From positions 7,574-71,573 of the forward strand of contig CAZSTG010000003.1 of assembly GCA_964609895.1 (NCBI GenBank): a stretch of 64,000 bases of DNA, in the 5' to 3' direction. Source of the DNA: an uncultured Gammaproteobacteria bacterium. GTDB taxonomy: Bacteria > Patescibacteriota > Microgenomatia > UBA10105 > UBA927. The notes beneath the pieces were generated by a model. That model was not told the DNA's origin, made no database searches, and saw only the letters and a list, made by a program, of their open reading frames with translations. Position numbers and translations under genes: made by a program. Positions 1 through 64,000 of the stretch are shown in pieces; positions within the stretch are counted from its first letter, which is position 1, and each line of letters begins with the position of its first letter.

Positions 1-804
1 CTCCTTGCTCTGATCGGCGCGTTTTTGGCAAAAGGAGTGAATCCGCCACTAGGGACTATATTCAACTGGTGTTTTATGTATATTCCTGGGTTTGTGATGT
101 TCCGCGATCCCACAAAATTTTATCTGTTTACCGCAATCGGGTACGCGGTGCTTATCCCATATGTGTTGGATCATATTGAAGGAAGAATGAAAAAAACAAA
201 ATGGTTGCCATACGCGGCATTTTTGATATTCTGGGGATTCGCTGTTCGACCATTGTTGTTGGGACAGCTCACTGGAAATTTTCAACCGCAATCAATTCCT
301 CAGGATTATGTACGGCTAAAAGATATGCTTATTGCTGATACAACTTCGTCGCGAACGTTATGGATACCGGCGGCAGAAAAATTTGCATATGCGTCCGATA
401 TTCACCCTGTATTATCTGCATCTGGCCTGTATCCGAACACATCGCTTTCAGGTGTTTTGGAAATAGCGACATCATCTGCGTTTTTGCAGAAGCTTGCTCA
501 AAGCGGTGTGCGGTATGTCATTGTTCCGATGGACACAGAAGGGAAAATATTTATGACAGACTATAAAGCCGATAACGCGCTTCGTAAGCAGGCAATTTCT
601 GTGTTGGAGCAAACAGCGTTAACACGTCATACAGAATATCAGCAGATTGCTGTGTTTGAGAATAATCAATTTTCATATCATTCGGAGATACCTACTGTTG
701 TTGAAAAACAGGAATACTGGTCAAGAATAGGACTGATTGTTGGCGTGGTAGCATTGGGGATCTGTATGGGTATTGTTATAAGAAAACGAAAATCGTTCCA
801 GTAA
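1..804 (+). CDS. C-terminal portion of a polytopic membrane protein (5' end lies outside the window); soluble domain followed by a terminal TM anchor
   Basis: Frame-1 reading frame is open from nt 1 with no upstream stop. ORF track 25..804 ends with the hydrophobic segment GLIVGVVALGICMGIVI followed by a basic tail. No catalytic motif recognised. Confidence 0.4.
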   Translation, partial: LLALIGAFLAKGVNPPLGTIFNWCFMYIPGFVMFRDPTKFYLFTAIGYAVLIPYVLDHIEGRMKKTKWLPYAAFLIFWGFAVRPLLLGQLTGNFQPQSIPQDYVRLKDMLIADTTSSRTLWIPAAEKFAYASDIHPVLSASGLYPNTSLSGVLEIATSSAFLQKLAQSGVRYVIVPMDTEGKIFMTDYKADNALRKQAISVLEQTALTRHTEYQQIAVFENNQFSYHSEIPTVVEKQEYWSRIGLIVGVVALGICMGIVIRKRKSFQ

Positions 805-807
805 TCT

Positions 808-2661
808 ATGGAGTATTTACTGCATTTTTGCTTGCTCGTTTTGTATTGTGCTTCATTGTTTTCTTTTGGATGGGTACTGGTTAAAAAATTATTTGACGGG
901 TTACCCACCTTGCTTTCCGGTATTGCTTCTTGGCTTCTGGGAACGGTCATCGGTGTGCCCGCCGCCTATCTTTTTGCCTGTTTGTTTTCCAAAACGAGTG
1001 AGCCCATACTGTGGGGAGTAGTCGCGACGACAGTTGTCGGAGCAGGATTTGTTTTGAGCCAAAAATCCAAACGCCTGAAACCGGAAAAGGGTGTTGTATA
1101 TTCTGACATAGCGTTTGTTCTGTTTTCCATTGTTTTCAGCACATGGATGATGATGAAAACATTTCATGGAGGGCTAAACGGAGTTTTGTATGTCGGGAGC
1201 AACAATGTGTTTGATTTTTCCCACGCACTTGGGATTATCCGGTCATTTTCATATGGCAACAATATTCCGTTCACGTCGCCGTTTCAGGCGGGGTTGCCGT
1301 TTTTGTATCATTTCTTCTTTTATTTTTACGTCGGTATTTGGGAATATCTTGGCGTACCGATTATCTGTGCGATGAATATTCCGAGTATATTGTCAATGAC
1401 GGCACTGCTTGTCGTCATCTATTATCTTCCGCAGATCCTGTTTAAACAAAAACCGCTTGCCGGTTGGATTGCCGTTCTTTTGTCTGTAACAAACAGCACG
1501 CTTACGTTTTGGCATCTCCTCATGCAGAAAGGAATTTCACCCGAAACAATCAAATCATTGTGGCAACTGCCGACGTATCCGTTTGCAGGACCGTTTGACG
1601 GATCGACCATCTCCATATTTACAACCCTGAACAATTACGTCAATCAGCGGCATCTTTCTTTTGCGATTGCGTTTGGATTGTTGATATGTATTTTCGTTGA
1701 TGTCACCATCATGAAAAAACAACTGACGCGTGGAAAAATGGTGTTCTTCGGATTAGTGACAGGCCTTTTGTTGTATTGGAATGCATTTATTCTCGGTATG
1801 ACCGTCGTGTTGATTGGCGGTGTGCTGCTCGTCAAAAAGCAATGGAAACACACAGGGATATTTAGTGTCGCAGTACTCATTGTCGTTATTGTGTCGTCTA
1901 TTCCGTATCTGGGCGTAGTACGGCAACTTTCACCTCTTATCGGGTATGGCGCGGGAAAAGAGCAAACATGGACCGCCATACAATATTTATGGCAGAATAT
2001 TGGACTCTTGCCCATAGGAATTGTTGTCGGATGGTTTGCAGCTCCCAAACAGAAACGGAATATCGCATTGCTGTTCATTACGTTGTTTATTATTGAATGT
2101 GCATATGCCGTGATACATCAGCACGGGTTTGATCAGAAGTTTTATTCGTTTCTTATCCTACTTGTAAACTGCATTGCGGCAATCGGGATCGTATGGGTTT
2201 GGGAAAAGAGACAAATCTTTTGGAAAAGTATTGCCGTTTTAGGACTTAGTGTGTTGATAATTTCGGGAGTGATTGATCTTATTCCTATCAAAAATGAATT
2301 TGCGTATCCGCTCGTTGATCATACACTATTCCCTGTCGTTACATGGATTGCATCGCATACTGAAAAAAGCGCAGTGTTTGTATCGTATACAGATATGATT
2401 GACCCCGTGGTATTTGCAGGAAGGAAAAATTATTTCGGATTTTTTGGAAATGTCGGTTTGATAGATCGAACCGCTGAGGTAGGGCGCGTGTATGCAGGTG
2501 ATAGAGACAGTATGAAGCGTTTGGATATCTCCTACATTCTTGTCCCTCGTTGGGAGAAAAATGATTTTTCATATCAAGTGGAAGAGCAAAAATTATCGGC
2601 GAGTACAACACTTGTGTATGAAGATGCAATGTATCGCATCTATTCTTCTGTGGTAAAATAA
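808..2661 (+). CDS. polytopic integral membrane protein (many TM helices plus a C-terminal soluble domain), possibly a GT-C/YfhO-like glycosyltransferase
   Basis: 617-aa ORF with at least 10 hydrophobic helices. ATG at 808 lies 4 nt after the preceding stop. Architecture is similar to the membrane proteins that flank the glycan cluster. Confidence 0.4.
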   Translation: MEYLLHFCLLVLYCASLFSFGWVLVKKLFDGLPTLLSGIASWLLGTVIGVPAAYLFACLFSKTSEPILWGVVATTVVGAGFVLSQKSKRLKPEKGVVYSDIAFVLFSIVFSTWMMMKTFHGGLNGVLYVGSNNVFDFSHALGIIRSFSYGNNIPFTSPFQAGLPFLYHFFFYFYVGIWEYLGVPIICAMNIPSILSMTALLVVIYYLPQILFKQKPLAGWIAVLLSVTNSTLTFWHLLMQKGISPETIKSLWQLPTYPFAGPFDGSTISIFTTLNNYVNQRHLSFAIAFGLLICIFVDVTIMKKQLTRGKMVFFGLVTGLLLYWNAFILGMTVVLIGGVLLVKKQWKHTGIFSVAVLIVVIVSSIPYLGVVRQLSPLIGYGAGKEQTWTAIQYLWQNIGLLPIGIVVGWFAAPKQKRNIALLFITLFIIECAYAVIHQHGFDQKFYSFLILLVNCIAAIGIVWVWEKRQIFWKSIAVLGLSVLIISGVIDLIPIKNEFAYPLVDHTLFPVVTWIASHTEKSAVFVSYTDMIDPVVFAGRKNYFGFFGNVGLIDRTAEVGRVYAGDRDSMKRLDISYILVPRWEKNDFSYQVEEQKLSASTTLVYEDAMYRIYSSVVK

Positions 2662-2667
2662 TGGCAT

Positions 2668-3618
2668 ATGGAAACGGATGACAAACAGGTAAGTGTTGTG
2701 ACGGGTGGAGCGGGTTTTATCGGATCAAATCTTTGTGAAGCACTTCTTTCAATCGGACATACTGTTTTTTGTGTGGATAATCTCGTTACGGGAACGGAAA
2801 AGAACATTGAACATATCAAAGATAATCCCGACTTTACGTTCATTAACTGGGATGTTATTAACGAATTTCCCGTATTGCCAACAATTCACTACATTTTTCA
2901 TCTTGCTTCACCCGCGTCGGTTCCTGACTATCAGAAATACAGTGAGGAAACAGCATTGGTTAATTCCGTAGGAACGAGAAACATGCTGAAGGTTGCCAAG
3001 GCCTACAAGGCAAAATTTCTGTTTACGTCAACGAGTGAAGTGTATGGCAATCCGTTTGAACACCCGCAAAAGGAAACGTACTGGGGGAATGTGAATCCAA
3101 ACGGAGTTAGGTCTTGTTATGATGAATCCAAACGGTTTGGGGAAATGATGACAATGCTGTATGTCAGAAATCGTGGAGTGGATGGGCGTATCGTCCGCAT
3201 CTTTAATACATATGGGCCGAACATGCGGAAAGATGACGGCAGAGTTATCTCCAACTTCATCAATCAGGCACTTGAGGAAAAACCGCTTACGGTCTACGGA
3301 GATGGGAAACAGACACGGTCGATCTGTTATGTGTCAGATCTTGTGGATGGACTTATGAAGATGATGTTTTCGGACAAAACAAAAGGGGAAGTCATCAATC
3401 TCGGAAATCCTGAGGAATACACCATGATTGATCTTGCCAAAAAAATACAAAAAATGACGGGAACAAAATCCGAAATTGTGTTTGCACCATTACCTCAGGA
3501 TGATCCAATGCAGAGGCGGCCTGATATCACAAAGGCAAAAACAGTGTTAGGGTGGGAGCCAAAAGTGACGGCTGACGTTGGTCTTCAAAAAACAATTGAG
3601 TATTACAAGAGCCTATAA
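2668..3618 (+). CDS. UDP-glucuronate decarboxylase (UDP-xylose synthase) family, NAD-dependent epimerase/dehydratase
   Basis: N-terminal Rossmann motif VTGGAGFIGSNL. Core YGNPFEHPQKETYWGNVNPNGVRSCYDESKRFGE contains the catalytic YxxxK and is typical of UXS/ArnA-C family. Length 316 aa. Confidence 0.75.
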   Translation: METDDKQVSVVTGGAGFIGSNLCEALLSIGHTVFCVDNLVTGTEKNIEHIKDNPDFTFINWDVINEFPVLPTIHYIFHLASPASVPDYQKYSEETALVNSVGTRNMLKVAKAYKAKFLFTSTSEVYGNPFEHPQKETYWGNVNPNGVRSCYDESKRFGEMMTMLYVRNRGVDGRIVRIFNTYGPNMRKDDGRVISNFINQALEEKPLTVYGDGKQTRSICYVSDLVDGLMKMMFSDKTKGEVINLGNPEEYTMIDLAKKIQKMTGTKSEIVFAPLPQDDPMQRRPDITKAKTVLGWEPKVTADVGLQKTIEYYKSL

Positions 3619-3660
3619 AGTCAAAAGTCTATAAAGTCGAATACGACTGAGGAAAAATAT

Positions 3661-4002
3661 ATGAAAATAATTCGCGATACTATATCAATTCCAGATTTGA
3701 AAGAAATGTCACAGATGTGGTATGGAGAACTGGTGAAGGCGGTTGTTGATGTTGACCGTGGCATCATGGCTGTGGACGGCGAAATGCATGCAGACGAAGA
3801 GCAACTCCTTCTTAGAGACGGATCGAAACAAGAACATCTGTGGGGAATAAATATATATCCAAATAAAGAAGGTGATGATCGTATTGAATTTGATTCAATG
3901 ATAAATGTTCGGCCATCACAACACAATATGAGCAGAAGTGTTGAAGATGAAACGCTTCAAAAAACTATTCGGTCAATTGTTGATAAAATCGTAGCCAAAT
4001 AA
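3661..4002 (+). CDS. hypothetical protein, DUF5674-like
   Basis: 113-aa ORF. Motifs KAVVDVDRGIMAVDGEMHADEEQLLL and WGINIYP match my recollection of DUF5674. From memory only. Confidence 0.4.
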   Translation: MKIIRDTISIPDLKEMSQMWYGELVKAVVDVDRGIMAVDGEMHADEEQLLLRDGSKQEHLWGINIYPNKEGDDRIEFDSMINVRPSQHNMSRSVEDETLQKTIRSIVDKIVAK

Positions 4003-4006
4003 TTGT

Positions 4007-4330
4007 ATGTATCATCCTCCAGTTGCACAAGAAAAATGGAATGCATTTACACGATGTGAGCAAATGGCAAATATTGGCAGTGAGGTGTCACGAGCTGTCA
4101 ATTGGAAAGAAAGAGACACGCGTAGTATGCAACTTGCTGTGTATCGAGCGCTCGAATTACTTGCTCTTTCTGTTCAAGACACAAAAAATGCTGACGGATT
4201 AAGGGAAATACTACGGGTGAAGGAATGTATTGCAGATTACTTTTTGGGTAAAAATACCTATGCGTTTACGGATACATGGTGGAATAAGTATTTTATGGAA
4301 TACGCACTTGCCGCAAGGAGTGGTACATGA
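4007..4330 (+). CDS. hypothetical protein
   Basis: 107-aa ORF 5 nt after the previous stop, same strand. Predicted helical, no recognisable motif. Confidence 0.35.
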   Translation: MYHPPVAQEKWNAFTRCEQMANIGSEVSRAVNWKERDTRSMQLAVYRALELLALSVQDTKNADGLREILRVKECIADYFLGKNTYAFTDTWWNKYFMEYALAARSGT

Positions 4331-4548
4331 AAATTCAGGATATAGGATTTTTGGCTGCGCTCATAATTCTTCTTTTTTTTCGAAAACCAAAAGTCTTTAT
4401 TTTCGCGGGTCTTGCCTGTTTTTTGTTGGCTATTCCATTATTTGCCAAATGGATTTTCTTTACGGGTGAGCGATTGGTTTGGTATGGCGCGGCGTTTATT
4501 ACAATTGGTATACTATACATGCTACTAGCAAAGGAGAAAAAGGTATGA
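4327..4548 (+). CDS. small membrane protein (two TM helices)
   Basis: 73-aa ORF with ATGA overlaps at both ends (with 4007..4330 and with galE). Two hydrophobic helices. Confidence 0.3.
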   Translation: MKIQDIGFLAALIILLFFRKPKVFIFAGLACFLLAIPLFAKWIFFTGERLVWYGAAFITIGILYMLLAKEKKV

Positions 4549-5531
4549 AGTTTTTAGTGACAGGTGGAGCAGGATATATTGGATCAATTACAAATGCACT
4601 ACTTCGGGCGGAAGGACATGAGACGGTCGTGTTTGACAATATGACCATGGGTCACAAAGAAGCTATAGGAGATACAAAGCTTATTGTCGGCGATCTTCGG
4701 AAAAAAGAAGATGTTGAAGCGGCATTTGCAGGGAGCACATTTGATGCAGTCATTCATTTTGCAGCACTTACCCTTCCTGGGGAATCTATGCAAAAGCCAT
4801 ATGAGTATTTCCATAATAATATTGATGGCGGGCTCAACTTGCTTGAGGCGATGCGAGCACACGAATGTAAACGCATTATTTTTTCTTCTACCTGTGCAGT
4901 CTATGGATTTCCGAAAGACCTGCCGGTGACTGAAAGCTCTCCCATTGCGCCGACATCTGTGTATGGTGCATCAAAACGAAATTTTGAAGAAGTCCTTGAA
5001 TGGTATGAAAAAATTCATGGCATCAGATTTGCGAGACTTCGATATTTTAATGCGTGTGGAGCACTCGCCGATGGAAGTCTTGGAGAAGACCATAGTCCTG
5101 AAACTCATATCATTCCTGTTGCCATCAATGCATTGATGAAAGGTGAGCCGTTTTATGTGTTTGGTCGTGATTACCATACACCGGATGGCACGTGTGTTCG
5201 TGACTATATCCATGTCTCAGATCTTGCAAGCGCACATTTGAAGGCAGCAGAATACATTGCTCGTGAGGATACATCATTGACGGTAAACCTTGGTGTCGGC
5301 AAAGGGTATTCCAATATGGAAATACTCCGCGCTATTGAAACAGTCACGGGAAAGAAACTCAATATTCAGGATAAAGAGCGACGTTGGGGTGATCCAGATG
5401 CAATTTACGCAGATAATACAGCTGCAAAAACGATACTTGATTGGGAACCAAAATATACAACGCCTGAATCAATCATAGAAACCGCATGGAAGTGGCACGC
5501 ATCACACCCTGATGGGTATACAGCAAAGTAA
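4545..5531 (+). CDS. galE: UDP-glucose 4-epimerase
   Basis: Start moved to internal Met 23 of ORF 4479 (MKFLVTGGAGYIGS) because a strong SD AAGGAGAAAAAGGT precedes it. Catalytic YGASK (YxxxK) motif present; GalE-like throughout. Confidence 0.85.
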   Translation: MKFLVTGGAGYIGSITNALLRAEGHETVVFDNMTMGHKEAIGDTKLIVGDLRKKEDVEAAFAGSTFDAVIHFAALTLPGESMQKPYEYFHNNIDGGLNLLEAMRAHECKRIIFSSTCAVYGFPKDLPVTESSPIAPTSVYGASKRNFEEVLEWYEKIHGIRFARLRYFNACGALADGSLGEDHSPETHIIPVAINALMKGEPFYVFGRDYHTPDGTCVRDYIHVSDLASAHLKAAEYIAREDTSLTVNLGVGKGYSNMEILRAIETVTGKKLNIQDKERRWGDPDAIYADNTAAKTILDWEPKYTTPESIIETAWKWHASHPDGYTAK

Positions 5532-5533
5532 TC

Positions 5534-6640
5534 TTACTTTTTGAAGAAACGCTTGATCATGTCGATAACGTATTGTATTTGGCCTTCTGTCATTTCAGGA
5601 TATATGGGAAGACTTAAGGATGTTTCCGCTAAGTTTTCCGCAATTGGAAATGCCCCTTTTTTATAATTGAGATGTTTGTATGCAGTTTGTAGATGCGGAG
5701 GGATAGGGTAATGGATTAATGTTTTTATGGTCTGTGATTCCAGATATTTTTGCAGTGCATTTCGTTTCCGTGTCCGTATCGGATAGACGTGATAGACGTT
5801 TGTCGAACCCGTTTCTGTCGTTGGTAGGATGATGTCTCCAACGCCCATAAGTGCAGCGCTGTAGTGTTTGGCAATTGATTGTTTTCGTTTTGTGTACGTA
5901 TTCAGGTGTCTGAGTCTCACGCGAAGAAATGCGGCCTGCAGTTCGTCCAGTCTTGAATTGAATCCGATCCGTTCATTGATATACCGCTTTGATTCTCCGT
6001 AATTTCTGATGCTGCGCAACATGTCCGCATAGCGTTTGGCATTCGTTGTCAGTGCGCCTGCGTCGCCGATTGCACCCAAATTCTTTCCGGGATAAAAACT
6101 TGTTGCATTGATATGGCCGAAACTGCCGGTCTTTTTTCCGCGAAACGTTGCCCCATGGGATTGGGCATTGTCTTCTATGACGAACAACCGGTGCGTTGTT
6201 GCAATATGCATGATTGCATCCATTTGGCAGGCCTGTCCGAACAGATGTACCGGAATGATGGCTTTGGTTTTTTTTGTTATCGCATGTTTGATTGTGTCTG
6301 GATCAATGTTGTAGGTTTTGACTTTCGGTTCGACGGGTACCGGTTTTGCTCCGACGCGCGAGACGGCAACCAAGGTCGCAATATAGGTGTTGGAGGGAAC
6401 GATGACTTCATCGCCCTGTCCGATACCGAGTGCAGTGAGTGCCAATATCAGCGCATCCAGTCCGTTTCCGACCCCGATACAATACCGTGTGCCGGAAAAT
6501 GTTGCATACTGTTTTTCAAAAGCCTGTACTTCAGCGCCCAATATGACTCTTCCGCTTTGCAATACGCGAATGAGGGAGCGTGACAGCTCCTCTTCGATGG
6601 TGTGATAGGTGCAGTTCAGATCTAGATAGGGAACATGCAT
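5534..6640 (-). CDS. DegT/DnrJ/EryC1/StrS family PLP-dependent sugar aminotransferase (FdtB/QdtB-like)
   Basis: Motifs GDEVIVPSNTYIATL, HLFGQACQMDAI and SFYPGKNLGAIGDAGA (PLP lysine region). Family-typical 368 aa. Confidence 0.8.
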   Translation of the reverse strand: MHVPYLDLNCTYHTIEEELSRSLIRVLQSGRVILGAEVQAFEKQYATFSGTRYCIGVGNGLDALILALTALGIGQGDEVIVPSNTYIATLVAVSRVGAKPVPVEPKVKTYNIDPDTIKHAITKKTKAIIPVHLFGQACQMDAIMHIATTHRLFVIEDNAQSHGATFRGKKTGSFGHINATSFYPGKNLGAIGDAGALTTNAKRYADMLRSIRNYGESKRYINERIGFNSRLDELQAAFLRVRLRHLNTYTKRKQSIAKHYSAALMGVGDIILPTTETGSTNVYHVYPIRTRKRNALQKYLESQTIKTLIHYPIPPHLQTAYKHLNYKKGAFPIAENLAETSLSLPIYPEMTEGQIQYVIDMIKRFFKK

Positions 6641-6641
6641 A

Positions 6642-7634
6642 TTATTGTTTTCGTGTAACGAGTTTCAGAAACTGCTGATAATCACGGATATAATCGGATG
6701 CGTTATAGCGGTCGGAGGCAAAGACGGCGAGGATGGCATCTTCACTGTATTTGTACTGCGTACCCCATACCATTGGTGGTAAATAGAGACCCGTTGTCAT
6801 TTCCTGTAGTTCTATTTCCTCCCTGCGTGTGCCGTCATCCACAATGACGTGGACCGACCCTCTGATACACAGAAGATATTGTCTGCATTTTTTGTGTGCG
6901 TGTTCTCCGCGGACATCCTGACCGGGAACATGATACACGAAAAATACCCGTTTGATGAGAAAGGGGATATATTTCTGATATTCTACATAAGACAGGTTTC
7001 CCCGCAGGTCGGATGCTTTCTCTATTGTGTTCACCCACACATTTTTTACATGAAGTTTTTTTGGTGTTACTTTTCTGCCGGAAGCAATCGTTTTGCTTTT
7101 TTTTGCTGTTCCGGTTGTGACGTATCCGGTGATCCGTGCGGGATTTCCGACGACAATTGCATACGGCGGAACATCTTTTGTGACGACAGCGCCGGCTCCG
7201 ACCATTGCATACTCATGTACTGTGATTCCCGGAAGAATGGTTGCGTTTGCGCCGATGGATGCATGGTGTTTGACCGTTGTTTTGAGCGGTACAGTTTGAT
7301 GATGCCTGCTTCGGGGGAATTTATCATTTGCAAAGGTTGCATTCGGGCCGATAAAGACGTCGTGTTCAATGGTGATGCCGTCCCATAACTGTACGCCGCA
7401 CTTGACTGTTACGTTATCGTCCACGCGGACATTGTTTTCTATATACACGTGATCGCATATATTGCAGTTCCTGCCAATGAAGGCGGAAGCGAGAATATTG
7501 CAATACGCCCAGATGTGTGTACCTGAACCGATATGTGTTGCTTGAACTAACGCAGTGTCATGAATGAACGGTTTCATACAGACGCCCATGTGTTTCTGTG
7601 TTCGGCACACGGGTGTTTGAGCAGTGTTTTCCAT
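6642..7634 (-). CDS. bifunctional left-handed beta-helix N-acetyltransferase / cupin-type sugar 3,4-ketoisomerase (FdtD-like; FdtC-like N-terminus and FdtA/WxcM-like C-terminus)
   Basis: The N-terminal 170 aa carry hexapeptide repeats ([44 protein letters not shown]). The C-terminal 140 aa are a cupin with HxH-type residues (RGEHAHKKC...GSVHVIVDDG), as in FdtA/QdtA. True start may be the internal Met 20. Confidence 0.7.
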   Translation of the reverse strand: MENTAQTPVCRTQKHMGVCMKPFIHDTALVQATHIGSGTHIWAYCNILASAFIGRNCNICDHVYIENNVRVDDNVTVKCGVQLWDGITIEHDVFIGPNATFANDKFPRSRHHQTVPLKTTVKHHASIGANATILPGITVHEYAMVGAGAVVTKDVPPYAIVVGNPARITGYVTTGTAKKSKTIASGRKVTPKKLHVKNVWVNTIEKASDLRGNLSYVEYQKYIPFLIKRVFFVYHVPGQDVRGEHAHKKCRQYLLCIRGSVHVIVDDGTRREEIELQEMTTGLYLPPMVWGTQYKYSEDAILAVFASDRYNASDYIRDYQQFLKLVTRKQ

Positions 7635-7702
7635 AATACTGAATACGTATGAAAAAAGCTAGGATGTGCCGGAAAATGCAGAAATACGATATACTTGTAG
7701 AT

Positions 7703-8251
7703 ATGCGCGTCGGTATTGATATCAGTCAGGCGGTGTATGAAGGAACAGGGGTCGGAAGGTATGTGCGGGAACTTGTTCCCCGTGTGATTGCCGCATCCCC
7801 TGAACATTCGTTCGTCTTGTTTGCTGGGTGTCTCCGCCGGAAAAGAAGCATTGAGGAATTTGTCCGCCCGATTGTGAAAACATCGAAGCGTGTTACGGTA
7901 AAGATTGTTCCCATTCCCCCTAAATTACTCCATATCCTGTGGAATATCCTGCATATTGTACCTGTCCATTGGTTTACCGGACATGTGGATGTGTTCTGGT
8001 CAAGCGATTGGACACAGCCGCCGCTTGAAAGGAACACGGTGGGGATGACCACGATCCATGATGTCAGTTTTTTGCATTTTCCGGAAAGTTTTCCAAAGGA
8101 GATTCTTATGGTGCAGAGGCGGCGTATCCTTCGGGCAATCGGCGCATGCTCCCTGTTTTTATGCGATTCCGAGGCGACGAAAAACGATGTGGCACACTAT
8201 ATCGGCATCAAGGAAAGCAAATTACTCGTAGTCTATCCGGGGATTGCCTGA
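7703..8251 (+). pseudogene. truncated GT4 glycosyltransferase: N-terminal (acceptor) domain only, ending at the interdomain linker
   Basis: MRVGIDIS start, like the full-length paralogues at 8244 and 17358. Ends ...VVYPGIA* exactly where paralogues continue (VTYPGLS...). Lacks the C-terminal EX7E donor domain. Overlaps the next GT4 by 8 nt. Confidence 0.4.
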
Positions 8252-9404
8252 TGAACCTATGATTATTGCAATTGACGGTTATGAAGCAAATGTGACAACT
8301 CGAGTGGGGATCGGCAGATATGCCTATGAAATCCTGATGCATATGCATGCCGTGCTGCGCGACCGATACATTGCAGGTGAGCTGTCGGATGTGTATCGTA
8401 TTTATCTGCCTTCTTCCCCGATTGCCGACATGCCGAAAGCGTCTCCGTGGTGGCAATACCGTGTTGCCGGACCGAAAACCCTGTGGACTTTTTTCGGACT
8501 GCCGCGGGCACTGAGAAACGATACGCCGAAGGCAGACGTCGTTTTTTCGCCGACGCACTATATACCCCGCTTTATCAGCATTCCCCGCGTCATGTCCATC
8601 ATGGATCTTTCGTATCTGCAGTATCCTGAACTGTTCAAGCGAAGGGATCTGCATCAGTTGGTACACTGGACGCGATATTCCGTATCGCATGCAGCTGCGG
8701 TTTTTACCATCAGTGCATTCAGTAAAAATGCTATAATTGACACATACCACATTCCTGATGCGAAGGTTCATGTGACTTATCCGGGATTGAGCGCATTGCA
8801 ATCTATGGGAACGATTGAAAAATATCACATAGCAAAACACTATATCCTCTCCGTAGGCACGATTCAGCCTCGGAAAAACTACACACGCCTCATCGAAGGC
8901 TTTGCCGGATTTTTGAAGCTGAATAAACAGAAATTCGGCATGATTGATCTCGTGATTGTCGGAAAAAAAGGATGGCTGTATGAAGAAATCCTTCAGGCTC
9001 CCAAAAAATACGGGGTGGAAGACAGGGTAAAATTCCTTGACTTCGTGCCTGACAACGATCTGCCGGCACTGTACAAACATGCCCTTTGTTTTGCCCTTCC
9101 CAGCCTCTATGAAGGCTTTGGTCTGCCGGTTTTGGAGGCTATGGCTGAAGGGTGTCCTGTGGTGGTCAGTTCCGTTTCCAGTCTGCCGGAGATAGCGGGA
9201 AAAGCAGGTATTTACGTAACACCGGAGGACACCGCAAGTATCACTCAAGGACTCCTTACCGCCGTTCGTCAACGGAATCTCATGCAGGGGAGAGCACGCA
9301 TTAAAAAAGGGCTGGAACAGGTGAAAAGATTTACATGGGAAGAGGCGGCAAAACAGACCGTCGCCGTTTTGGAACGGGTAGCGCGGAAGGGAGCTAAGGT
9401 ATGA
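8244..9404 (+). CDS. glycosyltransferase family 4 (GT-B, retaining)
   Basis: 386 aa, two Rossmann halves. C-terminal [18 protein letters not shown] (EX7E) motif. Confidence 0.8.
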
Positions 9405-9985
9405 GAGGACTGATCGATTTTTGGGTATATCTCTGCACACTGAACGGCTATGTGTTAAGTCACACACTCCGGTTGTTTTTTTACCGGACACTGTACCGGA
9501 TAAAGATAGGAAAGCATTCGTCCATTCATTGGCGGGCGGAATTCGATAATCCCGCGGGAGTGGAAATAGGACACAATACCATCATCGGCAATGATGCGTT
9601 TCTTGACGGCCGTGCACCGATGAACGGGGACAAGAAACACTATCTGAAAAGATTTTTCGGCTCAGGCAGCAGACCGCTTCGTATCGGCAACAATGTCTCC
9701 ATCGCGGGCGAAGTGCGTATTTATACCATGGAACACGACATCGACAGTCCAGATTTTGCGGCAATCGGCGCGCCCGTCGTGATTGAAGATTATGTCGTCA
9801 TCGGATCCCGTGTTACCATACTTCCGGGGGTAACCATCGGCAAAGGGGCAGTAGTTGCATCGGGCGCCGTGGTGACAAAAGATGTTCCTGCGTATGCCGT
9901 TGTCGGCGGAGTACCCGCAACATTCATCAAAGAACGTTCAAAAGATCTTCGGTATACACTCAAATTTGCCCGTCTGTTCCAGTGA
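9401..9985 (+). CDS. hexapeptide-repeat sugar O-acetyltransferase (WcaF/WbbJ-like)
   Basis: LbH repeats [70 protein letters not shown] overlap with the upstream GT4. Confidence 0.8.
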
Positions 9986-10009
9986 GCATGCGCAAAGGAA
10001 TCATAGGAT

Positions 10010-10876
10010 ATGGATTTATCAATCATTATTGTCAGCTATAACACAAAAGACATTACAGACAATTGTCTGGCATCCATTAAGAAAAGTCTTCAAGGATCAC
10101 CGATCGTTTATGAAATCATCGTTGTAGACAACGTATCTACGGACGGTTCCCGCGAGATGCTGAGAAAAAAATATCCGGACGCGGTCACCATATTCAATGA
10201 TGAGAACGTCGGATTCGGCAGGGCGAATAATCAGGGAATAAGAAAAGCAAAGGGCGCATATATTTTGCTTATCAATTCCGACACGCTGGCAATCAAGAAC
10301 GCCATTCCAAAACTGTATGAATTCGCGAAAAATCATCCCAAGTCTTTTGCAGGGCCGAAACTTTTGAATATGGACAGAACGCCCCAGACTTCCTGCGGTC
10401 CATTTTTAACCACATATGTGGTGTTTGCCGCATTGTTTTTGAAGGGGGACGTCCTCGGTCTGACCAGATGGTCTCCGAATAAACTCAAAATTGTGGATTG
10501 GGTATCCGGCGCATGTATGATCGGTCCGAAAAAGCTGTTCATGGATGATTTGCTGTTTGATGAGCAGATATTCATGTATATGGAAGAAATCGATTTGTTT
10601 ATGCGCGCACGGAAAAAGGGATACAGAACCTATTTTTATCCAAACAGTCAGGTTGTGCATCTGGGGGGCGCAAGCTCGAGCAATAAGCGCACAGGACCCG
10701 TGCTGAATATCTATAGAGGGTTGCTGTTTGTGTATAAAAAACATTATTCCGGATTTTCGTTGTTCTGTCTGAAACGGATGCTGAAACTGAAAGCGGTTGT
10801 TTCCATGGGAATCGGGTATATTACAGGAAGCGAGTATTTGAAAAAAACATATGCGGAAGCTTATACATTGGTGTAA
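10010..10876 (+). CDS. glycosyltransferase family 2
   Basis: IIVSYNT...VVDNVSTDGS...INSDT (DXD) motifs of GT-A fold GT2. Confidence 0.8.
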   Translation: MDLSIIIVSYNTKDITDNCLASIKKSLQGSPIVYEIIVVDNVSTDGSREMLRKKYPDAVTIFNDENVGFGRANNQGIRKAKGAYILLINSDTLAIKNAIPKLYEFAKNHPKSFAGPKLLNMDRTPQTSCGPFLTTYVVFAALFLKGDVLGLTRWSPNKLKIVDWVSGACMIGPKKLFMDDLLFDEQIFMYMEEIDLFMRARKKGYRTYFYPNSQVVHLGGASSSNKRTGPVLNIYRGLLFVYKKHYSGFSLFCLKRMLKLKAVVSMGIGYITGSEYLKKTYAEAYTLV

Positions 10877-10895
10877 CCAATACGGATTATACGTC

Positions 10896-13838
10896 ATGAC
10901 GCTGTTTTTATTGGCGTTTATTCCGTTGTATCCGAAAATTCCCCTGCTGGACATTACGCAGACATGGGTATCGATCCGGTTTGAAGATCTTCTGGTGGGT
11001 GCGGCTGCTGTTTGCCTGTGTGCAACGCTTTTTCGAAATCGGAGACTGCCGAAATCCCCGTTGACGCGGCCGATCATCATCTATTGGATTGTTGGACTCA
11101 TTTCTTTGGGAAATGCACTGTTGTTTATTTTTCCTAATCTGTCCGGCGTGTTGTTTCCGCATCTTGCGGTGCTGCATTTTGTCCGCCGCATTGAATATAT
11201 GTTACTGTTTTTTGTGGCATATGAGGCATTCAGGAACAGACCGCTCATGAAACCGTTCCTCTGGACACTTATCGGATCATATGTTCTGATTATTCTTTAC
11301 GGGTTTGGACAGAAATTCCTTGGATTTCCTGCGTTTTTGACCATGAACGAGGAATTTGCCAAAGGACTGCCGCTCAAACTGCCGTCGACGGCACGGTTTC
11401 CTTCCACATTCGGTGGACATTATGATTTGGCGGCATATCTTATTCTGGTTATTCCTATTGTCGGCAGCCTGATTTTCAGTGCAAAAAAAGTTTGGGAAAA
11501 AATCCTGTTTCTTTTTCTGACACTTCTCGGTTTTGAGATGCTGCTGTTTACCGCATCCCGCGTGTCATTTGGTGTATATCTTGTATGTATGTCGTTCATG
11601 CTGTTTTGGCAGAAGAAAACACGACTCATTATTCCGATGATCGTGATCAGCATGACGATGATGACGCTTACAAGCGGGGCATCTGAACGGTTTTACAAAA
11701 CATTCAGCGTCAGCGACGTGATTGTAGACCTCTCGACCGGCAAGCCGATCGGTACGCTCAATTCAACCAGCGGCTCCAGTGCAACACTTGAGCCGATCGC
11801 GTCTCCCGCCGAGGATACGTTGCCACGGGGAAGCGAGTTTATCAACTTGGGTACAGCGGACAGTTCCGCATCCGGTCAGATTTCGGAAGTGTTGTATTAC
11901 AAAAGCATTGACGTGGACGGGATCGGGGATATTGCAACATTTTCCGGCAGTTTCCTTATTCAGAAAGCACTGGTGTATGACATTTCCATTACCACGAGGT
12001 TTCAGGGGCAATGGCCGCGCGCGATGGAGGCATTCAGGAGAAACTATCTTTTGGGCAGCGGGTATTCATCACTTTCCGTTGCCGTGGACGGCGATTATCA
12101 CCGGATGTTGGGAGAAACCGGAATCATCGGCACGATTGCATTTCTCGGCATTTTTGCGGCGGCATTTCAGTTGTTTTTGAAATATAAGGAAACCCTCGAG
12201 CCGGTAAAACGTGCATTTGTCATCGGACTGTTTGCCGGTATTGTCGGACTTTTGGTGAATGCGGTACTCATTGATGTATTTGAAGCATCGAAAGTCGCAT
12301 TTACCCTGTGGTCGCTTTTGGGCATCGCTGTTGCTCTTTTGGTTTCGGAAAAACAGGTAACCGTCAGATACCTGTCACTATTACGACATATTCTCACCCG
12401 TCCCGCAGCCTATATCGTGTATCTGTTCCTTGCTGTGTTTGTTATTTGGGGAATGGCCACACGGCTGTATTTTCTGGGAGACGATTTTACATGGCTTCGA
12501 TGGGCTGCGGAAAGCAACATTTCTGATATAGGTAAATTTTTCACCCAGTCGCAGGGATTTTGGTATCGTCCGATTCCAAAACTCTGGTATTATACTCTGT
12601 TTTCCGTTGTGTGGCTAAAACCAGCAATTTATCATGCATCATCGGTATTTTTGCTGTTTGCTACGTCATTTTTCATTTACCGCGTGGTGTTTCTGCGGAC
12701 AAAACAGCGCGCGTTTGCATGGATCGGCGCGCTCGTCTTTGCCGCCGCGTCCGTACACCATGAAAATGTATATTGGATTTCCGGACAAAGTAGCGTGCTT
12801 GCAGGATTTTTTCTGATGGCTGCGGTATATATACAAACGGAATCGCATGCATGGTTGAAACGGGTGCCTTTGTGGATAACGGCTGTTTGCACATGGGTGC
12901 TGACGCTGGCATCCATGCTTTCGTATGACGGAATGGTTATCGCACCGGTTGTCGTGACGCTGTTTGCTGTGTTCCGGCAGAAAAAATCCGTATGGACATA
13001 CATCACGCTTCTTTGTATTCCCGTATATCTTCTGATGAGACAGCAGGCCATGGCTCTTGCTCCTGCAGGGGACTACGGATATAAGACGAGCACATTTTTT
13101 ATCAACACCGTCAGCAACCTGCTCGGATACACCGTGTCATTTTTTGCAGGACCCGCGGTTGTTGCAGCATGGAATCAGCTGCGTGTGTTGTCACGGCCGT
13201 TTTTAAAACCCATGACTGTCGTATTCGGCGTCGTCGGGATTGCCGTCGTCCTATGGGTATGGAAAAAACGGGAAATAATACGCCGCCATACGGATGTGTG
13301 GATATGGTTTCTTGCCTATGGTATCTGCTTTGCCGCATATGCGCCCCTCGGGGGCATGGCCGACAGATATGTATATATTCCTTCCATGTTTTTGGCCGTC
13401 GGGCTTGCCATCGGCGCACACAGACTTTGGAATACAACACAGGGCAGATATATAAAACCCGTCATTTGTCTGTTGTGCGCGGTATATCTTGTTTGGAATG
13501 GTATGGAAGTGAAGCGTCTCGGCGGAGATTGGCTCTTTGCCAGCAAATCTGCGGAGCACGCATTGCAGGTGATTAAAAAGGAAACGTATCCGCCCAAAGA
13601 TGTGAAGACATTCTTTTTTGTCGATATGCCCATCAGATATGGAAGTGCATGGATTTTTCCGACAGGGATGAACGATGCTATCTGGCACATGTACAGGACA
13701 AGTCCGTACAGGGTGTTTACCATGCCGTCCATTGAAGACGCATATAAATTTTATATGAACCTAGGTGACAGGGAAGTATTTGTATTTGATAACTATGAAC
13801 TGAAACGCGGCGTTCGGGAAACACAGAACGTGCAGTGA
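10896..13838 (+). CDS. large membrane protein: O-antigen ligase/polymerase-like (Wzy_C) N-terminal half fused to a GT-C (GT39/ArnT-like) C-terminal half
   Basis: At least 20 TM helices. The N-terminal half has a periplasmic loop with NYLLGSGYSS...DGDYHRMLGETGIIG (Wzy_C/O-antigen-ligase signature). The second half starts a new TM array with YFLGDDFTWLRWAAES, like GT39 family proteins. Start chosen at Met 16 of ORF 10851; the upstream ATG at 10851 is also possible. Confidence 0.55.
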   Translation: MTLFLLAFIPLYPKIPLLDITQTWVSIRFEDLLVGAAAVCLCATLFRNRRLPKSPLTRPIIIYWIVGLISLGNALLFIFPNLSGVLFPHLAVLHFVRRIEYMLLFFVAYEAFRNRPLMKPFLWTLIGSYVLIILYGFGQKFLGFPAFLTMNEEFAKGLPLKLPSTARFPSTFGGHYDLAAYLILVIPIVGSLIFSAKKVWEKILFLFLTLLGFEMLLFTASRVSFGVYLVCMSFMLFWQKKTRLIIPMIVISMTMMTLTSGASERFYKTFSVSDVIVDLSTGKPIGTLNSTSGSSATLEPIASPAEDTLPRGSEFINLGTADSSASGQISEVLYYKSIDVDGIGDIATFSGSFLIQKALVYDISITTRFQGQWPRAMEAFRRNYLLGSGYSSLSVAVDGDYHRMLGETGIIGTIAFLGIFAAAFQLFLKYKETLEPVKRAFVIGLFAGIVGLLVNAVLIDVFEASKVAFTLWSLLGIAVALLVSEKQVTVRYLSLLRHILTRPAAYIVYLFLAVFVIWGMATRLYFLGDDFTWLRWAAESNISDIGKFFTQSQGFWYRPIPKLWYYTLFSVVWLKPAIYHASSVFLLFATSFFIYRVVFLRTKQRAFAWIGALVFAAASVHHENVYWISGQSSVLAGFFLMAAVYIQTESHAWLKRVPLWITAVCTWVLTLASMLSYDGMVIAPVVVTLFAVFRQKKSVWTYITLLCIPVYLLMRQQAMALAPAGDYGYKTSTFFINTVSNLLGYTVSFFAGPAVVAAWNQLRVLSRPFLKPMTVVFGVVGIAVVLWVWKKREIIRRHTDVWIWFLAYGICFAAYAPLGGMADRYVYIPSMFLAVGLAIGAHRLWNTTQGRYIKPVICLLCAVYLVWNGMEVKRLGGDWLFASKSAEHALQVIKKETYPPKDVKTFFFVDMPIRYGSAWIFPTGMNDAIWHMYRTSPYRVFTMPSIEDAYKFYMNLGDREVFVFDNYELKRGVRETQNVQ

Positions 13839-13839
13839 T

Positions 13840-15300
13840 ATGAAAGCAAAGGCCTTTACCATCATCTGTTTATTGTCGATTGCAGTCATTGGTGTTTTGA
13901 TGCGTCTGTATAAGGTGCAGGAGCCGGTCGCAGATTGGCACAGCTGGCGGCAGGCGGATACTGCGGCGGTTGCGAGAAATTATGTACGATTTGGGATTGA
14001 TCTGCTGCATCCACGTTATGATGATCTTTCAAACATTCAATCCGGTACGGACAATCCAGAGGGGTATCGGATGGTGGAATTTCCTTTGTATCAGGCGGCA
14101 GCGGCATGGTGTTATACACTGTTTGGAAGTGTTTCCATCGAACTATGGCTTCGTATATTCGCCATTGCGGCATCGACAATCACAGGATGTGCGCTGGGAT
14201 TGTTTCTGTGGCGGAGAATAAATGCAATTACAGGAGTATTAAGTGCGTTGTTGTATGCCGTCCTTCCGTATAGCGTGTATTATGGGAGAGCAATACTTCC
14301 TGACGGCATAGCTGTATGTTTTGCTATTCTGAGTATTCTATTTTTTGATATTGGAAACGACGAAAAGAAAAAGTCCGGAATATGGGGATATACACTTCTT
14401 TCAGCACTTTTTGGTGCAACCTCTCTTCTTGTTAAACCTGTTGCCGGATTTTTACTGCTGCCTTTGGCAGGCATGCTTTTTGTTGATAAAAAACAGGTGG
14501 GAAAAACACTCATCCGACTTGTGGCTGTGAGTGTGATAACACTGGTGCCGTTTTATGTTTGGCGTCAATGGATAGCCCAATATCCAGAGGGAATAGCCGC
14601 ATATATGTGGTTATTTAACGGCAACGGGATACGTCTGAAAGGCGCATGGTTTTATTGGCTGTTTGCGGAACGGATCGGCAAACTTATCCTAGGATACTGG
14701 GGCGTTCTGTTTTTGGGATTGGGGCTTATCGAAAAAACAGAAAAGAAAGAGCGGTTTCTCAGTCATCTTTTGGGGTTGGGCGCGCTGCTGTATATGGTTA
14801 TTCTTGCAACCGGCAATGTGCAACATGATTACTATCAGATTCTGATTCTCCCTGCGGTTGCGGTGTACGGAGCAAAAGGGATCGCATGGATGATCAAGAA
14901 AAACTGGGAGACAAGGGGACTGCAGAAAATAGTAGGAATCGCCGTGGGAATGGTTGTATGTGTATTCACTGTCTTTTTTTCATGGTATACCGTGAGAACA
15001 TATTACTGGATTAACAGACCCGAAATCATTGAGGCGGGATTGGCTGCACAAAAACTTCTTCCGGAAAATGCAAAAGTCGTTGCGCCATATAACGGCGACA
15101 CAACATTTTTGTATCAGACCGGTCATCAGGGATGGCCACTAGGATTTGATATAGATCAAAAAATAAAGATGGGTGCAACACACTATGTGACTGTGTCTCC
15201 GACAGATGCTGATTTAGAGACGCGGGATCTTGCCAATATGTATACTGTGCTTGTAAGAAACGACAAGTTCGCAATTATTGATTTGACGAAGAAAAAATAA
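13840..15300 (+). CDS. GT-C membrane glycosyltransferase, GT39/ArnT-like (dolichyl-phosphate-mannose-protein mannosyltransferase family)
   Basis: N-terminal HSWRQADTAAVARNYV motif typical of bacterial GT39/GT83. About 12 TM helices, 486 aa. Confidence 0.6.
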   Translation: MKAKAFTIICLLSIAVIGVLMRLYKVQEPVADWHSWRQADTAAVARNYVRFGIDLLHPRYDDLSNIQSGTDNPEGYRMVEFPLYQAAAAWCYTLFGSVSIELWLRIFAIAASTITGCALGLFLWRRINAITGVLSALLYAVLPYSVYYGRAILPDGIAVCFAILSILFFDIGNDEKKKSGIWGYTLLSALFGATSLLVKPVAGFLLLPLAGMLFVDKKQVGKTLIRLVAVSVITLVPFYVWRQWIAQYPEGIAAYMWLFNGNGIRLKGAWFYWLFAERIGKLILGYWGVLFLGLGLIEKTEKKERFLSHLLGLGALLYMVILATGNVQHDYYQILILPAVAVYGAKGIAWMIKKNWETRGLQKIVGIAVGMVVCVFTVFFSWYTVRTYYWINRPEIIEAGLAAQKLLPENAKVVAPYNGDTTFLYQTGHQGWPLGFDIDQKIKMGATHYVTVSPTDADLETRDLANMYTVLVRNDKFAIIDLTKKK

Positions 15301-15304
15301 CGCC

Positions 15305-16477
15305 ATGAATATACTGTTTGTCAGTGCACTCCTGCCATATCCGCTCCACTCAGGTGGACAGGTGCGCATGTACAATCTTCTGAAACTGTTAAGCAAAAAA
15401 CATACCATAACACTCTTTTCGTTTATGAGGAACAAGGAGGAACAAAACTATATTCGTTCCTTATCGTTTTTGTCTGATATTCATTTGGTCATGCGGGGAA
15501 AAGGAAGACAGGTAAAATATGTGGTCAAAGCACTGGGGAATTATCCACTCCTTCTTGCAACCTACGACAACAGGGTGATGCAGGAGGAAATAAAAAAGGA
15601 ACTCACAAGGAAGAAGTACGATCTGGTGCACATAGAGCCGTTTTATGTGTTTCCATCACTGCCACCGCTCTCACTTCCGTTCGTGGTGTCTGAGCACAAC
15701 GTCGAATATGACATTTATCAGAAAAATGCGGAAAAAATGCGGTTGCCGATTGTGAAACCTTTTGCTTATTTTGATGCCATAAAGGTGAAAATATGGGAAG
15801 AGATCGTCTGGCAAAAAGCAAAGCAGGTAACAGCGGTATCGTCTGAAGACGCAACAGTGATAACCCGTGCAACAAAAAAAGAAACGGCAGTTGTTCCGAA
15901 TGGCGTAGACACAACAGCATTTGTGTACAAAGAGCGGGCGTTTATAAAAGATCACCCCACCTGTTTATTTGTCGGAAATTTTCTCTGGGCGCCAAATACA
16001 GAGGCAATACGAACTCTCCTTGTGTCCATTTGGCCAAAGATTGTTGCTCGCTACCCGAACGCTGTGCTTACCATTGTCGGAAAACACTTTCCCAAAGACG
16101 TAAAAAAATATGTAACCGGTTCTGTGCGTCTTGAGGAATATGTTGAGGATATCCAAGATGCATTCCATGCATCAGATATTCTGCTTGCGCCAATGGGAAT
16201 AGGTGGGGGAACGAAATTTAAGATTCTTGAGGCAATGGCATCAGGCACACTGGTCATCACCACTCCCCAAGGAAGAATGGGTATCGTCGGAGCATCCGGA
16301 AAAGAATTGCTGGAAGCCTCGACTGCTGATGAGTTTGTTGGGGCAGTCACTTCGGTTTATGACGAACAGCGTACGTCTAAGATCATAACGAAAAACGCGA
16401 GGAAATTAGTTGAAAATACCTATGATTGGAAGGCAATCGCAGAAAAGTTGGATGCGGTTTGGAAAGGATCAGTATGA
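15305..16477 (+). CDS. glycosyltransferase family 4
   Basis: GT-B fold, N-terminal MNILFVSALLPYPLHSGGQVR and C-terminal Glycos_transf_1-like region. ATGA overlap with the next gene. Confidence 0.7.
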   Translation: MNILFVSALLPYPLHSGGQVRMYNLLKLLSKKHTITLFSFMRNKEEQNYIRSLSFLSDIHLVMRGKGRQVKYVVKALGNYPLLLATYDNRVMQEEIKKELTRKKYDLVHIEPFYVFPSLPPLSLPFVVSEHNVEYDIYQKNAEKMRLPIVKPFAYFDAIKVKIWEEIVWQKAKQVTAVSSEDATVITRATKKETAVVPNGVDTTAFVYKERAFIKDHPTCLFVGNFLWAPNTEAIRTLLVSIWPKIVARYPNAVLTIVGKHFPKDVKKYVTGSVRLEEYVEDIQDAFHASDILLAPMGIGGGTKFKILEAMASGTLVITTPQGRMGIVGASGKELLEASTADEFVGAVTSVYDEQRTSKIITKNARKLVENTYDWKAIAEKLDAVWKGSV

Positions 16478-17352
16478 ACACTGTTGATGTCTCAGTTGTT
16501 ATTTTGAATTTTAATACAGTAGAACTTACAAAAACGTGTATAGAACGTCTCTACGCCTCAAAACTTGGGAAATACACAATGGAAATTATTGTCTGTGACA
16601 ACGCATCAACGGATGGGACAGACGCAATGATTAAGAAAGAGTTTAAGGATGTGATATTTATCCAAAACGGGGGGAATGTCGGATTTGCTGCAGGAAATAA
16701 TCCCGGTATCAAGCGTGCAAGCGGACGATATGTATTGCTTCTTAATTCTGACACAGAGGTTGAGAAAGATACCATCGCAACCATGATTCGGTTTATGGAC
16801 GATCATCATGCAGCAGGAGCTTCTACATGTAAGTTACTTTTAATGGATGGTTCTATGGATCCAGCGTGTCATCGGGGGATGCCGACACCATGGAACGGTT
16901 TGACATACTACGCAAAACTGGAAAAGCTATTCCCAAAAATAAAGTGGTTTAGCGGGTATCATCAGTTGTACAAAAATCTTGATACGGTACATGAGGTTGA
17001 TTGCATCAGTGGTGCATTTTTTCTCGTTCGACGGAAAGTGATTGAAACAGTCGGTATGCTGGATGAATCCTTTTTTATGTACGGGGAGGATATCGATTGG
17101 GCGTACCGGATGAAACAGGCAGGTTGGCAGATATGGTTTAATCCCACTGTGACGACACTGCATAAAAAGAAACAAAGCGGCAGGTCACATACAAATAGGG
17201 AACGAAGAGTGAAAACACAGCTTCTGTTCATCAAATATAATAAACTGTTTTATACAAAGCATTACGAAAAGAAATATCCCCGCATTGTGACGTTTTGTGT
17301 CTACCTTGCCTTTGCACTGCAGACCATAAAAGTAAAAATATTCGGGGCATAA
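16474..17352 (+). CDS. glycosyltransferase family 2
   Basis: Start at internal Met 17 (ATGA overlap with upstream stop). VVILNFNT...CDNASTDGT...LNSDT motifs. Confidence 0.8.
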   Translation: MNTVDVSVVILNFNTVELTKTCIERLYASKLGKYTMEIIVCDNASTDGTDAMIKKEFKDVIFIQNGGNVGFAAGNNPGIKRASGRYVLLLNSDTEVEKDTIATMIRFMDDHHAAGASTCKLLLMDGSMDPACHRGMPTPWNGLTYYAKLEKLFPKIKWFSGYHQLYKNLDTVHEVDCISGAFFLVRRKVIETVGMLDESFFMYGEDIDWAYRMKQAGWQIWFNPTVTTLHKKKQSGRSHTNRERRVKTQLLFIKYNKLFYTKHYEKKYPRIVTFCVYLAFALQTIKVKIFGA

Positions 17353-17357
17353 AAAAT

Positions 17358-18452
17358 ATGCGCATAGGAATTGATGCTCGTCTTATTGCTGAAACTGGTA
17401 TCGGACGGTATATCCGTAATGTCATAGCAGAGCTTGCTACTGTTGATACCAAAAATACATATATCGTTTTTTTGTCATCTGACGCTTTTGACACATTTGT
17501 GCCTCCCAACACCAGATGGGAAAAACGATTATGTACGGTTCATTGGCATACCCTCAAAGAACAGCTCATTATGCCGAAAATTTTTTCTCGTGAGCATCTT
17601 GATCTGTTGCATGTACCATATTTTAACGTGCCGATTTTTTATACCAAACCCTATGTCGTGACCATCCATGATTTAACGATTCTTCATGTTGCAACTGGTA
17701 AAGCGACCACACTGCCAAAACCGTTATATTGGTTACGAAGAATCGGGTATCAACTCATTGTTCGTCTTGGTGTGCTGCGTGCTACACACATTATTGCCGT
17801 TTCAGAAAGTACGAAAAGCGATATTGTCAAAAGCCTGCATGTTTCCCCGCAAAAAATCAGTGTGACGTATGAAGGAGTTGATACGAACATACAAACAACC
17901 AAAGACGCAAATCCTTCTCGTACACCATATTTTTTGTATGTGGGAAATGCCTACCCGCACAAAAATCTAGAATTTCTTATTAGGAGTTTTGGAACATTTG
18001 TTGTAAAGCATCCGACGTATCAGCTAGTACTTATCGGGAAAAACGACTTTTTCTATACACGGTTGTCTGCGTGGGTGATGCAGTTTCCCTTTGCCTCCCG
18101 TGTCCGGTTTATTACGTCCGCAACTGATGAGGAACTTGCTTCCTATTATATATATACACGTGCTTTTATTTTCCCCTCACTCATGGAAGGATTTGGGCTT
18201 CCGGCTCTTGAGGCGATGAAGTTTGGTGCGCCGGTTCTCTGTTCAGACATACCGGTATTCCATGAATTGTTTGCATCCATTCCCCAGTATTTTAATCCTC
18301 ATAATGAGCAATCACTTGTTGATGCAATGGAGCAGGCGGCAACCGGAAAAAAGAAACAGCTTGGTAGAGAAGAACAAATGTATCTGGAACGCTACCAATG
18401 GAAAACTGCCGCAAAACACACACTTCGGGTATATGAGCAGGCGCTGATATGA
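17358..18452 (+). CDS. glycosyltransferase family 4
   Basis: Start at Met 22 (MRIGIDARL), 6 nt after the upstream stop. EGFGLPALEAMKFGAPVLCS EX7E motif. Confidence 0.8.
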   Translation: MRIGIDARLIAETGIGRYIRNVIAELATVDTKNTYIVFLSSDAFDTFVPPNTRWEKRLCTVHWHTLKEQLIMPKIFSREHLDLLHVPYFNVPIFYTKPYVVTIHDLTILHVATGKATTLPKPLYWLRRIGYQLIVRLGVLRATHIIAVSESTKSDIVKSLHVSPQKISVTYEGVDTNIQTTKDANPSRTPYFLYVGNAYPHKNLEFLIRSFGTFVVKHPTYQLVLIGKNDFFYTRLSAWVMQFPFASRVRFITSATDEELASYYIYTRAFIFPSLMEGFGLPALEAMKFGAPVLCSDIPVFHELFASIPQYFNPHNEQSLVDAMEQAATGKKKQLGREEQMYLERYQWKTAAKHTLRVYEQALI

Positions 18453-19540
18453 AGGTTGCACTTATCTATGATAGGGTAAACAAGGTTGGTGGAGCGGAAC
18501 GTGTTCTCATTGCATTGCATGAGTTGTTCCCTGACGCGCCGCTTTATACTGCAGTATATGACAGGAAAGGCGCTCCGTGGGCACGGGTGTTGGCCGTTCG
18601 CACGTCATTCATCAACCGTATTTCGTGGGCTCGTACCCGACACGAGTATTTTGCATGGCTTACGCCGCTCGCATTCCGGTTGTTTGATTTTTCATCTTTT
18701 GATGTGGTGATCAGTGTTACCAGTGCTGAAGCAAAAAATATCCGTACAACCCGTTCGACAGTGCATCTTTGTTATTGTCTGACCCCCACGAGATATTTAT
18801 GGAGCGGATTTTCCGCCTACGCTCGGCAGCAAGGCCTGCTGTCGTTTTTTTTCCGGCTGTGGGCGCCACTTTTGCGGCGTTGGGATCTTTCTGCGGCTAA
18901 ACGGCCAGACCACTACGTTGCAATATCAGACCGCGTCAGCCGCCGGATAGCGACATATTACAAACGCACGGCGGATTGTGTGATCTATCCTCCGGTTGAG
19001 ACAACCAAGTTCTTCCCCAAAAAAGATACAGTAAACGGGAAATACTATTTATTTGTGTCACGGCTGGTACCGTACAAGCGACCCGACATTGTGATTGCGG
19101 CATGTAACAGACTGCGTATTCCGTTGATTATCATCGGTACAGGCAGTGAATATCCGAGACTGAAAAAAATGGCTTCGGATACAGTTCGGTTTATTACCGA
19201 ATATTTGACAGATAAAGAAATGCTTCGGTATTATCAAAATTGCCGTGCATTTCTTTTTGCAGGCGATGAAGACTTCGGTATAGTTGCGGCGGAAGCGCAA
19301 AGCGCGGGGAAAGCGGTTATTGCATACAGGGAAAGCGGCATTGCGGAAATTGTTGTTGACGGGAAAACGGGTGTTTTGTTTGATGAACAGACCCCAGAAG
19401 GGTTGATGCGGGCAATTCGGAAATTTGAAAAGATGCGCATATCATCAGATGCTTGTAGGCGTCAGGCTGAGAAATTCAGTACGAAACGGTTTAAGGAAGA
19501 AATGACGGCATATATTCATACAGCGGTAAATCAAGTATAA
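18449..19540 (+). CDS. glycosyltransferase family 4
   Basis: ATGA overlap with upstream gene. C-terminal GDEDFGIVAAEAQSAGKAVIAY (EX7E). Confidence 0.7.
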   Translation: MKVALIYDRVNKVGGAERVLIALHELFPDAPLYTAVYDRKGAPWARVLAVRTSFINRISWARTRHEYFAWLTPLAFRLFDFSSFDVVISVTSAEAKNIRTTRSTVHLCYCLTPTRYLWSGFSAYARQQGLLSFFFRLWAPLLRRWDLSAAKRPDHYVAISDRVSRRIATYYKRTADCVIYPPVETTKFFPKKDTVNGKYYLFVSRLVPYKRPDIVIAACNRLRIPLIIIGTGSEYPRLKKMASDTVRFITEYLTDKEMLRYYQNCRAFLFAGDEDFGIVAAEAQSAGKAVIAYRESGIAEIVVDGKTGVLFDEQTPEGLMRAIRKFEKMRISSDACRRQAEKFSTKRFKEEMTAYIHTAVNQV

Positions 19541-19549
19541 TTAAACTCT

Positions 19550-20632
19550 ATGAAAGCAATTGTCTTTGCAGGTGGTGTAGGAACAAGGTTGTGGCCACTT
19601 TCACGAAAAAAGTCGCCCAAGCAGTTTGAAAAAATCATCGGAAACAAATCAACGCTGCAGCTGGCGGTTTCACGGGTGCAACCGGATTTTACATGGAATG
19701 ACATCTACGTTTCTACGGGAAAACAATATGTCGGCACAGTTGAAGCACAGCTGACGGAACTTCCAAAAGGTCATGTGATCGGAGAACCGGTCATGCGTGA
19801 TGTAGGACCGGCAGTCGGGCTCGTAACAGCGTTGTTTGCAACGGTGTCTCCAGATGAACCGATGGTGATTCTGTGGAGTGATCATCTTGTGAAGAACGAA
19901 GTTCTGTTCCGGAAAATCCTGAAAGCGGCGGGCAGGATCGTGAAACGAGATCAAAACAAGATTATATTTGTGTCCCAGAAGCCGCGGTTTGCCAGTGAAA
20001 ATCTCGGATGGATCGATTTCGGCAATACCGTTGAAACAGATGACGGCATTGCCATGCATGCCTTTGTCGATTTCCAATATCGCCCTGATGCGGCTACGGC
20101 CAAGAAGTATTTTGAAAGCGGACATCATGCGTGGAATTTGGGCTATTTTGTGACGACACCGAGATTTTTATTGTCCCAATATAAAAAATTTGTTCCCAAT
20201 GTATATGAGGGATTGCAGGAGATTGCACGTGCATGGCAGACGGATACGTATGAACTTGTTCTTGAAAAAGTCTATCCGACACTCGAAAAAATAAGTTTTG
20301 ACAACGCGATTCTGGAAAAACTGGATCCGGCACATGCGTTGGTTGTTTCTGAAAATATCGAGTGGAGCGATATCGGCGCATGGGAGGCACTCAAAGAATC
20401 GCTGGAAGGTACATCGGATAAAAACGTCACGCAGGGAAAGGTATTTTTAAAGGATGTGGATGACTGTCTGGTTTATAATTACGGCAAACAGCTGGTTGTC
20501 GGCATTGATGTCTCCGAATTACTTATCGTGAATACCGATGACGTGCTGATGGTATGCAAAAAAACGTCCGTTCCGAAAATCAAGAAGGTAGTAGAGGGAT
20601 TTGCCGGTACCGATCATGAATCGCTTACCTAA
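19550..20632 (+). CDS. sugar-1-phosphate nucleotidyltransferase (mannose-1-phosphate guanylyltransferase-like, no PMI domain)
   Basis: N-terminal AIVFAGGVGTRLWPLSRKKSPKQF nucleotidyltransferase signature. 360 aa. Confidence 0.7.
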   Translation: MKAIVFAGGVGTRLWPLSRKKSPKQFEKIIGNKSTLQLAVSRVQPDFTWNDIYVSTGKQYVGTVEAQLTELPKGHVIGEPVMRDVGPAVGLVTALFATVSPDEPMVILWSDHLVKNEVLFRKILKAAGRIVKRDQNKIIFVSQKPRFASENLGWIDFGNTVETDDGIAMHAFVDFQYRPDAATAKKYFESGHHAWNLGYFVTTPRFLLSQYKKFVPNVYEGLQEIARAWQTDTYELVLEKVYPTLEKISFDNAILEKLDPAHALVVSENIEWSDIGAWEALKESLEGTSDKNVTQGKVFLKDVDDCLVYNYGKQLVVGIDVSELLIVNTDDVLMVCKKTSVPKIKKVVEGFAGTDHESLT

Positions 20633-20636
20633 TACT

Positions 20637-21278
20637 ATGTGGTATACAGTTACAAAACGGTTGATTGATATTGTTGCAAGTATACTCCTCATCAGTACGA
20701 TTTTTTTGCCTGTCATCATCATTACTTCCATTGCCATTCTTTTGGATTCGGAAGGTCCGGTGTTGGCGGATACTCCGAACCGCGTGGGTAAAAACGGAAA
20801 GTTGTTTAAATTGTTTAAATTTCGTTCCATGGTGGTGAATGCCCATCAGATGCTACGGAGTGATCCGAAAATGGCAAAACTATACGAAGAATACCGGCAC
20901 AACAGCTATAAACTGGTGCATGACCCGCGTGTAACCAGAGTCGGTAGGTTTATACGGAAGCACAGTATTGATGAAATTCCGCAGCTTTTTAATGTGCTCA
21001 AAGGCGATATGAGTCTTGTGGGGCCTCGGCCGTATTATGAAGATGAACTTCGGGAACAGCAGAAAAAATATCCGCAGACAAAACAGCTGGTGAAAGTGGT
21101 GTTGTCCGCAAAACCCGGAGTAACCGGTTATTGGCAGGTTTCAGGAAGAAGCGAAGTGAATTTCGACAAACGCATCCAGATGGACGCAGACTACGTGACC
21201 AAACGGTCGCTCTTGTTTGATATCCTTATTATTCTCAAAAGCCCGCTTGCGATGATTACCGGAAAAGGCGCGGTATAA
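20637..21278 (+). CDS. polyprenyl-phosphate glycosyl-1-phosphate transferase (bacterial sugar transferase, PglC/WbaP C-terminal type); priming enzyme
   Basis: [13 protein letters not shown] helix, [12 protein letters not shown] and [21 protein letters not shown] catalytic motifs. Start at Met 13 of ORF 20601, just after the upstream stop. Confidence 0.85.
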
Positions 21279-21467
21279 TCTCCACAGACAGAAGGTTGAC
21301 AACTCCTCGATAACTTGGAACAATAGAAGTCTACCACGTGCGCAGCATTTCATTAATTGTTTCGTAATAACAGTGTTTGGTAGACTGTTCGTTCGCATAT
21401 AGTATATAGTTAAATAGTAGGATACTAAGTTACTGAGGACGGGTAACGAAATTTCACTACACAGTCT

Positions 21468-23441
21468 ATGGAAGAACTAAAAAAAATCACCATTGAAGAA
21501 ACAGCCCCGACGATACAAACGCAAGGAAAAAAGAAAAAGAAGTTTCCATGGAAAGCTCTCGGCATTCCGTTCGGCATATTTGCAGTTCTTATCATTCTCA
21601 TCGGCATCATGCTGTTGCCTCTCCGCGGTGTTGTTGCCAAGGCAAAGGGAATGACGACGGTCGGTCAGGAAGCAATGCAGGCAGTCAAAGACAAGGATTT
21701 GGCGCTTGTAAAAACCAAACTGAATGAAACACGGACAAAATTGACGGAATTGCAGGCGGAGTATAAGAAAGTGCTTCCATTAAAATACGTGCCGTTGTTG
21801 GGTGCATATATTGCAGACGGCGAACACGCAATCAACGCCGGTTTTGCCGTTCTTACCGCAGGGGACAAGGCAGTGGAGGCAATTGAACCTAATGCAGACC
21901 TGCTTGGATTAAAAGGTGGCAGCAAGACATCGTTTCTTGAAGGAACAGCAGAAGAAAGACTTCAATTTGCGGTAAAAACAATGAGTGCGCTTCTGCCGAA
22001 GATCAATGAAGTGGCCGCAAGTGTTGCTACCATGCAGCAGGAGCTGTCTGCCATTGATCCAAACCGGTATCCGGAAAAAATCGGCAAAACAGTCATTAGG
22101 TCAAAAATGGTCGGCGGATTTGCCGTGATCGATGAGATGGCAAATCTCTTTGTGAATGCACAGCCGCTTCTCATGAACCTGCCGTCTTTGTTGGGTGATC
22201 CGACAGATAAACGGTATCTGGTGTTGTTTCAAAACGATAAGGAGCTCAGATCTACCGGCGGTTTTATTACTGCCTATGCGCAGTTTCGGATGGTGAAGGG
22301 AAAACCGATCCTTGAGAAAGCAGATGATATTTATGCGCTGGATGCATCACTCACGAAAAAATTTGCAGCCCCCAGAGAAATTCTTACCTTTCACAAAGGT
22401 GTATATAACCTCAATATCAGAGACAGCAATCTGTCTCCAGATTTTAAAGTTTCCATGCAGCAATTCATGGATATGTATAACGTCACAGGTGGTAAGGAAA
22501 AAATCGATGGTGTGATTGCAGTGGACACACATGTACTCGTGAAGATGCTGGAGGTATTGGGACCGATCAATGTGTATGGTCGTGAATTCAGCGCCGTGAC
22601 GGATAAACGGTGTGATTGTCCGAAGGCCGTGTATGAACTTGAGGATTATTCCACCCGACCAGTTGGGTATGTCCGTGAGGCACGGAAGGATATTATCGGG
22701 GTGTTGTTGCAGCAGATACTGCGGATGGCACTCGGCGTGTCTCCGTCCAAGTACTGGGGTAATTTGTTCCAAGTATTAGTTGATGAAATTAACCAAAAGC
22801 ATGTGCTTGCCTACTTTCTCGATACAACAACTCAAAAGGCAGCCGAAGACTTTAATCTTGCGGGTCGCATCATGACTGCATCGGAAAGCGCGGCGATTCT
22901 CAAATATGAAGAAGGAAAAGGATGGGATTATCTGCACATCAATAACAGCAATATGGCGGGTGCGAAGTCTAATATGTTTGTGTCCAGCAAGGTGACGAAA
23001 GACACGACAGTAGAGGGGAACAAACTGACGACGAGGCTGACGATTGACTATAAGAATCCGTATCCAGGATCTGACTGCGGACTGGAAAGCGGCGGTTTGT
23101 GTCTGAACGCGCCGCTTCGGAACTGGGTGCGTGTGTATGTTCCCGCAGGAAGCACACTTGCCGAAAACAAGGGTGCCATATCGCCAAAGGATGGTGCAGC
23201 GGTGTCCATGGAAACCTATCAGAGTCTCGGAAAAACAATGTTCGAGGGATTTTTGATTGTCAATCCAATGGGCACAGCAAAGCTGGAACTGACCTACACA
23301 TCACCGGTGGCCGTGGACGGACAGTATAAACTGCTCATTCAAAAACAGGCAGGTACTGATGGTGAGGAATATATATTGAAATTGAACGGAAAACAGAAAA
23401 AAGATCTGCCTCTTGTCGGCGACACCGAGTTTATTTTTTAA
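21468..23441 (+). CDS. DUF4012 domain membrane-anchored protein
   Basis: 657 aa, one N-terminal TM helix. FQNDKELRSTGGFITAYA matches my recollection of the DUF4012 signature. Often found next to glycan clusters. Confidence 0.5.
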   Translation: MEELKKITIEETAPTIQTQGKKKKKFPWKALGIPFGIFAVLIILIGIMLLPLRGVVAKAKGMTTVGQEAMQAVKDKDLALVKTKLNETRTKLTELQAEYKKVLPLKYVPLLGAYIADGEHAINAGFAVLTAGDKAVEAIEPNADLLGLKGGSKTSFLEGTAEERLQFAVKTMSALLPKINEVAASVATMQQELSAIDPNRYPEKIGKTVIRSKMVGGFAVIDEMANLFVNAQPLLMNLPSLLGDPTDKRYLVLFQNDKELRSTGGFITAYAQFRMVKGKPILEKADDIYALDASLTKKFAAPREILTFHKGVYNLNIRDSNLSPDFKVSMQQFMDMYNVTGGKEKIDGVIAVDTHVLVKMLEVLGPINVYGREFSAVTDKRCDCPKAVYELEDYSTRPVGYVREARKDIIGVLLQQILRMALGVSPSKYWGNLFQVLVDEINQKHVLAYFLDTTTQKAAEDFNLAGRIMTASESAAILKYEEGKGWDYLHINNSNMAGAKSNMFVSSKVTKDTTVEGNKLTTRLTIDYKNPYPGSDCGLESGGLCLNAPLRNWVRVYVPAGSTLAENKGAISPKDGAAVSMETYQSLGKTMFEGFLIVNPMGTAKLELTYTSPVAVDGQYKLLIQKQAGTDGEEYILKLNGKQKKDLPLVGDTEFIF

Positions 23442-23448
23442 ACCGTGC

Positions 23449-24003
23449 ATGCATCATCTGCGGATAACCACATTGAATGCGTTTGTTCTAAAACGTAGGA
23501 ATGCCGGTGATTCAGATAAAGTTCTGACACTGTTTACAAAAACGACGGGAAAAGTCAGAGTGGTTGCCAAAGGAGTACGGAAAATAACGAGCCGTCGAGG
23601 TCCATACCTTGACGTCTTTAATGAAATCAGGATTACTTTGCATCAGGGAAAAACGTGGGATACGGTGTCTGAGGTGGACATGCTCGTATCAAGAAGAAAC
23701 GTGTATACCACATGGATGCGGATGCGTGCCGCGTATCTGATTGTTGAAGTGATCGACAGACTTTTACCTGACAGCGAGCCACAGCACGTGATATATGACC
23801 GACTTGGTGCCGTACTGACGGCAGTCGGAACGGCGAGCGACAGCGAAATAACTTCACTTCTGACGTCGTTTTTCAGTGGCGTACTGGAGGAACTCGGATA
23901 TGCCGCGCCAAACAAGGAATATGGCGAATTTTCAGAACTGATCGGGTATATTGAACGGATATCCGAGCGAAAAATCCGGAGTATGAAATTTTTTCTTTCC
24001 TAA
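23449..24003 (+). CDS. recO: DNA repair protein RecO (short form, no C-terminal Cys4 zinc motif)
   Basis: N-terminal OB-fold region FVLKRRNAGDSDKVLTLFTKTTGKVRVVAKGVRK aligns with E. coli RecO [34 protein letters not shown]. Only 185-196 aa. Confidence 0.65.
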   Translation: MHHLRITTLNAFVLKRRNAGDSDKVLTLFTKTTGKVRVVAKGVRKITSRRGPYLDVFNEIRITLHQGKTWDTVSEVDMLVSRRNVYTTWMRMRAAYLIVEVIDRLLPDSEPQHVIYDRLGAVLTAVGTASDSEITSLLTSFFSGVLEELGYAAPNKEYGEFSELIGYIERISERKIRSMKFFLS

Positions 24004-24009
24004 GTGATA

Positions 24010-24037
24010 TTGACAAAGAAGAAAAATGCACGATAAT
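24010..24037 (+). promoter_or_regulatory. sigma70-like promoter (TTGACA-N16-GATAAT) driving the glyS leader
   Basis: TTGACA at 24010-24015 and GATAAT at 24032-24037, read directly from sequence. Confidence 0.5.
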
Positions 24038-24045
24038 GAAAGGAG

Positions 24046-24193
24046 AACGCGTTGACAACCCTGGCAAGGTTTGAGCGGAAAAAAAAGAAATCAAGTGGGT
24101 ACAAGTCATTGGGATATCATGTTGTACCAAGCAGGGTGGAACCACGGGTCATACTCGTCCCTAGCATGTGTATGTGTGCGGGCGAGTTTTTTT
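24046..24193 (+). promoter_or_regulatory. T-box riboswitch-like leader (glycine specifier GGC-A candidate, compact Stem I, Stem III, antiterminator/terminator)
   Basis: GGCA at 24063-66. 7-bp hairpin GGTACAA/TTGTACC at 24098-24128 (Stem III position). T-box core AGGG-UGGAACC-ACG...CGU-CCC at 24133-24161 reproduces A1 / 7-nt UGGNACC bulge / A2 of the antiterminator. Overlapping terminator. 72 nt upstream of glyS. Confidence 0.5.
24154..24193 (+). terminator. intrinsic terminator of the glyS leader
   Basis: CTCGTCC...GGGCGAG, 7-bp stem including a G-U pair, followed by TTTTTTT (24187-24193). Confidence 0.5.
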
Positions 24194-24265
24194 ATGGCAA
24201 TCAAAGAAGTATACGCTGATGGAAAATTTTCTGCATGAGCGTGTACGATTTGATACAATAAATCT

Positions 24266-25582
24266 ATGACGAAGTTAGAGGAAATTATTGCACTCTGTAA
24301 ACGGCGCGGATTCGTGTATCCGACCAGTGATATCTATGGCGGTATCGGCGGATTTTATGATCTGGGACCGCAGGGAGTTGCCTTGACGCGGAATATCAAA
24401 GAGGCATGGTGGAAGGAAATGGTGACGAGCCGTGATGATGTGGTGGGACTTGATTCTGCAATTATTCTCAATCCAAAGACATGGGAAGCGTCAGGACATG
24501 TTGCCGCGTTTACCGATCCTCTGATTGAATGTAAACTCTGTCACAGCAGGCTTCGCGCAGATCAGGAAGATGAGATTGCCGCACACATTGCCTCTCATAA
24601 AACAAAAGGGGAACAAGATGTCATATTTACTGAACCTCGGCAATTTAATCTGCTTTTTAAAACATTTGTAGGTCCGGTAGAGGATTCAAAAAGTGTTGCA
24701 TACCTTCGTGGAGAAACGTGTCAGGGAATCTTCACCAATTTTAATAATATCGTAATGTCAAACCGCGTGAAGATTCCGTTCGGTATTGCGCAGATTGGGA
24801 AGGCATTCCGGAACGAAGTGACGCCGGGAAAATTCCTGTTTCGGGTTCGTGAATTCGAACAAATGGAACTTGAATATTTTGTTGAACCGAAAGATGCTGA
24901 CAGCGCGTTTGCCATGTGGAAAGAAAAACGGATGGCGTGGCACCTTTCCTTGGGTATTTCCAAGGAAAATATCAGATTACGGCAGCATGATCAGACGGAA
25001 CGGGCACATTACGCATCAGATTCTTGGGACATTGAGTATAATTTTCCGGAATGGGGTTTTAAAGAGCTTGAGGGACTTGCAAATCGTACAGATTATGACT
25101 TGAAAATACAGAGTAAATGGAGCGGTAAGGAATTGAAGGTAACGAATCAGGAAACAAAGGAAAGCTATTATCCATATGTTATCGAACCGTCGGTCGGCGT
25201 CACACGACTGATGCTTGCATTGTTATTTGAGGCATATACCAAAGACGGTGAACGAACTGTGTTGAAGTTCAAGCCCAGCCTTGCACCATACATGGCGGCA
25301 GTGTTTCCGCTGTTGCCAAATAAGGCGGAGCTTGTCACAAAAGCACGTGAGGTATACCTGATGCTGAAGGAAATATTTCCAACCACGTGGGATGACCGCG
25401 GTAACATAGGGAAACGATATCTTGCACAGGATGAAATCGGCACGCCGTGGTGTGTCACCATCGACTTCACCACGCTTGAAGATGGCGCCGTAACTATAAG
25501 AAATCGTGATACAACAACACAGGAACGTATTAGTGTACCTACTCTTGTTGACTATATTCATGCTCATAAACAATTGTCATAA
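24266..25582 (+). CDS. glyS: glycine--tRNA ligase, alpha2 (eukaryotic/archaeal-like) type
   Basis: MTKLEEIIALCKRRGFVYPTSDIYGGIGGFYDLGPQG N-terminus is diagnostic of class II dimeric GlyRS. 438 aa. Confidence 0.9.
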   Translation: MTKLEEIIALCKRRGFVYPTSDIYGGIGGFYDLGPQGVALTRNIKEAWWKEMVTSRDDVVGLDSAIILNPKTWEASGHVAAFTDPLIECKLCHSRLRADQEDEIAAHIASHKTKGEQDVIFTEPRQFNLLFKTFVGPVEDSKSVAYLRGETCQGIFTNFNNIVMSNRVKIPFGIAQIGKAFRNEVTPGKFLFRVREFEQMELEYFVEPKDADSAFAMWKEKRMAWHLSLGISKENIRLRQHDQTERAHYASDSWDIEYNFPEWGFKELEGLANRTDYDLKIQSKWSGKELKVTNQETKESYYPYVIEPSVGVTRLMLALLFEAYTKDGERTVLKFKPSLAPYMAAVFPLLPNKAELVTKAREVYLMLKEIFPTTWDDRGNIGKRYLAQDEIGTPWCVTIDFTTLEDGAVTIRNRDTTTQERISVPTLVDYIHAHKQLS

Positions 25583-25591
25583 GGAGGATAT

Positions 25592-26050
25592 ATGAAAAAA
25601 AGTCTGGTATGGATTCTGATCGGTTTGATTGTGATCGGCGCAGTTGCCGTCAGGTATGCACTGATCAAGGGAAGTCAGACAACGCCGCCTGCGGCGGAAG
25701 AAGTGGAAGAGGAAGTGACAGCTCCCGCGGACGCGAGTATTGTGGCTGACGTCACATGGAGCAAAGTCAAAGACAATACGGTGGTATTGTCAATTTCAGG
25801 GTTGAAGAATGGCTATAAAACAGTGACGTATGAATTGAGCTATGAAACACAGGGGGTGGTACAAGGGGTGACGAGCAGACCGCTTGACGTGGCAGGGAAA
25901 GACATATTTTCCCGTGATGACATTTATCTCGGTACCTGTTCCAAAAACGTCTGTAAACCGCATACAGGGGTGAAAAAAGTGTCGCTTGTTTTGGAATTTA
26001 CGGATACAAACGGCAAAAGAAGTCAGTTATCAAAGGACTTTGATCTGTAA
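25592..26050 (+). CDS. hypothetical membrane-anchored protein
   Basis: SD AGGAGG 8 nt upstream. N-terminal TM helix WILIGLIVIGAVAV, then a soluble domain. Confidence 0.5.
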   Translation: MKKSLVWILIGLIVIGAVAVRYALIKGSQTTPPAAEEVEEEVTAPADASIVADVTWSKVKDNTVVLSISGLKNGYKTVTYELSYETQGVVQGVTSRPLDVAGKDIFSRDDIYLGTCSKNVCKPHTGVKKVSLVLEFTDTNGKRSQLSKDFDL

Positions 26051-26078
26051 CAGAACACACAACATATACAAATAAAAA

Positions 26079-26105
26079 TAGAGGCGAATCCGCCTCTATT
26101 TTTTT
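26079..26105 (+). terminator. rho-independent terminator
   Basis: TAGAGGCG-AATC-CGCCTCTA: perfect 8-bp stem, 4-nt loop, then 7 T. Confidence 0.65.
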
Positions 26106-26240
26106 GGTTTCTTATCCACACGAAAGGAGCTAAAGACAGGAAGGCAGAGGGTGGGGGAAGTTTCGTGAAATACCCCTTGACAAGGCGTGAAAAATGGGTG
26201 AATATGGATATAGATGGGGAAAAGTGGTAAACTTTAGGGT

Positions 26241-26636
26241 ATGAAACTATTCCTTGGGGAATATAACCATACATTAGACGAACGGGGCAGAGTAACGCTA
26301 CCAAAAAAGGTGCGAAGTGAGTTAGGGGAGAGGGAATTCGTATTAACACGGGGGTTTGATACATGTATTTTTGGCTATGACATGGCGGCGTGGGAGAAGG
26401 AAGCGGCAAAGCAGCTGGAAACATCAGTTACAACAGAAGAGGGAAGAGCACTGAGACGGTACGTGTTTTCGGCAGCGGAGAAGGTTGAAACGGATAAGCT
26501 TGGACGGGTTATATTGCCTACCCACCTCAAGGAATATGCTCGGGTTGGGACAGAGGTAAAAGTGATCGGTGCCGGTGATCACTTTGAGATCTGGGACAGC
26601 AAACAATGGGCTGAATTCGTGAAGGGAAAGAAATAA
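26241..26636 (+). CDS. mraZ: transcriptional regulator MraZ
   Basis: Two SpoVT/AbrB-like halves (GRVTLPKKVR... and GRVILPTHLKEY...). First gene of the dcw operon. TTGACA at 26177 upstream. Confidence 0.85.
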   Translation: MKLFLGEYNHTLDERGRVTLPKKVRSELGEREFVLTRGFDTCIFGYDMAAWEKEAAKQLETSVTTEEGRALRRYVFSAAEKVETDKLGRVILPTHLKEYARVGTEVKVIGAGDHFEIWDSKQWAEFVKGKK

Positions 26637-26638
26637 CC

Positions 26639-27496
26639 ATGAGCACCTATCATACGCCGGTATTGTTGAACGAGGTTCTGGAAGGACTTGATGTTGAGAC
26701 TGGAAAACGCTATATAGACGCGACATTGGGAGGCGGAGGACATACACGGGCAATGCTAGAAAAAGGGGCGACTATACTTGCACTGGATGAAGATACAGAT
26801 GCAATAGAAGAGAATAAGAAGCTGATATGTCCACGACTCCGGATTGTGCAAGGGAATTTCCGAAATATCGAAACAATTGCCAAACAGGAAGGGTTTATAC
26901 AGGTAGACGGAATATTGTTTGATTTGGGAGTTTCCAGTCATCAAATCAACTCTCCCGAGCGGGGGTTTACCTTCAGATCTGACGAAGCGCCCTTGGATAT
27001 GCGCTTCAATATTAAAAACTTAAAAAGTGCGAGGGAACTCATTGCAACAGCACATGAGGATGAATTGTATGAAATATTTGCGAAATATGGTGAAGAAGAG
27101 CGTGCTCGGGCAATTGCTGTTCATCTTATCCGCGCCCGTCAGATAAGTCCGATAACGACGGCGGGGCAGCTGCGGAAGGTGATAGAAGAAGTAGTAGGCA
27201 CAGGAAAAGCGAGCACTGGAAGCATTGCGCGAATATTTCAGGCAATTCGGATTGTCGTGAATGACGAGTTGCAGGCGTTGGAGGAAGGAATCGCCGGAGC
27301 AATGCATCTTGTCCGAAGAGGAGGGAGAATAGCGGTTATAAGCTTTCATTCTCTCGAGGACAGGATTGTCAAACGGGCATTTCGGAAATCAGGATACAAA
27401 GAAATTACAAAAAAGCCGGTTATGGCAACGGAAGACGAGGAAACAGAGAATCCTCGGTCACGAAGCGCAAAGCTTCGGGTTGTCGAAAAACCGTAA
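26639..27496 (+). CDS. rsmH: 16S rRNA (cytosine1402-N4)-methyltransferase RsmH
   Basis: HTPVLLNEVLEGL, DATLGGGGHT and DLGVSSHQI motifs. Confidence 0.9.
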   Translation: MSTYHTPVLLNEVLEGLDVETGKRYIDATLGGGGHTRAMLEKGATILALDEDTDAIEENKKLICPRLRIVQGNFRNIETIAKQEGFIQVDGILFDLGVSSHQINSPERGFTFRSDEAPLDMRFNIKNLKSARELIATAHEDELYEIFAKYGEEERARAIAVHLIRARQISPITTAGQLRKVIEEVVGTGKASTGSIARIFQAIRIVVNDELQALEEGIAGAMHLVRRGGRIAVISFHSLEDRIVKRAFRKSGYKEITKKPVMATEDEETENPRSRSAKLRVVEKP

Positions 27497-27504
27497 AAAA
27501 CAGT

Positions 27505-27798
27505 ATGAACACAATTACAAAAATAACCATTCCAACCGCTCTATTGTTTGTTCTTCTGTTGACAGCACAGATCATGTATTCCTGTCAGCTCGTCGGAGAC
27601 GGGAAGGAAATCAAAGAAATTGACCAGCAGATCGACCAGATGCGGCAGCAGGTATTACTTTCGGAAGAACAGGTAGCTTCGGCATCTTCATTGACAACAA
27701 TTCGGGAAAAAGCTACGGCGATGGGATTTTCATCCGCCTCCAAAGTTGTCACCATGAACTCCGACAATCTTGTTGTAGCCTTCGGACAAAGCAGATAA
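27505..27798 (+). CDS. ftsL: cell division protein FtsL-like (single TM plus coiled coil)
   Basis: 97 aa, TM helix then heptad-like EIDQQIDQMRQQVLLSEEQ. Position between rsmH and ftsI. Confidence 0.5.
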   Translation: MNTITKITIPTALLFVLLLTAQIMYSCQLVGDGKEIKEIDQQIDQMRQQVLLSEEQVASASSLTTIREKATAMGFSSASKVVTMNSDNLVVAFGQSR

Positions 27799-27818
27799 AA
27801 TAACCATAAGTACTACGT

Positions 27819-29495
27819 ATGTGGCGTATCTGGTCCATTTTTTCAGTATTTTTGTTCTGTTTCCTTCTTATAATAGGCCGGTTATTCTATTGGCAGGTCA
27901 TTTCCAGTACACGGCTCAAGGCGGAAGCTGCATCTCAGCACTTTCTTGAACTGTCGCTTCCAGCTGAACGTGGGACTATAAAAACGGCTGACGGATATGC
28001 GCTTGTCATGAATAAGGCTGCCTATCTGGTGTATGCGGAACCGAAAAATATTACGAATCTGCCCATATATTTCAAAACAGTCGGTCAAATACTGGGTATA
28101 CCCGAGGCGACGATATCGGCGATGGTGACACAGCCGAACCGCGTGTGGATACCAATCGCCCATAAAATAGACAATGACAAAGTGCAGCAACTGAAAGAGC
28201 TTGTTATCGGTGGAATAGGATTTGAAAAGGAACCGAAACGGTATTATCCGGAAGCGTCCATGGCTGCCAATCTGTTGGGATTTGTGGGACAGGATCAGAA
28301 TGGCAATGACAAAGGATATTTTGGTCTTGAAGGATATTATAACCGAGAACTGCAGGGAAAAACCGGCAGCATGACCATTGAAAAAGATGTGTCAGGCGCT
28401 CCGATTCTTATCGGAGAAAGTCTGCGTGTGGAACCTGCAAACGGGAGTACACTCCATTTATGGGTGGATCGGACAATCCAGAATATTGCAGAAACCAGAT
28501 TAAAGCAGGGTATTGAAAAATACGGGGCAAAAGAAGGATCTGTCGTCATCATGAATCCGAAAACCGGCGGAATTTTAGCAATGGCATCGTATCCGTCCTA
28601 TGATCCGTCCGCATACGCCGACTATGACAGAGAACTGTATAAGAATCCGATTGTCGCGTCCACGTATGAACCGGGATCCACATTCAAGGCTCTGGTACTT
28701 GCCGCGGCTATTGATGCAGGAGTGATACAAGCAGACACCATATTCGATGAGTCAGGCCCTGTGGAAGTCAGCGGGTATACCATCCGCACATGGAACAATG
28801 AGTATCACGGGCCGATCACCATGACAAAAGTACTGGAACATTCCTCTAATGTCGGTATGGTGTTCGCGGAAAAAAAGCTGGGGAAGGAGAAATTCATCAA
28901 GTTTATCAATGACGTCGGGTTCGGAACACTGACACATGTGGATCTGGAAGATGAAACAAGTCCGGAATTACGGGATGACGACGACTGGAAGGAAATCGAT
29001 CTTGCCACTGCATCATTCGGTCAGGGTATCGCAGTAACGCCGCTCCAGATGGTGCGTGCGACGGCGGCCATTGCAAACGACGGCTGGCTTATGGAACCGC
29101 ATATGGTAAAAACTATTGAGTCGGAGGGTGGGAAAAAGACGGAAATCAAACCAAAACGAGTTCGTCAGATATTCAGTGCAGCAACCGCTGAGATTGTTTC
29201 CGAGATGATGGTGTCAGCTGTCGACAACGGGGAGGCGAAATGGGCAAAGCCAAAAGGATACAGGATTGCCGGAAAAACAGGGACGGCGCAGATTCCTGTA
29301 GCAGGCCATTATGACGACAAAAAAACAATTGCCTCTTTTGTCGGTTTTGCGCCGGCTGACGATCCGAAATTCGTTATGCTTGTGACGCTTCGTGAGCCAT
29401 CGTCTTCCCAGTGGGGTTCTGAAACAGCCGCTCCCTTGTTTTTTAACATCGCCAAGGACATATTTTTATATATGGGCATTCCGGCGGAGCAATAA
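27819..29495 (+). CDS. ftsI: peptidoglycan D,D-transpeptidase (class B PBP, FtsI/PBP2 type)
   Basis: N-terminal TM. STYEPGSTFK (SxxK), SSN and KTGTA motifs. Confidence 0.85.
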   Translation: MWRIWSIFSVFLFCFLLIIGRLFYWQVISSTRLKAEAASQHFLELSLPAERGTIKTADGYALVMNKAAYLVYAEPKNITNLPIYFKTVGQILGIPEATISAMVTQPNRVWIPIAHKIDNDKVQQLKELVIGGIGFEKEPKRYYPEASMAANLLGFVGQDQNGNDKGYFGLEGYYNRELQGKTGSMTIEKDVSGAPILIGESLRVEPANGSTLHLWVDRTIQNIAETRLKQGIEKYGAKEGSVVIMNPKTGGILAMASYPSYDPSAYADYDRELYKNPIVASTYEPGSTFKALVLAAAIDAGVIQADTIFDESGPVEVSGYTIRTWNNEYHGPITMTKVLEHSSNVGMVFAEKKLGKEKFIKFINDVGFGTLTHVDLEDETSPELRDDDDWKEIDLATASFGQGIAVTPLQMVRATAAIANDGWLMEPHMVKTIESEGGKKTEIKPKRVRQIFSAATAEIVSEMMVSAVDNGEAKWAKPKGYRIAGKTGTAQIPVAGHYDDKKTIASFVGFAPADDPKFVMLVTLREPSSSQWGSETAAPLFFNIAKDIFLYMGIPAEQ

Positions 29496-29638
29496 TACAG
29501 TGATGGAGTAGCGTGTTTGTTTGGTGAATCACTGATGCTAGAAAATTGTCATACGAGAAAAATACTATAAGCTTCATTTAGCTTCAGTTTGATCATATAC
29601 ATAGCCGTGCGTGTCGTTCTTTTGATATAATAGAGTCC

Positions 29639-30808
29639 ATGATTTCTTGGCTAAAGAGCCTCTACCATTGGGTTGTTGCAGTAGCTGCACTAGTATACTT
29701 CAGGTTTCCTGCACGCCATCTTACAGTCATAGGCGTGACCGGTACAGACGGGAAAACCACTACCTCGACGCTTATCTATGAGATTCTGAAGGCCGCCGGA
29801 TACAAAACGTCGGTTATTACCACGGTACACGCAGTTATTGCAGGGAAATCCTATGATACCGGTTTTCATGTCACAACACCAAACGCTTTCTATGTGCAAA
29901 AATACCTGCGGGAAGCGGTCGATCACGGTGATACGCATGTTGTTTTGGAGACAACTTCTCATGCGCTTGCACAGTCACGCGTGCTAGGGATTCATTTTGC
30001 AGTTGGAGTACTCACCAATGTGACGCATGAACATCTGGATTGGCACAAAACATACGACCGGTATCTGATGGCAAAAATGAAACTGTTGTTTGCGTCCGAT
30101 ACAGCGGTTATCAATAAAGATGAGGGAGAACTGTATGCGCGTATTTCCCCGCTTCTTAGACGTCATAAACTTGTAACGTACGGACTCAGACGTCAGGCAA
30201 CCATAACGCCTGAAACACATCCGTTTGAAACTGCACTCCTCGGTGATTTTAATCAATATAATTGTCTGGCAGCAATTGCCGCGACAGGTCTGGTTGGTGT
30301 GTCAAAAGATGTGATAAAAAGGACAATCAAAGGATTTACCGGAATTCCCGGAAGAATGGAAATTATTTCGGTAAAACCGTGCCGCGTAATTGTTGATTTT
30401 GCCCATACGCCAAACGCGATTGATAAGGCGCTCAAAACCGCGCGGGATATGACGAAGGGCAGGCTCATTCATGTGTTTGGGAGCGCAGGACTCAGGGATC
30501 GGACGAAGCGTCCGTATATGGGGAAATTTTCCGCCCAGTATGCAGACAGCATTGTGTTGACGGAAGAAGACTTTCGAACAGAAAATGTGGAAACTATCAT
30601 GGATGAAATTGCTTCAGGCATCCCTATATATAAAGATGTGCACCGATTTGCTCGTCGTGAAGACGCGATTAAGTTTGCGTTGTCTGATGTAAAAAAAGAT
30701 GATACCGTCATCATCACAGGCAAAGGGCATGAAAAGAGTCTCTGTCGCGGCAACACGGAATATCCGTGGAGTGATCAGGAAGCAGTGAAAAAACTTTTGA
30801 AAAAGTGA
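29639..30808 (+). CDS. murE: Mur ligase, MurE-like, lacking the N-terminal UDP-binding domain
   Basis: P-loop GVTGTDGKTTT at residue 33. TSHALAQSRV, TNVTHEHLDWH, DFAHTPNAI and C-terminal IITGKGHE match MurE. Only 20 aa precede the P-loop, and the 143-nt upstream gap cannot encode domain 1. Confidence 0.65.
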   Translation: MISWLKSLYHWVVAVAALVYFRFPARHLTVIGVTGTDGKTTTSTLIYEILKAAGYKTSVITTVHAVIAGKSYDTGFHVTTPNAFYVQKYLREAVDHGDTHVVLETTSHALAQSRVLGIHFAVGVLTNVTHEHLDWHKTYDRYLMAKMKLLFASDTAVINKDEGELYARISPLLRRHKLVTYGLRRQATITPETHPFETALLGDFNQYNCLAAIAATGLVGVSKDVIKRTIKGFTGIPGRMEIISVKPCRVIVDFAHTPNAIDKALKTARDMTKGRLIHVFGSAGLRDRTKRPYMGKFSAQYADSIVLTEEDFRTENVETIMDEIASGIPIYKDVHRFARREDAIKFALSDVKKDDTVIITGKGHEKSLCRGNTEYPWSDQEAVKKLLKK

Positions 30809-30818
30809 ACTTCTGTTT

Positions 30819-31559
30819 ATGGTACATAAGACCAATCAGGGACTGTATCAGTCCTCAATAGTGAAAAATATACCGGGAGTCATTCATGGATTCACGTCAA
30901 AAACACACGGCTCCATGTTGATTGCGGAAAATCAAAGAAAGCTGTTTCTTTCGCTCGGCATACCGCCCGAATCGGTGATTTCCGCACGTCAGGTTCACGG
31001 CAACGCCGTTCACGTTGTGCATCCACAGGATGCAGGTGGCAGATTGGAAGATGTTGACGGCATCGTGTATAAAAAAACGGACGTACGGCAACAGCACCCT
31101 TTGCTCACCGTTCATGTCGGTGACTGCGTACCGATGCTGTTTATTGATTCGGTTGCGGGTATCATCGGAGTTGCCCATGCGGGTTGGAGGGGAACAAAAG
31201 ACCATATTGCGCGCACTGTGCTTAGCGAATTCGTCAGGAACGGTTCGGATCCTTCGCATATTCAGGTGGTGTTCGGCCCGTTTATTCATGCATGCTGTTA
31301 CAAGGTTGATGAAGAGCGTGCACTGGTATTTGAACGGGAATTTCCCGGAAGCCGCGGTGTCGTAAACCGCTTGGGTGTATCATGGTTTATAGATCTAGGA
31401 ATTGCGAACATACTGGATTTGAAGCAGGGCGGCGTATTGGAAAAAAATATCGAAAATAATGAACAGTTGTGCACTTATAATAATCCGCTTGAATTTTTTT
31501 CGTTCAGAAGGACGACTGAACCGTTTGGCGAAATACTAGGGTTCATCGGATACATATAA
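30819..31559 (+). CDS. pgeF: peptidoglycan editing factor PgeF / YfiH (DUF152, Cu-oxidase_4 fold)
   Basis: Motifs VHGNAVHVV and HAGWRGT are family-diagnostic. Confidence 0.8.
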   Translation: MVHKTNQGLYQSSIVKNIPGVIHGFTSKTHGSMLIAENQRKLFLSLGIPPESVISARQVHGNAVHVVHPQDAGGRLEDVDGIVYKKTDVRQQHPLLTVHVGDCVPMLFIDSVAGIIGVAHAGWRGTKDHIARTVLSEFVRNGSDPSHIQVVFGPFIHACCYKVDEERALVFEREFPGSRGVVNRLGVSWFIDLGIANILDLKQGGVLEKNIENNEQLCTYNNPLEFFSFRRTTEPFGEILGFIGYI

Positions 31560-31560
31560 T

Positions 31561-32970
31561 ATGGAAGCAAAGGATATACAGAGAATTCACTTTGTCGGTA
31601 TTGCCGGTGTGGCGATGACAGCACTTGCCGTGTATGCAAAAGAGCGCGGTATTGCGGTGACAGGATCTGATGTGAACGGCATATTTCCGACACATGCGAT
31701 GCTTAAAAATGCGGGTATTACCGTACAGGAAGGATTTTCGTCCGGACACATTTCCAAAACAGCCAATCTGGTTGTGTTTACAGGGGCACACCAAGGGAAA
31801 GACAATGTGGAGGTACAAACCGCATGCAAACTGCAGATTCCGGTGATGTCCCATGGTGAGGCGCTTGGATTTTTTATGAAGGGGGCTGAGCAGATTTCTG
31901 TTGCAGGAAGTCACGGAAAAACGACAACAAGCGCAATGATTGCAACAATTCTTCATGTTGCAGGACGGGACCCCTCCTATGCAATCGGCTGTGGTGACAT
32001 ACGGGGCATCGGCGCATCCGGTCATTACGGAACAGGTAATATGTTTGTAGCGGAGGCGGACGAATACAGTACCGATCCGCATCATGATCCAAAACCGCGT
32101 TTTCTTTGGCAGCATCCGGATATTTTGGTTGTGACGAATATCGACTTTGATCATCCAGACGCATATGCATCACTTGCCGATGTGAAAGCGGCCTTCGTGT
32201 CGCTTGTTGCCCAACAACAGGGAAAACAAATAACGATTCTAAATGCGGATGATCCGGAGAGTGCCGCAATCACAAACGCCAAACATACGCTCCTGTACGG
32301 TTTTTCTCCCCGCGCGAACGCCCGCATTACGCATGTGGGATACGGAGAAGAACAAACATTTTTTACTCTTTCCATGGATGGAACAGATGTCGGTGAATTT
32401 GTACTGCATGTTCCGGGACGGCACAATGTGCTCAATGCTGTTGCAGCGGCAGTTGGCGCACTTTCTGCGGGCGTGTCTTGGGAGGAAATAAAAAAAGGAC
32501 TTGCGGCATTTCAGGGTACAAAGAGAAGATTTGAAAAAATTGGCGAAGCAAACGGCATGGTGGTATATGACGACTACGCACATCATCCAAAGGAAATTCA
32601 AGCATCTCTGGAGGCGGCGCGCGATTGGTTTCCTGAAAGAAAAATTATCACTGTGTTTCAGCCACATACCTATTCAAGAACCAAGGCATTGCTTGAGGAT
32701 TTTGCCAAGAGTTTTCAAAATAGCGATGTCGTGTTGTTGACAGATATTTTTGCATCAGCGAGAGAGCAGGATACGTTAGGGATAACAACGGCAACACTGG
32801 TTGAGAAGGCCGCTCAGTACCACAGGAATATCCAGTATACAAAGGGTAAGAAAGAGACGCTGACTTATTTGCAGAACATTGCGAGTTCAGGTGATGTAAT
32901 CATCATTATGGGTGCGGGAGATATTTATGAATGGGGCCCAGATATTGTACGGGCAATCAAAACAATATAA
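31561..32970 (+). CDS. murC: UDP-N-acetylmuramate--L-alanine ligase
   Basis: IHFVGIAGVAMTALA N-terminus, GSHGKTTT P-loop and DDYAHHP motif. Confidence 0.85.
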   Translation: MEAKDIQRIHFVGIAGVAMTALAVYAKERGIAVTGSDVNGIFPTHAMLKNAGITVQEGFSSGHISKTANLVVFTGAHQGKDNVEVQTACKLQIPVMSHGEALGFFMKGAEQISVAGSHGKTTTSAMIATILHVAGRDPSYAIGCGDIRGIGASGHYGTGNMFVAEADEYSTDPHHDPKPRFLWQHPDILVVTNIDFDHPDAYASLADVKAAFVSLVAQQQGKQITILNADDPESAAITNAKHTLLYGFSPRANARITHVGYGEEQTFFTLSMDGTDVGEFVLHVPGRHNVLNAVAAAVGALSAGVSWEEIKKGLAAFQGTKRRFEKIGEANGMVVYDDYAHHPKEIQASLEAARDWFPERKIITVFQPHTYSRTKALLEDFAKSFQNSDVVLLTDIFASAREQDTLGITTATLVEKAAQYHRNIQYTKGKKETLTYLQNIASSGDVIIIMGAGDIYEWGPDIVRAIKTI

Positions 32971-32973
32971 TTT

Positions 32974-33954
32974 ATGACGGACGCCTATAGACAATTCATC
33001 GAAACAATACATATGCCGGTCAAAGAACGGGAACCGCTTGCGCCGTACAGCACGTATAAAGTGGGAGGTCCTGCAGACCTGTTTGTGGAAGCCCGCGTGA
33101 AAGAAGACATCGTGCAGGCGGTAGAAACGGCAAGAAAATGCGGTGTAGCGTTTTTTATTTTAGGTGGCGGTTCAAATATTTTAATCGGTGATAAGGGATT
33201 TCGGGGAATTGTCATCAGAAATTTGACGAAGAACATAACAGTGCGCGGCATGAAGGGCGCAATAACCAAAGGTGTTGCTGACGGAAGTGTATACGTGGAA
33301 GCGGAATCAGGTGTCGCCCTGAACGCGCTTGTCAGATATACCATTGAAGAAGGGCTCGCGGGTCTCGAAATGCATCTCGGGCTCCCGGGTTCCGTGGGAG
33401 GAGCGGTGTTCATGAATTCCAAATGGATGAAACCCCCGTCGTTTATCGGTGACGCGGTATATCAGGCAACCATTCTGACGCCAGAAGGAGAAATCAAAAG
33501 CGTAACCAAAGAGTATTTCCGTTTTTCTTACGGATCTTCCGTCATCCAAAAAACAGGCGACATCGTGTTATCCGTCCTGTTTGCCCTCAAACGGGCGGAG
33601 AAAGAAGCGCTGTGGAAAACGGCAAACGAAAGCATGGAATACCGGAGAGCGTCGCAACCGCAGGGAGTAAAAACAGCAGGATGCGTGTTCAAAAACATAT
33701 CCTTGATGGAAGCGGTTACCGCAGGTACGCCGAATCATACGACTTCAACGGGTTATCTGATTGACAAATCAGGATGCAAAAACCTGACGATCGGGGGCTC
33801 AGCCGTATCGCAGGTTCATGCAAATTTTATCGTCAACACGGGCTCGGCGACTGCGAGTGATATGGTACAATTAATTGAAACAATAAAAGAAAAAGTGCAA
33901 GAGAAATTCGGTATAACACTTGTTGAAGAAATTCAGCGGATAGGAGAATTTTAA
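32974..33954 (+). CDS. murB: UDP-N-acetylenolpyruvoylglucosamine reductase
   Basis: PLAPYSTYKVGGPADLF FAD-binding N-terminus; MurB-like throughout. Confidence 0.85.
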   Translation: MTDAYRQFIETIHMPVKEREPLAPYSTYKVGGPADLFVEARVKEDIVQAVETARKCGVAFFILGGGSNILIGDKGFRGIVIRNLTKNITVRGMKGAITKGVADGSVYVEAESGVALNALVRYTIEEGLAGLEMHLGLPGSVGGAVFMNSKWMKPPSFIGDAVYQATILTPEGEIKSVTKEYFRFSYGSSVIQKTGDIVLSVLFALKRAEKEALWKTANESMEYRRASQPQGVKTAGCVFKNISLMEAVTAGTPNHTTSTGYLIDKSGCKNLTIGGSAVSQVHANFIVNTGSATASDMVQLIETIKEKVQEKFGITLVEEIQRIGEF

Positions 33955-33955
33955 T

Positions 33956-35293
33956 ATGGATAAATTTGTCGTTACGGGGCCAACTAGACTTCACGGCGAG
34001 GTGACGAGCGCGGGAGCAAAAAATGTCGCGCTGAAGGCAATTGTTGTATCGCTTCTTACCGAAGAAACGGTGATTCTCCACAATATGCCGCATATCAGGG
34101 ATGTGATGCTAATGCTCGATGTGGTCAGAAGCCTCGGTGCGGTTGCGACATTTGAAGGAAATACGGTGACCATTGAAGATGGAAAATCGCGAAGCACAAC
34201 CGTTCCTTTGGAAATTGGGGCTCGGCTTCGTACGTCATCCATGGTTTTAGGACCAATGCTTTCCCGCTATGGAAAAGCCATGATTCCAAACCCAGGGGGC
34301 TGCAGAATCGGCGCGCGGCCGATAGACCGCCATGTTGAAGGATTAAAAAACATGGGTGCAACAATTGACTATAACTCGACGGACGGATTTTTTCATGCGG
34401 AAGCTGAACACCTCCACGGTGCCGACATCACGTTTGAAAAAAACACGCATACGGGAACAGAAACACTGATTCTTGCCGCAGTACTGGCGGACGGAAAAAC
34501 AGTGCTTCATAATGCTGCGGAAGAAGTGGAGATTGATGATCTGATCGCTCTTTTAAATTCGATGGGGGCAGACATCAAGAGAACAGGACATAGGGAAATT
34601 ACCATTAACGGCGTTAAAACACTGCATGGTACCGAATACACAATCATGTCGGATCGTAATGAAGAAGTGACGTTTGCGATAGCGGCAGTTGTTTCCAAAG
34701 GGAATATTGTTGTGCATCATTCAGAACGGAAACATCTCAAAGAATTTTTAGATGTATTTGTAAAAGCCGGTGGAAAATATAAAACAGTTGACGATACAAC
34801 GACTGAATATTATTATGACGGCCCACTGAATGCAGTTGATGTGACGACTGCGCAGCACCCCGGTTTTATGACTGACTGGCAGGCGCCGTGGGCGATACTG
34901 ATGACGCAGGCAGAGGGAACATCGATGATCCATGAAACAGTATTTGAAAATAGGTTTAGTTATGTGGAGGAACTCAAAAAAATGGGTGCGAATATCGAAT
35001 ACTTTGATCCGGTGGTTAGTAATCCACAAGAATTTTATAACTTTAACTGGACGGATAAAAAAGCAGATACGCATCAGGCAATAAAAATTACAGGTCCGAC
35101 GACACTTCATAATGCGATTACTTCTATGAGTGACCTTCGTGCAGGCGCAACCGTCGTCTTGGCTGCAATCATTGCCAACGGAAAAAGTTATATCCATGGG
35201 GTTGAACAGATTGATCGTGGCTATGAACATATTGATACCAGACTGCAATCCCTTGGTGCTTCCATAGAACGCATCGGGGAAGATACAGTTTGA
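33956..35293 (+). CDS. murA: UDP-N-acetylglucosamine 1-carboxyvinyltransferase
   Basis: FVVTGPTRLHGEVTSAGAKNVAL N-terminus, and catalytic cysteine context GGCRIGARPID. Confidence 0.9.
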   Translation: MDKFVVTGPTRLHGEVTSAGAKNVALKAIVVSLLTEETVILHNMPHIRDVMLMLDVVRSLGAVATFEGNTVTIEDGKSRSTTVPLEIGARLRTSSMVLGPMLSRYGKAMIPNPGGCRIGARPIDRHVEGLKNMGATIDYNSTDGFFHAEAEHLHGADITFEKNTHTGTETLILAAVLADGKTVLHNAAEEVEIDDLIALLNSMGADIKRTGHREITINGVKTLHGTEYTIMSDRNEEVTFAIAAVVSKGNIVVHHSERKHLKEFLDVFVKAGGKYKTVDDTTTEYYYDGPLNAVDVTTAQHPGFMTDWQAPWAILMTQAEGTSMIHETVFENRFSYVEELKKMGANIEYFDPVVSNPQEFYNFNWTDKKADTHQAIKITGPTTLHNAITSMSDLRAGATVVLAAIIANGKSYIHGVEQIDRGYEHIDTRLQSLGASIERIGEDTV

Positions 35294-35307
35294 TGAAGGA
35301 GGATTGT

Positions 35308-36615
35308 ATGGCAGATGTAACCGCAGTGCTTTTGGCAGGAGGAGAATCTACACGTTTTTTCCCATATGAGGAAAAAAGCGTCTGTTCTTTTTTGGGAACA
35401 TCCTTTTTAACACGGCATTATGAACAACTGTCCCGACTTGGCATGAGGCATGTTGTTGTGGTGACCAACAGGTCAAATACCGCACTCATCAAATCCGTTG
35501 CAGTCCCAAAAACGATGCAGGTTGTGTATGTAGAACAACAGGAAAAAGGTCAGGTACAAGCAGTCATCGCATTGGAACACGTGTGTAAGGGGCCTGTGCT
35601 TCTTCTGAATGCTTCAGATTATTATGCTGATGCATGTATTCAGCCGTTTTTGAAATCGGCAACCAAAGATATTCTGCTTGGTGCGGTCAGAACGTCTGCG
35701 TATTTTCCCGGCGGGTATCTGAAGATGGACGGAAAAGGATCGGTACAGGCCATTATCGAAAAACCGAAACAGGGTACTGAACCGAGTGATGTTGTCAGAA
35801 TCCTTGTTGATTATATTCCCGATATTTCGCTTTTAGTCGCTGCAGCAAAAGAACATGGAGGTAATCCGTCAAGCGGTTATGAAGAAGCACTCACAACGCT
35901 TATTGCACACGGCAGCACCGCAACGCCGATGATTACGGACAAAGATAATTGGAAGGCGATAAAATATCCATGGCATATATTGGATCTGACGGATCAATAT
36001 TTGTCGGAACTGAAAGGTCAGCAGATAGACCCCAGTGTCGTCATAAAACCACACGTTATTATAGAAGGGAATGTTGTGATTGAATCAGGCGTCAAAATTT
36101 TTGAAGGAACGAAAATTGTAGGGCCTGCGTTTATCGGAAAAAATACGATTATCGGAAACAATAATATTATCAGATCATCCGTGATCGGCCGTGATTGCGT
36201 GACAGGATTTAATACAGACATTACCAGAAGTGCCATAGGCAACAACTGCTGGTTTCATACCAATTATGTCGGAGACAGCGTTATCGGCAATAATGTCAGT
36301 ATGGGTTCAGGAACTGTGCTTGCGAATTTGCGTCTGGATGACGGAATTATCCCAAGCACGGTCAAAGAAGAAAAAATTGATACAGGACGGAATAAACTTG
36401 GTGCAATGATCGGGGACAATGTCCGGATCGGTGTCAATGTAAGTACCATGCCGGGAATCAAAATCGGACGTGATTCTTTTATCGCCGCAGGGATTGTGGT
36501 GACACAAGACATTCCGCAAGGATCATTTGTACGGCCACTCAGTGTCGGATTTGTGATTAAACCAAATACAAAAACCGCGTCAACTTCCAGAGAAGGATTT
36601 CGGAAAGGCTTATGA
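35308..36615 (+). CDS. GlmU-like bifunctional protein (sugar-1-P nucleotidyltransferase N-domain plus left-handed beta-helix acyltransferase C-domain)
   Basis: Start at Met 7, preceded by SD AGGAGG. VLLAGGESTRF nucleotidyltransferase motif. C-terminal hexapeptide repeats (IIEGNVVIESG..., IIGNNNIIRSS..., IGNNVSMGSG...). Confidence 0.55.
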   Translation: MADVTAVLLAGGESTRFFPYEEKSVCSFLGTSFLTRHYEQLSRLGMRHVVVVTNRSNTALIKSVAVPKTMQVVYVEQQEKGQVQAVIALEHVCKGPVLLLNASDYYADACIQPFLKSATKDILLGAVRTSAYFPGGYLKMDGKGSVQAIIEKPKQGTEPSDVVRILVDYIPDISLLVAAAKEHGGNPSSGYEEALTTLIAHGSTATPMITDKDNWKAIKYPWHILDLTDQYLSELKGQQIDPSVVIKPHVIIEGNVVIESGVKIFEGTKIVGPAFIGKNTIIGNNNIIRSSVIGRDCVTGFNTDITRSAIGNNCWFHTNYVGDSVIGNNVSMGSGTVLANLRLDDGIIPSTVKEEKIDTGRNKLGAMIGDNVRIGVNVSTMPGIKIGRDSFIAAGIVVTQDIPQGSFVRPLSVGFVIKPNTKTASTSREGFRKGL

Positions 36616-37343
36616 AACGCCCCACAATTTTATTGCTTTCCGGATGGGTGCGAACAAATGTAATAAAAGAGTATTACAAAAAAACTATTCAGGAATTTGA
36701 AAAAAAGGGGTACACAGTATATGCCCCTGATATGCCCGGATTCGGAGCCGCGAAAAATCCTGACCACCCCCTGACACTGCATGATTATGCCGTATTTGTT
36801 TCTGCATATATAAAAAAACAAGCGATACAGCCAGATATACTGCTCGGTCATTCCTTTGGTGGCCGTGTGATCATCGAGTATCTTTCATTATTTCCTTTTA
36901 ACGGTAAGGCAGTGGTGCTTTCGGGAACACCGGGGTATCCATCGATTAAAAAAAGCAAAATGTTACTGTCACTTCTTATTGCCAAAATTGGCGGAACGAT
37001 TGTCTCCTTGCCACTTATTTCGAAACTGAAAGAAAGAATCCGCGGATGGTATTACTATATTGTAGGCGCACGCGATTTTTATAGGGCAGAAGGAGTTATG
37101 CGTCAAACATTTAAAAATATAGTGCAGACACCGCTAGAACAACAGATGAAAACAATACGTATCCCGACGTTACTCGTGTGGGGAGCGGACGATGTGATCG
37201 TTCCGCTCAGCGTCGCCAAGAAGATGAAGCAGACAATCTCAACCGCGACGCTTATTTCCATACCCGCATGCGGACACGGATGCATTGTTGAGACACCGGA
37301 GCATTTTGTGAAAGAAACAATGCGTTTTATACAACATCTATGA
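36612..37343 (+). CDS. alpha/beta hydrolase fold protein
   Basis: Nucleophile elbow LLGHSFGG. Length 243 aa. Confidence 0.65.
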   Translation: MKRPTILLLSGWVRTNVIKEYYKKTIQEFEKKGYTVYAPDMPGFGAAKNPDHPLTLHDYAVFVSAYIKKQAIQPDILLGHSFGGRVIIEYLSLFPFNGKAVVLSGTPGYPSIKKSKMLLSLLIAKIGGTIVSLPLISKLKERIRGWYYYIVGARDFYRAEGVMRQTFKNIVQTPLEQQMKTIRIPTLLVWGADDVIVPLSVAKKMKQTISTATLISIPACGHGCIVETPEHFVKETMRFIQHL

Positions 37344-38812
37344 CCGAAATGTTCAGTATCATCATAGCCCTGATTTGGCTGATTCGCATCGGTATAAACA
37401 TTGTCTCATATATCGCCCTGTGGTATGTCAAAGAATACAGACCAGACAGGATGATCATTCATCTAAAAAAAACAAGACAGGGGAAATGGATACTTTTTCC
37501 CAAATGGAAACTTCCGCCATTTTCAACGAAAACTTTCACATTGACGGGTGTACTTTTTCTGACTGAGCTTGCGTTATTTATTTTTCTTCCGTATCAGCTA
37601 TTTATAAAACTGCTTATCATGGATTTTGCGCTTTTTCCATTGTCGTTTCTGTTTGCCATGCTTGTCCGCATTCCCACCAAGTTGTTTCACATATATACCA
37701 TCGCAAAGGCACGCAAAGTATTAGCTGCACACACATGGAAATCAGTTATAGGCATTACCGGCAGCTATGGAAAAACTTCAACAAAAGATTTTGTGACAAC
37801 TATTTTAAGCGGCGCGTATAGCGTATTGAAAACAGAAGCAAGTAAAAATTCCAGTATCGGAATTTCTGAAACGGTGCTGTCAACATTAGTTGACACACAT
37901 CAGATGTTTGTTGTTGAAATGGGAGCGTATAACGTAGGCGAAATAAAAGAAATGACAGAGCTTGTGCGGCCGAATATCGGCATTATTACGGCAATTAATG
38001 CACAGCATCAGGATTTATTTGGTTCGATGGAAACGACGATGAAAGCAAAATATGAATTATTGCAGGGGCTTACCCGTAACAAAATTGCAATTGTGAATGA
38101 AGATATTGAAGAAACACACGCCATGGGACTATGGGCAAAACAGGAAGGAGTGCATGTTTGGTTTGTAACCAGAGACAAAAAATTGTATACAGACGCCACG
38201 TTTTGGATCGACGCCGTGGCCTCAGATACAAGTTCCGTGACGTTCATGCTGCATTATAAAAAAGAGAAGGAAAAAATTACGGTTTCAATTAGCGGAGAGC
38301 ACTTTGTCATGAATATTGCTCTTGCCGTGGCGGCAGCTGTTGCAAGCGGACTTTCCTTCCGCGAAGCATGCACCTATGCGCATCGTATTCAAAGATCAGG
38401 TAATGTGATGCGCCTGCATATTGGAATAAAAGGGGAAACACTGATTAATGACACATTCAACAACAACCCGGAAGCAGCGATTGCCGGTCTTGAGTATCTT
38501 GCAAAATTTTCCAAGAAAAAGATTCTTGTTTTTCAACCGATGATAGAGCTCGGAACATTTACTGACTCATCACATGAGCGCGTGGGTAAAGTTGCAGGAA
38601 GCGTATGTGATGAAATTATTCTTACAAACGATAATTTTTCAAAGCCTTTTATACAGGGCGTACATGAAACGAATCCGAATATCAGTGTGCATATTTTACC
38701 GGCCGAAAAAGCTGCGCAACATATCAAACAATCAATTTCAGCAGGTGACGCGGTGCTGTTTAAAGGAAAAGAAGCTGAATTTGTATGGAAACACATGGTT
38801 GGAAAGAAGTAA
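37340..38812 (+). CDS. murF: Mur ligase MurF-like with an N-terminal multi-TM region replacing the canonical N-terminal domain
   Basis: About 120 N-terminal residues form 3-4 hydrophobic helices. Then GITGSYGKTSTKDF P-loop and INDTFNNNPEAAIAGL (the MurF DDSYNANP-type motif). Confidence 0.65.
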   Translation: MTEMFSIIIALIWLIRIGINIVSYIALWYVKEYRPDRMIIHLKKTRQGKWILFPKWKLPPFSTKTFTLTGVLFLTELALFIFLPYQLFIKLLIMDFALFPLSFLFAMLVRIPTKLFHIYTIAKARKVLAAHTWKSVIGITGSYGKTSTKDFVTTILSGAYSVLKTEASKNSSIGISETVLSTLVDTHQMFVVEMGAYNVGEIKEMTELVRPNIGIITAINAQHQDLFGSMETTMKAKYELLQGLTRNKIAIVNEDIEETHAMGLWAKQEGVHVWFVTRDKKLYTDATFWIDAVASDTSSVTFMLHYKKEKEKITVSISGEHFVMNIALAVAAAVASGLSFREACTYAHRIQRSGNVMRLHIGIKGETLINDTFNNNPEAAIAGLEYLAKFSKKKILVFQPMIELGTFTDSSHERVGKVAGSVCDEIILTNDNFSKPFIQGVHETNPNISVHILPAEKAAQHIKQSISAGDAVLFKGKEAEFVWKHMVGKK

Positions 38813-38819
38813 ACGCTGT

Positions 38820-40049
38820 ATGGTATATCCAATTGGACTATCGCCAAATATTGAACGTGATGATGTTACAAGAGCATGGACAGTGTTAGTTTCTCCGTGG
38901 CGATGGTATCAGAATGACGGTTTGAAGAGTGTGTCACTTTGGTTTTCACAAAAATTCGGCACTCCGTATGTTTATTTTTTTTGTACGGGAAGAAGCGCAT
39001 TAACGACGCTTTTGCGTGCACTGCACATCGGTACAGGTGATGAAGTGCTGTTACAGGCTTTTACTTGCATGGTTGTGCCGAACGCCATCCGTTTCGTAGG
39101 TGGAGTGCCAGTGTATGTTGACGTTGACAGCTCGGGAAATTGTGACGTGAAGGATATTGAACGAAAACTTTCGCCGCGGACAAAGGCACTGATTGTCCAA
39201 CATACGTTCGGGACACCGGCAGACATGGATGCGATTCTTCGATTCGCAAAGAAAAAGAACATTACTGTTATTGAGGACTGCGCGCACGCACTCGGCGCGA
39301 CATACAAAGGGGTGCAACTCGGGTCGCTGGGTGATGCGGCGATCTTTAGTTTCGGCAGAGACAAGTGTATTTCCAGTGTATTTGGCGGTGCCGTTGTGGT
39401 GAAGGATGCGTCCGTTGCCGCGGAAATTTCCAGACTGGAAAAAAAATATGCATATCCGTCACGACGTTGGATAAGCCAGCAATTGTTGCATCCGATACTG
39501 ACATGGCTCGCACTGCCGCTGTATGCATCCGGCATCGGCAAAGGTTTGCTAGTGCTGTTTCAGAAACTGCATCTGCTTTCGTTTCCTGTGGAAGCGTGTG
39601 AGAAAAAGGGAGAGCAGCCAAAAAATTATCTCATGCGGTATCCGAACGCGCTGGCGGTATTGTTGATACATCAGCTTACAAAACTTGATCGGTACAGTGC
39701 TATGCGCAGACAAGCAGCCCATTTGTACAGACAGGCATTTGGTGGGAACAGGGACATCACTATGCTTTCAGAAAGAGATGGAAGCGGGTATCTCCGTTTT
39801 GGCATTCTGGTCAACAATCCGTCTGCAGTGCTCGGATATGCGAAACGTCACCATGTCATTCTCGGAAACTGGTACCATGCAGTCGTTGATCCAGAGGGTA
39901 GCGACATGTCGCAAGCGATGTACCATACAGGTTCATGTGGTCACGCGGAAGTGATGGCAAAACACATTGTCAATCTTCCGACACGAAAAACGCAGGCGGA
40001 AGTGCAGGAAATATCCAAACTTGTCCTTGACTCGCTTCAAAACACATGA
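38820..40049 (+). CDS. DegT/DnrJ/EryC1/StrS family PLP-dependent aminotransferase
   Basis: Start at Met 83 of ORF 38574 (first ATG after the murF stop). GTGDEVLLQAFTCMVVPNAI, VIEDCAHALGATYKG and SFGRDKCISSVFGGAVV (PLP Lys) motifs. Confidence 0.7.
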   Translation: MVYPIGLSPNIERDDVTRAWTVLVSPWRWYQNDGLKSVSLWFSQKFGTPYVYFFCTGRSALTTLLRALHIGTGDEVLLQAFTCMVVPNAIRFVGGVPVYVDVDSSGNCDVKDIERKLSPRTKALIVQHTFGTPADMDAILRFAKKKNITVIEDCAHALGATYKGVQLGSLGDAAIFSFGRDKCISSVFGGAVVVKDASVAAEISRLEKKYAYPSRRWISQQLLHPILTWLALPLYASGIGKGLLVLFQKLHLLSFPVEACEKKGEQPKNYLMRYPNALAVLLIHQLTKLDRYSAMRRQAAHLYRQAFGGNRDITMLSERDGSGYLRFGILVNNPSAVLGYAKRHHVILGNWYHAVVDPEGSDMSQAMYHTGSCGHAEVMAKHIVNLPTRKTQAEVQEISKLVLDSLQNT

Positions 40050-40696
40050 CGACACAGACAGACATCATCGTTGACAGCTATATACTCGGGCAGCTACAGG
40101 CAAACTGTTATGTGGTGTCCGACAGGAAAACGGATGACATGCTTATCATCGATCCGGCGGATATGGGTACATTTGTCGCTGAAGAGATTGAGCGGAAAAA
40201 AGGAAAACCCGTCGCCATTTTGCTGACGCATGGCCATTTTGACCACGCCATGGGGGCTGCGGAATTGCAGGCGATATACGGCATTCCCTGTTTTATGGAT
40301 ATGCGTGATCAGGCGATTATCAGCCGTATGCAGAAAACCGCTGCGCATTATTTGGGAAGAAATATTTTGGAATTCCCGCCAACATGTACGCCGCTTGATT
40401 TTTCCCGCACCGTGTACGGTTCTTTGTATGTAGAAAGCATACATACGCCGGGTCATACTCCGGGCAGCGTTTCTTTTTATCTGAAGGAGAAAGGCGTATT
40501 GTTTACGGGCGACACGATGTTTGCGGGCGGGCTGGTCGGGAGTACCAATCATACATATAGTAGGCCGCTTGATCTGAAGGATTCACTCGCACGGCTCTCC
40601 ACATATCCTGATGCGACGATACTCTATCCGGGGCATGGGGAGATGACTATTTTGGATGATGAAAAAGCAATATACGCTGCTAAGAAATCAGTATGA
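40046..40696 (+). CDS. MBL-fold metallo-hydrolase (glyoxalase II-like)
   Basis: THGHFDHAMGA metal-binding motif and downstream HTPGHTPG. 216 aa. Confidence 0.75.
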   Translation: MTTQTDIIVDSYILGQLQANCYVVSDRKTDDMLIIDPADMGTFVAEEIERKKGKPVAILLTHGHFDHAMGAAELQAIYGIPCFMDMRDQAIISRMQKTAAHYLGRNILEFPPTCTPLDFSRTVYGSLYVESIHTPGHTPGSVSFYLKEKGVLFTGDTMFAGGLVGSTNHTYSRPLDLKDSLARLSTYPDATILYPGHGEMTILDDEKAIYAAKKSV

Positions 40697-41703
40697 TACA
40701 GATACACACAGAAGCGGACAAAAAAAAGTGGGAGGTTTTTATAGACCGGTATGCGACGGATGCGCTGTTTCAACGGTGGGATTGGGGAGAGGTAAATAAA
40801 CGGCAACATATTGAGTGTCTTCGTTTTGTGTATGAAGAGCAGGGTAAGATAACGGCCATTGCGCAGGCGGTTGTTGTGCGTGCCCGACGCGGCAATTTTC
40901 TTCATGTCCGTCACGGGCCGATTCTTTCTGTGTGGAACAAAAAAACATTCCGCTTTGTGATCCGTCATCTGAAAACTGTTGCCAAGGAAAAACAGTGTGT
41001 CGCAGTCCGCATCAGTCCAAGGATCGCCAAGACGGATGCCACGCTTGCCATGTATACGGAAGAGCACGGTATTGCGTCCGCGATTCATGCAATGGACGCG
41101 GAACACGCGTGGGTGCTTGATATTACCCAAGACGAAGACGCGATACTTGCGGGTATGCGGAAGACAACCAGATATGAAATACGAAAAGGAGAAAAGTCGG
41201 GGGTAACAGTCATGAGTTCGACGGAAATGGAATCACTTGCATCGTTTATGGCGCTCTACCGTGAGACTGCGAAGCGTCAGCATTTCGTACCGCACACGGG
41301 TATCGAAGAGGAATTTGCGGTGTACGCAAAGATGGGCAATGCGGTATGTATTACGGGATATGTCGGGGACGTGCCGCATGCGAGTGCGGTCATCATTTTT
41401 GCGGGTTCCGAGGGGATTTATCATCACGGCGCGTCCGTCACTTCGACAGTGCCTGTATCCTATGTTGTACAGTGGCATGCGATTTTAGAGGCGAAAAAAC
41501 GGGGTATGAAGCAATACAATTTTTGGGGCGTGGCACCTGAAAACGAACCGAAACATCCTTGGTTTGGACTTTCTTCGTTCAAAAAAGGTTTCGGCGGGAG
41601 TGAAGTGCAGACGATACACGCATATGATTTCCCTGTATCATGGCGGTATATCGGCTTATACATTGTGGAATGGCTCAGAAAGCAGCAAAAAGGCTACTCG
41701 TGA
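40693..41703 (+). CDS. FemAB-family aminoacyl-tRNA-dependent peptidoglycan transferase (FemX-like)
   Basis: 336 aa. C-terminal YNFWGV...GLSSFKKGFGGSEV matches the FemABX signature. N-terminal GNAT-like half. Confidence 0.65.
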   Translation: MIQIHTEADKKKWEVFIDRYATDALFQRWDWGEVNKRQHIECLRFVYEEQGKITAIAQAVVVRARRGNFLHVRHGPILSVWNKKTFRFVIRHLKTVAKEKQCVAVRISPRIAKTDATLAMYTEEHGIASAIHAMDAEHAWVLDITQDEDAILAGMRKTTRYEIRKGEKSGVTVMSSTEMESLASFMALYRETAKRQHFVPHTGIEEEFAVYAKMGNAVCITGYVGDVPHASAVIIFAGSEGIYHHGASVTSTVPVSYVVQWHAILEAKKRGMKQYNFWGVAPENEPKHPWFGLSSFKKGFGGSEVQTIHAYDFPVSWRYIGLYIVEWLRKQQKGYS

Positions 41704-41719
41704 TATACTATATAAAACT

Positions 41720-42085
41720 ATGACAACGTCTGGGAGAACACACAAAGATTCCTTCAGGGATGCATTTGCCGGCCTCAGGTGGACGGTTGTGACGCAGCCA
41801 AATTTTCGGATTCATCTCATTCTTTCTTTTCTGGCATTGGTGCTCGGGTTTTTCCTTCGGATAACATTCGTGGAAACGGCAATTATCGTATTCACGATCC
41901 TTTTGGGGTTAACCGCGGAGATGATCAATACCTCCATTGAGGCAATGACCGATCTTATTACGAAGGAACGTCGTGAAGATGCGCGGATTGCAAAAGATGT
42001 AGCGGCGGGCATGATGCTTCTTACTGCGATAGGTGCAATACTTGTCGCATTGTGTATTTTTGTTCCTTATTTCATCTTAATATAA
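41720..42085 (+). CDS. dgkA: diacylglycerol/undecaprenol kinase (DgkA family)
   Basis: Start at Met 53 of ORF 41564 (first ATG after the femX-like stop). 121 aa, three TM helices. EMINTSIEAMTDLI motif like DgkA NSAIEAVVD. Confidence 0.7.
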   Translation: MTTSGRTHKDSFRDAFAGLRWTVVTQPNFRIHLILSFLALVLGFFLRITFVETAIIVFTILLGLTAEMINTSIEAMTDLITKERREDARIAKDVAAGMMLLTAIGAILVALCIFVPYFILI

Positions 42086-42087
42086 TT

Positions 42088-43131
42088 ATGGTTTTTTTAC
42101 TCGGCGCATTATTATTTTCTTGGATAGTCAGCAGCAGCTTGTATATTCCGTTTATCAAACTGCTCTATAACTTTCGGATGCAACGCATGAAGCAGGTGAC
42201 GCTTGATGCATTTAATAAACGGACGCCGATATTCGACAAGTTCCATCAGATAAAAGCAGGAACTCCTGTTGGCGGTGGCGTGCTCATTATCCTTGTCACC
42301 ACCATTCTTTTTCCGCTTGCGCTCGTGCTGATGAAATATTTTTGGGTGCCGATCACTTCTGTATATCCGATGGCTGCGGAAATAAAGATATTATTGTTTA
42401 CCTTTATCTCTTTTGGATTATTAGGGCTTCTTGACGACATGAAAAAAACGTTTGTTCTGAAGTCTGATTTTTTCGGACTAAGGCTGCGCCATAAACTGAT
42501 TCTTGAAATTATCATTGCAGCGGTCATCAGCTTTTGGCTGGTTACGGATCTGCACATCAATATTTTTTATCTCCCGCTGTTTGGTGTTATTCACATGGGG
42601 TGGTGGTTTATTCCGTTTTCCATGTTTACCATAATCGCGTTTGCGAATGCATTTAATATTACGGACGGACTGGACGGATTGGCATCCGGTGTGCTGATGA
42701 TCGCACTTTTTGCTTTTTGGATTGTGAGCGCGTCCATTCTCGATACGCCGCTTTCCGTATTTCTGGCACTCTGGATTGGTAGTTTGTTGGCGTTTTTATA
42801 TTTCAACGTCTATCCGGCGCGTATTTTTTTGGGTGACGTCGGCGCACTGTCATTTGGTGCGACGTTTGCTGTGGTGGGACTGATTCTCGGTAAAGCTCCC
42901 GCACTGATCATCATCGGCTTTGTGTTTGTCATCGAAGTCGCCTCGTCGCTCATTCAGCTCCTGTCCAAAAAATTTTTCCACAAAAAAGCATTTCCCGCCG
43001 CGCCGTTTCATCTGTTTTTGCAGTATGCGGGATGGGCTGAACCAAAGATTGTCATGCGTTTCTGGATTCTTTCGATTGTCTTTGCTGTGTTCGGACTCTT
43101 CTTTGCTTTTTTGACAAAGAATCCGATATAA
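42088..43131 (+). CDS. mraY: phospho-N-acetylmuramoyl-pentapeptide transferase
   Basis: Start at Met 13, 3 nt after the dgkA stop. NAFNITDGLDGLASG and GDVGALSFG motifs. Confidence 0.9.
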   Translation: MVFLLGALLFSWIVSSSLYIPFIKLLYNFRMQRMKQVTLDAFNKRTPIFDKFHQIKAGTPVGGGVLIILVTTILFPLALVLMKYFWVPITSVYPMAAEIKILLFTFISFGLLGLLDDMKKTFVLKSDFFGLRLRHKLILEIIIAAVISFWLVTDLHINIFYLPLFGVIHMGWWFIPFSMFTIIAFANAFNITDGLDGLASGVLMIALFAFWIVSASILDTPLSVFLALWIGSLLAFLYFNVYPARIFLGDVGALSFGATFAVVGLILGKAPALIIIGFVFVIEVASSLIQLLSKKFFHKKAFPAAPFHLFLQYAGWAEPKIVMRFWILSIVFAVFGLFFAFLTKNPI

Positions 43132-43147
43132 CGCTTCTTATGACTGT

Positions 43148-43939
43148 ATGGATACGCGTCCAATAGGAATCATAGATTCTGGTTCGGGAGGTTTATCGTT
43201 ATGGAGTGCTGTTGCAACGCTTCTTCCCGACGAATCCATTGTCTACCTTGGAGATCATGCAAACGCGCCATACAGTGACAAGACAAGGCGTTTTATACAG
43301 GCGCGGGTAAAAAAACTAATCCGTTCTCTGGTACGGCAAAATTGTAAACTCTGCATTATCGCATGTAATACTGCAACAGTTGCAGGTATAGATTGGTATC
43401 GAAAGCAGTTTCCCACACTTCCCATCGTTGGTGTTGTGCCCGTAATAAAAACCGCGGCACAGGCAACAAAGACGAATACCATATGCATACTGTCGACGGA
43501 ATTTACGGCAAAAAGTAGATATGTAAAAAAACTGATTGCAAAATTTGCACCGACAGCATCCGTCTTTTCCCTTGGCAGTTCCAAACTGGTTTCGTACATT
43601 GAATCGGAAAAACAAGACAGAGGGAAGATTGAAAAAGAGCTCTGCCGTATGTGCAGCTCGGTTGCGGAGAAACCCGTCGACGTCGTCGTTCTCGGGTGTA
43701 CCCATTTTCCGTTCATCAGAAACGAAGTGGCGAGGCAGTTCGGCAGATCCGTTCTCATTCTTGATTCCGCTGGTGCTGTTGCGAGACAGACAGAAAGAAT
43801 TATTCGTACAAACGGTATCGCGTCGTCGAGTGCTCCCGTATATGCATTTTTTACGACCGGCAATGCCAAACGTGTATCGTATGTCATGTCACGGCTTTTG
43901 GGGCGTGATATAGTTGTCGAACATACGGCAATCTCTTAG
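43148..43939 (+). CDS. murI: glutamate racemase
   Basis: IGIIDSGSGGLS, IACNTA and LGCTHFP motifs. Confidence 0.85.
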   Translation: MDTRPIGIIDSGSGGLSLWSAVATLLPDESIVYLGDHANAPYSDKTRRFIQARVKKLIRSLVRQNCKLCIIACNTATVAGIDWYRKQFPTLPIVGVVPVIKTAAQATKTNTICILSTEFTAKSRYVKKLIAKFAPTASVFSLGSSKLVSYIESEKQDRGKIEKELCRMCSSVAEKPVDVVVLGCTHFPFIRNEVARQFGRSVLILDSAGAVARQTERIIRTNGIASSSAPVYAFFTTGNAKRVSYVMSRLLGRDIVVEHTAIS

Positions 43940-43948
43940 AATAGGAAT

Positions 43949-45334
43949 ATGACGACATTTAAAGGGAAAACGGTCGCAATAACAGGTATTTCCATTGAGG
44001 GAAAAGATGCGCTGGATTTTTTTCTGAAGGAAGGATGCAAGATTATCTGCTGTGACAGGCGTTCCGAAGAGCAATTGGCCGAAACAATTGCTTTATATAC
44101 AGATTCGCCCGTGACATGGTGCTTCGGTTCATCGTATCTGTCCCGTCTTCACGAGGCGGATCTAATTGTTAAAACGCCGGGGATGTCACTTTTGACTCCG
44201 GAGCTGGTACAGGCAAAAAATCGCGGTATTGAAATCACGAGTGTGACCAAATTGTTTTTTGAACTGTGTACCGCCCCCATTATCGGTGTGACCGGAACCA
44301 AAGGAAAGGGAACGACAAGCTCCTTGATACGGGATATGCTGGAAACAGCAGGAAAGACGGTATTCCTAGGGGGTAATGTAGGAATTGCCTTGTTATCGCG
44401 CGTCAGATCCATACGTCAGACAGACTGGGTGGTATATGAACTGTCCTCATTTCAGCTAGAAGATATGAATTTGAGTCCCCACATCGCGGTTGTACTTCGG
44501 ATTACGCAGGATCATTTGGCAAATTTTGACGCAAACGCGACCAATTTTCATGCAACACGGGAACTGTATGTGGAGGCAAAATCGCAGATTGTGCGTCACC
44601 AGACGGCAGACGATATCGCCGTCATCAATGGAGGGGACATGACAGCGCGGGCATTTGCAGAATTGACGCCCGCAAAAAAGCTGTATTTTGACCGTTACGG
44701 GACGACCGCTGATTGTTATGTAGAATCGCATACCGTACACCTAGTTGAACAGGACGCTGTAACGGAAATTGCAGACGCATCAACAGTACAAGTTCGTGGA
44801 GATCATAATCTGGAAAACATCGCCGCGGCAACGCTTGCGTGCCGTGCCGCAGGTGTCTCTGTTTCGGCAATACAACAGGCTGTCCGTGCATTTAAGGGAT
44901 TGGAACACCGGCTGGAATTTGTCCGGACTGTGCATGAAGTTTCCTATTATAATGATTCGTTTTCAACCGTTCCGGAAACAACCATTGCCGCAGTCGAAGC
45001 ATTTGAAGAACCGAAGGTGTTGATTCTGGGAGGATCGGAGAAAAAATCAGATTTTACCGTCATGGGCGAATACATTGCAAAAAGCAACGTCAGGGGTGTT
45101 GTCGTTATCGGTGACATGACGACACGCATCGAAGAAGCGTTAAGAGCTGCTCATTTTAAGGGAAAAATTGTCACAGGATGCACTAACATGCAGGAAATCG
45201 TTATACAGGCAACCAAGTTGTCAAAGCCGGGAAGTGTGGTGGTATTGACCCCCGGTTGTGCGTCGTTTGGAATGTTTGTTAATTATAAAGATCGCGGAAA
45301 GCAGTTTAAACATGAAGTTCTTGCATTGGCATAA
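43949..45334 (+). CDS. murD: UDP-N-acetylmuramoylalanine--D-glutamate ligase
   Basis: KTVAITGISIEGKDA N-terminus; GVTGTKGKGTTSSL P-loop. Confidence 0.85.
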   Translation: MTTFKGKTVAITGISIEGKDALDFFLKEGCKIICCDRRSEEQLAETIALYTDSPVTWCFGSSYLSRLHEADLIVKTPGMSLLTPELVQAKNRGIEITSVTKLFFELCTAPIIGVTGTKGKGTTSSLIRDMLETAGKTVFLGGNVGIALLSRVRSIRQTDWVVYELSSFQLEDMNLSPHIAVVLRITQDHLANFDANATNFHATRELYVEAKSQIVRHQTADDIAVINGGDMTARAFAELTPAKKLYFDRYGTTADCYVESHTVHLVEQDAVTEIADASTVQVRGDHNLENIAAATLACRAAGVSVSAIQQAVRAFKGLEHRLEFVRTVHEVSYYNDSFSTVPETTIAAVEAFEEPKVLILGGSEKKSDFTVMGEYIAKSNVRGVVVIGDMTTRIEEALRAAHFKGKIVTGCTNMQEIVIQATKLSKPGSVVVLTPGCASFGMFVNYKDRGKQFKHEVLALA

Positions 45335-46415
45335 ATCAACACTCGGCCCTCCGGATTACCTGTTGATAGGATTGGTAGTTCTCTTGTCAGGATTCGGACT
45401 TTTGATGGTATACGATGCCTCTGTTGCCATCGCCATCAGGGATTTCAACAACCAGTATTACTATCTGACGGAACAACTGAAATGGGTTATCCTTGGACTG
45501 ATCGTTTTTACCGTCGCTTCATTTGTGGACTACCGGATATACAGGAAATTCGCCCTTCCGATGCTTGTCGGCACACTTTTTCTGCTGCTTGTTGTGTTTT
45601 TGCCCGGCGTCGGTATAAAAGCACTTGGCGCTAAACGGTGGATCAATCTGGGATTTACTGTGTTACAGCCTGCCGAATTGGCAAAGCTTACCCTTATTAT
45701 ATATTTGTCCGCGTGGTTTGCGGTGAAAGAAAAAGGGAGACTCATTTCATTTCTGCTGCTGTTGGGGATGATTGCAGGGCTTATTATTTTGGAGCCGGAC
45801 TTAGGGACAACATTAGTGATTCTTGCAACAGCAATGACGATGTATTTTTTTTCTGGTGCGCCCGTCAGACAATTTGCTTTAGTGGTACCGGTGCTTATTG
45901 TATGCATCATCGGACTTGCCGTCTCTTCTCCATATAGATTTCGGCGGCTGACAACGTTTTTTAATCCTGAAAACGATCCACTCGGTGCGTCGTATCATAT
46001 CAGGCAGGCAACCATAGCGCTCGGTTCGGGCGGTATGTTCGGTGTTGGTCTCGGTAAATCACGGCAAAAGTATGAATACCTGCCCGAGGCAAATACGGAT
46101 TCCATTTTTGCCATCATTGGAGAGGAAATAGGATTTGTCGGTGCAGTCGGATTGCTTGTTGTGTTTTTTATACTTATCTGGAGAGGATTTCAAATTGCCC
46201 GTCGCGTTGAAGATCCGTTCGGCAGATATCTTGCACTCGGCATTACCACTTGGATTGCGTATCAGGTGATCATGAATATTGCAGCAATGGTTGCGCTTAT
46301 CCCTCTTACCGGCGTTCCATTGCCTTTGATTTCATACGGAGGGTCTAGTCTCATTGTTGTTCTAACAGGACTTGGTATACTGGTTAATATAAGTAAATTC
46401 AGAACTCATGGCTGA
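45312..46415 (+). CDS. ftsW: SEDS-family peptidoglycan glycosyltransferase FtsW/RodA
   Basis: Start at Met 19 of ORF 45258 (overlaps the murD end by 23 nt). PDYLLIGLVVLLSGFGLLMVYDAS N-terminus. Ten TM helices. Confidence 0.8.
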   Translation: MKFLHWHKSTLGPPDYLLIGLVVLLSGFGLLMVYDASVAIAIRDFNNQYYYLTEQLKWVILGLIVFTVASFVDYRIYRKFALPMLVGTLFLLLVVFLPGVGIKALGAKRWINLGFTVLQPAELAKLTLIIYLSAWFAVKEKGRLISFLLLLGMIAGLIILEPDLGTTLVILATAMTMYFFSGAPVRQFALVVPVLIVCIIGLAVSSPYRFRRLTTFFNPENDPLGASYHIRQATIALGSGGMFGVGLGKSRQKYEYLPEANTDSIFAIIGEEIGFVGAVGLLVVFFILIWRGFQIARRVEDPFGRYLALGITTWIAYQVIMNIAAMVALIPLTGVPLPLISYGGSSLIVVLTGLGILVNISKFRTHG

Positions 46416-47517
46416 ACTGCATACAGGAAAGAAAGTCTGCGTGACAGGGGGACATTTGTCTCCTGCTGTTGCCGTGATTGAGGAAATACTGGCAAGCGGA
46501 AAACCGTGGACTGTTGTGTTTGCGGGCAGGGCAAAAACATCCCGATCAAGTGTCTTTGCATCGGAAGAAAAACAGTGTATTGAGCAATTGCATATCCCAT
46601 TTTTTCCGCTGCATGCAGGCAGGTTATCCAGAACGTTTTCTTGGGATGCACTGTACGATGCGTTGACTATTCCCGTCGGTTTTGTCGAGGCAATCGTGTT
46701 CTGTCTGCGGGAAAAGCCGGATTGCATTCTTTCTTTTGGGGGATATGTGGGGTTGCCCGTTGTGATTGCCGGTTGGCTGTTTGGCATTCCCACTGTCATT
46801 CATGAACAAACACACAGACTCGGACTTGCCAATGCGATTGCTTCCGAATTTGCACAGAATATCCTGCTTACGTTTCCCGATGCGCGAAAACAACAGGATA
46901 AACGGGTTCGCGTAACGGGGTTGCCGCTTCGGAAATCATTTTTTTCCGCTCCGGCACATGCATCGTTTCCCATCCCCGCAAAAAAACCTGTGTTGTATAT
47001 TACGGGCGGCACAACCGGCGCAGTGTCGATGAATGATTTGCTTTTTCCGTGCATCGGTTCGCTGGTGCACGACTATACAGTGATTCATCAGACCGGTCAG
47101 CAGTCATATGCAAAAGCACTTACTGTGCTTGACACGCTGCCCAAAGACGATAAACCATTGTATATACCGACGCCATATGTGGAAAGCGGCGACGTATCTT
47201 GGATCATGCATCACGCGCGGCTTGTCATCGGAAGATCGGGAGCCAATACTGTCGCAGAAGTTGCCGCACTCAACAAATCCGCCGTATTTATTCCGCTGCC
47301 GTGGGCAGGGTCGCAAGAACAACTCCGGAATGCAACGTGGTATGCCGCCGCCAGCGGCAACGTGCATATTGTTAATCAGCAGCGCACGACATCCGATCAG
47401 TTGTGCGAAATCATCCGCGCTGCTGCATCGCATGCGGATACAACAAGCGATACACAACACCATGCAGTTCCTGCCGCAGCACGGGCAATCGTTGATACAC
47501 TTGCCTTATTGATGTAA
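46408..47517 (+). CDS. murG: undecaprenyldiphospho-muramoylpentapeptide beta-N-acetylglucosaminyltransferase
   Basis: VCVTGGHLSPAVAV N-terminus, ITGGTTGAV C-terminal domain motif. Position between ftsW and ftsQ. Confidence 0.75.
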   Translation: MAELHTGKKVCVTGGHLSPAVAVIEEILASGKPWTVVFAGRAKTSRSSVFASEEKQCIEQLHIPFFPLHAGRLSRTFSWDALYDALTIPVGFVEAIVFCLREKPDCILSFGGYVGLPVVIAGWLFGIPTVIHEQTHRLGLANAIASEFAQNILLTFPDARKQQDKRVRVTGLPLRKSFFSAPAHASFPIPAKKPVLYITGGTTGAVSMNDLLFPCIGSLVHDYTVIHQTGQQSYAKALTVLDTLPKDDKPLYIPTPYVESGDVSWIMHHARLVIGRSGANTVAEVAALNKSAVFIPLPWAGSQEQLRNATWYAAASGNVHIVNQQRTTSDQLCEIIRAAASHADTTSDTQHHAVPAAARAIVDTLALLM

Positions 47518-47524
47518 CCATTTC

Positions 47525-48217
47525 ATGAATCCAAGAAACGTATCAGGAAAACGGAAAATCGTCAGTGCAGTTGCCGCAGTTTGTATTTTTGCAATTGTTG
47601 TCGGAAGTATATATCTGCTACTTCGGCTGTTTCAGATAAAAAATATTATCGTTTCCGGAGATCCTGCAAAGGTGGAAGTAAATGCAAAACAGTTTGTCGG
47701 GAACATGATTTTTTTCCAGCCGGATGCGGTGATTGCACAGATTAAAACCGATAATCCACTTGTCAAAACAATCAGGATACGAAAACATTTTCCGTCGACA
47801 TTGGAACTGGTTGTCTACAAACGACAACCGATTGCCAGACTGCATACACAGACGGCAATTGTCGGCATTGACAGCGATGCGGTAGTGACTGATGTGTTGG
47901 GAAATGATTCGATTCCTGTTATTCAGATTGATGTGCCGCTTGTGAGAATGGGACAGCGCATGAAAGATGAAGGAGTGAAACAGGCGGTCGGAATTATCGC
48001 GGGGACGCAGGATTTTCTGCATATTCGAAAAATACAAAATTATGAAACAGCGTCACTGCGTGCCCAAACGCAGGAATCAGACATTTTTTTTCCTCAAAAA
48101 GGGGATATTCGCCCAATACTGGATACTTTACAAACGTTGATGACGGGGTTTAGAATAAAAGGTACCATGCCCAAAACGATTGATCTTCGTTTTGATAAAC
48201 CTGTTGTTCAATTTTAA
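47525..48217 (+). CDS. ftsQ: cell division protein FtsQ/DivIB (POTRA)
   Basis: N-terminal TM, POTRA-like IKNIIVSG...P block. Precedes ftsA. Confidence 0.6.
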   Translation: MNPRNVSGKRKIVSAVAAVCIFAIVVGSIYLLLRLFQIKNIIVSGDPAKVEVNAKQFVGNMIFFQPDAVIAQIKTDNPLVKTIRIRKHFPSTLELVVYKRQPIARLHTQTAIVGIDSDAVVTDVLGNDSIPVIQIDVPLVRMGQRMKDEGVKQAVGIIAGTQDFLHIRKIQNYETASLRAQTQESDIFFPQKGDIRPILDTLQTLMTGFRIKGTMPKTIDLRFDKPVVQF

Positions 48218-48219
48218 TT

Positions 48220-49524
48220 ATGGCACGCGACAGAATTTTAACCGGAATTGATATCGGGACCTCCAAAATTACCACGCTGATTGCAAGCATTTCAGAAGAA
48301 CAGGATGTACGCGTTGTCGGCGTAGCAACAGTAGCAAGCCGCGGTCTTCGCAAAGGACAGATTGTGAATATTGAGGAAGCAACTGGCGCAATTTCCCAGT
48401 CACTTGATGCGGCGGAGCGGATGGCAGGTGTTTCCGTTCCAGCGGCTTTTATTCTTACAGGTGGCAATCATATTGCATCACTTAACTCTCATGGCGTTGT
48501 TGCCGTTGCCGAACCGGATAAGGAAATCTCCGGAAATGATGTGGCGCGCGTCATCGATGCGGCAAAAGCCATTTCCCTTCCGTCATCCCGTGAGATTCTG
48601 CATATCATTCCGCGCGGCTATCTGGTGGACGGGCAGGAAGGAATTGTTGATCCCGTAAATATGACGGGTGTACGGTTGGAAGTAGACACACATCTTATTA
48701 CCGGAGGTTCTATTGCAATCCGCAATTTATATAAGTGTGTTGAGGATCTGGGAGTGGAAGTGGAGGGAATTGTATTTGGCGGACTTGCATCTGCATCCGC
48801 AACACTTTCTGATACAGAAAAAGAATTGGGGGTGGTGCTCGTCGACATAGGTGGCGGAACAACGGATGTTGCGGTGTATGTGGACGGAGCACTTTCCTAT
48901 TCGTCGGTGATTCCGGTCGGTGCAATTAACATAACAAAAGATTTGGCGGCGGGGCTTCGTATTTCTTTGGAAAGCGCGGAAAAAATCAAACTCGCGCTTG
49001 GAGTGCAGCCGAAAGTGCCGGTTCTGCCGGAGACGGAAGAACAGCCTGCAGGAAAAACAAAGACGGATAAATCGGATGAACTGGATGTTTCCGATCTGCA
49101 GTTGATTGAGGATATGAAAACTGTTTCACGGAAAACGCTGGTGGAGGGTATTGTAAAACCGCGGCTGAACGAAATATTTTCTTTGGTGGGGCTGGAAATC
49201 AAGAAAAGCGGATTCGGCGGTATGACGCCGTCCGGCGTTGTACTTACAGGTGGCGGTGCATTAACCGTCGGGGCAGTTGAATGCGCGAGAAGAAATCTGG
49301 CAATGCCGGTGCATGTGGGAACGCCAAAAAATATTTCCGGCCTTATTGAGGAAATCCAGACGCCCGCATATGCGGCAAGTGTCGGATTATTATTGTACGG
49401 AGTAAAATCGGAAAAAAGTGACAATGGTCCTTTGTTTAAGGGATTGGGAAAACTTGGCGACAAGATCCCAATGAAAGGTGTTGCAGGGAAGCTTATAAAT
49501 CTGATAAAGTCATTTCTGCCATAA
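48220..49524 (+). CDS. ftsA: cell division protein FtsA
   Basis: ILTGIDIGTSKI actin-fold phosphate-1 and DIGGGTTD phosphate-2 motifs. Confidence 0.85.
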   Translation: MARDRILTGIDIGTSKITTLIASISEEQDVRVVGVATVASRGLRKGQIVNIEEATGAISQSLDAAERMAGVSVPAAFILTGGNHIASLNSHGVVAVAEPDKEISGNDVARVIDAAKAISLPSSREILHIIPRGYLVDGQEGIVDPVNMTGVRLEVDTHLITGGSIAIRNLYKCVEDLGVEVEGIVFGGLASASATLSDTEKELGVVLVDIGGGTTDVAVYVDGALSYSSVIPVGAINITKDLAAGLRISLESAEKIKLALGVQPKVPVLPETEEQPAGKTKTDKSDELDVSDLQLIEDMKTVSRKTLVEGIVKPRLNEIFSLVGLEIKKSGFGGMTPSGVVLTGGGALTVGAVECARRNLAMPVHVGTPKNISGLIEEIQTPAYAASVGLLLYGVKSEKSDNGPLFKGLGKLGDKIPMKGVAGKLINLIKSFLP

Positions 49525-49568
49525 AAAAACACTCTCTTCAGTATCTGCCTCTGAGGAAATGATACGTT

Positions 49569-50738
49569 ATGCTGATTAAACCGGAGATTGCGAGATTTGC
49601 AAAAATAAAAGTTGTCGGCATTGGAGGCGGAGGAAGCAATGCAGTCAATTCCATGATTTCGGCCGGCACGATCAAGGGGGTTGATTTTATCGCCGTCAAC
49701 ACGGACGCGCAGGCACTGCTGACTAATCTGGCACAGACAAAAATTCAAATAGGCGACAATGTGACACGGGGTTTAGGTGCAGGCGGCAATCCCGAAATCG
49801 GCAGACAGGCGGCGGAAGAATCAAGGGAAAAAATCAAGGAATATCTGCGCGACTGCGACATGGTATTTATTACGTGCGGTGAGGGTGGAGGAACAGGAAC
49901 GGGAGCGGCACCGATATTTGCGGAAATCGCCAAGGAACAGGGTGCACTTACTGTTGCTGTTGTGACAAAACCATTTCGGTTTGAAGGAACGAGACGCATG
50001 GTGTCTGCTGAAGAAGGCATCATGAATCTGAAAGACAAAGTCGACACACTCATCGTTATTCCCAATCAACGACTGCTGGAAGTAATCGATAAAAAACTGA
50101 CATTGCTTGAGGCATTCCGCGTTGCCGATTCTGTGCTCAGTCAGGGCGTACAGGGAATATCTGATCTGATCACTATGCCGGGACTCATTAACGTGGATTT
50201 TGCGGATGTCAGGTCTATTATGACGAATGCGGGATCGGCGCTTATGGGGATAGGAACCGGCGTCGGAGAAAACAGGGCGGCGACAGCTGCAAGAACAGCG
50301 GTTGCTTCTCCACTTTTGGAAATGTCCGTTGAGGGGGCAAAAGGTGTGCTCTTTAATATTACCGGAGGAACTGATTTGACGATGGCGGAGGTTGATGAGG
50401 CTGCAAAACAGATTGCAGGTGCGGTAGATCCGGATGCAAATATTATTTTTGGTGCAACCATTGATGAAAATCTGGTCGATCAGGTAAAAATATCCGTGAT
50501 AGCAACGGGTTTTGATGAAACCAAGAAACGGCTTCGGGAAATGTCGGCCGCACGGGGCGCGACACAGACGGGTTTCGGGCAGGGGTACACACCGCGTCCG
50601 ATGCAGCCGGTACAACAGGTGCAGCCTGTTTCCCAGCAGCCGTCGCAGGCGTCGTCACCCGTGTTTACTCCGCCGAACGATGTTCCTCCGGAGGATGATG
50701 AATTTGAAATCCCCGCATTCCTACGGCAGAGGAATTAG
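49569..50738 (+). CDS. ftsZ: cell division GTPase FtsZ
   Basis: [15 protein letters not shown], tubulin signature [10 protein letters not shown] and NVDFAD motifs. C-terminal conserved peptide [13 protein letters not shown]. Confidence 0.95.
50707..50738. repeat. attL-like direct repeat at the ftsZ 3' end (AAATCCCCGCATTCCTACGGCAGAGGAATTAG)
   Basis: 27/32 nt identical to 56366-56397. Both copies translate to IPAFLRQRN-stop in the ftsZ frame, and the mismatches are synonymous. Confidence 0.6.
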
Positions 50739-50917
50739 GACAGAACGCTCCAATCTCTCCATGCTACCATATGAGACTATATTTTGAGGTCTTCATAACG
50801 GAACAGTTTGAAGATTTAAGTTGATTTTTGAGGCTAAAAGTGGTAGTATATACATGTTGTTCCTCGTAGAGCTTCTGTATATTTTTACCACAAATTTCAG
50901 ACTGTTTCGGATAATGT

Positions 50918-51940
50918 ATGTTATTCGATGCAGAAGACTTCAAGCGATTTATAATGATTAAAGAAGGTCTTGATACTGGCTCAATACGTCATTGTATGAG
51001 TAGGTTTAGGCTGTTTAATCAATGGTTATATGCTTCGGGTTTAGAACTCAATAAAGATTGTGTAGAAAGGTATTTTTCAGAATTAAAAGAAAAAGGATTA
51101 AAGAATAATTCGCTTAACACATATAGCTTCATGTTTCGTCATTTGGTTTCTTATTGCAAAGATAGAGGTTTACCCAGCGATTTTTTTGATGGCTTTAAGT
51201 CATTCAAGAAAACTAAGCCTGATATTATTATTTTTACTCAAGAAGAGATTGAGAAAATTCTTACTACCGATCTTACATACGGTTTGTTTCATGGAAAATC
51301 TTCTGACTTTTTAAATTTTCGATATAAGACAATGACCATGTTTCTTGCATATACTGGTTGCCGATATTCAGAGGTAGCAGAATTAACAGTGAAGCACGTT
51401 GATATTAGTGCAGGAAGAGCAACATTTGTGAATACCAAAACAAATGAAAATCGGACAGCGTATTTTACCGAACCATTGAAGAGTAATATAAAGAAATTAA
51501 TTGAGAATAGACAACCGAACGATAGAATATTTTGTAATTCCTCAAACAAACAAATTCAGGTTACAGAATACAGTGGTGATTTAAAAAGAAGAGCAATAGA
51601 AGCAGGAGTCACAAAGAGAACGTTCCCCCATAACTTCAGACATAGTTATATAACCCACATGTTGGAGGCAGGTGTACCTATTACAGAGGTCGCAACGCTC
51701 GTCGGACATAAAGACATACAAACAACCTATTCAACGTATATGCATTTAGCTGATAAAACACTTGAACGAGCTGCGATGCGTCATCCGATGGTACGGAAAA
51801 ACGTTGATCCGAAAGAAATTTTGAAGATGATAAAAGAAATGATAGAAGGATATCATTTGGAAAATGACAATCGATTTACATATAAAATTGAAGATAAAGG
51901 AGAGGAATTAAATATAAGCATTTCAAGATCATATGAATAA
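50918..51940 (+). CDS. int: tyrosine-type site-specific recombinase/integrase
   Basis: C-terminal catalytic region with R...HNFRHSYITHMLEAGVPITEVATLVGHKDIQTTYSTYMH (R-H-R-Y family signature). Confidence 0.85.
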   Translation: MLFDAEDFKRFIMIKEGLDTGSIRHCMSRFRLFNQWLYASGLELNKDCVERYFSELKEKGLKNNSLNTYSFMFRHLVSYCKDRGLPSDFFDGFKSFKKTKPDIIIFTQEEIEKILTTDLTYGLFHGKSSDFLNFRYKTMTMFLAYTGCRYSEVAELTVKHVDISAGRATFVNTKTNENRTAYFTEPLKSNIKKLIENRQPNDRIFCNSSNKQIQVTEYSGDLKRRAIEAGVTKRTFPHNFRHSYITHMLEAGVPITEVATLVGHKDIQTTYSTYMHLADKTLERAAMRHPMVRKNVDPKEILKMIKEMIEGYHLENDNRFTYKIEDKGEELNISISRSYE

Positions 51941-52493
51941 TACCTATTTAGCTAAACCAATTACATGGGATACGATACGTACTCGGTTTGATCCGCAACA
52001 TGTTCAATTCGAAGCTGAAAAAGAATTGAAAACAATCACACCAGAAAAAAGGGAATTCGAAGGCACAACAAATATATATAAAGCGTTCACTCTTAAAGAG
52101 TTCGAGAATGGAGTTTTATTGAGTGAAACATTGAAAGAAGAATATAAGACTTTTGCTATTGACCTTAGTCGAAATATTCAGAAAGAATACAATTGTTCAA
52201 CTGTTAGTCAAAAAGCTACAGCGGAGCTAATAGCTTGTTCGTATAGTCGGATATTACAAACGACAATGATGATTACTCGATATCTCAATATTGGCTCGGT
52301 GTCGGACAGTGGAATTAAATATCTAGCTGTGATGTCTAAAGAGCTTGATCGAGCACAGAGGCACTATACAACGGCATTACAAACCTTGTTTATGCTCAAA
52401 CAACCACCATTGAATATTACTGTAAAGGCAGAAACAGCGAATATAGCTAATAACCAGTTAATACAACAAAATAACCACGTTAAGCCCATATGA
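51933..52493 (+). CDS. hypothetical protein (element cargo)
   Basis: 186-aa ORF overlapping the integrase stop by 8 nt. No motif recognised. Confidence 0.4.
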   Translation: MNNTYLAKPITWDTIRTRFDPQHVQFEAEKELKTITPEKREFEGTTNIYKAFTLKEFENGVLLSETLKEEYKTFAIDLSRNIQKEYNCSTVSQKATAELIACSYSRILQTTMMITRYLNIGSVSDSGIKYLAVMSKELDRAQRHYTTALQTLFMLKQPPLNITVKAETANIANNQLIQQNNHVKPI

Positions 52494-52768
52494 TTACTCA
52501 TAATTCTTTGGTGGCGGAAAACTGTCTAAAAATACGAATAGATGATTATGTGCGTCAGGTAAGAAATAGTCTTAAAAAAGTTATTATAGAAGCTCAGATA
52601 AATGTAAATGGCGACAACATTAAACTTTGTGAATCAAATACAAGATTTGGCGGATCAAGATTATGGTTTGAATGTCCGTTATGTAAAAGGAGACGAGAGA
52701 TTCTATATATCAATTCAACAGGCAAAAAAATAGTTTGTCGAAAATGTATCAGATTAAATTATAAGTAA
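52490..52768 (+). CDS. hypothetical protein with C-terminal CxxC...CxxC zinc ribbon
   Basis: ATGA overlap with the upstream ORF. CPLCKRRREILYINSTGKKIVCRKC. Confidence 0.4.
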   Translation: MITHNSLVAENCLKIRIDDYVRQVRNSLKKVIIEAQINVNGDNIKLCESNTRFGGSRLWFECPLCKRRREILYINSTGKKIVCRKCIRLNYK

Positions 52769-52846
52769 ATTGAATTGTGAATGGTTTGCAGTAATAATCT
52801 ATCGGGATATAATAGCGGTAGTGGGACATATATTTAAGATATTGGC

Positions 52847-54163
52847 ATGAAACAAAAACTTATTACCTTCATGTTTTTTTCTTGGTTGTCTTCTATTTTA
52901 TTCTTTATTGCATTAATTGTTTTAATGGTTATTGCAAATATAAGTATACAAAACCATATTGTTGCATGGATTTTATATATGGATATTGGATTTGGTGTTT
53001 TATCTTGTTTAGGATTTTTTACAAGTGTTTTATTAATACATGATCCTGCTTACCAAAAAAATTCAAAGAAAGTTAAACCAATTAAATTTATAACCACGGT
53101 AATAGCATTTATAATATTGTTTATTCTTGTCCCCCGTTTAATATCTGGTCGCTATTTACAAGCAGCCTCAGTATATGCACAAAATGGAGATAGTCAAAAA
53201 GCGATAAATGCTTATAAAAATGCTAAAATTGCGTTACGTTGGACTATTTCGGATACTTCTGAAGTAAAGAAAATCGATAAATTAATTGCAGAGACCCCAA
53301 CAGATTGTGTAATCAACGAAGTACAGGTTAAGGCTACAAAGGAAAAATGCGATGAGTGGGTAAACTATCTTAAAACATCATTAACTCCAACTCCGAAACA
53401 AACCACCTTTACTTATCCATGCACAGGAGGAAATTCAAAACAAACGATTTACGTAAAAGATAATAGTGACTGTCAACAAAATTATACAGATTGTGAACTT
53501 AATGATGGTACATGGAAAGTAATGGCAAAAAACGATTGTAATATTGCTCAAGGAAGAACTGGTTCAGGAGGAAAGATTGACTGTGTCGGACCAGATGGAA
53601 AACATCTCCAGTTAACACAGCAAGAGTGTGACAATTTTAATGCTGCTTGGGGAAAGCCTAGAAGTGGTGGTAATAATAATGCGACAACAAACGTGCGAAC
53701 ATCTGCGACAGCAAACATTAGATCAGCACCCGCAAATAATGGCATGATTCAGTGTTCTTATTCAAACGGAGAATATCAATATAACTATGGTTTTATCACA
53801 ATTGAAGAATGCATGGTAAAAAATAATCAGTATTGGGATTCATTAAAAGTACCATCAACCATAGGTTCAAATACTCAACCAACTACTACGCCATCAAACA
53901 ATCAAACTACAGTTAATACGTCAGCATGTTATAGCCAGTATAATGCAGATGTTCAAAGGGCAAATAGTTATGGAGGTAATGTTGGTGCAAGTATGAAAGA
54001 GATGGCACAAAATAATTTATCATACTGTTTATCCTCAGGAAATGTAACTGCAGTAGGAAATGTTACAAAAGAGCCACCAAGAGATGCGAATGGAAAACTT
54101 TGTTCTGACTATACATCTGAAGAGATGGTAATCGCATTATCAATGGGTTGTCCTTATCCCTGA
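52847..54163 (+). CDS. membrane-anchored Cys-rich low-complexity protein (element cargo)
   Basis: Three N-terminal TM helices, one TPR-like stretch, then T/N/S/Q-rich extracytoplasmic region with at least 12 Cys. Confidence 0.45.
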   Translation: MKQKLITFMFFSWLSSILFFIALIVLMVIANISIQNHIVAWILYMDIGFGVLSCLGFFTSVLLIHDPAYQKNSKKVKPIKFITTVIAFIILFILVPRLISGRYLQAASVYAQNGDSQKAINAYKNAKIALRWTISDTSEVKKIDKLIAETPTDCVINEVQVKATKEKCDEWVNYLKTSLTPTPKQTTFTYPCTGGNSKQTIYVKDNSDCQQNYTDCELNDGTWKVMAKNDCNIAQGRTGSGGKIDCVGPDGKHLQLTQQECDNFNAAWGKPRSGGNNNATTNVRTSATANIRSAPANNGMIQCSYSNGEYQYNYGFITIEECMVKNNQYWDSLKVPSTIGSNTQPTTTPSNNQTTVNTSACYSQYNADVQRANSYGGNVGASMKEMAQNNLSYCLSSGNVTAVGNVTKEPPRDANGKLCSDYTSEEMVIALSMGCPYP

Positions 54164-54371
54164 AACACATTAAGTCTTTTTTATCAGAAATCCTCTTTTC
54201 GACAAAGTTTTAACTTAAGTTTGTTTTAAAATATAGCCCATAATAATATTGCTATAGTTTGATCTAGATGAGTACTAGATTTGCTATCCCCTTATAGGGC
54301 GATAACGTACCTACTTCTTTTTTAGACTTCATATATAGGATAGAAAACCTATTTTTGATTGATTAACTGAT

Positions 54372-54542
54372 ATGAATTCCCAAGAACAAAAAACAATTGT
54401 TGTCAAAACCAAACCAAAGGTTCTCCCTGTGGAATGTCCAGTGTGTCACAACTTTGGAACAGTTGGATATGCACAAAAAGTCTGTCATGGCTGTGGAGGT
54501 AAGGGGTACATTCTTGTACCGGCTGAGGAGGCGCTACCATGA
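54372..54542 (+). CDS. small zinc-ribbon protein with DnaJ-type CxxCxGxG motif (56 aa; shorter than the ORF-track cutoff)
   Basis: Translated here: MNSQEQKTIVVKTKPKVLPVECPVCHNFGTVGYAQKVCHGCGGKGYILVPAEEALP. ATGA overlap with the next ORF. Confidence 0.4.
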   Translation: MNSQEQKTIVVKTKPKVLPVECPVCHNFGTVGYAQKVCHGCGGKGYILVPAEEALP

Positions 54543-55060
54543 TCTTCGAGAATTCACAATTTAGTTTAAATAACCAGTCATTATTAAAGGATAAGATTAT
54601 TCGGCACATACAAGAGCTAGGTGGTGAGTATGAACCCGAAAGCAGTCTAAGTTTGAGGGATCAGCTTTTTGTATGCGAATCTATCGTGGAAGCCCCACCT
54701 GTTAAACAAGTTGATAACAACGGAATGATAAGTGTTAATGGGAGTGTTAATGATAGCTATAAACGAAACGTTAACTTTGAGTTAACACAGAGTAAACTAA
54801 ACGTTGTTATTAAGTTAAAAAAATGTACCTACAAAACCTCTCCAAAAGATATTGCGATTTTTCTTGAACAATTTTTTATAGATTTTCCCTCCAAGTCAGG
54901 TCATTGGTTATATATAGCACAACATTGGACTCCAAGAACGATAGTCAGAGTCATAGAGAAATTGATAAAACTTGATTTTTCAGGGAGAGCTACTCTTCAT
55001 AATCCTGCTGGTTACTTTACATACCTAATTAAATTCAGAAAGAAACGGAGGAGTATATGA
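54539..55060 (+). CDS. hypothetical protein, basic C-terminus (possible DNA-binding/replication-associated)
   Basis: 173 aa. Ends FRKKRRSI. Helix-turn-helix-like TPRTIVRVIEKLIKL. Speculative. Confidence 0.35.
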   Translation: MIFENSQFSLNNQSLLKDKIIRHIQELGGEYEPESSLSLRDQLFVCESIVEAPPVKQVDNNGMISVNGSVNDSYKRNVNFELTQSKLNVVIKLKKCTYKTSPKDIAIFLEQFFIDFPSKSGHWLYIAQHWTPRTIVRVIEKLIKLDFSGRATLHNPAGYFTYLIKFRKKRRSI

Positions 55061-55371
55061 ATACCAATGATAGCAGTAAACATTGCTATAGAATCATTCT
55101 AAGAGTGTGGAAGAACGGTGAAAACAGTAAAACGTACCGTACAACAAAATCCAAGCGTTTTTATTCAGTTGTTGAGGCGGAAGATTTTCAAAAAGCCTAT
55201 CTTAAAGTTTCTTACGGTAAAGACAAAACTAACTTCGGTAAGAATGAGGAATTTTATAACGATGGCGACTACATGACCAAGAAAGAGTTAATTGAGGCAT
55301 TCAAAGCCTTCACAGAGCAAAACCGAAGTACAGATAAGGGTTCTACGAGGAACAACTATCGAAACGGCTGA
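55057..55371 (+). CDS. hypothetical protein
   Basis: 104-aa ORF, ATGA overlap with upstream. Lys-rich. Confidence 0.35.
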   Translation: MNTNDSSKHCYRIILRVWKNGENSKTYRTTKSKRFYSVVEAEDFQKAYLKVSYGKDKTNFGKNEEFYNDGDYMTKKELIEAFKAFTEQNRSTDKGSTRNNYRNG

Positions 55372-55553
55372 GGTTTGTGAGTGGGGATTACTAAGGAAAC
55401 TAGTCCCCACGAATGAGACCTTAGGAATGTTAAAATACTATCCTCTTTTGTGAAAATCTGAGGCTGAGTAAAATACTATCGGTCAGTACAAATTAGTTAT
55501 AGGGGAGCGTAGCCTCAGAATCAGGTCGCATTACAAGTATTGTACGACGTTAA

Positions 55554-55976
55554 TTAGTTTACTGGTTTTAGGTTATCGAGAAGTTCCATTTGTTTGCTTT
55601 TAAAATCGAAAGTAATGCGAAATCTATTAAAAAAACATTCATGACCAAGAATGATCGGAGTAGATGGTGGTAATTTGTCAGTAAAATAAAACGGACATAT
55701 TAATTTTGTATTACATACATAAAGTTGAACATTGCCTTTAATTGTTTGTATGGGTTGGTTATTAACACCCTTGAATTCTCTTGTTTTTGTAGGATCAAGC
55801 GTAAGGTTTAATGCTTTTGCTATATCAGTAATACAAAGACACGCATCAGCACCAGAATCTATAAGGGCGACGATAGATTGTTGTATTAATTGATGTGAAG
55901 ATGGATTGCCTAATCTAATCTGTATCCAAGGTTTATAGACATCTTGTTGTGGTGAAAAATATGGATATATCGCCAT
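55554..55976 (-). CDS. retropepsin-like (clan AA) aspartyl protease
   Basis: Motif ALIDSGADACLC (hydrophobic-hydrophobic-D-S/T-G-A), and length 140 aa, typical of single-domain dimeric retropepsins. Confidence 0.55.
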   Translation of the reverse strand: MAIYPYFSPQQDVYKPWIQIRLGNPSSHQLIQQSIVALIDSGADACLCITDIAKALNLTLDPTKTREFKGVNNQPIQTIKGNVQLYVCNTKLICPFYFTDKLPPSTPIILGHECFFNRFRITFDFKSKQMELLDNLKPVN

Positions 55977-55978
55977 AT

Positions 55979-56164
55979 CTAAGTAACAAATCCAAGATAA
56001 TTAGCAGCAGCGGGTACAAGTAAAATATCTTTTTGTAGTTTTGTCTTTTGGGTTATAGAATTAAACGATTTAGAATAAGCCACAACTTTATTTTGTTTTT
56101 TGTTGTAGGCAATCCAACCTGATTTATATTTTTGAAGGTGAGAAGTTAGATCAACTATTTTCAT
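55979..56164 (-). CDS. small hypothetical protein upstream of the protease
   Basis: 61-aa ORF ending 3 nt before the protease start on the same strand. Confidence 0.3.
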   Translation of the reverse strand: MKIVDLTSHLQKYKSGWIAYNKKQNKVVAYSKSFNSITQKTKLQKDILLVPAAANYLGFVT

Positions 56165-56365
56165 ATATTCTTACTATATAGATTATATATCTTTTGGTCA
56201 ATTATACCACGATCTGGATTGTTAGAACAATAAAATATACTATTCAGTTAATCTATTTGATTTAATTTTGTTACTCTGATACATTCTTTTTGAAGACTTA
56301 AAAATGTATTGAATCACATTGGTATCTTTGGGAAAGATTGAAGCTAAGAAATAATCCTGTCCTAT

Positions 56366-56397
56366 AAATCCCCGCATTCCTCAGGCAGCGGAATTGA
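56366..56397. repeat. attR-like direct repeat (AAATCCCCGCATTCCTCAGGCAGCGGAATTGA), probably the displaced native ftsZ 3' end
   Basis: Preceded by an in-frame TAA. Encodes IPAFLRQRN-stop. Followed by the hairpin GAATGCACAT...ATGTACATTC (56458-56484). Confidence 0.6.
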
Positions 56398-56492
56398 TGT
56401 TTGTTACATAAAGAATTTTTTTCTTCCTTGTTCTGCTTGGTCGGTCATCGTTTTTTTGAATGCACATACAGCAGATGTACATTCTTTATGTA

Positions 56493-56521
56493 TTGACTGT
56501 CATTGTTTTTAGAGCTACTAT
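56493..56521 (+). promoter_or_regulatory. sigma70-like promoter TTGACT-N17-TACTAT upstream of nrdJ
   Basis: Read directly from sequence. The first in-frame ATG downstream is 56556. Confidence 0.4.
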
Positions 56522-56555
56522 TGCGTTTTATGGCGTTCATATAAGCTATTTATAT

Positions 56556-58262
56556 ATGAAAGAATTCGTTACATCGAGCGGTGTAGAAAAAATGCTGCAT
56601 GAAGGAAAAATCATCGGCGATCATGAAAAACCACATGATATGTTTCGCCGTGTAGTTGATACTGTGTTTAACATCGAAAAACAATGGCAGAGTAGTCCGG
56701 AGGAGGTTGACAGGTACAGAACAGTATTTGAGAATCTGACCATCAGTAAAGCAATTTCCCTCGGCAGCCCTGTACTTACGAATGCCGGACGGGACGAACA
56801 TAATCAGTTTGCACTTTCTTCCTGTGTTGTTATACCTGTAGATTTAAGAAAAATTGATGAGGCGACGGTAAAAATTAAGGGATATTATCAACAGAACATG
56901 GGATCCGGTTTCGATTTTACTCCGTATGAAAATCCGGTTCAGTTGCTTTTGTGGCTGAATGAATTAGCAGATAAAGAAACGCAGACAGGACGATATGACA
57001 GATACATTGGAAACATCGGAAATCTTCACATTTCACATCCCAAAATACGGGAGTTTATTGGGGTGAAACGTACCAACAAAATTGCGCATTTCAATATTTC
57101 AGTAGATATTGATGACGCGTTTATGCAGGCTGTGAAACGGCACGATGTGTATCAACTGGCCGACGGAACATCCGTGGATGCGGCAACATTGCTTCACGAT
57201 ATTGCTGAAAGCGCGCATTATAACGGAGATCCCGGAATTCTATCTTTGGAGCGAATGAACAGAGATAATCCATTGAAAGAGGTTAGTCCGTATACATCTG
57301 TTCCTCCTTGTTCCGAAATGGGGTTGGCGCCGGGAGAAACATGTCAATTCGGATATATTAATCTGTCAAAGTTTGTTGTGGACGGACACATTGATTACAA
57401 GCGTTTATTTGTCGCATCATCCGTGATGACACGTGCTCTTGATAATGCCATAGAAATAGGAGTGTCCAGATATCCCGACATGGAAAGCAGCAGGTTGGCT
57501 TTGCTGAAGCGAAAGATTGGCATAGGGGTATGCGGATTGGCAGACACTTTCATTCAGTTGAATTTGCCGTATGGATCGGAAGAAAGTTTGCATGTTGCCA
57601 AAAATATGCTGTCCTGTATCAATTACGCATCTAAGGCAACATCCGTGACATTGTCTGAACAGCGCGGTTCCTGTCAGGCGATGCAAGACAGTGCACACAA
57701 TGAGTATTACCACGGGTTTATTGAGGAGCGGTATGCACACCATCCGACGGATATAGTCAGTACGGCCAACTGGGAACAACTTGCCGGATATATCAGAAGA
57801 ACAGGACATTTGCGTAATATTCTTACCACAGCGTTACCTCCGACGGGAAGAACGTCAATTCTTTTGGGGGTGACTCCAAGTATAGAACCATTGTTTTCAA
57901 CCCGATCATTGAATGAAAATACGCAGGCAGTTATTAATGATTTTGTTCATGCCCACGCCGATAACGGCGCATCGGATGCGGTACTGCATCGAGCAGAAAC
58001 AGAGGGAACGTTTCAAACATCACCGCTTGACGGTAAAGAAGTGTTAAGAACAGTGAAAGAGATATCCGCAAAGGAACAACTAGACATGATCGCTGCAATA
58101 TCCGGCGTGTATGACGAAGCAGTATCCAAAACGGTGAATTTGCCTCGTACCGCTACAGTAGATGATGTTGCTTCTATCTTTATGCACGCATATGATTTGG
58201 GTTTGAAAAATATATCCGTATACAGGGACGGCAGTTATGAAAACCAACCTGTCAGCTTATGA
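56556..58262 (+). CDS. nrdJ: ribonucleotide reductase, class II (adenosylcobalamin-dependent, NrdJ-like, short monomeric form)
   Basis: ALPPTGRTSILLGVTPSIEP (RNR finger-loop region) and C-terminal TVNLPRTATVDDVASIFMHAYDLGLKNISVYRDGS. Start set to Met 33 of ORF 56460, because the first 32 codons lie over a hairpin/promoter region. Confidence 0.75.
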   Translation: MKEFVTSSGVEKMLHEGKIIGDHEKPHDMFRRVVDTVFNIEKQWQSSPEEVDRYRTVFENLTISKAISLGSPVLTNAGRDEHNQFALSSCVVIPVDLRKIDEATVKIKGYYQQNMGSGFDFTPYENPVQLLLWLNELADKETQTGRYDRYIGNIGNLHISHPKIREFIGVKRTNKIAHFNISVDIDDAFMQAVKRHDVYQLADGTSVDAATLLHDIAESAHYNGDPGILSLERMNRDNPLKEVSPYTSVPPCSEMGLAPGETCQFGYINLSKFVVDGHIDYKRLFVASSVMTRALDNAIEIGVSRYPDMESSRLALLKRKIGIGVCGLADTFIQLNLPYGSEESLHVAKNMLSCINYASKATSVTLSEQRGSCQAMQDSAHNEYYHGFIEERYAHHPTDIVSTANWEQLAGYIRRTGHLRNILTTALPPTGRTSILLGVTPSIEPLFSTRSLNENTQAVINDFVHAHADNGASDAVLHRAETEGTFQTSPLDGKEVLRTVKEISAKEQLDMIAAISGVYDEAVSKTVNLPRTATVDDVASIFMHAYDLGLKNISVYRDGSYENQPVSL

Positions 58263-59074
58263 AAGAAATAGACGTTGCCATCATTGGGGATATCGCATGG
58301 AATGAGGATATTACTCCAGCCGGCAGAAGCATCTCTCCCGGAGGTGCTGCATATTATTCATCTGTGGGGGCGGCGCAGTTTACCGAACGCGTTGGTGTGG
58401 TTGCTCGGGTCGGTCAGGATTTTGATTTATCTTATCTTACCGAAAAAGGTATCGATACGGAAGGAATACTCGTATCCGAAAAGGAAAAAACATGCAGATT
58501 TGTGCTAACACAGCACGCGGATAATTCCAGAAATTTTACAGCGGATCGGGGGGTTGCCGGCATTGTGGAGACGGGAATTTTTCCTGCCTCGTATGCATCT
58601 GCCAAATATATACACTTACCCACGCAATTACCGTCACATGCGTTAACGTGGATTGACAAGCTGACGGAACACCCGAATGTTTCAGTGGACAGTTTTGAGG
58701 CGTTTGTTAAGGAATTTCCCGAAATGACGAAAGAAATGTTTCGTAAAGCTGCTCTTATTTTTACGAATGAGGATGAATATCAGACACTGATGCAGTTAGG
58801 TCAGGAAGCCTTCTCTTCGCCCGTAATTCTGAAAAAAGGGAAGCACGGTGCTGTATATATACATAAACATGATACAATTGTTGTCCCTGCACACGCGGTT
58901 GATCCGGTTGATACAACGGGCGCAGGAGATGTTTTAGCGGGTGCATTTTTGGCACAGCGTGCACAGGGTCGTTCTATTGAAGCGTCGTTACAACACGCCG
59001 TTGATTTGGCGTCACAATCGGTGACAGCGTTTGGTGTCGAACATATGCGTACTATAAGGAGGGAACATGTCTAA
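58259..59074 (+). CDS. PfkB-family carbohydrate/nucleoside kinase (ribokinase-like)
   Basis: N-terminal GG dipeptide region and C-terminal DTTGAGD motif. Confidence 0.8.
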   Translation: MKEIDVAIIGDIAWNEDITPAGRSISPGGAAYYSSVGAAQFTERVGVVARVGQDFDLSYLTEKGIDTEGILVSEKEKTCRFVLTQHADNSRNFTADRGVAGIVETGIFPASYASAKYIHLPTQLPSHALTWIDKLTEHPNVSVDSFEAFVKEFPEMTKEMFRKAALIFTNEDEYQTLMQLGQEAFSSPVILKKGKHGAVYIHKHDTIVVPAHAVDPVDTTGAGDVLAGAFLAQRAQGRSIEASLQHAVDLASQSVTAFGVEHMRTIRREHV

Positions 59075-59582
59075 TATGAAAGAAAACGGAAACCGTTCGG
59101 TTATACACACAATGACGGAATTTACGAGAAGTGTGTTGCAGGAGAATCTGGCAGCGTTGGAGAAAAAATATGCGGCCGATCAAGCTGCCATGGGCGCCGC
59201 CGTAGAAAAAGGCGATGAATATCATGATAATTTTGCATATGAACAAGCAACAAGAGATAGGGATATGACTTATACACAGTTATTGCAGGCAAAAGAGAGG
59301 TTGCGGGATGTTCAGATCATCAAGCCAAGAAGCGAAACAGACACGATCGGTATCGGAAACGCAATGACCATACGTTTCGAGGGTGAATCTGAAGATGAAG
59401 GGTTTACATTATTGGGAACGGAGGACGGAAACATCAAAGACGGATGGCTCTCGAATACCTCTCCTCTGGGAAGTGCCTTGTTCGGCAAAAAGGTTGGAGA
59501 TGTTATTGAATTTGTAGCAGGGGAAGGGGCACAAATAAAACATAAAATTACCGTTAAGAGTATCCGTCCCGGTGTCTTTTAA
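59067..59582 (+). CDS. greA: transcription elongation factor GreA
   Basis: C-terminal FKBP-like SPLGSALFGKKVGDVIEF. N-terminal coiled-coil region. Confidence 0.8.
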   Translation: MSNMKENGNRSVIHTMTEFTRSVLQENLAALEKKYAADQAAMGAAVEKGDEYHDNFAYEQATRDRDMTYTQLLQAKERLRDVQIIKPRSETDTIGIGNAMTIRFEGESEDEGFTLLGTEDGNIKDGWLSNTSPLGSALFGKKVGDVIEFVAGEGAQIKHKITVKSIRPGVF

Positions 59583-60181
59583 TGGCTTTTTTCTGCACGT
59601 ATTATCTGTGTGAGTGCACGTGTTGCTGATTCCGCTGTCTGGTGAGTATTGTCAAATGGGGTAATGTTCCAATGTAGAGTTTCTGCCCACGTAAGATACT
59701 TCAATTCCATGGCGTCCTGATTTTTCAGGCTTTCGATATCATCCGATGTAATGACATTTCTTTTCATCATCCGTTCTTCACGGACTTTATTATCAACGTG
59801 TATCAGAAATGCCATGGATGGTTTGGTTATCATTCGTCCTATCCCTGTCCATATGTTCATCCAAAACGGAGAAGCCCCCATACTGTCATGTGCTACCAGT
59901 GTCGTTAAGAGGGATCGGTCCTGAAAAACATCCTTATCGGTATTTTTTAACACCGGCTGAATGATCATCTGATCAACCCATACATTACTGAATGCATAAT
60001 ATAAAAGGCGCACGTTTGAGTTTTTTGTTTCATTAAAGGGTTTTCTGAACGTTCGCATCCAGTCGGGAGGACAATGAGTCAGTAAACCATCGTATTCTTT
60101 CGCGAGGTTTTCTGCGAGTGTTGTTTTTCCGCTCGCATCAAGGCCTTCCAGATTATATAATCCTCCCCGTTCTGTATTCAT
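59579..60181 (-). CDS. P-loop deoxynucleoside/thymidylate kinase-like protein
   Basis: LEGLDASGKTT Walker A. Start set to internal ATG (Met 22); the ORF-track start at 60244 is a TTG codon. Confidence 0.55.
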   Translation of the reverse strand: MNTERGGLYNLEGLDASGKTTLAENLAKEYDGLLTHCPPDWMRTFRKPFNETKNSNVRLLYYAFSNVWVDQMIIQPVLKNTDKDVFQDRSLLTTLVAHDSMGASPFWMNIWTGIGRMITKPSMAFLIHVDNKVREERMMKRNVITSDDIESLKNQDAMELKYLTWAETLHWNITPFDNTHQTAESATRALTQIIRAEKSH

Positions 60182-60322
60182 GAGGAGAATAATATAAGCT
60201 ATTTTAAGATTATGCAAGGCTGAATTATTTGTTGTCAGATACAAGCATCTCGCAGATGTACGTCATACATGGTGTCGTCATGAAGTGTATGAGACGCCTC
60301 TTTACGGGAGCAGTATGATACC

Positions 60323-61771
60323 ATGATAAGTATGAAATCGTTGAAGAACTGGTTTGAAAAACATTCATTCCGTCTCTTTATTCTGTATTCTCTGCTTCTT
60401 GGCGTGCTTTACAGTACGCTCTCCATCGTTCGTCACAATCATTTTCAATCCGGTGCCTTTGATCTGGGACTGTATGATCAGGCGGTGTGGAAGTTCGGCC
60501 ACATGCTTGGTGCCTACAATACGGTAAAAGAACGCATTCTATTCGGTGATCATTTTGTTCTCACGCTTCCTGTATTCGGCATACTTTTTTATCTCTGGGA
60601 TAATGTACGAATTCTCTTAATTGTTCAGGCGTTTGCTATTGCGTCATCAGCAATCCCAATATTTTTGATTGCAAAAAAACGCTTGGCTTCTTCCATGGCT
60701 GCTTGTTGTGTAGGCATCATGTACAGCCTGTTTTACGGCATTCAGTATGGCGTATATTTTGATTTTCATCCGATTATCATCGGTGTTGCCGTTCTTTCTT
60801 GGCTTGCGTATTTTTGGGAATATGACAAAAGATTGTTGTTTTGGATAACGCTTGTTGTCGGACTGGCGACGCAGGAAAACATGGGGATAGCCATCGCAGG
60901 ACTGGCGGCGATATTTTTCTTTCGAAAAAAATATTGGAAAACCGCAATTATCGTCGGCATTCTTGGCATCGCATATAGTTTACTTTCCATAAAAATTTCC
61001 GCGCTGTTTTCTCCTGTGGGGTATCAATATCTGCCTCAATTGCCGACAAGTATCAGTCAGGCATTTGCCCAATTATTTGACAGTGAGGAAAAACGACAGG
61101 TGTGGTTGTATAGTTATTCTACGTTTTCCTTTCTCCCACTGTTATCTCTAGGCAGTGTGATTGCGGTGCTGGCGGATTTGTCCCAGTATTTTGTAACGGG
61201 TCCGGAATTTGCCAGAATGTGGAGTCCGTTTATGCATCATCGGGCGATTCTTGCTCCATTTCTCGTTCTTGGAACTATTGATGTATTGGCATTTCTCCGC
61301 AAACGGAAAATCCGTGTCGTCTATGTATCGGTTGTTCTTCTCGGTGTTTCGCTTATCCTGCAATACGTATTTCATTTTCCATTGAACAAACTGACCAAGT
61401 CCGCATACTGGAAAGAAGAACCGTGGATGCAGGATGCGCGGCAATTGCTTTCACTTGTTCCGAAAAACGCGTCTGTTGCTTCGCAGCAAAATTTAGTCCC
61501 ACATCTGTCGCACAGAAATGAAATATATCTCGTATGGCCGAGGCAGCATGACATTGAATCCATGCCATGCGGGCAAAAACTGTGTTGGTGGTTGGATTTT
61601 GGTGGACATCCCGAGTATCTGGTTGTTGATACGAGACCCGATCAATGGCTCACGCAGACGCTTGAATCAGATGAGAACTGGAATAGTGCTATAACGAACA
61701 TGGAAAAAGCCGGTGTGATTACACTGCAAACGGCAGTTGGAGGTGCGAGACTCTACAGAATCGTCAAATGA
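60323..61771 (+). CDS. DUF2079-family polytopic membrane protein
   Basis: SGAFDLGLYDQAVW and GDHF motifs near the N-terminus, as I recall for DUF2079. About 12 TM helices. Confidence 0.5.
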   Translation: MISMKSLKNWFEKHSFRLFILYSLLLGVLYSTLSIVRHNHFQSGAFDLGLYDQAVWKFGHMLGAYNTVKERILFGDHFVLTLPVFGILFYLWDNVRILLIVQAFAIASSAIPIFLIAKKRLASSMAACCVGIMYSLFYGIQYGVYFDFHPIIIGVAVLSWLAYFWEYDKRLLFWITLVVGLATQENMGIAIAGLAAIFFFRKKYWKTAIIVGILGIAYSLLSIKISALFSPVGYQYLPQLPTSISQAFAQLFDSEEKRQVWLYSYSTFSFLPLLSLGSVIAVLADLSQYFVTGPEFARMWSPFMHHRAILAPFLVLGTIDVLAFLRKRKIRVVYVSVVLLGVSLILQYVFHFPLNKLTKSAYWKEEPWMQDARQLLSLVPKNASVASQQNLVPHLSHRNEIYLVWPRQHDIESMPCGQKLCWWLDFGGHPEYLVVDTRPDQWLTQTLESDENWNSAITNMEKAGVITLQTAVGGARLYRIVK

Positions 61772-61778
61772 CCCGTTT

Positions 61779-61807
61779 TTGTCTGTTTTTCCACTATAGG
61801 GTATAAT
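61779..61807 (+). promoter_or_regulatory. sigma70-like promoter TTGTCT-N17-TATAAT
   Basis: Read directly from sequence. A 125-nt leader precedes the small ORF at 61940. Confidence 0.4.
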
Positions 61808-61939
61808 AGAGGCCTGCCATGTGTTTCAATTAAGTTCCTTACTGAAAGGTCAAACTTGAAAGAAACGCTCTTTACCATCATGGGCGTGTAACTGGAGCAT
61901 CTGCAGAGAGATGCATCATTCTATGACAAGGAGTCAGAC

Positions 61940-62173
61940 ATGTTGACAGGAATGCTGTGGACTGTTGATTCAGTTCCAACTCTCGCTGATATTCAACGCG
62001 GGATAGATTTTTACGAAAAAAAATACGGCATAAAACCAGACCTTTGCTACTACTCTCAGAATGAAGTAAATTTTCCGAAACTGCCGAAGACATTAACTCG
62101 GGAACTTGAGTGTGTCGCATCGGACAAAATCAATGTAGGCAGTATATGGTTTGGCAAAAAGAAAGGAAACTAA
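61940..62173 (+). CDS. small hypothetical protein (77 aa)
   Basis: SD AAGGAG 7 nt upstream of ATG. No recognisable motif. Confidence 0.35.
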   Translation: MLTGMLWTVDSVPTLADIQRGIDFYEKKYGIKPDLCYYSQNEVNFPKLPKTLTRELECVASDKINVGSIWFGKKKGN

Positions 62174-62286
62174 ATAACAATTACATACCATGATGAAACT
62201 AATACAACCGAGATTTTTCTCGTTCATCCTTTCGAGGATATTGTTGTATTAGTTTTCTGCAACTTGGCCGTATAAAAAATGTTATA

Positions 62287-62315
62287 TTGAGGACAGGTGT
62301 CTATTTTGCTATACT
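62287..62315 (+). promoter_or_regulatory. sigma70-like promoter TTGAGG-N17-TATACT for the ileS leader
   Basis: Read directly from sequence. Confidence 0.45.
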
Positions 62316-62321
62316 AAGAAA

Positions 62322-62499
62322 AGCAAAAAAGCGTCATCATCTGTCATCAGCAGAGAATCGCTTGAATAAAGAACGTCTGTGCAAAGACAAGTAGAATATT
62401 CCGGGTAAGCCCGAAACAGCTGTCATTAAGAAGCAATAAAGGTGGTACCACGAACATCCGTTCGTCCTTTGTGTAATAATAAAGGAGGACGGTTTTTTT
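62322..62499 (+). promoter_or_regulatory. T-box riboswitch leader of ileS (antiterminator with 7-nt UGGUACC bulge; AUC-A specifier candidates upstream)
   Basis: A1 AAAGG/CCUUU (62438-42 and 62466-70). Bulge TGGTACC 62443-49. A2 ACGAAC/GUUCGU (62450-55 and 62460-65) with loop AUCC. ATCA at about 62335-62348. Mutually exclusive terminator 62458-62499. Confidence 0.65.
62458..62499 (+). terminator. intrinsic terminator of the ileS leader; its 3' arm contains the ileS SD (AAAGGAGG)
   Basis: CCGTTC(g)TCCTTT / AAAGGAGGACGG, 12-bp stem with one bulge, loop GTGTAATAAT, then 7 T (62493-62499). Confidence 0.6.
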
Positions 62500-64000
62500 A
62501 TGGCAACACTACATATCGTATCAGGTGAAAAAACGAACATTCCCGCATGGGAGCATGATGTCCTCACGTTCTGGGATGAAACACATGCGTTTGAACAGTC
62601 CATCTCCTCTCGTCCTGCGGATAAACAATACGTATTCTACGACGGCCCTCCGTTTGCAACTGGCCTTCCGCATTACGGACATATACTTGCTTCCACCATC
62701 AAGGATGTGATTCCCCGCTATTTCACCATGAAGGGATACCGCGTAGATCGGGTCTGGGGATGGGATTGCCATGGCGTGCCAATTGAAAACATGATTGAAA
62801 AAGAACTCGGACTTACGGGTGGCAAAAAAGGCATTGAGGAGTTGGGTATCGGGAAATTCAACGACGCATGCCGCGATGCGATTCTGCGGTTTGACAAGGA
62901 ATGGGAAAAAGTGGTCAGGCGCATCGGTCGGTGGGTTGACTTCAAACATTCCTACAAAACCATGGACAAGACCTATATGGAATCCGTATGGTGGGCTTTC
63001 AAATCATTGTTTGATAAAGGGCTCGTGTATGAAGGGCGGAAAGTTATTTTGTATTGTCCGCGCTGCGCAACCCCGCTTTCCAATTTCGAAATCGCAATGG
63101 ACAACAGCTACAGGGATGTGGAAGAAGCGTCAACCACCTATAAATTCAAAGTCACAGGAGATACTGATACATATTTCCTTGCATGGTCGACAACACCGTG
63201 GACAAAACTTGTTACGACGGCACTTGCCGTGAATCCTGATTTGACATATGTGTTTGCAAAACAGGGCAATGAAACATATATATTGGCTGAGTCGCGACTC
63301 GCATCGCTTGATGAGAGGCCGTATGAAATCATAAAAAAGGTGAAAGGCTCGGATCTGCACGGCATGCATTATGAACCGCTGTATGATTTTTATCCGGAAC
63401 GGACAAAAGAGGAAACAGCGTTTATTGTTGTGGCGGATACATATGTCACGGCAACTGAGGGAACGGGAATCGTAACGCTTGCTGTGTATGGAGAAGATGA
63501 TTACCGCGTCATGAAAAATCATCATGTGCAGCTTGCGGAACATGTGGATACGGACGGCAAATTGAAAAAAGAAGTAACACCGTGGGCAGGGATGTACATC
63601 CTGAAGGCAAATCCGCTCATTGATGAGGATTTGAAAAAGCGCGGTCTGATATACAAGGAGGCGCGGATCACACACAGTATACCGACGTGCTACCGATGTG
63701 AAACCCGTTTGTATTATGCGCCCGTTCCCGCGTGGTTTATTGATATACAAAAAATAAAGCCGCAGCTGATGGAACAGAATCAACATATCAACTGGTATCC
63801 TTCGTATTTAAAAGAAGGACGGTTTGGAAAAGGGCTTGAACAGGCACCGGACTGGAATGTCTCACGGAGCAGATATTGGGGAACGCCGATGCCGATATGG
63901 GTACACACAGATGCTGACGGCAACGTGACACGACGAATCATCGGGTCTGTTGAGGAACTCAAAACATGGGCGGTTGATTCCGAATCAGTCAAAGACATCA
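62500..64000 (+). CDS. ileS: isoleucine--tRNA ligase (5' 500 codons; continues beyond the window)
   Basis: Not in the ORF track because there is no stop in the window. Translated here: MATLHIVSGEKTNIPAWEHDVLTFWDETHAF...YDGPPFATGLPHYGHIL (HIGH-class motif, IleRS-type)...WDCHGVPIE. The frame stays open to nt 64000. Confidence 0.85.
   Translation, partial: MATLHIVSGEKTNIPAWEHDVLTFWDETHAFEQSISSRPADKQYVFYDGPPFATGLPHYGHILASTIKDVIPRYFTMKGYRVDRVWGWDCHGVPIENMIEKELGLTGGKKGIEELGIGKFNDACRDAILRFDKEWEKVVRRIGRWVDFKHSYKTMDKTYMESVWWAFKSLFDKGLVYEGRKVILYCPRCATPLSNFEIAMDNSYRDVEEASTTYKFKVTGDTDTYFLAWSTTPWTKLVTTALAVNPDLTYVFAKQGNETYILAESRLASLDERPYEIIKKVKGSDLHGMHYEPLYDFYPERTKEETAFIVVADTYVTATEGTGIVTLAVYGEDDYRVMKNHHVQLAEHVDTDGKLKKEVTPWAGMYILKANPLIDEDLKKRGLIYKEARITHSIPTCYRCETRLYYAPVPAWFIDIQKIKPQLMEQNQHINWYPSYLKEGRFGKGLEQAPDWNVSRSRYWGTPMPIWVHTDADGNVTRRIIGSVEELKTWAVDSESVKDI

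Follow-up and report, generated by a model that had tools for sequence, protein, structure and literature searches.

A mobile two-gene cassette of a retropepsin-like protease and a DUF5678 protein with a possible toxin-antitoxin-like function

The window, i.e., the whole stretch of 64,000 nt of DNA that was analysed, contains a 5.7-kb integrative element in the 3′ end of ftsZ, and this element holds a pair of genes for a protease and a DUF5678 protein. The pair is located in a low-GC island (GC 0.30-0.36 vs 0.45-0.48), which is flanked by a 30-nt direct repeat with 27 of 30 positions identical. The left copy (attL, 50707..50736, plus strand) consists of the last codons of ftsZ (49569..50738), and the right copy (attR, 56366..56395, plus strand) also codes for IPAFLRQRN-stop, as read from the sequence. 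The tyrosine integrase of the carrier element is encoded outside the two-gene cassette at 50918..51940 on the plus strand (Pfam Phage_integrase, E = 1.1e-34; PHROG 1 integrase, 1.6e-47). As the credible island genes other than the protease/DUF5678 pair are all on the plus strand and ~200 nt lie between the end of the pair and the right repeat, the original prediction was correct in calling the pair the only minus-strand unit and placing it next to attR.

The protease gene (55554..55976, minus strand) encodes 140 amino acids. This open reading frame is real, and so is the active-site string predicted in it, ALIDSGADACLC, which corresponds to residues 37-48. The codons of the catalytic motif D40-S41-G42-A43 span 55848..55859 on the minus strand, with the codon of the catalytic D40 at 55857-55859, and the motif aligns to DTGA of the EIAV protease and to DSGA of DDI1/2. 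A second retropepsin motif (hydrophobic-hydrophobic-Gly), I109-L110-G111 (55644..55652, minus strand), aligns to ILG in the ILGRD of EIAV. D40, G42, and G111 are invariant among 123 family members, and S41, A43, and D44 are conserved in at least 90% of them. Neither a signal peptide nor a transmembrane segment can be recognised in its sequence. The family comprises at least 844 clusters at 50% identity, and its database annotation is only "aspartyl protease family protein."

The Pfam search proposed with the original prediction did return Asp_protease_2 and gag-asp_proteas, but the window protein stayed below the gathering thresholds of both (PF13650, 19.0 vs 24.3 bits; PF13975, 17.6 vs 28.2 bits), and its match to RVP was likewise sub-threshold. 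At E ≤ 0.01, 101 of the 123 family members match Asp_protease_2 and 76 match gag-asp_proteas, the best with 3e-10. NCBIfam gave only TIGR03698 (clan_AA_DTGF) for the window protease, at an E of 0.017 and far under the cutoff, and PHROGs gave no match. The profile of the protease family, in turn, matches the EIAV protease (9e-6), DDI2/DDI1 (1.7e-5), and the FIV protease. A fold prediction for the single protease chain yielded a retropepsin fold: the AlphaFold (AF2) model has a pLDDT of 92.2 and a pTM of 0.86, and Foldseek assigned a probability of 1.00 to DDI2, the HIV-1 protease, the EIAV protease (TMt 0.72), and APRc. The last of these (PDB 5c9f) is among the best superpositions over the whole length (TM 0.65/0.68, 136 columns). 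As the fold matches retropepsins and DSGA falls on the catalytic loop, the retropepsin-like identity is borne out; the 140-aa protein is a clan AA aspartic protease with an intact catalytic motif.

With the retroviral and retroviral-like proteases (HIV-1, EIAV, FIV, and the RVP domains of DDI1/DDI2), the window protease has in common the single-lobe fold of ~100-140 residues, the D-S/T-G-A catalytic loop, and the second hydrophobic-hydrophobic-Gly motif. Retropepsins are active only as homodimers in which each chain contributes one catalytic Asp. Their terminal strands form the dimer interface, and such strands are also predicted in the model of the window protease. Unlike its counterparts in Gag-Pol or in ubiquitin-like/UBA proteins, the window protease is encoded by a stand-alone bacterial gene. 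Its sequence identity to the viral and DDI retropepsins is 15-23%, it is extended at the N-terminus, where a Tyr (Y6) and a Pro (P16) are nearly invariant, and its family is nearly always paired with DUF5678. Bacterial clan AA proteases of similar size are APRc/RC1339 of Rickettsia as well as RloA of Pseudomonas and RimB. APRc, an enzyme embedded in the outer membrane, processes autotransporters (PMC4140852); RloA has signal peptides and is secreted, while RimB is part of the RimABK operon (PMC11957051). The window protease differs from these: neither a signal peptide nor a membrane segment is apparent, and the DUF5678 gene is the one constant neighbour.

The partner gene (55979..56164, minus strand) encodes 61 amino acids. 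The small upstream ORF is real and conserved across relatives, and its orientation is the same as that of the protease gene, as had been predicted; the spacing is not 3 nt, however, since the TAG stop is followed by 2 nt (AT) and then ATG. Judged by its sequence, the window partner appears to belong to DUF5678 (PF18929) by transitive homology and not by the curated cutoff, as its own match to the Pfam model (E = 0.011, 16 bits) is below the threshold of 23.2. With an HMM from seven pairs, built on the proteins encoded upstream of the protease, it scores 3e-25, a value that is partly circular because its own sequence is one of the seven. DUF5678 is matched by 79 of 80 aligned partner relatives, and all 120 among the profile matches listed carry PF18929. 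Compared with three homologous cassettes, dN/dS is 0.10-0.21 for the partner and 0.04-0.14 for the protease; hence, both are real genes.

The core of the partner (approximately residues 17-51) is a compact beta-beta-alpha-beta unit, followed by the conserved C-terminal tail ILLVPAAANYLGFVT. The tail comprises ~10-15 residues, is the end of the protein in many members, and follows the pattern hydrophobic-hydrophobic-x-x-[VI]-P-x5-aromatic-hydrophobic, with a Pro that hardly ever varies (P51 of the window partner) and the aromatic-hydrophobic pair 5-6 residues further on. The AF2 model has a pLDDT of 81, with 87-92 in the core and 48-68 in the tail. No significant structural neighbour or solved structural relative was found for this fold, HTH, RHH, and AbrB domains had no match in DUF5678 partners, and PHROGs gave nothing better than E = 0.016. 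The database label of the family is only "DUF5678," and our searches found no literature on PF18929 and no functional mention of DUF5678.

Related loci were gathered with an alignment of 16 sequences. In these 88 loci, a DUF5678 ORF is located directly upstream and on the same strand for 87 of 90 protease ORFs, and the pair was also seen in all seven contexts that were fetched independently. The carriers are Patescibacteria, other phyla, and some archaea. Across the relatives, the two genes usually overlap by 1-8 nt (the commonest gaps in 58 measured pairs are -4 nt in 21, -8 nt in 10, and -1 nt in 5), and they are thus probably translationally coupled. Partner and protease also co-diverge, with a mirror-tree r of 0.81 (maximum in permutations, 0.12). 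Any tightly linked operon would be expected to show such co-divergence and overlap, not toxin-antitoxin (TA) pairs alone. From these sequence comparisons, strict pairing, the gene order, and purifying selection on both genes are evident. That the pairing appears nearly universal across the protease family lay outside the view of the original prediction, as did the DUF5678 identity of the partner; no description of the pairing was found in the literature searched. Proteins with partner and protease fused were not found either: long matches were due to mis-called starts, with the sole exception of one fusion to a P-loop NTPase. A programmed frameshift or readthrough joining both ORFs was considered and rejected, as the junction, inspected by eye only, has no slippery heptamer and a frame offset that is ordinary for overlapping genes.

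The comparison of loci also demonstrates mobility and multi-copy occurrence of the two genes, which we take to be an autonomous cassette that spreads horizontally. As a homology unit, the cassette comprises the promoter region, the two genes, and ~120 nt of 3′ non-coding sequence (55433..56249, minus strand). These borders are given by two loci (L089 and L090) with a protease more than 90% identical to that of the window, which match the window over 55433-56249 only, with 82-83% nucleotide identity; their flanks are unrelated, and their neighbours are sortase and HTH_17 genes. Some genomes have several copies, such as three pairs within 6 kb in L026 or the two loci L018 and L051 from one MAG. 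Among the 149 genes beside the cassettes, 140 Pfam families are represented and no third gene recurs; the few repeated neighbours include PIN (3), DUF433 (2), HicB-like (2), and HTH_3 (2), and most neighbours are housekeeping and not defence genes. A gene for a type ISP restriction enzyme adjoins one locus (L004). Relatives were absent from IMG/VR viral contigs (none among 76 pattern matches), and neither the PLSDB plasmids nor the INPHARED phages gave a tblastn match with the window protease or P0160. Classic mobile elements are thus no obvious preferred carrier of the cassette.

With respect to its carrier, the pair appears from these sequences to be cargo that is merely carried by the 5.7-kb ftsZ element. 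The original prediction had framed it as serving the element, which does not agree with two results: near-identical cassettes occur in unrelated contexts, and, apart from an integrase-like gene beside 2 of them, no homologues of the other element genes were found beside the 88 relatives. A related element (L093), whose integrase has 85% nucleotide identity, diverges exactly at the cassette junction, and its recovered 13 kb contain no cassette; the absence is limited to this stretch, as the contig stops 55 nt beyond the junction.

The non-coding parts of the cassette are partly conserved as well. A promoter-like sequence, TTGACC-17-TATAGT (56173..56201, minus strand; 10/12 matches in a consensus scan), is located directly 5′ of the partner gene. 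Promoter-like sites are no more numerous in the region than in shuffles, so the site is weak on its own; it is kept in L089 and L090, and its TTGAC part in L003. Further upstream, a 14-bp palindrome read from the sequence, ATTGTTCTAACAAT (56218..56231, minus strand), overlaps a weak -35 and lies 18 nt before TGgTATAAT. It is kept at 13 of 14 positions in L089 and L090 and is a possible operator. The segment 3′ of the protease gene (55433..55550) is conserved in the same two loci and is also kept in L093, in which the 55 nt next to it do not resemble a protease gene. It folds no better than shuffles on either strand (z ~ -1.1), Rfam has no match in 55200-56500, and an integron attC-like site was rejected because the terminal core motifs are absent. 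Beyond the cassette, the inverted repeat GTGGGGATTA / TAGTCCCCAC (55381..55410) is a terminator-like hairpin between a convergent 104-aa gene and the cassette.

We propose, with a probability of roughly 40%, that the pair is a TA-like or defence cassette whose DUF5678 protein keeps a dimeric protease of the cytoplasm in check. In favour of a conflict role are the matches of family members to the B subunits of two PADLOC candidates (see below) and the restriction enzyme gene beside L004; the mostly housekeeping neighbours and the lack of matches among the viral, phage, and plasmid sequences searched speak against it. The toxin/effector module named in the original prediction is, of the functions offered there, the best fit to the comparative evidence, and it is put forward here as putative. 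The protease would be a cytoplasmic retropepsin-type enzyme, active only as a homodimer with one Asp per chain, and the cognate DUF5678 protein would bind it and keep it inactive. The most plausible contact is the conserved C-terminal tail of the partner, which could lie in the substrate cleft or prevent dimerisation. Degradation, cassette loss, or infection would remove or displace the partner and free the protease, and cleavage of cellular or invader proteins would then stop growth, following a TA or abortive-infection logic. That the two proteins interact, that the partner inhibits the protease, that the protease is toxic, and that the pair has any addiction or defence role is what we infer here, and each should be read as conditional.

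Several features of type II TA systems are found in the cassette. It is a compact operon of two genes, the smaller of which comes first, with a stop/start overlap in its relatives (a 2-nt gap in the window); its distribution is patchy, multi-copy, and independent of context; it is carried on an integrative element; and the cassettes occasionally cluster with PIN, DUF433, and HicB genes. It differs from these systems in that the putative toxin is an aspartic protease and no DNA-binding domain can be recognised in the putative antitoxin. To our knowledge, there is no example of a TA system with an aspartic protease toxin. None was found in the literature searched, and one major TA survey nowhere mentions aspartic proteases.

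Two other readings leave the protease and its partner as a functional unit. The DUF5678 protein could be a dedicated substrate, i.e., a miniature "polyprotein," and cleavage in or near the tail would activate it or release a functional product. The tail with its Pro and aromatic-hydrophobic pair is indeed the most distinctive conserved feature of the partner outside the core, retropepsins favour hydrophobic or aromatic residues at P1/P1′ (APRc profiling, PMC4140852), and strict 1:1 pairing with co-divergence suits a substrate as well as an inhibitor. We nevertheless consider this unlikely, as no recurrent export, modification, or receptor genes adjoin the pair, the released peptide would be very short given a tail of such length that often ends the protein, and a multi-copy, context-free spread is unusual for a maturation pathway. 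By analogy to the cytoplasmic RimB of the RimABK system, the pair could also act in regulated housekeeping proteolysis, with DUF5678 bringing substrates to the protease or stabilising it, in the manner of an adaptor, chaperone, or specificity factor; this we regard as quite unlikely.

The remaining readings tie the pair to its carrier. In ICEBs1, ImmR is a repressor and ImmA an anti-repressor protease, and a similar switch would make the small protein a repressor and the protease an anti-repressor that control excision of the element. The position of the pair at the element end, its transcription opposite to the other element genes, and the palindrome in the promoter region would suit such a role. 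Of the 88 loci, however, just 2 have an integrase-like gene within 3 kb, and homologues of the other element genes were found in none; the related element differs at the cassette junction and has no cassette in the part recovered, neither an HTH nor another DNA-binding fold was detected in DUF5678, and ImmA is a metalloprotease whereas the window protease is aspartic. Hence, a switch of this kind is very improbable. The original prediction also offered a maturation protease for the Cys-rich cargo, a 438-aa membrane or surface protein of the element, for which only the co-location on one 5.7-kb element speaks. This protein has no homologue near any of the 88 relatives, and it appears from its sequence to be membrane-anchored or extracytoplasmic, whereas the protease has no apparent signal peptide or membrane segment. 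The comparative data thus contradict this role, in particular the near-identical cassettes in unrelated contexts, and we consider it extremely improbable.

For the TA-like or defence cassette, a direct test is possible: the protease alone should be toxic, the partner should rescue, and D40A should abolish the effect. In any case, DUF5678 gains a first functional context as part of a unit of two genes that is nearly obligate and mobile between genomes. If the proposal is true, aspartic proteases would join the effector repertoire of TA and defence systems, and a gene pair that is abundant in the small and poorly annotated genomes of Patescibacteria would be explained. The pair could also be a compact natural combination of protease and inhibitor, possibly useful as a tool. 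A bolder version, which is tentative and which we hold to be doubtful, is that DUF5678-retropepsin pairs are an unrecognised, widespread class of protease-based TA or abortive-infection systems and the first with an aspartic effector, that the partner is a pseudo-substrate or dimerisation-blocking inhibitor, and that the family is a large prokaryotic pool of mobile, free-standing retropepsins, which would bear on the origin of retroelement and DDI1-type proteases. If the pair is an ordinary regulated protease, its interest would be modest.

The proposed function, if true, would further help to interpret the PADLOC candidates PDC-M08 and PDC-M52. These phage-defence candidates were obtained from guilt-by-embedding (Payne et al. 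2024); each is an A>>B cassette of two genes, and such cassettes were found inside BREX, DISARM, or type I RM loci. As in the window pair, the small gene comes first, and B is a retropepsin-like protein that stands alone and has ~127-139 aa. The PDC-M52 B model is matched by 91 of the 123 family members (best E = 2.6e-9) and the PDC-M08 B model by 59 (best E = 1.9e-10); the alignment of the family to the PADLOC B model is full-length (7-128 to 6-125 of 139), while the window protease itself reaches only E = 0.019 with PDC-M52B. The A models did not match the window partner or, at E ≤ 10, the partners of any of six relatives, a search in which the HMMER filters drop most matches above ~0.1, and they matched 1 of 80 partners (E = 0.008). 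As both candidates are defined by the detection of A together with B, the window pair, going by these model searches, would be counted as neither PDC-M52 nor PDC-M08. No validation of the two candidates and no paper on PDC-M52 by name were found in the literature searched.

Another small stand-alone prokaryotic protein with a retropepsin domain and a tie to a defence locus is Saci_1895 (PADLOC PEPT_D) of type III CRISPR loci in Sulfolobales (PMC3973734). It goes with CRISPR genes and not with DUF5678, and the PEPT_D model is matched by 1 of the 123 family members, with an E of 0.006.

The protease ORF (140 aa, 55554..55976) and the partner ORF (61 aa, 55979..56164) both lie on the minus strand, as the original prediction had described, and 2 nt separate the partner stop from the protease ATG as read from the sequence. 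Compared with three homologous cassettes, selection on both is purifying, with dN/dS values of 0.04-0.14 for the protease and 0.10-0.21 for the partner.

The window protease alone stays below the Pfam thresholds (Asp_protease_2, 19 bits, E 0.002; gag-asp_proteas, E 0.006; RVP, E 0.03), and NCBIfam returned clan_AA_DTGF only (E 0.017). Of its relatives, 101/123 family members match Asp_protease_2 and 76/123 match gag-asp_proteas, the two models to which the prediction had pointed, and 36/123 match RVP. A search of 1.84 billion proteins with a profile of the window protein and four close homologues gave 844 matching cluster representatives (E ≤ 1e-3), almost all of them stand-alone and of 125-150 aa. 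Residues 37-48 of the protease are ALIDSGADACLC. The DSGA motif occurs in 125/153 proteins (the matches listed plus the four close homologues). In the 123-member alignment, D40, G42, and G111 are invariant, and conservation reaches 90% or more at Y6, P16, L38, S41, A43, D44, F98, F115, and F116. Against solved structures, the family profile matches EIAV protease (9e-6), DDI2 and DDI1 (1.7e-5), and also FIV protease, Ty3, and APRc. Its DSGA falls on the DTGA/DSGA of their catalytic loop and its ILG on ILGRD. The AlphaFold2 model (121-sequence alignment) has a pLDDT of 92.2 and a pTM of 0.86. With this model, Foldseek against the PDB returned DDI2, many HIV-1 proteases, EIAV protease (TMt 0.72), and APRc (5c9f), with probability 1.00 throughout; Rickettsia APRc superposes at TM 0.65/0.68. 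Family profile and predicted structure hence agree with the earlier assignment, and by modelled fold and motifs the 140-aa protein is a retropepsin-like aspartyl protease of clan AA. Retropepsins work as homodimers. Given its modelled fold and invariant catalytic residues, the protease is probably active and would, by this family rule, be homodimeric. One family member from the representative-library search (P0129, 745 aa) continues at its C-terminus into a large P-loop NTPase (Walker A, GKAGSGKTT); this different architecture could hint at a role in conflict or one coupled to ATPase activity.

The window partner alone scores 16 bits (E 0.011) against Pfam DUF5678, which is below the cutoff. 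An HMM from seven partners scores it at 3e-25, a value that is partly circular as its own sequence is among the seven. PF18929 is matched by 79/80 aligned partners and carried by 120/120 partner-profile matches among the matches listed. By transitive homology through these relatives, and not by its own score, the 61-aa protein is assigned to the DUF5678 family. Its AF2 model (pLDDT 81) combines a confidently predicted beta-beta-alpha-beta core (87-92 in blocks) with a C-terminal tail of lower confidence. The core conserves Y13, W17, and A19; the tail carries a nearly invariant Pro (P51), followed 5-6 residues on by an aromatic-hydrophobic pair, often at the extreme C-terminus.

The main result is the near-constant pairing of the protease with DUF5678. 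In 7/7 independently fetched contexts of protease relatives (22-78% identical to the window protease), a DUF5678 gene lies directly upstream on the same strand, and the neighbours differ: YqeY; helicase-like; type ISP restriction enzyme; caspase-like peptidase; MNT/HNH/RHH-PIN; LexA. Scanning one genome per species yielded 121 relatives, with 79 loci returned. With local HMMs, a DUF5678 ORF (E < 1e-2) ends beside the protease start for 87/90 protease ORFs; two of the other three have weaker partner matches, and at the third (L066) the partner is convergent downstream. Among 58 measured pairs, the commonest gaps are -4 nt (21), -8 nt (10), and -1 nt (5). Protease and partner have diverged in parallel (mirror-tree r = 0.81; 1000 permutations gave 0.12 at most), and no partner-protease fusion protein was found. 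Hosts, as titled in their records, are mostly Patescibacteria, including Roizman-, Levy-, Gottesman-, Davies-, Curtiss-, Doudna-, Kerfeld-, and Saccharibacteria, with further hosts in Omnitrophota, Chloroflexota, Elusimicrobia, Cloacimonadota, Micrarchaeota, and Methanosarcinales. A Curtissbacteria MAG (L026) has three pairs within 6.4 kb, one Levyibacteriota MAG has two loci with the pair, and the loci L052 and L025 have two partner genes apiece; the 64-kb window holds a single copy.

In the window, the pair lies in an island with a GC content of 0.30-0.36, vs 0.45-0.48 in the flanks. A 30-nt direct repeat (27/30 identical) marks its ends at 50707-50736 (attL) and 56366-56395 (attR). The left copy supplies the final codons of ftsZ (49569..50738), and the right copy retains coding for IPAFLRQRN-stop, which rebuilds the last nine ftsZ codons. 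The island is therefore a 5.7-kb integrative element in the 3' end of ftsZ. Its tyrosine integrase is encoded at 50918..51940 on the plus strand (Pfam, 1e-34; PHROG integrase, 1.6e-47). The remaining credible genes are also all on the plus strand, so the pair is indeed the only minus-strand unit. Other cargo includes a 92-aa four-Cys protein (52490-52768), a protein of 438 aa that has membrane segments at its N-terminus and a tail rich in Cys (52847-54163), and a 56-aa double CxxC zinc-ribbon protein (54372-54542); none has a significant match in Pfam, PHROG, or PADLOC. Beside attR, the 600-aa class II-like ribonucleotide reductase ORF (56460-58262) probably starts about 32 codons later, as its first 30 residues are hydrophobic and of low complexity and the 90% cluster representative has 568 aa; the over-extended start overlaps this region.

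The 149 genes flanking the pair fall into 140 Pfam families and no third gene recurs; the few repeated families include PIN (3), DUF433 (2), HicB-like (2), and HTH_3 (2), and the rest are mostly housekeeping. An integrase-like gene lies within 3 kb at 2/88 loci only, and the element's genes other than the integrase have homologues at 0/88. Cassettes with a protease > 90% identical to that of the window adjoin sortase and HTH_17 genes, and their nucleotide homology to the window is limited to 55433-56249; a 78%-identical copy has the two ORFs alone in common with it. The sister element L093, also downstream of ftsA-ftsZ and with 85% nucleotide identity in the integrase region, shares window 50825-52677 and 55252-55550 and diverges exactly at the expected protease gene start. 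No cassette was detected in the 13 kb recovered, where the contig ends 55 nt past the divergence point. Judged by these comparisons, the pair is an autonomous cassette outside this element's own machinery. In L093, three copies of the att core follow ftsZ (at about 3265, 4410, and 7900), which indicates a putative tandem array of different islands at a single att site. In a Kerfeldbacteria MAG (L004, 562-3690), a gene for a type ISP restriction-modification enzyme directly precedes the pair; no other clear defence-gene neighbour was seen in the individually inspected contexts.

Family members match the B subunits of two PADLOC candidates, PDC-M52 (91/123, best E 2.6e-9) and PDC-M08 (59/123, best E 1.9e-10), over the full length of models of 127-139 positions, which appears to link the protease family to conflict systems. 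Both are two-gene A>>B cassettes from a 'guilt-by-embedding' prediction in BREX, DISARM, or type I RM loci (bioRxiv 10.1101/2024.01.29.577857), and validation of PDC candidates in general is mostly still awaited (PMC12988326). The window protease, however, matches only at E 0.019, and DUF5678 partners do not match the A models of PDC-M08 or PDC-M52. Hence, we regard the window pair as a sister arrangement outside both. The window protease, which has no apparent signal peptide or membrane segment, differs from the characterised bacterial members of clan AA: APRc sits in the outer membrane (PMC4140852), RloA proteins are secreted, and RimB is part of the RimABK operon (PMC11957051). The Sulfolobales CRISPR-linked retropepsin (PMC3973734) belongs to a different family, matched by 1/123 members. 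Our literature search found no paper on DUF5678 function or on its pairing with retropepsins. We see in the pair a mobile cassette of two genes whose putative effector is of an unusual type and whose partner is uncharacterised.

The pair resembles type II toxin-antitoxin and small defence cassettes in its strict pairing with the smaller gene first and overlapping arrangement, co-divergence, context independence, several copies per genome, carriage on an integrative element, and occasional clustering with other toxin-antitoxin genes. From these likenesses, we propose that the DUF5678 protein binds the protease and keeps it restrained, likely through its conserved tail as a pseudo-substrate or dimerisation block, and that the freed protease would cleave cellular or invader proteins and arrest growth. 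We give this tentative reading a probability of about 0.4; it is directly testable. The comparative pattern is clean, but the function is wholly inferred, and we know of no aspartic-protease toxin, none having turned up in the literature search. Against it also stand the partner, in which no DNA-binding fold was found, the mostly housekeeping neighbours, and the absence of relatives from the viral contigs, phages, and plasmids searched.

The same constant pairing could be that of a protease with a dedicated substrate, which we consider unlikely. DUF5678 might instead serve as adaptor or chaperone of a housekeeping protease, a reading we hold slightly more doubtful still. An ImmR/ImmA-like switch of the element is contradicted by the comparative data and very improbable. 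Maturation of the Cys-rich cargo protein, which the original prediction had envisaged, is likewise contradicted by these data and hardly credible, as homologues of that protein occur at 0/88 loci of pair relatives.

Returning to the cassette itself, a promoter-like site (TTGACC-17-TATAGT) lies upstream of the partner gene. The perfect 14-bp palindrome (6+2+6) ATTGTTCTAACAAT at 56218-56231 on the minus strand overlaps a weak -35, 18 nt upstream of TGgTATAAT. Two cassette copies retain it at 13/14 positions, and it is a possible operator. Immediately 3' of the protease gene come some 115 nt of non-coding sequence (55433-55550) with no Rfam match and no better folding than shuffles. It is conserved in copies in other contexts (L089, L090) and in the sister element L093, there beside non-protease-like sequence, and is a candidate recombination joint, regulatory site, or small RNA.

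Follow-up and report, generated by a model that had tools for sequence, protein, structure and literature searches.

T-boxes are the textbook RNA elements that sense tRNA charging, and CPR bacteria are organisms with tiny genomes that do not synthesise amino acids and have few known regulators. Sherwood reportedly described ileS T-boxes with an "ultrashort Stem I" in 2015. Of the published architectures, Class III is defined by a short Stem I without the distal elbow-binding platform (IDTM), a specifier in an apical loop of 5-6 nt, and dependence on Stem II (PMC10482949). In current reviews, designs with a short Stem I go with translational control in Actinobacteria (PMC7583486), and T-boxes that act on transcription are argued to depend on the elbow contact to capture tRNA quickly (PMC7583486, section 6.2); a G-U pair at the top of helix A2 is described as the aminoacyl sensor (PMC7583486, Table 1). 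The TBDB search for this class took in Actinobacteria genomes and, beyond these, only those Class I-model leaders that were flagged with a truncated Stem I (PMC7778990). An incomplete survey of the literature turned up no work linking T-box riboswitches with CPR taxa, which is not proof of novelty.

Here we describe a leader upstream of ileS near the end of a 64,000-nt stretch of DNA (the window) that, judged by its sequence, is an Ile-specific T-box occupying positions 62329-62499. It joins a decoding module of the Class III type to a hairpin and U-tract of the form found in transcriptional T-boxes.

The ileS leader and its decoding module

The product of the gene belongs to the class I aminoacyl-tRNA synthetases (Pfam PF00133, 5.7e-86) and is 88% and 84% identical to the IleRS of Microgenomates and Gottesmanbacteria genomes, which by sequence places the host in the CPR as a Microgenomates/Gottesmanbacteria-like bacterium, in keeping with the CPR-like lineage suspected in the initial annotation. 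The gene, the promoter and the elements of the leader as far as the linker before the antiterminator are as follows.

62287-62315, + strand: promoter, with -35 TTGAGG (62287-62292), TG (62307-62308), -10 TATACT (62310-62315) and a spacer of 17 nt
62329-62363, + strand: short Stem I, from the covariance model match and the per-leader breakdown
62329-62333 / 62359-62363, + strand: basal helix P1 of Stem I, AAGCG / CGCUU
62334-62339 / 62355-62358, + strand: K-turn-like internal loop of Stem I, UCAUCA / GAAU
62340-62344 / 62350-62354, + strand: Stem I hairpin, UCUGU / GCAGA
62345-62349, + strand: Stem I apical loop of 5 nt, CAUCA
62346-62349, + strand: specifier AUC (Ile) with its 3' purine A, in the Stem I apical loop (the second AUCA)
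62364-62401, + strand: Stem II, with lower helix GAAUA (62364-62368) / UAUUC (62397-62401)
62369-62373 and 62389-62396, + strand: Stem II S-turn strands, AAGAA and AAGUAGAA
62375-62378 / 62385-62388, + strand: Stem II upper helix, GUCU / AGAC
62402-62421, + strand: Stem IIA hairpin, CGGG (62402-62405) / CCCG (62410-62413), and F-box-like segment AAACAGCU
62422-62437, + strand: short linker with purine tract AAGAAG (62428-62433)
62500-64000, + strand: ileS coding sequence, cut off by the window's end, with the ATG at 62500 as the sole in-frame start candidate

The promoter, already noted in the initial annotation, is predicted to start transcription near 62322, and it is conserved: in 44 of 51 related leaders the 45 nt preceding the model start contain a -10 hexamer that matches at five or more of six positions, compared with 19.9 ± 3.3 (maximum 30) in shuffled controls, and 32 of them have the TG of the extended -10. 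We rejected as a gene an 88-aa open reading frame on the minus strand (62337-62603), which overlaps both the leader and the start of ileS. A tRNA search of the window and of 60 loci, meant to check the anticodon and discriminator of tRNA-Ile, found no tRNA gene.

We find that a covariance model derived from CPR sequences matches 62327-62471 with a score of 102.6 bits (E ~1e-25). Its seed comprises six related CPR ileS leaders that were annotated by hand and does not include the window; it was built in this way because MAFFT misaligned the variable A2 region, and from the plain MAFFT alignment RNAalifold retrieved no more than the specifier hairpin, Stem II and IIA. The same model matches 51 of 80 related Microgenomates ileS loci, each from a species-level genome. 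Across 53 aligned sequences, in an alignment fitted to the model's own structure, 95% of cells pair (66% when shuffled, 27-51% in slid controls), double changes are found in 470 cells where 143 are expected, and 28 of the 32 pairs show compensatory changes. The leader as a whole folds with z = -3.8.

Rfam model RF00230, on the other hand, gives this leader 31.1 bits, far short of its gathering score of 93 (local search E 2.8e-5), and has no match anywhere in the window at the gathering threshold; standard annotation at the Rfam threshold misses these ileS leaders. The initial annotation had named a sub-threshold cmsearch score together with a lack of covariation in homologous leaders as the outcome that would speak against a T-box: the score does fall below threshold, but covariation is strong, and its identification of a T-box leader for ileS stands on the independent model and on that covariation. 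The low RF00230 score would also suit a chance resemblance or a decaying relic without regulatory role, as would the lack of any leader in the close relatives L003, L004 and L020, whose IleRS are 78-79% identical. Such an origin is very hard to reconcile with the score of the independent model, with compensatory changes on the scale seen in the 53 sequences, and with conservation of promoter, specifier, bulge and terminator alike, nor are the relatives' leaders recent copies of one sequence, as their IleRS are 59-88% identical to that of the window; we give this explanation almost no weight.

Stem I is short, with an interior of 25 nt where the RF00230 model has 91, and the distal elbow-binding platform is absent, the hairpin terminating instead in the specifier loop. 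Three pairs of P1 are 95% paired in the 53 sequences, two of them with compensatory changes, and the six pairs of the hairpin reach the same 95%, each of them showing compensatory changes. In the window the K-turn motif is a degenerate one, CA...GA rather than GA...GA, with two extra nucleotides on the 3' side; most relatives show ...GA ahead of the Stem I hairpin and either GA or AA behind it. In the large majority of aligned leaders the specifier loop reads NNAUCA, NAUCA or something close to these, with the 6-nt NNAUCA the commonest form among relatives and a few loops ending in AUCG or AUCC; in several relatives the model misaligned an inserted hairpin, and the AUC-bearing hairpin was seen by eye. 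An AUC specifier had been expected at one of two AUCA sequences, and it is the second that occupies the loop. The first, at 62336-62339, was rejected as specifier since it is not conserved (AUUA in L001, ACGA in L002), and a further AUC at 62357-62359 was rejected since it overlaps the P1 helix.

Stem II follows Stem I without a linker, the 3' strand of P1 ending at 62363 and Stem II beginning at 62364. Among the 53 sequences pairing reaches 98% in its lower helix and 95% in its upper helix, all five pairs of the former and all three of the latter showing compensatory changes, and the GAA...AGUA motif between them aligns with Stem II of the Rfam T-box consensus. Stem IIA is paired at 99% in the same sequences and is nearly invariant in relatives (CCGGGUAAGCCCGUAAUAGC); together with AAACAGCU it presumably forms the IIA/B pseudoknot. 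The candidate IIB bases (GC...GC) never vary, and one candidate third IIB pair did not covary when inspected by eye. Stem III is absent in the window, where no nucleotide aligns to the 17-nt Stem III of RF00230. The linker between IIA and A1 is 24 nt long here, and about half of the relatives have an extra hairpin in this place, with linkers of 37-95 nt; the remaining purines, AAGAAG-C-AA, suggest a collapsed Stem III.

Antiterminator, terminator and the level of control

The downstream half of the leader holds the following elements.

62438-62470, + strand: T-box sequence and antiterminator, from covariance, Rfam alignment and energies
62438-62442 / 62466-62470, + strand: A1, AAAGG / CCUUU
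62443-62449, + strand: NCCA-binding bulge of 7 nt, UGGUACC
62450-62455 / 62460-62465, + strand: A2, ACGAAC / GUUCGU
62458-62499, + strand: predicted intrinsic terminator, with 5' arm 62458-62470, 3' arm 62479/62481-62492 and U7 62493-62499
62472-62480, + strand: extended -10-like element TG-T-AATAAT, in the terminator loop
62484-62488, + strand: Shine-Dalgarno-like GGAGG, in the terminator 3' arm, 11 nt from its end to the A of the AUG

The sequence features recorded in the initial annotation (A1, the bulge, A2, a 12-bp terminator with U7, two AUCA sequences and GGAGG) are all present where it had placed them. In the 53 sequences A1 is paired at 94% and A2 at 90%, 10 of their 11 pairs showing compensatory changes, and 41 of the 53 have UGGUACC as the bulge. 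At the top of A2, next to the bulge, the pair is A62450-U62465 in the window and not G-U; in the family it is AU in 24 leaders, GC in 17, UA in five, UG in three, and CG and GU in one each. The 5' arm of the terminator shares 62458-62470 with the 3' strands of A2 and A1, which bears out the earlier claim that the two helices are mutually exclusive, and the calculated energies are -8.4 kcal/mol for the antiterminator and -13.1 (12 bp) to -17.1 kcal/mol (14 bp) for the terminator.

The terminator helix has 12 bp with G62464 bulged, or 14 bp if extended, and is followed without a gap by U7 and then by the ATG; only 1 of 500 shuffles of the hairpin folds as well. This is the form that defines an intrinsic terminator, a stable G+C-containing hairpin with an immediate U-tract, and termination is predicted from it. 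Most of the 50 relatives analysed carry an equivalent hairpin of 10-18 bp directly abutting a run of 5-9 U, and across these leaders the hairpin and U-run are kept with the start codon anywhere from 0 to >150 nt downstream; that they are kept wherever the start codon lies argues that transcription attenuation is the conserved mechanism. A crude complementarity test of the A1 3' five-mer against the last 14 nt before the U-run, positive in 26 of 44 leaders and for 43% of mismatched partners, carries no information, since every strand is rich in pyrimidines and the helices contain bulges. A simple terminator scan misses 62458-62499 because the loop exceeds its 8-nt limit, and a general terminator scan of 40 kb showed no enrichment over shuffles. 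One clear bidirectional terminator, at 26074-26103, was seen in the 40-kb scan.

We consider it likely that the riboswitch at 62329-62499 controls ileS mainly through tRNA-dependent transcription antitermination, tRNA binding and termination being ascribed to it by analogy with the T-box family. [quoted passage not shown] If the tRNA is uncharged, its NCCA end would pair with UGGU of the 7-nt bulge and stabilise the weak antiterminator, so that RNA polymerase reads into ileS; if it is charged or absent, the more stable hairpin at 62458-62492 with U7 would form, and the transcript would end just before the ileS AUG.

Several observations count against this reading. The leader is without the elbow contact that published reasoning requires of transcriptional T-boxes (PMC7583486), and the lack of Stem III, the A-U pair at the top of A2, the degenerate K-turn and the sub-threshold Rfam score were weighed on the same side.

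Translation may be controlled as well, as the initial annotation proposed, with one tRNA-dependent helix both terminating transcription and sequestering the ileS ribosome-binding site in read-through transcripts. In about 14 of 50 leaders, which come from about seven lineages, only 0-2 nt separate the AUG from the U-tract, so any ribosome-binding site there must be in the terminator 3' arm, and this arm is purine-rich (GGAGG, GGAG or AGGA). The lowest-energy fold of the full leader contains the terminator, which means that, without tRNA, the stretch upstream of the AUG at about -8 to -21 would be base-paired, and relatives with distant starts have AAGGA-type motifs 5-9 nt before the start, an indication that the wider lineage uses Shine-Dalgarno sequences. 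However, the conserved CCUUU dictates GGAGG by pairing, and no selection as a Shine-Dalgarno sequence is needed; the 11-nt spacing is also long. A simple motif scan, moreover, finds any Shine-Dalgarno-like motif within 20 nt upstream in only 13 of 54 window ORFs, and a strong motif at 4-9 nt in about five of the 54, while a -10 box right before the ATG of many window genes suggests leaderless mRNAs. Helix and U-run are also equally conserved where they are out of reach of the start region, in leaders whose start codon is 20 to >150 nt away. We regard dual control as rather unlikely; a Shine-Dalgarno role for GGAGG is possible but weak.

A purely translational Class III T-box, in which the helix is a sequestrator only and the U-run an A/U-rich spacer before the AUG, is improbable. 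It would accord with the decoding module, since Class III is reported to regulate mostly translation (PMC10482949), and with a window helix that contains GGAGG and has the AUG directly after it. It does not account for relatives that keep 5-9 U after the helix with a start codon 17 to >150 nt downstream that has a Shine-Dalgarno-like motif of its own, and a hairpin with U7 is the standard form of an intrinsic terminator.

The element at 62472-62480 could conceivably act as an internal promoter or a sigma-dependent pause site, although we are doubtful of either role. As a promoter it would give T-box-independent basal ileS transcripts from about 62487, with the T-box adding inducible expression above a constitutive floor; as a pause site it would hold the polymerase and allow more time for tRNA binding. 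A -10-like hexamer (at least 5/6) lies 10-17 nt, mostly 12-13 nt, before the U-run in 10 of 16 AUG-abutting leaders, compared with 1.9 ± 1.2 in shuffles, of which 0 of 500 reached 10; leaders with distant starts have it at chance level (4 of 28). The hexamer varies among lineages (AATAAT, TATAAT, TATACT, TACAAT, TATAGT), the genome has many extended -10 boxes placed 7-9 nt ahead of a start codon, and glyS has an extended -10 downstream of its own T-box terminator. Against such a function, the composition of A/U-rich loops makes them resemble -10 boxes, the 16 leaders are related by phylogeny and come from about seven lineages, and a -35 element is absent.

A second, glycine-specific leader

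A second and even more minimal T-box, for Gly, is found at 24045-24193 of the same window, with similar leaders in L083 and L151. It has the codon GGC followed by A, a UGGA bulge and a terminator with U7. Its Stem I is a hairpin of 4-5 bp with the codon in a 7-nt apical loop, the K-turn is canonical, Stem III is flanked by AAGUG and AA, and the Stem II domain is absent. We take UGGA to fit U73 of tRNA-Gly, just as UGGU of the Ile leader would fit A73 of tRNA-Ile; this contrast within one window lends indirect support to the T-box reading of the ileS leader.

The Gly leader resembles Class II glyQS T-boxes in GGC plus A, UGGA, the absence of Stem II, the K-turn, Stem III and the terminator, and differs from them in its truncated Stem I, having neither the elbow contact nor a Stem II S-turn. 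This combination of features is absent from all four published T-box classes, and the variant, if functional, would be the smallest tRNA-sensing riboswitch known.

Relation to described T-boxes

Matched against the published description, the architecture of the ileS leader is of the Class III type known from the ileS genes of Nocardia and Mycobacterium. Like those of Nocardia farcinica and Mycobacterium tuberculosis, it is Ile-specific and lies upstream of ileS, and it shares with them the short Stem I, a K-turn-like motif that is degenerate in the window, the lack of an elbow-binding distal motif and of a linker joining Stem I to Stem II, the GAA/AGUA S-turn of Stem II, the IIA hairpin with F-box-like sequence, and the same bulge and A1/A2 core. 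AUC-A sits in an apical loop of 5-6 nt in both, 18-20 nt from the first P1 pair here and 16-18 nt in N. farcinica. The expression platform is a different one, a hairpin with U7 of the intrinsic terminator form where Class III leaders are described as having mostly Shine-Dalgarno sequestrators. Unlike in Class III, Stem III, which the window lacks, is optional in the CPR family, the A2 top pair is A-U in the window and G-C in some relatives but not G-U, and the host belongs to CPR/Microgenomates rather than to Actinobacteria.

With the Class I leaders of Firmicutes (Bacillus subtilis tyrS, Staphylococcus aureus ileS; RF00230) it has in common the promoter, the mutually exclusive antiterminator and terminator, the U-tract, Stem II, the presumed IIA/B element, the T-box sequence AGGUGGUACCACG and a specifier followed by a purine. 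It departs from them in lacking the long Stem I, the AG bulge, the distal loop or interdigitated T-loop platform, and Stem III, and in holding the specifier in an apical loop and not in an internal loop with its own S-turn. The word "canonical", which the initial annotation had used, does not suit a leader with these differences, an A-U pair where G-U is described and an RF00230 score so far under the gathering score.

The ileS family, with short design and terminator at 51 of 80 species-level loci, offers a natural test of the kinetic argument for elbow contact. Control of aminoacyl-tRNA synthetase genes by tRNA charging would be one of few nameable regulatory circuits of the CPR, and an ileS T-box in these bacteria fits an old origin among Terrabacteria-like lineages. 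We tentatively suggest, as a proposal that may well not hold in full, that Microgenomates (CPR) carry an undescribed branch of T-boxes that sense charging co-transcriptionally without the elbow. Its Ile members would combine the Class III module with a terminator and dispense with Stem III, the -10-like element of the loop possibly offsetting slow capture as a pause or basal promoter, and its Gly members would represent a fifth, minimal architecture beside the four published classes, in which only the apical-loop codon and the NCCA-binding bulge contact the tRNA.

Identity and anatomy of the ileS leader

All the sequence features listed for this region by the initial annotation are present in 62287-62502, and comparison with related loci adds a short Stem I. 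The ileS leader comprises the following elements:

62287-62315, promoter-like TTGAGG-17-TATACT, with TG upstream of the -10
62329-62333 / 62359-62363, Stem I basal helix, 3-5 bp
62340-62354, Stem I hairpin, 5 bp, apical loop CAUCA
62346-62348, specifier AUC, followed by purine A62349
Antiterminator, helices A1 (AAAGG/CCUUU) and A2 (ACGAAC/GUUCGU) flanking the bulge UGGUACC
Terminator helix, 12 bp (14 bp when extended), its 5' arm shared with A2 and A1 on their 3' side
62472-62480, extended -10-like element TG-T-AATAAT in the terminator loop
62493-62499, U7 tract, followed by ATG at 62500

Energy evaluation gives -8.4 kcal/mol for the antiterminator vs -13.1 to -17.1 kcal/mol for the terminator; an equally good terminator hairpin arises in 1 of 500 shuffles, and the entire leader folds with z = -3.8.

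At the gathering threshold Rfam returns no match anywhere in the window, and the RF00230 search proposed by the initial annotation stays below it even in permissive local mode (31.1 bits, E = 2.8e-5, vs a gathering score of 93). That match covers the full model, but it has 25 nt in the Stem I interior, where the model has 91, and 0 nt in place of the 17 of Stem III. We used an IleRS fragment as query to collect 80 related loci at 88-59% identity, many of which carry GGUGGNACC directly 5' of ileS. These are labelled Microgenomates, Gottesmanbacteria, Woesebacteria, Pacebacteria or 'Patescibacteria group', which confirms the suspected candidate phyla radiation (CPR) origin of the sequence; further records labelled Gammaproteobacteria or Pseudomonadales are probably mislabelled bins. 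A covariance model built from six relatives' leaders, leaving out the window and its two nearest relatives, scores 102.6 bits (E ~1e-25) over 62327-62471 of the window and finds 51 of the 80 loci. By the initial annotation's own standard, a sub-threshold score would count against the T-box only if covariation in homologous leaders were missing too, and here the result is clearly the opposite: compensatory changes occur in 28/32 pairs, with 470 cells changed on both sides vs 143 expected and standard pairs in 95% of cells vs 66% when shuffled and 27-51% with slid partners, in an alignment that is fitted to the model and so biased toward structure, the gap to both controls still being large. In an earlier plain MAFFT/RNAalifold run, the specifier hairpin and Stem II already showed compensatory changes.

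The internal loop of Stem I is K-turn-like, GA...GA in most relatives and a degenerate CA...GA in the window, and the stem has no distal platform. AUCA occurs twice in the leader; since the apical loop NNAUCA, or a near variant, is kept in the large majority of relatives, AUC at 62346-62348 is taken as the specifier, and the first AUCA, which is not conserved, was rejected. Stem II joins Stem I without a linker, its covarying lower and upper helices enclosing an AAGAA/AAGUAGAA S-turn, and is followed by a nearly invariant IIA hairpin and an F-box-like segment, from which a linker of 24 nt, containing the purine tract AAGAAG, leads to the T-box sequence. An extra hairpin (Stem III) sits at this linker in about half of the relatives and is absent from the window. 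The A2 pair adjoining the bulge is A-U, not G-U.

The distribution of the leader is patchy, with 29 of the 80 loci lacking it. Among these are three close relatives (L003, L004 and L020; IleRS 78-79% identical), in which a DUF2079 membrane-protein gene precedes ileS and only a -10 box lies a few nt before the ATG.

Output of the switch and neighbouring start signals

Among the 50 leaders analysed, most have a hairpin of 10-18 bp that contains the A1 CCUU strand and runs straight into 5-9 U. Hairpin and U-run are kept both with the start codon immediately 3' and with 17 to >150 nt of spacing, so that what is conserved as output is an intrinsic terminator. Transcription attenuation is, on these comparisons, the best-supported mechanism of the ileS leader. 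An extended -10 promoter lies a few nt 5' of Stem I in 44/51 leaders vs 19.9 +/- 3.3 in shuffles.

The initial annotation went further, proposing that one helix gates both transcription and translation of ileS. The GGAGG on which this relies does lie within the terminator 3' arm, and the AUG adjoins the U-tract in ~14 of 50 leaders, the window's included, which places that arm within the ribosome footprint; however, pairing with CCUUU already requires GGAGG, its 11-nt spacing is long, and few of the window's genes are preceded by a Shine-Dalgarno motif, with a -10 box right before the ATG in many of them. Joint gating is possible, with attenuation still the better-supported reading. A simple scan finds any Shine-Dalgarno-like motif before 13 of 54 window ORFs and a strong one at 4-9 nt before ~5; this rarity, and the TATAAT-like boxes that often abut start codons (e.g. 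19550, 29639, 32974), suggest that leaderless or very short-leader mRNAs are widespread in the window.

The -10-like element in the terminator loop recurs at the same position in nine related loci (L001, L002, L007, L008, L009, L016, L067, L077, L078), as TATAAT, TATACT, TACAAT or TATAGT, 10-17 nt (mostly 12-13) from the U-run. Such a hexamer is present in 10/16 leaders whose AUG adjoins the U-run vs 1.9 +/- 1.2 in shuffles, and in 4/28 with a distant start codon, which is chance level. Its role may lie in basal transcription from an internal promoter or in pausing.

Two related loci, L014 (418-475) and L080 (2898-2956), carry GGUAC(C) in place of the usual terminator 3' arm. This complements a palindrome within the T-box bulge, GGUACC, and would be a different shut-off of the switch; a promoter-like GTGGCATAAT or GTGGCATACT, which follows the U-run and lies 7-9 nt ahead of the ATG, is possibly a bypass promoter.

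A large inverted repeat occupies 62196-62257, between a 77-aa ORF (61940-62173; no match in Pfam) and the ileS promoter. Its 13-bp arms, AAACUAAUACAAC and GUUGUAUUAGUUU, surround a smaller hairpin, CGAGAUUUUUCUCG. The repeat, which L001 shares, may terminate transcription of the preceding gene, and weak Rfam microRNA and snoRNA matches there were dismissed as spurious. Long ORFs of the 64-kb window are nearly all on the + strand, with positive GC skew throughout, and ARAGORN finds no tRNA genes there or in the related ileS loci L001-L060, which together span ~400 kb.

A second, glycine-specific leader

A second T-box leader lies at 24010-24193 (+), 5' of ORF 24266-25582, where the CPR ileS model matches 24045-24164 at 30.4 bits and Rfam reaches 39.3 bits (threshold 93). 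Its elements are:

24010-24037 (+), promoter TTGACA-16-GATAAT, the best promoter-like site in its 20-kb region
K-turn (+), canonical, CGC-GUU-GA...GA-GCG
24063-24066 (+), GGC-A in the 7-nt apical loop of a 4-bp AACC/GGUU hairpin
24137-24143 (+), bulge UGGAACC
24154-24186 (+), terminator, then U7

The Stem II domain is absent, and Stem III is present between AAGUG and AA. The ORF encodes a class II synthetase core domain (G, H, P, S, T) and an HGTP anticodon-binding domain, consistent with a GlyRS-type class II synthetase. Two metagenome relatives, L083 and L151, share the design, with compensatory changes in the stems. Further 3', beyond the terminator, a separate extended -10, TG-A-TACAAT (24251-24259), precedes glyS and ends 6 nt before the ATG, whose A is the 7th base after it; the same promoter occurs without a T-box in the relative L081.

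Relation to described T-box classes

The ileS leader fits Class III T-boxes as defined in the literature and exemplified by N. farcinica ileS: a short Stem I, no elbow-binding motif, a required Stem II and an apical loop of five or six nucleotides that holds the specifier (PMC10482949). TBDB likewise places the specifier of such leaders in the Stem I hairpin loop (bioRxiv 10.1101/2020.06.17.157016). The described discriminator core (PMC7583486 Table 1) differs in having G-U where this leader has A-U next to the bulge, and in its Stem III. The initial annotation is right in calling this a T-box leader of ileS, but the word canonical is not supported, since distal platform, Stem III and G-U pair are all missing. 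None of the four published classes covers the Gly leader, in which elbow platform and Stem II are both absent.

Reviews describe a long Stem I that makes the elbow contact as a general requirement of transcriptional T-boxes, and assign short or 'ultrashort' Stem I designs mostly to actinobacterial leaders that act on translation (PMC7583486 section 6.2; PMC10482949). The TBDB search for Class III covered only Actinobacteria genomes and Class I model matches flagged for a truncated Stem I (PMC7778990), and we found no link between T-box riboswitches and CPR taxa in the term counts of the literature searched, whose coverage is incomplete. The leader type is widespread yet patchy in Microgenomates and is missed at Rfam's threshold. 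It combines a Class III decoding module with an intrinsic terminator as its expression platform, and Stem III is optional in it.
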